Source: Promethearchaeota archaeon (lineage in GTDB: Archaea > Asgardarchaeota > Lokiarchaeia > Sigyniarchaeales > SOKP01). Taken from it: a stretch of 13,104 nucleotides of DNA. Every line of letters begins with the position of its first letter. Position 1 is the stretch's first letter. The stretch covers positions 1-13,104 of the forward strand of contig JAEOTS010000112.1 of assembly GCA_016839745.1 (NCBI GenBank). The letters run 5' to 3'. Position numbers and translations under genes: made by a program. This document shows, in pieces, positions 1 through 13,104 of the stretch. Under the pieces are notes generated by a model that made no database searches, was not told where the DNA came from, and was given only the letters and a program-made list of their open reading frames with translations.

Positions 1-1258
1 AAGAAAAATCTAGCTCTACTACTTGATCAAATACTCCAATAATTGGCTCATAAATATGTCCGCCACGATCGCTTCGAATTAAGTCCATTCCGGTGTTGAA
101 CCCTTCGGGGCTCTTTTTGAAGGGAGGAATTAGATGATCGAGCTTGTAAGCGTTATAATACTGTATCGATTGGAGCGCACCTCCGATAGTTACGCGGCTT
201 AATCGCTGAAGAGGAATTCGAGATATTCGCGCAACTTCAATAACTCCAGGAATATTCCCTTCAGAGAAATGGAGACTAGCATAAGTTGTTGTGTCTAAAT
301 GGAATCTACCAGTTAAATACACTTGAGTCCTTGAGCGCCGCCTAATTATACCATAAGACATATAATGATCTGAACCCCCAGAAAGATCAAAGATACACTT
401 TGCCAAAGGCTTTTTGTCTCGAGAGAGGTAAAGATCTTTCGTTACTCGATTTTCAGAGGCACGAGCAACTAAATACGGAAAGAGAAATTCGTCTCCATTC
501 TGAGTAAGGATTATATCAGGGTTAAGACGGTCAATTACTTTGCTTATTGATCTTATTATTTCCGCTTCACTTGCCTTGTCGATTCGTATTCTCCGTCTTT
601 TATATCCGTCAGCTCGAGGGACGTTATCATCGTCATTTTCGACTATGCTGATCTCAGCGTAGGAAATAGGATCGTTGTAATACGGTTTTACCCCTTGGTA
701 CTGGATTTTCACATCTAACCAAACTGCTCTTAATGGAGGTAAATCGTAGAAGAGTTTTTCGTTGTCGTCCTGCAAATCTATGCTAATAAGGCGTAAGGTA
801 TTTGTCTTCTTACCAATACCCTTTTCAACTTTGATTTCAAATTGACAAAAAGACATAGGGAATAGGTCGTTGACATAGAAGTACATCTGAGTTATAGGAA
901 GATCTGTATTGTATAAAGTAAATAGTCCAATCTCATTGACTTCTTTAATAGTTTTCTTAAACAAGGATGGTTTTTCGACTGTGACGCCAAGAACTCTCGA
1001 TTTTTCGTGGTCTTCCAACTTTACATACTTCTCACAGATTCGCACCTTCTTTACATTTTGATTCTGAGCAAGAATGTATTGCATTCTCTTGAAGTCGTTC
1101 CCAACATCATCTTTTGGGACAGCAAAGAACTCGGGAGAAAATTCTTGGAATATTTTTATTACTTTCCGCTCTTCTTCAGTTTTTACCCAAAGGATAACTC
1201 CTTCGCGATAGGTAGATGCGTCTAAGAGCCACCCCTTGAAAGCTGTTTGTGAGTCCAC
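1..1258 (-). CDS. polB2: Family B DNA polymerase, PolB2 (Dpo2-like) group; partial, 3' end beyond the left edge (about 419 codons visible)
   Basis: Hand translation from GTG at 1258 is open to the window edge: MDSQTAFKGWLLDA...LYNTDLPITQMYFYVNDLFPM...YDLPPLRAVWLDVK...NPDIILTQNGDEFLFPYL...GRFHLD...IEVARISRIPLQRLSRVTIG...DRGGHIYEPIIGVFDQVVELDFS. The last segment is the start of PolB motif A (DFxSLYP). The Exo motifs are degenerate. The start lies 2 nt after the stop of the PPB2-like gene. Not in the ORF track. Confidence 0.93.
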   Translation of the reverse strand, partial: MDSQTAFKGWLLDASTYREGVILWVKTEEERKVIKIFQEFSPEFFAVPKDDVGNDFKRMQYILAQNQNVKKVRICEKYVKLEDHEKSRVLGVTVEKPSLFKKTIKEVNEIGLFTLYNTDLPITQMYFYVNDLFPMSFCQFEIKVEKGIGKKTNTLRLISIDLQDDNEKLFYDLPPLRAVWLDVKIQYQGVKPYYNDPISYAEISIVENDDDNVPRADGYKRRRIRIDKASEAEIIRSISKVIDRLNPDIILTQNGDEFLFPYLVARASENRVTKDLYLSRDKKPLAKCIFDLSGGSDHYMSYGIIRRRSRTQVYLTGRFHLDTTTYASLHFSEGNIPGVIEVARISRIPLQRLSRVTIGGALQSIQYYNAYKLDHLIPPFKKSPEGFNTGMDLIRSDRGGHIYEPIIGVFDQVVELDFS

Positions 1259-1260
1259 TT

Positions 1261-1533
1261 CTATCCTTTTCCTTTTATTTTTTCCTCTAATTCTTCAATC
1301 TTCTTTTCCAAGATCTTAATTTTCTTTTCTTGCTCAATTGCAAACGACATAAAAAGAATCTCAGAGAGCATTGGACGAGCGCTTAAGCTGCCAGCATCAG
1401 CATGAATTCTAGCGAAATTCATCAGTTTGTCAAAGGTTTTTTGGTCCTCTGGCCTTAATGCTCGTTTAAAATCTTTCCAGCTTTCTATCTCGTGTTCTAA
1501 CGCTGGTCTAAAAGCAGGTACAGTCCGACCCAT
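1261..1533 (-). CDS. PolB2-associated small helical protein (arCOG07300 / PPB2-like)
   Basis: MGRTVPAFR..LE.EI..W..F.RALR.EDQ..FD.L...AR.HADA pattern typical of the small gene paired with archaeal polB2. It has a C-terminal coiled coil (EQEKKIKILEKKIEELEEKIK) and lies directly upstream of polB2. Confidence 0.85.
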   Translation of the reverse strand: MGRTVPAFRPALEHEIESWKDFKRALRPEDQKTFDKLMNFARIHADAGSLSARPMLSEILFMSFAIEQEKKIKILEKKIEELEEKIKGKG

Positions 1534-1571
1534 ATTTTACACATTCAGTATTGTTTCAAGTGTCTCGTTAG

Positions 1572-1641
1572 TACGTCTTTCAGATAATTTAAAGAAAAAT
1601 ACCTTTGAAATTTTCTAATTTTTGTTTTTCTATATAATCTT
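1572..1641 (-). promoter_or_regulatory. Putative promoter and leader of PPB2-polB2 (TATA-like element at 1631-1636)
   Basis: The minus strand reads AAGATTATATAG, then TTAGAAAATT (1618-1609), then TGAAAGA (1582-1576). The same three blocks occur in the same order upstream of the RadA-like gene. Confidence 0.4.
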
Positions 1642-1696
1642 ACCTCTTCTCCTTTACTGCCAATAGATTTTTAAATTATTTCTCACATTTTTTTTT

Positions 1697-2104
1697 ATGA
1701 ACGAAGAATTAAAAAACTGGCACGCCCCTTGTGGAATTTATTGTAAAAGATGTCCAGGAGTTCAGGCTTACAATTGTAAAGGATGTAGAACTCACGAGGG
1801 TCAGATATTGGACTTTCCAGTATGTAAAACTTTCCAATGTATTACTGAAAAAGGGCACGATTTTTGTTATGAATGTAGCGATTTCCCATGTGAGAAGCTA
1901 CAAACTATTGTAAATTTCGAGATTTTTGCACCTCATAATTCAAAAATTTACAACCTACTGATGATTCAGAAATTAGGACTCTCCAACTGGGCCAAAATTT
2001 GTGAGGAAAAATCAGATCTTTACTATAAAGGGAAAAAAATTCAGTATGGTGGAGATCCTTTAACTCTTGAAGAGAAAGATCCTAATTTCTATAAAAAGAA
2101 ATAA
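1697..2104 (+). CDS. DUF3795-family Cys-rich (metal-binding) protein
   Basis: APCGIYCKRCP...CKGCR...C..F.C...KG..FCYECSDFPCEKL pattern, with 10 Cys in the first 65 residues. Confidence 0.85.
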   Translation: MNEELKNWHAPCGIYCKRCPGVQAYNCKGCRTHEGQILDFPVCKTFQCITEKGHDFCYECSDFPCEKLQTIVNFEIFAPHNSKIYNLLMIQKLGLSNWAKICEEKSDLYYKGKKIQYGGDPLTLEEKDPNFYKKK

Positions 2105-2122
2105 TAATGCTAATTAACTAAT

Positions 2123-2257
2123 CTATTGGTTAGCTTTCCATTCCTTATAGGCTTTTGTCATATTGCCGCAATGGATTGCCTTTTTGCCTGTTTCCTTTTC
2201 AAATTGCTCTTGTAATGCCTTTTCAGCTCCAGTAGCAGGAGCTTTCTTTTTTGCCAT
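2123..2257 (-). CDS. Unannotated 44-aa basic small protein
   Basis: ATG at 2257 to TAG at 2123 gives MAKKKAPATGAEKALQEQFEKETGKKAIHCGNMTKAYKEWKANQ. It has protein-like composition, is more GC-rich than its AT-rich flanks, and fills the gap without overlaps. It is below the ORF-track size cutoff. Confidence 0.75.
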   Translation of the reverse strand: MAKKKAPATGAEKALQEQFEKETGKKAIHCGNMTKAYKEWKANQ

Positions 2258-2337
2258 AGTTTTAAAACTCTTTTTCTATTAAATATTATCTATTATTTCT
2301 AATCTTCGATTTATACTGTTTATTATTTAAATATTTC

Positions 2338-3099
2338 TTAAAGATTGATCCAACAATCTAAAGTCGTGTTTTTTGTGGAATTTGCCAGATTTCTTTTAGG
2401 TATACGCGGTTTCCACTTTAGAAGGCGACTTTCCGGCAAGTAAGGGTGTTGAACAAGAACATACTCTGTATATCGCTCGTCTTCGTTTATCATTACTAAT
2501 ACACTTCCGAAATGGGAAAGAATTTTTCCACCATTAGGCCTGAAAAGAGAATATTCGTTTAGAGGAGCGGTTAAGACAATTAGTGGTTTTGTTTTAGAGA
2601 GAATCGATTTAATCCCGTTAATCGCTCTTAGTAGATCCTCAAACGTCTGCTTTTCGTAACTCTGAAAGAGGGTAGTAATACCAGAAATTAAAACGACTTT
2701 TACCTGTTCAAGTTTAGAGAGCCTATTCTCTAAAAGCTCTACCATTTGATCCCAAGTAAACGCGCGAGCAATCAGAATATTCTCTAATACTTTTTTAGGC
2801 GAGAGATTTTGAGAAACTGCAAACTTGCTTACATTGTACGGGTTAAAACGGTTGTTTGCATCAATGAACGCAACCGTAATATCCTCTCCAAAACCGCCAT
2901 TATTAAAAGATTTTTGAGCAATAACAGCGGTGGTCAATAAAATGTTCGCACACTTCTTTTTATCGCCATAAAGGAGGTGAATTAAGTCTTTTTGAAAGCC
3001 TTCGTTTCCCAATATCTCGTCTAGAGTTGGATCTCCGCTTGGAACTGAAGGAATTCCCTTGTTTTTGTTGTAAACATTAAACCCCGATTTGAAAGGCAT
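2338..3099 (-). CDS. Inactivated RadA/Rad51-family paralogue (iRadA, ImuA-analogous)
   Basis: RadA-core signatures SGDPTLDEILG, GGFG...VAFIDANNRFNP and VLENILIARAFTWDQM are present. Walker A is replaced by YGDKKKCAN and Walker B by VVLISGI. There is no N-terminal HhH domain. It lies close to polB2. Confidence 0.85.
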   Translation of the reverse strand: MPFKSGFNVYNKNKGIPSVPSGDPTLDEILGNEGFQKDLIHLLYGDKKKCANILLTTAVIAQKSFNNGGFGEDITVAFIDANNRFNPYNVSKFAVSQNLSPKKVLENILIARAFTWDQMVELLENRLSKLEQVKVVLISGITTLFQSYEKQTFEDLLRAINGIKSILSKTKPLIVLTAPLNEYSLFRPNGGKILSHFGSVLVMINEDERYTEYVLVQHPYLPESRLLKWKPRIPKRNLANSTKNTTLDCWINL

Positions 3100-3110
3100 T
3101 ATATAAGTTA

Positions 3111-3180
3111 TAGTTCTTTCAAAATAAAACTAGGTTACTCCGACAATTTTCTAAAATCTGTATATGAGTTATATATACTT
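3111..3180 (-). promoter_or_regulatory. Putative promoter and leader of iRadA (TATA-like element at 3170-3177)
   Basis: The minus strand reads AAGTATATATAA, then TTAGAAAATT (3154-3145), then TGAAAGA (3121-3115), mirroring 1572-1641. Confidence 0.4.
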
Positions 3181-3398
3181 AATAAGATGTTTGTTCAAGC
3201 AAGAATCATAATTCTCTTTAAAAAGAAGAGTATTTTATAGAGACGGGGGGAGGATAGTAAAAGTAAAAATAAAAAAGGATGATTAGGTTCGAGTTTTTGG
3301 GGTACCGACAAAAATGAGTAGACCTAAATTGTTAAATTTTCTAAGTAGCAGATTTTTTCTTCCCCTTCTAAAAATCATAGAAAAATGATCACTATATC

Positions 3399-3480
3399 AA
3401 AACTTTATAACTAATTCTAGCAATAATTAATATTAACAAATTTTATTTAATCAAAAATGGAAAAAAAGTGAGTACGAAAA
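3399..3480 (+). promoter_or_regulatory. BRE/TATA promoter and leader of the first acyl-CoA ligase
   Basis: AAAAC-TTTATAA at 3399-3410, with the TATA starting 77 nt before the ATG. It aligns without gaps to 5620-5691. Confidence 0.6.
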
Positions 3481-5199
3481 ATGTCAAATCCATACGAAAG
3501 TAGATTTTGGCGGAAGAATTGGGACCCAGGTGTTGCTGATCTCGATCCGAAGGAATTTGAAATGACATATCCAGAGTTTATGAGAGATATGTTCGATAAA
3601 TATCCAGATGTCATGGCTCTTTCTTATCAAGGTTTAGAAATGACCTTTAACGATGTAGACAAGCGGTCCAATCAATTTGCTAACATGTTAATTGAAAATG
3701 GGTTTAAGAAAGGAGATGCTGTAGGAATAAATTTAGCCAATATTCCAGAATATATTTATTCTGTCGTGGGTACCCTAAAAGCGGGGTGTGTTGTAAGCGG
3801 AGTAAGCCCTTTAATGTCTGACGTTCAGATGCAGTATCAATTAAGTGATCTAGGTAAAGGAGGGAAACAAGTTGCCTTAGTTACGCTTGATGCAATATTT
3901 GAACATAGATTGAAAAAAATTGCTGATAAATTACCACAATTAAAGGTTGTTATATGGACGAGTGTAATAGGATCGTTTGATAAAGAATCACAGACCAAAA
4001 TTAAAGCGGTTCAAGACATTCCCACTGGAGAAGTTACTCCTCTAGAAGGAAAAGTCGTTTATAATTACCAAGACGATGTTTTGGCAAAATTTTCTGAAGA
4101 ATTACCAAAAGTAGATATTTCTCCAGGTGATATCGGTTGGATCCAGTACACGGGTGGAACAACGGGACCACCCAAGGGTGCGATGTTAAGTCACCGAAAT
4201 TGTATGTCTAATTTGTTAAGTCTTAGAGCGTGGTTACAATGGGAAGAAGGAGATGGAATGTTATTATCTGGTTTCCCTATGTTTCACATCGCGGGTTTAA
4301 CGGTTTGCGAAGGTGCTCTTTCCTTAGGTTGGGGACAAATCCTCATTGCTAATCCTAGAGATGCTCTACACATCTGTAATCAAATTAAGATTTACAGCCC
4401 GACAGTACTTGTGAATGTGCCATCCCTCTACCAAATATTGATTAATTTTAAGAAATTCAAGCGTCTAGACCATACTAAATTACGAATGTGCATTTCTGCG
4501 GCGTCTCCATTTCCAAAAGAATCTCAAGAAAAACTAGAAGCGATAGTGGGTGAAGGAAAGTTACTAGAACTTTATGGGATGACAGAATTGAGTCCTGTAG
4601 CCACTATGAACCCATCAATTGGGAAAAAACAATTGGGGAAAGTAGGTATGCCGATACAAAATGTCGATCTGAAACTTGTGGATCCCGAAACAGGTGATGT
4701 AGTTCCCTTAGGAGAACCTGGAGAAATTTGTGTGAAAGGACCTTTAGTAATGCAGGGATATTATCAAAAACCTGAAGAAACAGCGAAAGCGATTGATAAG
4801 GATGGTTATATGCATAGCGGCGATGTAGGAATAATGGACGACGATGGTTACCTCAGAATTGTCGATAGAACTAAAGATATGATTATTGTAGGAGGTTTTA
4901 AGGTTTTTAGTGCCAAAGTAGAAGATTCTCTTTCTAAACATCCTGCAATCGGAATGGTCGCATTAGTGGGCATCCCAAACCCGGATAGACCTGGATCTGA
5001 AATAGTGAAAGCATTTGTACAGATGGATCCAGATTTTGAATTTGATGGGAATAAAGAAGCATTAAAAGAGGATATAATTTCTTTTGCAAAAGAGAATTGT
5101 GCCCCTTATGAAGTCCCAAAATTAGTAGAAATTTCAGAAGAGCTTCCACTAACGGTAATTGGTAAGGTAGATAAGAAAATTCTTCGCAAGAATGATTAG
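3481..5199 (+). CDS. fadD: Long-chain-fatty-acid--CoA ligase (FadD-like AMP-binding enzyme), paralogue 1
   Basis: QYTGGTTGPPKG P-loop, PMFHIAG, YGMTE, GEICVKGP.VM.GY, HSGD.G..D.DGYLRIVDR.KDMI and terminal LPLTVIGKVDKK. Confidence 0.92.
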   Translation: MSNPYESRFWRKNWDPGVADLDPKEFEMTYPEFMRDMFDKYPDVMALSYQGLEMTFNDVDKRSNQFANMLIENGFKKGDAVGINLANIPEYIYSVVGTLKAGCVVSGVSPLMSDVQMQYQLSDLGKGGKQVALVTLDAIFEHRLKKIADKLPQLKVVIWTSVIGSFDKESQTKIKAVQDIPTGEVTPLEGKVVYNYQDDVLAKFSEELPKVDISPGDIGWIQYTGGTTGPPKGAMLSHRNCMSNLLSLRAWLQWEEGDGMLLSGFPMFHIAGLTVCEGALSLGWGQILIANPRDALHICNQIKIYSPTVLVNVPSLYQILINFKKFKRLDHTKLRMCISAASPFPKESQEKLEAIVGEGKLLELYGMTELSPVATMNPSIGKKQLGKVGMPIQNVDLKLVDPETGDVVPLGEPGEICVKGPLVMQGYYQKPEETAKAIDKDGYMHSGDVGIMDDDGYLRIVDRTKDMIIVGGFKVFSAKVEDSLSKHPAIGMVALVGIPNPDRPGSEIVKAFVQMDPDFEFDGNKEALKEDIISFAKENCAPYEVPKLVEISEELPLTVIGKVDKKILRKND

Positions 5200-5228
5200 C
5201 GATATTAAACTTCTACAAATTAAAACTT

Positions 5229-5242
5229 ATTTTTTTCTTTTT
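5229..5242 (+). terminator. Oligo-T tract, putative archaeal terminator
   Basis: T-rich run about 30 nt after the fadD paralogue 1 stop codon. Confidence 0.4.
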
Positions 5243-5354
5243 CATAATTTAATCTTGCTATCTGGATTATGATATCCAAGAAATGTTTATAACCGTTTAA
5301 GTTCAAATATAGAATTAATAATATAGTTAATATTGAAAAAATGAGGAAAAAATT

Positions 5355-5567
5355 ATGGAAGAAAAATTTAAAGAATCTCTTAAGGGAGGAATCATTGGTG
5401 CGATAATAGGCTTTATAATGAGTTTTTTGATAAACTTATTCTTATTACCATTTCCTGATTCAGCAATATCAAATGCTATGAATAATGGAATTAGTGGTCT
5501 GATAAGTGGATTCATGGGAGGTTTCATGGGAGTATTAATGTATTTTATAATGAAAAAGAAAGAATAA
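5355..5567 (+). CDS. Small two-helix membrane protein with glycine-zipper (GxxxG) repeats
   Basis: Two hydrophobic segments, GGIIGAIIGFIMSFLINLFLL and GISGLISGFMGGFMGVLMYFIM, with charged termini. It has its own TATA-like TTTATAA at 5286-5292. Confidence 0.75.
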   Translation: MEEKFKESLKGGIIGAIIGFIMSFLINLFLLPFPDSAISNAMNNGISGLISGFMGGFMGVLMYFIMKKKE

Positions 5568-5619
5568 ATTTCTTCTAGAACTCTTTTTCTATTTGCTTCT
5601 CACGAAAAATTGTAAACTT

Positions 5620-5704
5620 AAAACTTTAAATCTAAATGATTCAATACTATTTATTAACACTTTTTTTTGAAATAAAAACGAATAATAAGAGATTGATGTT
5701 AAAA
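5620..5704 (+). promoter_or_regulatory. BRE/TATA promoter and leader of the second acyl-CoA ligase
   Basis: AAAAC-TTTAAA at 5620-5630, with the TATA starting 80 nt before ATG 5705. Homologous to 3399-3470. Confidence 0.6.
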
Positions 5705-7411
5705 ATGTCGTATAAAGACAAAATATGGAAAAAATCTTGGGATGATCATGTCAAGGACTTAGACCCTAAAGAGTATGAAATGACATATCCCCAAGCTATT
5801 CGACAAACCATGGAAGAATTTCCCGATAAAATGGCGTTTGATTATCTAGGGGTACAAATTACCTACAAAGAGTTGGATGAGGCTTCAAATCAATTCGCTA
5901 ATATGTTAATTGAAAACGGTTTCAAAACGGGAGATGTAGTAGGTATTAATTTGCCAAATACGCCTGAATACTTGATGGGAGTAATTGGTACGTTAAAAGC
6001 AGGGTGTATCGTTTCAGGAGTTTCCCCTCTCCTTTCAGACGTTCAAATGCAGTATCAATTGAATGATTTAGGAACTGGAGGGAATAAAGTTGCAGTGTTG
6101 ACTTTAGATGCAATTTTTGCTGGGAGGTTGGTAAAAATCGCTTCAAAAATACCGCAGTTAAAATTAGCGATAACTACGAGCGTTGGAGGTTACCTTCCGA
6201 AAATAAAGCAGGTGTTAGGAAAATTAATTGGTAAAATCCCTAAAGGAAAAGTCACACCTTTAGAAGGAGTAACAGTATTAGACTTTCACAAAGATATTCT
6301 TACTACCTACTCTAAGGATTTACCAAAAGATAACACCAAACCAGAAGATTTAGCTTTTATTCAATATACGGGAGGAACTACTGGTCCGCCTAAGGGTGCT
6401 ATGTTAACTCACAAAAATATAGTATCTGACATAGTCATTTTTCAGAAGTGGCTTAATTGGGAAGCAGGTAAAGGGGTTGCTCTATCCGGATTTCCGTTCT
6501 TCCACATTGCAGGAACATTTACGACCTTAAATGTTATTTTTCTGGGCTGGAGTCAAATTTTAATACCCAACCCGCGTGATTCAGATCACATTATAAAAGA
6601 AATGGCAAAATACACCCCATCCGTTTTGGCTAACGTACCTTCGTTATATCAAATTTTAATGAAAAATCCAAAATTTAAAGACTTGGATCATTCAAAATTA
6701 GATTTCTGTGTTTCTGCTGCTGCACCCTTCCCGAAGGAATCTCAAAAAGAATTTGAGGCGATAATTGGTAAGGGTAAACTAATAGAAGGATATGGAATGA
6801 CAGAAACTTCTCCACTTACCGCATGTAATCCATCTATAGGTGTTAAAAAACTTGGAAGTATAGGACTCCCTCTGACTAACGAAGAATTTAAGCTCGTTGA
6901 TCCTAATACAGGAAAAGAAGTACCATTAGGAGAACCTGGTGAAATATGTGTTAAGGGTCCGCAAGTGATGAGAGGATACTACAATAAACCAGAGGAGACT
7001 AAAAAAGCAATTGATAAGGATGGATTTATGCACACTGGCGATGTTGGAGTAATGGACGAAGACGGCTACGTAAAAATCGTAGATAGGACAAAAGATATGA
7101 TAATCGTTGGTGGTTTTAAAGTGTTTTCGGCAAAATTAGAAGACACCTTAACTAATCATCCTGCTATCGGAACGGTTGCTATTATAGGTGTAGATAATCC
7201 TGAGAGACCCGGTTCAGAGATCGTTAAAGCATTTATACAATTAGATCCGGACTATAGTTATGACGGAAACGAAGAAACTTTAAAAGCTGATATCACTGCG
7301 TTTGCGAAAGAAAATTGCTCACCTTATGAAGTTCCCAAGATGATAGAAATTACTGAAGAACTTCCATTGACTACTGTCGGTAAGGTCGATAAGAAAGTTT
7401 TAAGAAAATAA
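5705..7411 (+). CDS. fadD: Long-chain-fatty-acid--CoA ligase (FadD-like), paralogue 2; start revised from 5636 to 5705
   Basis: Same motifs as paralogue 1 (QYTGGTTGPPKG, EGYGMTE, HTGD, LPLTTVGKVDKK). MSYKDKIWKKSWD aligns with MSNPYESRFWRKNWD of paralogue 1, and ATG 5636 lies inside the conserved promoter. Confidence 0.92.
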   Translation: MSYKDKIWKKSWDDHVKDLDPKEYEMTYPQAIRQTMEEFPDKMAFDYLGVQITYKELDEASNQFANMLIENGFKTGDVVGINLPNTPEYLMGVIGTLKAGCIVSGVSPLLSDVQMQYQLNDLGTGGNKVAVLTLDAIFAGRLVKIASKIPQLKLAITTSVGGYLPKIKQVLGKLIGKIPKGKVTPLEGVTVLDFHKDILTTYSKDLPKDNTKPEDLAFIQYTGGTTGPPKGAMLTHKNIVSDIVIFQKWLNWEAGKGVALSGFPFFHIAGTFTTLNVIFLGWSQILIPNPRDSDHIIKEMAKYTPSVLANVPSLYQILMKNPKFKDLDHSKLDFCVSAAAPFPKESQKEFEAIIGKGKLIEGYGMTETSPLTACNPSIGVKKLGSIGLPLTNEEFKLVDPNTGKEVPLGEPGEICVKGPQVMRGYYNKPEETKKAIDKDGFMHTGDVGVMDEDGYVKIVDRTKDMIIVGGFKVFSAKLEDTLTNHPAIGTVAIIGVDNPERPGSEIVKAFIQLDPDYSYDGNEETLKADITAFAKENCSPYEVPKMIEITEELPLTTVGKVDKKVLRK

Positions 7412-7520
7412 AATTCCAACAAATATTTGATGTTTTCTATAATCCAAATAATTATTTTTTTTAATTTTTATTTCTCGTAGATTTGACTACTGTTAAAATC
7501 AATATAGTAATTAGAAATTA

Positions 7521-8297
7521 TTAAGCTTGTTTTATCTCGTTTTTAACAATGTCAACAATAAGAGGGAAGACATCGCCTATCTTATCGTGGATTACAACTT
7601 CGGCTTTATAGTCCATATCAGTATCTTGAATATTGATTATTCCTAATTTGGCACCCCTTGATAGTGCTTTTCTAGGGTAAAATGCTACAGGGTATACTAG
7701 TAAAGAGGATCCAAGTACAATTAATAAATCACAGGATTCAATCATTTTATCTGCTTGGTTTAAAGTTTCTGATCGCAATGGTTCTCCAAAAAAAATTGCG
7801 TTTGGTTTCAATAAGCCATTACAGACTTCACATGAGGGACTATTTTTACCACTCATTACTTGATCTATCATGATGGTAATAGGATATACTTTATCACACC
7901 TCATACAAATTGCTTCATAAGCAGTTCCATGCAACTCTACCACATTTTTGCTATGTGCCTTTTGATGTAGTCCATCAATATTTTGAGTAAGAATACCGGT
8001 TAATTTGCCAAGTTTTTGAAGTTTTGTCAATGATTTATGCCCATTATTAGGTTTAGCTTTGAATATATTCATACCCATTTCTAACATAAAATCCAAATTC
8101 TTTTTTGTATCAGACACATAGGAATGAATGCTGGCAAACTCATTTGGATTCACTTTTTCCCATAAACCAGTGCCTGGACTTCTGAAGTCCGCAATTCCAC
8201 TCTCTGTACCCATCCCTGCTCCTGTTAAGGCTACGATGTTTTTAGCATCAAGAATAAGTTGAGCAAATTCTTGTATTTTTATATTCAAGTCGGTCAT
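7521..8297 (-). CDS. cobB: NAD-dependent protein deacylase, Sir2/CobB family
   Basis: TGAGMGTESGIADFRS, TQNIDGLHQKA, ELHG (catalytic His), Zn pairs CMRC and CEVC, LKPN..FFGE and GSSLLVYP. Confidence 0.93.
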   Translation of the reverse strand: MTDLNIKIQEFAQLILDAKNIVALTGAGMGTESGIADFRSPGTGLWEKVNPNEFASIHSYVSDTKKNLDFMLEMGMNIFKAKPNNGHKSLTKLQKLGKLTGILTQNIDGLHQKAHSKNVVELHGTAYEAICMRCDKVYPITIMIDQVMSGKNSPSCEVCNGLLKPNAIFFGEPLRSETLNQADKMIESCDLLIVLGSSLLVYPVAFYPRKALSRGAKLGIINIQDTDMDYKAEVVIHDKIGDVFPLIVDIVKNEIKQA

Positions 8298-8477
8298 ATT
8301 ACAAAATTCTCGATTTATTTTGTGAACTTAATGATGATGATAGAAAAAATAATGATATTAATTAACTCTTTTGAAATTGTTGAATTTTTTTCTTAAATTG
8401 GAACAAATAATAAATATGATTGTTTTTATTTATTGAATATAATATATTATTATAACTATCTTAATTATTGAAACGCT

Positions 8478-9038
8478 ATGTCTTCAGTTTATACAAAGTA
8501 CCAAAAATCCTACATCTATAAAATTTGCGTTGTCGGAAACGGTGGTGTGGGCAAGACTTCCATGGTCCTCAGATACTGTGAAAATTCTTTTAAAGAAAGT
8601 TACTTAATGACAATAGGATCAAACTTTAGTACAAAGACAGTTGAACTAGCTGATCACCCACAACTACAAGTAAAACTACAATTATGGGACCTAGCGGGAC
8701 AGAAGCATTTCTCGTTTGTTAGACCACCATTCTATCGAGGAGCAACTGGTATCATCTATGTGTATGACCTTACTCGCCGTTCCTCCTTTGCGGATATGCT
8801 TGAGTGGCGAGACGAAGTTGAAAAAGTAATTGGTCAAAAACCAAGCCTATTGATAGGTAATAAACTAGATCTCGCTCGCGTAGGTCAAAGAGAGGTAGCA
8901 GAACAGGATGGAGAAGCCCTAAAAGGAGAAATGCATGCAATGAAATATTTTGAAACCAGTGCTAAAGAAGGCGATTCAGTAGAAGATGTGTTTAAGGTGT
9001 TAACATTAGAAATCCTTAAGACTTCTGGTAAAATTTAA
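8478..9038 (+). CDS. Rab-like small GTPase (Ras superfamily, eukaryotic signature protein)
   Basis: G1 GNGGVGKT, G2 TIG, G3 WDLAGQ, G4 NKLD and G5 ETSAK. RabF-like segments IGSNF, KLQLW, FYRGA and YVYDLT are present. Confidence 0.93.
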   Translation: MSSVYTKYQKSYIYKICVVGNGGVGKTSMVLRYCENSFKESYLMTIGSNFSTKTVELADHPQLQVKLQLWDLAGQKHFSFVRPPFYRGATGIIYVYDLTRRSSFADMLEWRDEVEKVIGQKPSLLIGNKLDLARVGQREVAEQDGEALKGEMHAMKYFETSAKEGDSVEDVFKVLTLEILKTSGKI

Positions 9039-9118
9039 TTTTTAACATATAAACATTAAATTCAAATTTGTTATTTAATTTTAAAATAACAAATATCAAA
9101 TAATTTTAAGTTATAATT

Positions 9119-9853
9119 ATGTTTGGTGGCGGACAAGTTAAGTACGACCGGGCATTAACTGTTTTTAGTCCCGAAGGAAGATTATTCCAAGTAGAATACG
9201 CTTTAGAAGCTGTAAGGCGAGGTACTTTAGCAGTAGCAGTAAAAACAAAAGATTGCGTTTGTTTAGCAGCTGAAATTAAAATTCCTTCAAATTTAATTGA
9301 CGCTGACTCAATTGACAAGTTATTTCAAGTTGATGAACATATTGGAGTTGCTATCTCAGGATTACACGCTGATTCAAGAACTTTAATTAATTACGCTCGC
9401 GTTCAAGCACAATCCTTTCGTTTAACGTACGATGAACCTGTTAGATTAAACATGTTGGTAAAATCCTTGGCCGATATAAAACAGCAATATACCCAGTTCG
9501 GAGGAATTAGACCATTCGGGTGTGCTCTGTTCTTTATTGCCATTGATCCTGCAGGAACTCAAATTTATACTACATCTCCAAGCGGAATTTATAGAGCTTT
9601 TAAAGCATATGCGTTAGGGAGTGGAGAAGCAACGGCAAGAGATTACTTGAAAGAAAATTACAAAGAAGGTTTGACTTTCGATGAGACTGTCAAATTGACC
9701 TTAAATGCTCTTAAGGAATCTATTAATGAAGAACCCACTAAAGAAAATACTCGTTTTGCTTATATCAAATCCGAAGATAAAAAATTTCACATGTCCTCGA
9801 AGGACGAAGTAGAGAAATTCTTGAACCTAATAAAGGAAGAACCTACAACTTAA
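9119..9853 (+). CDS. psmA: 20S proteasome alpha subunit
   Basis: Alpha-subunit signature YDRALTVFSPEGRLFQVEYALEAVRRG, plus SIDKLFQVDEHIG..ISGL.AD and QQYTQFGGIRPFG. Confidence 0.96.
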   Translation: MFGGGQVKYDRALTVFSPEGRLFQVEYALEAVRRGTLAVAVKTKDCVCLAAEIKIPSNLIDADSIDKLFQVDEHIGVAISGLHADSRTLINYARVQAQSFRLTYDEPVRLNMLVKSLADIKQQYTQFGGIRPFGCALFFIAIDPAGTQIYTTSPSGIYRAFKAYALGSGEATARDYLKENYKEGLTFDETVKLTLNALKESINEEPTKENTRFAYIKSEDKKFHMSSKDEVEKFLNLIKEEPTT

Positions 9854-9975
9854 ATTAAAACTTTTTATTAGATGATTCTATTTCGAAATTTTTGATTTCT
9901 CCTTCATAAAACTGGCATTACTTTATATAAAATCTTTTTTTATAAATCGATATTTCTTAAATTTATAATAAATAT

Positions 9976-9987
9976 AAAAAAAAAAAA
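9976..9987 (-). terminator. T12 tract immediately after the UPF0182 stop, putative terminator
   Basis: 12 A on the plus strand directly abutting the stop codon at 9988. Confidence 0.5.
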
Positions 9988-12900
9988 TTAGTTATTATAT
10001 ACAGATATTAGGTTTTCTGGAGAAGTGTAGAAAATCGCACCATTTACAATTAAGGTCCATTGATAGAAGATGATTATGCCTCCTATTGTTGTATTCACGA
10101 ATCCATTTAATACTAATCCTTCACCAAAATATAGAGTAGTATCGACTACTGTGAAGTTTGTAACCGTGTTAGGAACATCTATATAAGTAGAATTTTCTGG
10201 ATACAAATCTGGTGGTAAAATTAAGTTGTAACTTAAATTAAGATTATTAGTGAGCTCAGTAGTGGCGTAAATCGATAGGTTGACTTTAACTTGCAAACCA
10301 ACCGTATCGGAAAAATTAGTATCTAAATTCTGTAGGTTTATTATAAAGTTTGCTGGATCACTCGGGTAAGTCATTGAGGATTCCATGTCGAAATTATACG
10401 ATAAAGATATATTCGAAGGAGTTACAGCACCCGTCAAATTCAAATTAGTGTAAGCCTCTTGCGCACTTTCGCCATAACCTACTTCTCTGTTAAAAGCTTC
10501 TACGAATCCTGCTAGTTTTAATTGTTGAAGACTACCTGCTGTACTGTAGGTTGGAATATAGTAATAAATTGACCCCCCAATTGGATATAATAGCGTATTT
10601 CCATTTCGAGCACCCGAAATTAATATAATTTCTTGAGTTGCTTCGGATCTATAAGTTTCTCTTGCAGTTGTTGGACCTATTAGACTTTCACCAGAATCTC
10701 TAGTGTAATAGAAAATCGCTTCACCAAAATGCTCGCCATGTCTAACAACGTACATTCCTGCTAGTAAAGTTGCTGTTAATCCCTTGTATTCTACTAAATC
10801 TAAACCAACGTATTCAATTCCGTCCCCTAAATCAGATTCTATGTAGAATAAATCGCCGTCTTCTGGTCTTTCGTGGAAATCATCAGCTCGCCTCCAAGAA
10901 ACTGAATTTTGCACGTGATATATGTAATTTGCTTCGAGTTGTAATTCAAACAAATCTTCAGGATATCGTAATTGTGCTTTCAACCAATCCCATTCGGGAC
11001 CACTCTGCCAATCATATTTGTCTAAATAAATTTTCCAGAGATCATAAGTTGGATCGTTAGAACTATCTAAAGTTGGATTTTTATAAAAAGTCATCTCTCC
11101 ACTTAACACATCCACGAGGCTAACGCCTAAGAATCTCAATATTGGAAATTGAGCATAAGCGCCAACATTAATGTAAGTGTAAACCGAAACAGCGTAATAC
11201 ATTTTACCTTGACCAATATTAAATACCAAATAAGGATCGTTATCAATTCTTAATTGAGGAAGAAGTATATTCTCCGTTCTAGATCTTACATTTCTATGGA
11301 TAAGGTATTGATGTTCAGTTTGAAATGCGTATGCAAACAATCCAATATTCAAGGTCTTCCAAAAACCTTCTAAACCATAAAGAGTTCCATCTGGATCTCC
11401 CTCATATTGAAATTCGTTATTAGGAATTTGATTTGACCATTCTGTATTAAGTAGTATGTCAGAATCATATGCACCTAAAGAACCTTCTTCATAATAGCCC
11501 AGCGTCGTTTCAAGATATCTTTCACTTTCGCTTTCTCCAAAAAAGATCGGATAATTTTCAGATATATTAAATTTTTCTGTCACATTTACTAGATCACCTG
11601 TGAAAGTGTCCATTGCTAAAAATCCTTCTACGTGATCATATAGTTCTGTATTAGTTTGAACAGCATCTCCAGCTATTTCTGAAAATCTAACTGTTTTAGG
11701 AGCAACCCAGTATTCTTTATTGTTTATATATATTATATCCGAATCGGCTAAACCTTCAAAAGTAGAACCTATTGAAGCGGCTAAATATTGAACTGCGAAG
11801 TTCTGATCAAATTGTCTAACTTGAGAGACCATTTGAGCATCTGTAGTTGTGCGCAATGAGTCCGTAAAGTTTACAATTGGTCGTTCTTCAAACATGTCTA
11901 AACCAGCACATGCCCTAGTCCATTCAATTTCTCTTTTATATTTTTTGTTCCATTGTTGCTCTGTCCACACTGCGGTATTATTTAGGTTCAAAAGTGGTCC
12001 AATACTTATTATTAATGGTGATACTACAAAAACTACCACAATTACAGTAATATAAATCAACTTTTTTTGCCTACTCCTTGAAAAAATATAATTTTTCACA
12101 TCTTTCTTGTATTGAGCTTTTCCATACACATAAATGAGAATTCCTAATGATGTAAAAGAGAAAAATCCGAAGATTAGTGCTAAAATTTGAATGACATTTA
12201 TTCCATCTAAAGAAAGGGTTGGAATAAAGACAAAGAAAAATCCACAAAGTAAACCAATAATTACTAAAACATTTCCTATCACCATATAATCGTTTCGTTT
12301 TAAATAGATATTCTTTACTATATTAAGGATTAATCGCAAAATTATAACACCAATTACAAAACTTACAATTGGGACAATTAGATTTGAATAAATATAAATA
12401 GTAACGAAATCTGTGTTATTTGCGTTGAAAATTACATTGAACGCATCAAAGATTAGATTTGGGGATAATTGAATTTCTCCGTTTTCAATTAAATAGAGTG
12501 TCCAAGCAAAGCCGCCGTTATTTACGTTAAGGAGCAATCCTGCGAAATAGAATATTATAAAACCAAAAGTCCACCAAAATATCAATGATTTCAAATAGGA
12601 TGGTTTACCAAATCTTAATTTTGTTCCAATAATAGTTAACAAATTCCTCTCAGGTGGGATACTCATTAGGAAACTTCCAATAAAGGCTCCAATCAACGCA
12701 GTTTTGTTAAATAAGAAATTAGTGGACCAAAAATTTAAGAAGTAAAAATCAAAGTAGTCTAACCCACCGGCCTTATTAGCATACAGTTGAGATTGGAGAT
12801 TTATATTGCCGAACCACGCTGGCCACAACCAAAAAATCGCTAAAGCTATGACGATAGCAACAATTATAACAACGATTAAGAGATATTTTTTTTTAAAACC

Positions 12901-13014
12901 TCCTTTTTTTAAAAGGCTATATCTGAATCGAGGTTCATTCTCTAGATTTATTCTTTGACAATCTTCACAATAATAGTTAAATTTTTTATGTTTTTCACAA
13001 GATTTTTTTGCCAT
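9988..13014 (-). CDS. UPF0182 (COG1615)-family multi-pass membrane protein with a large extracytoplasmic domain
   Basis: About 7 hydrophobic helices in the N-terminal third. Family-like motifs follow: LYDHVEGF, PIFFGE, HRNVRSRTENILLPQLRIDNDPYLV, VDVLSGEMTFY, AQLRYPEDLFELQ, GPTTARE and GNTLLYPIGGSIYYYIP. Confidence 0.82.
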   Translation of the reverse strand: MAKKSCEKHKKFNYYCEDCQRINLENEPRFRYSLLKKGGFKKKYLLIVVIIVAIVIALAIFWLWPAWFGNINLQSQLYANKAGGLDYFDFYFLNFWSTNFLFNKTALIGAFIGSFLMSIPPERNLLTIIGTKLRFGKPSYLKSLIFWWTFGFIIFYFAGLLLNVNNGGFAWTLYLIENGEIQLSPNLIFDAFNVIFNANNTDFVTIYIYSNLIVPIVSFVIGVIILRLILNIVKNIYLKRNDYMVIGNVLVIIGLLCGFFFVFIPTLSLDGINVIQILALIFGFFSFTSLGILIYVYGKAQYKKDVKNYIFSRSRQKKLIYITVIVVVFVVSPLIISIGPLLNLNNTAVWTEQQWNKKYKREIEWTRACAGLDMFEERPIVNFTDSLRTTTDAQMVSQVRQFDQNFAVQYLAASIGSTFEGLADSDIIYINNKEYWVAPKTVRFSEIAGDAVQTNTELYDHVEGFLAMDTFTGDLVNVTEKFNISENYPIFFGESESERYLETTLGYYEEGSLGAYDSDILLNTEWSNQIPNNEFQYEGDPDGTLYGLEGFWKTLNIGLFAYAFQTEHQYLIHRNVRSRTENILLPQLRIDNDPYLVFNIGQGKMYYAVSVYTYINVGAYAQFPILRFLGVSLVDVLSGEMTFYKNPTLDSSNDPTYDLWKIYLDKYDWQSGPEWDWLKAQLRYPEDLFELQLEANYIYHVQNSVSWRRADDFHERPEDGDLFYIESDLGDGIEYVGLDLVEYKGLTATLLAGMYVVRHGEHFGEAIFYYTRDSGESLIGPTTARETYRSEATQEIILISGARNGNTLLYPIGGSIYYYIPTYSTAGSLQQLKLAGFVEAFNREVGYGESAQEAYTNLNLTGAVTPSNISLSYNFDMESSMTYPSDPANFIINLQNLDTNFSDTVGLQVKVNLSIYATTELTNNLNLSYNLILPPDLYPENSTYIDVPNTVTNFTVVDTTLYFGEGLVLNGFVNTTIGGIIIFYQWTLIVNGAIFYTSPENLISVYNN

Positions 13015-13104
13015 ATAATAAAATCATCAGTTTTCTTTTTTTACTTAAGATTAAAAAGATAAATTTTTTTTTAGATAATATAATGCTTTAATATAAAAGA
13101 TAAT

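Follow-up and report, generated by a model that had tools for sequence, protein, structure and literature searches.

The first 3,099 nucleotides of a Lokiarchaeal contig (GenBank JAEOTS010000112.1, positions 1 to 13,104, referred to below in its entire 13,104-nucleotide length as the window) raise the question of whether a polymerase gene, a gene for a small helical protein and a gene for a degenerate RadA form an error-prone polymerase module, and whether two further genes lodged among them belong to it. The answer that we favor is that the locus is, with high probability, a Lokiarchaeal PolB2 mutasome opened between iRadA and PPB2, with the DUF3795 gene and a 44-aa ORF (orf44) as mere neighbors. 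A sequence-only reading had proposed a damage-tolerance or mutagenesis module in an Asgard archaeon, and all three genes indeed display the sequence features published for PolB2, PPB2 and iRadA. On the other hand, its term 'candidate Asgard mutasome' needs correcting in that the locus is not a new one, since examples from Lokiarchaeota and Heimdallarchaeota are already part of the published PolB2 system (Makarova, Krupovic & Koonin 2014, PMC4104785; Timinskas, Timinskas & Venclovas 2025, PMC11791011), which was also modeled in 2025 (PMC11791011). The locus is a fresh example of a known system and nothing new in kind. The features of the coding part are:

2..1258, minus strand: PolB2, N-terminal part (419 codons; Pfam DNA_pol_B_exo1, E=6e-14)
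1261..1533, minus strand: PPB2, the arCOG07300-type PolB2 partner (90 aa)
1697..2104, plus strand: DUF3795 gene (135 aa, Cys-rich; Pfam PF12675, E=1e-11)
2123..2257, minus strand: orf44, a 44-aa ORF (Lys-rich N-tail followed by a ~30-aa module)
2338..3099, minus strand: iRadA, an inactivated RadA/Rad51 paralogue (253 aa; Pfam Rad51, E=1.5e-14)
2347..2370, minus strand: PIP-box-like C-terminal tail of iRadA (NTTLDCWI), a conserved motif

The analysis of open reading frames and motifs confirmed the three co-oriented genes originally described (a dead RadA, a small helical protein and a PolB with degenerate Exo motifs). The DUF3795 gene and orf44 do lie between iRadA and PPB2, with the qualification that DUF3795 runs against the direction of the other four genes (plus strand), diverging from PPB2 and converging on orf44 and iRadA. 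The GTG start of PolB2 follows the PPB2 stop codon by 2 nt, and these two genes are probably translationally coupled.

The alignment with the genome's own canonical PolB showed that the Exo motifs, which had been called degenerate, are all lost: DVK stands in place of DIE in Exo I, FL in place of FD in Exo II, and the Exo III segment is deleted. The Asp of polymerase motif A is retained, and the gene is cut at this very point ('..ELDFS'), the part present comprising the N-terminal and the dead exonuclease domains as far as motif A. The gene is incomplete because the window begins at base 1 of the contig (C82), and its catalytic half (motifs B and C and the C-terminal PIP), which is absent from both the window and the assembly, is deduced from orthologues. 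These have uninterrupted frames of 800–830 aa in 30 related genomes. Motif C, before which the window gene ends, reads HGIVDS in all orthologues compared (94–37% identical), and the xxD form is found in 128 of 128 family representatives, as opposed to DTD in the genome's own canonical PolBs. The enzyme would thus be a family-B polymerase devoid of proofreading, with IVD replacing DTD in motif C.

A search of the assembly (89% complete) for the C-terminal half of PolB2 returned only the two canonical PolBs (26–29% identity). This failure to find the 3' half, together with the mere 419 codons present, could be taken to mean that the locus is a decaying remnant and that the truncation or split of the polymerase gene is genuine in the organism. 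Such decay is extremely improbable, as the break falls exactly on base 1 of a contig from an assembly of that completeness, a public contig from a sample of this kind extends 14 nt beyond the window start, and all PolB2 orthologues are intact and strongly conserved. An intein, or a polymerase truly split at motif A, was also considered and rejected, the frames of the relatives being uninterrupted and the break being the contig start.

The assignment of this incomplete polymerase to PolB2 is supported by its comparison with MBD3351474.1, which is listed as a Lokiarchaeota PolB2 in Supplementary data 1 of Timinskas 2025 (PMC11791011) and shares 41% identity (E=1e-111) with the N-terminal part encoded in the window. 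This protein is represented in our tree by tip P0164, with which the PolB2 row of that publication agrees in length (868), in 'HGIVDSMWL' (at 570) and in 'KSGLDKYF' (at 860). The NCBIfam ranking is identical for the two polymerases, and the other PolB of the genome passes the 'DNA polymerase I' cut-off. In the phylogenetic analysis, which had been put forward as a check, a 13-tip Lokiarchaeal clade unites the window's genus clade with the published Lokiarchaeota PolB2 at a support of 1.0, and a branch of 2.4 substitutions per site lies between this clade and canonical PolBs, the outgroup consisting of the genome's own canonical PolB only, with no named PolB1 or PolB3. A further homologue search aimed at named distant PolB2 yielded close Asgard proteins only.

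As for the two partners, PPB2 begins with MGRTVPAFR, that is, with the MGRT motif plus R3 and R9, and G2, R3, T4 and R9 do not vary among 18 orthologues. Neither Pfam nor NCBIfam holds a model against which PPB2 could be scored. In its AF2 model (pLDDT 75) a free N-terminal arm precedes three helices, the last of 37 residues, and a Foldseek comparison of this model with the PDB gave no match at E<=0.001. iRadA is devoid of the N-terminal HhH domain, and both of its Walker motifs are lost (GDKKK-CAN where GEYRTGKT would be expected in Walker A, and VLISG where IVVDS would be expected in Walker B). Orthologues from the genus and from two other families retain its C-terminal tail in the form N-x-T/S-L-D-x-W/Y-F/L, and PCNA-binding motifs at iRadA C-termini have been reported (Timinskas 2025, PMC11791011). 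PolB2 orthologues carry PIP-like tails as well. The occurrence of such tails on both iRadA and PolB2 (the latter in orthologues), which is uncommon according to PMC11791011, constitutes part of the value of this locus; they may dock the complex on PCNA.

The complex itself is predicted to comprise PolB2 with a PPB2 trimer and one ATPase-dead copy of iRadA, and the conserved MGRT arm of PPB2 is proposed to slot between PolB2 and iRadA. The PPB2 homotrimer would form a coiled-coil pillar, and iRadA would bind PolB2 by way of a RadA-oligomerization-like motif in the latter. The multimer prediction that had been proposed as a check (PolB2 1–419 with three copies of PPB2, and iRadA as the scored partner) passed weakly, with a score of 0.48 against 0.00 for the best control. 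In the benchmark 58 of 80 solved complexes and 2 of 110 mismatched pairs attained this mark; those reaching it at a score <=0.60 were only 7 of the 80 solved complexes and both mismatches. The runs share at least 53% of contacts, with a partner pLDDT of at least 76, and the prediction lends weak support to a complex of PolB2, PPB2 and iRadA.

By homology with Sulfolobus Dpo2, the studied member of the system (S. islandicus) and the only one known for damage-inducible extension from lesions or mismatches, such a complex would extend or bypass damaged or mismatched primer ends, providing error-prone damage tolerance. An alternative offered by Makarova 2014 (PMC4104785), who noted a link to Orc1/Cdc6 (arORC2), is a role in replication initiation or origin regulation rather than as a translesion polymerase; the absence of the first motif C aspartate in most PolB2 is in line with it. 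We regard this role as very unlikely, given that no orc1/cdc6 gene is present in the window, that the genome also encodes a Y-family polymerase, a possible partner for an extender, and that S. islandicus Dpo2 is, according to PMC8764526 and PMC7390963, damage-induced, capable of extending mismatches and lesions, and needed for targeted mutagenesis. Compared with Sulfolobus Dpo2, the putative translesion polymerase is of a type ~800 aa long with a fuller N-terminal half.

The sequence-only reading was right that the PolB2-arCOG07300-iRadA association is known in archaea. Its statement that the association has been likened to ImuA-ImuB-DnaE2 is not borne out by the two key papers, neither of which mentions this cassette; both compare PolB2 with Pol V (UmuD'2C-RecA) and LexA-linked operons (PMC4104785, PMC11791011). 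ImuA-ImuB-DnaE2 is also a three-gene mutagenesis cassette containing a degenerate RecA-fold protein, but it combines a C-family polymerase with a Y-family-like adaptor, and no homologues of ImuB or DnaE2 were detected at the locus (Pfam, NCBIfam), its polymerase belonging to family B and its small protein showing no Y-family similarity. E. coli Pol V (UmuD'2C-RecA-ATP) is likewise a multi-subunit error-prone polymerase with a RecA-family protein and a small oligomeric partner; clamp docking and damage induction would extend the likeness, if they apply to the Lokiarchaeal locus as we infer. Unlike the latter, Pol V is a Y-family polymerase using active RecA taken from the filament, and the resemblance is an analogy only, with no sequence relation past the RecA fold.

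Synteny among relatives, another check that had been called for, revealed that the linkage is kept across the order. iRadA, PPB2 and PolB are adjacent in 18 of the 20 related loci of a first sample and in 15 of 20 further loci representing 10 genera of the Lokiarchaeal family, which is far beyond chance. In genus g14 the three genes are still contiguous. The published PolB2 operon is made up of these three protein families, identically ordered, and shares the dead exonuclease, the motif C xxD (here read in orthologues), the PPB2 MGRT arm, an iRadA without N-domain and Walker motifs, and PIP-like tails; the 2025 dataset holds a Lokiarchaeota operon of the same clade. The main difference is that interspersed forms are rare according to PMC11791011, whereas here interruption is common: for most genera of one Lokiarchaeal family a break between iRadA and PPB2 is the rule, and the resulting slot is hypervariable in content among relatives. 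The probable scenario is that an ancestral contiguous iRadA-PPB2-PolB2 operon was opened between iRadA and PPB2 in this family, so that iRadA and PPB2-PolB2 would now be separate transcription units, the DUF3795 gene and orf44 filling the opened slot without being core subunits. As a side observation, contigs from four marine-sediment DNA runs (one study) consist of short unitigs with loose ends at ~1633/1636 and 2287; ends of this kind at the edges of the variable slot are compatible with co-occurring slot variants, though not conclusive.

The two genes inside the slot had been suggested to be either accessory subunits or later insertions. The hypervariability of the slot and the patchy distribution of DUF3795 favor insertions or neighbors over accessory subunits, and both genes look like bystanders, DUF3795 being an old opposite-strand neighbor and orf44 a member of a widespread family of mini-modules. 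On the other hand, DUF3795 orthologues (63–92% identity, 10 invariant Cys) have persisted at this position in at least 8 of the family's genera, while all else there turns over, and in the window and several genera the gene shares an intergenic region of ~160 bp with the divergent PPB2. In addition, orf44 is a real small gene under purifying selection (11 synonymous and 3 non-synonymous codon differences from one orthologue, 15 and 11, respectively, from another), and in four g1 genomes and one g16 genome it immediately follows iRadA in the same orientation. These observations speak for either or both genes being lineage-specific accessory or regulatory components of the mutasome, in which case DUF3795 might sense redox state through Fe-S or Zn, and orf44 might serve as a small tether working with iRadA. 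We consider such a role improbable. Beside its opposite orientation, DUF3795 is lacking from four close relatives, from genera g13, g14 and g22, and from the other families; in broken-up loci (L074–L078) it stays convergent at the 3' end of iRadA, away from the PPB2 promoter; it is absent from the neighbors reported as enriched near polB2; and the genome has 7 DUF3795 paralogues. Similarly, the ~30-aa orf44 module (..ETGKxAIxxGxxTKxYxxWK) occurs in 56 of the order's 61 genomes, either at the ends of proteins or as free-standing mini-ORFs. Its carriers include RNA polymerase A', an ABC ATPase and a membrane protein, and there are free ORFs of this kind away from iRadA. Most members of the genus are devoid of orf44. 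The best matches of orf44 in the ESM Atlas search (0.75–0.76) are under any useful level, and the AF2 model of DUF3795, with a pLDDT of 38, is too poor for use. One DUF3795 paralogue, on contig C190, is located two genes from a UvrA-like ABC ATPase, which is too thin for a repair link.

With DUF3795 and orf44 viewed as neighbors, the remaining question is what would hold the two halves of the opened operon together. Each half is preceded by its own promoter block:

1585..1618, minus strand: PPB2-PolB2 promoter, box TTAGAAAATTTCAAAGGTA (1618..1600) followed by the TATA-like CTTTAAATTA (1594..1585)
3121..3154, minus strand: iRadA promoter, box TTAGAAAATTGTCGGAGTAAC (3154..3134) followed by the TATA-like GTTTTATTTT (3130..3121)

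The iRadA block is nearly invariant in 14 genus members, in which the flanks diverge, and most of the 13 genera sampled retain its core YAGAAAAYTGTCGG in front of iRadA. The PPB2-PolB2 block is kept in 15 genus members whatever the slot content, and related boxes are found upstream of PPB2 in other genera as well. Through a related box just upstream of each TATA, both halves may have remained under common control, possibly in response to DNA damage. In Sulfolobus, Dpo2 is damage-induced through Orc1-2, in agreement with what had been stated about Sulfolobales, and Orc1-2 binds the Sulfolobales DDRE, ANTTTC within AATAGTTTCRGWDTACTCWS (PMC6061795). Like the DDRE, the Lokiarchaeal box immediately precedes the TATA in genes of the PolB2 system. 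The iRadA box has 14 of 20 positions of the consensus, which is a Sulfolobales one, including TC-RGWDTA; its hexamer ATTGTC departs from ANTTTC at one position, and the PPB2 box has a perfect AATTTC. Unlike the DDRE, the box shows no regulon enrichment in this genome: genome-wide searches with promoter-box patterns and DDRE-like strings gave no clear excess over dinucleotide-model simulations (for one pattern, 11 observed versus 1–8 simulated), and the genes downstream of the matches included no coherent repair set and no recognizable regulon.

The conserved YAGAAAAYTGTCGG box and its PPB2 copy, which resemble the Sulfolobus damage-response element at the level of sequence, are the most useful by-product of this analysis. 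An operon routinely opened in one Lokiarchaeal family, with the box retained by each half, amounts to a natural experiment pointing to a cis element, and the box, orf44 and DUF3795 are testable candidates for Asgard control of error-prone synthesis. The stronger proposition, that the YAGAAAAYTGTCGG box is the Asgard counterpart of the DDRE and that DUF3795, orf44 or both are partners of the mutasome specific to this lineage, with a regulatory or tethering function, is unlikely in our judgment; if true, it would for the first time make a DNA-damage regulon and an accessory factor accessible to experiment in the archaeal relatives of eukaryotes. In genus g14, with its three contiguous genes, the box is present at iRadA only, and in the window orf44 has a box of its own, TTTAAATA.

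Bases 1-3099, at the start of a contig of a 3.5-Mb MAG (192 contigs, 89% complete, contamination estimate 5.8%) whose nearest protein relatives carry the labels Lokiarchaeota or Promethearchaeota, hold on the minus strand, in this order, iRadA, orf44, PPB2 and PolB2; the system of iRadA, PPB2 and PolB2 is the published PolB2 mutasome operon. The sequence-only reading had proposed a candidate Asgard mutasome; the mutasome stands, and the candidate status falls, as the system has already been published with a Lokiarchaeota operon.

3099..2338, minus strand: iRadA, an inactivated RadA paralogue, 253 aa, Rad51/RadA by Pfam and NCBIfam
2257..2123, minus strand: orf44, a 44-aa ORF
1697..2104, plus strand: DUF3795 gene, family confirmed by Pfam/NCBIfam
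1533..1261, minus strand: PPB2, the small PolB2 partner, 90 aa
GTG at 1258, running off the contig start, minus strand: PolB2 gene, 5' part, 419 codons, DNA_pol_B_exo1 (Pfam/NCBIfam)

The two extra genes are present between iRadA and PPB2 as described, and the claimed co-orientation holds for iRadA, PPB2 and PolB2 (the last starting 2 bases past the PPB2 stop) and fails for the embedded DUF3795 gene, which is divergent with respect to PPB2 and convergent with respect to orf44 and iRadA. The term "split" suits the locus, with its genes between iRadA and PPB2, and not the polymerase gene, which is merely truncated by the assembly: its orthologues are open frames of 800-830 aa in 30 related genomes. 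The 3' half of PolB2 was searched for in the 89%-complete assembly and not found.

Canonical PolB copies of this genome, on contigs C57 and C108 (DIE, NGDNFD, YxxxD, YGDTDS) served as the motif reference. Aligned to them, the window PolB has DVK at Exo I, NGDEFL at Exo II and no Exo III segment, confirming the degenerate Exo motifs, and retains the motif A aspartate; motif C is HGIVDS in the orthologues (the closest 94% identical to the window PolB). The two canonical genes (C57:1189-3948 and C108:21453-23898, one cut by the contig end) are very similar, with DTD and intact Exo motifs, and may represent genuine paralogues or else duplicates from a strain or contaminant. A profile built from ten full-length orthologues, searched against 1.84 billion representatives, yielded 1219 clusters at E<=1e-30. 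The motif C alignment and the tree were limited to 650-900 aa, shorter and longer matches being left out; xxD, never DTD, occupies motif C in 128/128 representatives of this length from the best 150 of the 1219. Many of the longer matches look intein-bearing: in P0177, P0178, P0189, P0190, P0200 and P0225 (1250-1340 aa) the profile match is broken around position 515, close to motif B, an interruption that suggests inteins in the PolB2 genes of other lineages.

In the tree (FastTree, LG+gamma), the window's genus clade and the representative P0164 (MBD3351474.1) belong together to a Lokiarchaeal clade of 13 tips (support 1.0), which upholds PolB2 clade membership using full-length orthologues, and the branch that parts the whole PolB2 family from canonical PolBs (outgroup, the genome's own canonical PolB) is 2.4 substitutions per site long. 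MBD3351474.1 (length 868, 'HGIVDSMWL' at 570, 'KSGLDKYF' at 860) agrees with a row in Supplementary data 1 of Timinskas et al. 2025 (PMC11791011) that represents a Lokiarchaeota type 1a iRadA-PPB2-PolB2 operon; the window PolB fragment matches it at 41% identity (E=1e-111). Further named members belong to Helarchaeota, Bathyarchaeia/Nitrososphaerota and one Leptospiraceae bacterium, a spread that fits the published PolB2 distribution. The NCBIfam ranking is the same for the candidate PolB and P0164; the PolB on C57, by contrast, scores above the 'DNA polymerase I' cut-off. The nearest solved structures are Thermococcales PolB, with the match confined to the polymerase domain; no PolB2 structure was among the solved structures matched by the search with the polymerase.

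Both partner proteins proved to be what they had been taken for. The dead RadA lacks the N-terminal HhH domain present in the genome's RadA paralogues and carries GDKKK-CAN and VLISG in place of their GEYRTGKT and IVVDS. The small helical protein is PPB2: it begins MGRTVPAFR, with G2, R3, T4 and R9 invariant in 18 orthologues, and an 'MGRT' arm carrying Arg3 and Arg9 has been identified as the key element of complex formation (PMC11791011). Its AF2 model (pLDDT 75) consists of three helices preceded by a free arm at the N-terminus; the third helix, as modelled, would be long enough for the proposed coiled coil. Foldseek of this model against the PDB gave no match at E<=0.001. iRadA ends in NTTLDCWINL, a PIP-like tail (window 2347-2370) whose pattern N-x-T/S-L-D-x-W/Y-F/L is retained in the genus and two other families, and PolB2 orthologues end in Q-x-x-L-x-x-Y/F-I/M (e.g. 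L029:1302-1340, an orthologue locus), as in the PIP-like QKDLSCYI. Therefore both partners bear PIP-like tails in this lineage (that of PolB2 being known from orthologues), whereas their occurrence on both is uncommon in the PolB2 system at large (PMC11791011).

Complex prediction, with PolB2 1-419 plus three PPB2 as input and iRadA as the scored partner, gave 0.48 against 0.00 for the best control, a mark reached by 58 of 80 solved complexes and 2 of 110 mismatches, with 7 of the 80, plus both mismatches, at 0.60 or under; contacts agree between runs to at least 53% and partner pLDDT is at least 76. The predicted interaction of iRadA with PolB2 1-419 and three PPB2 is thus weakly supported, and alongside the strong prior from synteny and published models it lends mild support to a PolB2-PPB2-iRadA assembly. 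The analogy drawn in the key papers is to Pol V and not to ImuA-ImuB-DnaE2 (PMC4104785, PMC11791011). A Y-family polymerase is also encoded in the genome, compatible with PolB2 as an extender.

The proposed linkage is borne out in relatives: iRadA, PPB2 and PolB2 are neighbours in 18/20 loci sampled in the genus and in three other families, and are contiguous in the other families. By DNA comparison, the iRadA end and a ~95-nt block upstream of PPB2 are homologous everywhere and the stretch between differs. DUF3795 and orf44 are both absent in four close relatives, including the closest (94% PolB identity), three of which have a slot of only ~44 nt; one genome has DUF3795 alone, three have orf44 and DUF3795, and other relatives carry an amidohydrolase_2 gene, a membrane-protein gene (245-aa) or a ParE toxin pair (at L037:5700-6172, where a small partner precedes the ParE-toxin gene). 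Gene turnover is locally concentrated in this slot.

A recent insertion of DUF3795 was considered and set aside when sampling was extended to 20 loci in 10 other genera of the family. An orthologue, always on the opposite strand, occupies the slot in genera g1, g12, g16, g17, g18, g20 and g21, lies near iRadA in g15 and is absent from g13, g14 and g22; in g14 the three operon genes still adjoin one another. This distribution makes DUF3795 a long-standing occupant that entered the locus after the contiguous state and has been lost on several occasions. In further broken loci it remains convergent with the iRadA 3' end rather than staying with the PPB2 promoter. Conservation of the protein is strong, including 10 invariant cysteines, and seven paralogues occur in the genome; synteny, paralogues and conservation revealed no mechanistic tie to the polymerase, the structure model being unusable. 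One paralogue belongs to a cluster of same-strand genes at C190:12160-16393, together with genes for a methyltransferase-like protein and an 847-aa UvrA-like ABC ATPase; a 203-aa ORF comes after the ATPase gene, and a PadR-like regulator is encoded nearby.

Codon differences between orf44 and its orthologues (11 synonymous vs 3 non-synonymous; 15 vs 11) indicate a real gene. It has its own TTTAAATA box and is found downstream of iRadA in four genomes of g1 and one of g16. Its ~30-aa module (..ETGKxAxWxGKxTKxF/YxxWK), usually adjoining a Lys-rich linker and without a Pfam family, is found in 56/61 genomes of the order (1-14 copies each). It is C-terminal in RNA polymerase subunit A' and in a ~260-aa membrane protein, N-terminal in an ABC ATPase, and free-standing in ~45-aa mini-ORFs away from iRadA. 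Besides window 2123-2257, this genome has it at C134 ~9601-9696, C46 30741-30845, C27 13014-13094 and in two ORFs on C163. The module is general-purpose and not a mutasome part. Of the two options originally offered for the embedded genes, accessory subunits or later insertions, the second is the closer: both genes are most plausibly neighbours within a hypervariable slot.

The most useful lead is a shared promoter box. Upstream of iRadA, just before a TATA-like element, the block TTTTAGAAAATTGTCGGAGTAAC (3154..3134) hardly varies among 14 members of the genus, against diverging flanks, and its core YAGAAAAYTGTCGG is retained in most of 13 genera sampled. A related box, TTAGAAAATTTCAAAGGTA (1618..1600), stands just before the TATA box of PPB2; the PPB2 and iRadA boxes are almost the same in g18 and g21, and in g14, with no separate PPB2 promoter, the box is found at iRadA only. 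This is good comparative evidence that both halves of the opened operon have a cis element in common. Against the S. islandicus DNA-damage-responsive element consensus AATAGTTTCRGWDTACTCWS, the iRadA box agrees at 14/20 positions, its hexamer being ATTGTC vs ANTTTC. Dpo2, the PolB2 of S. islandicus, is damage-induced in an Orc1-2-dependent manner (PMC6061795), and by analogy we infer that this locus may be under DNA-damage control. A genome-wide search in the window's genome found no box enrichment or repair regulon. A second conserved block, TTTTTACTT..ACT.TCCTC.C.C.GTCTC (3239-3270, minus strand), lies ~140-170 nt upstream of the iRadA start, between iRadA and a divergent acyl-CoA synthetase gene, and is kept in 14/14 aligned genus members. 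The remainder of the window (3481-13014) carries two tandem AMP-binding acyl-CoA synthetase genes, a Sir2-family deacetylase gene, a gene for a 1008-aa UPF0182-like membrane protein, and a Ras/Roc-type small GTPase gene adjoining a proteasome alpha subunit gene.
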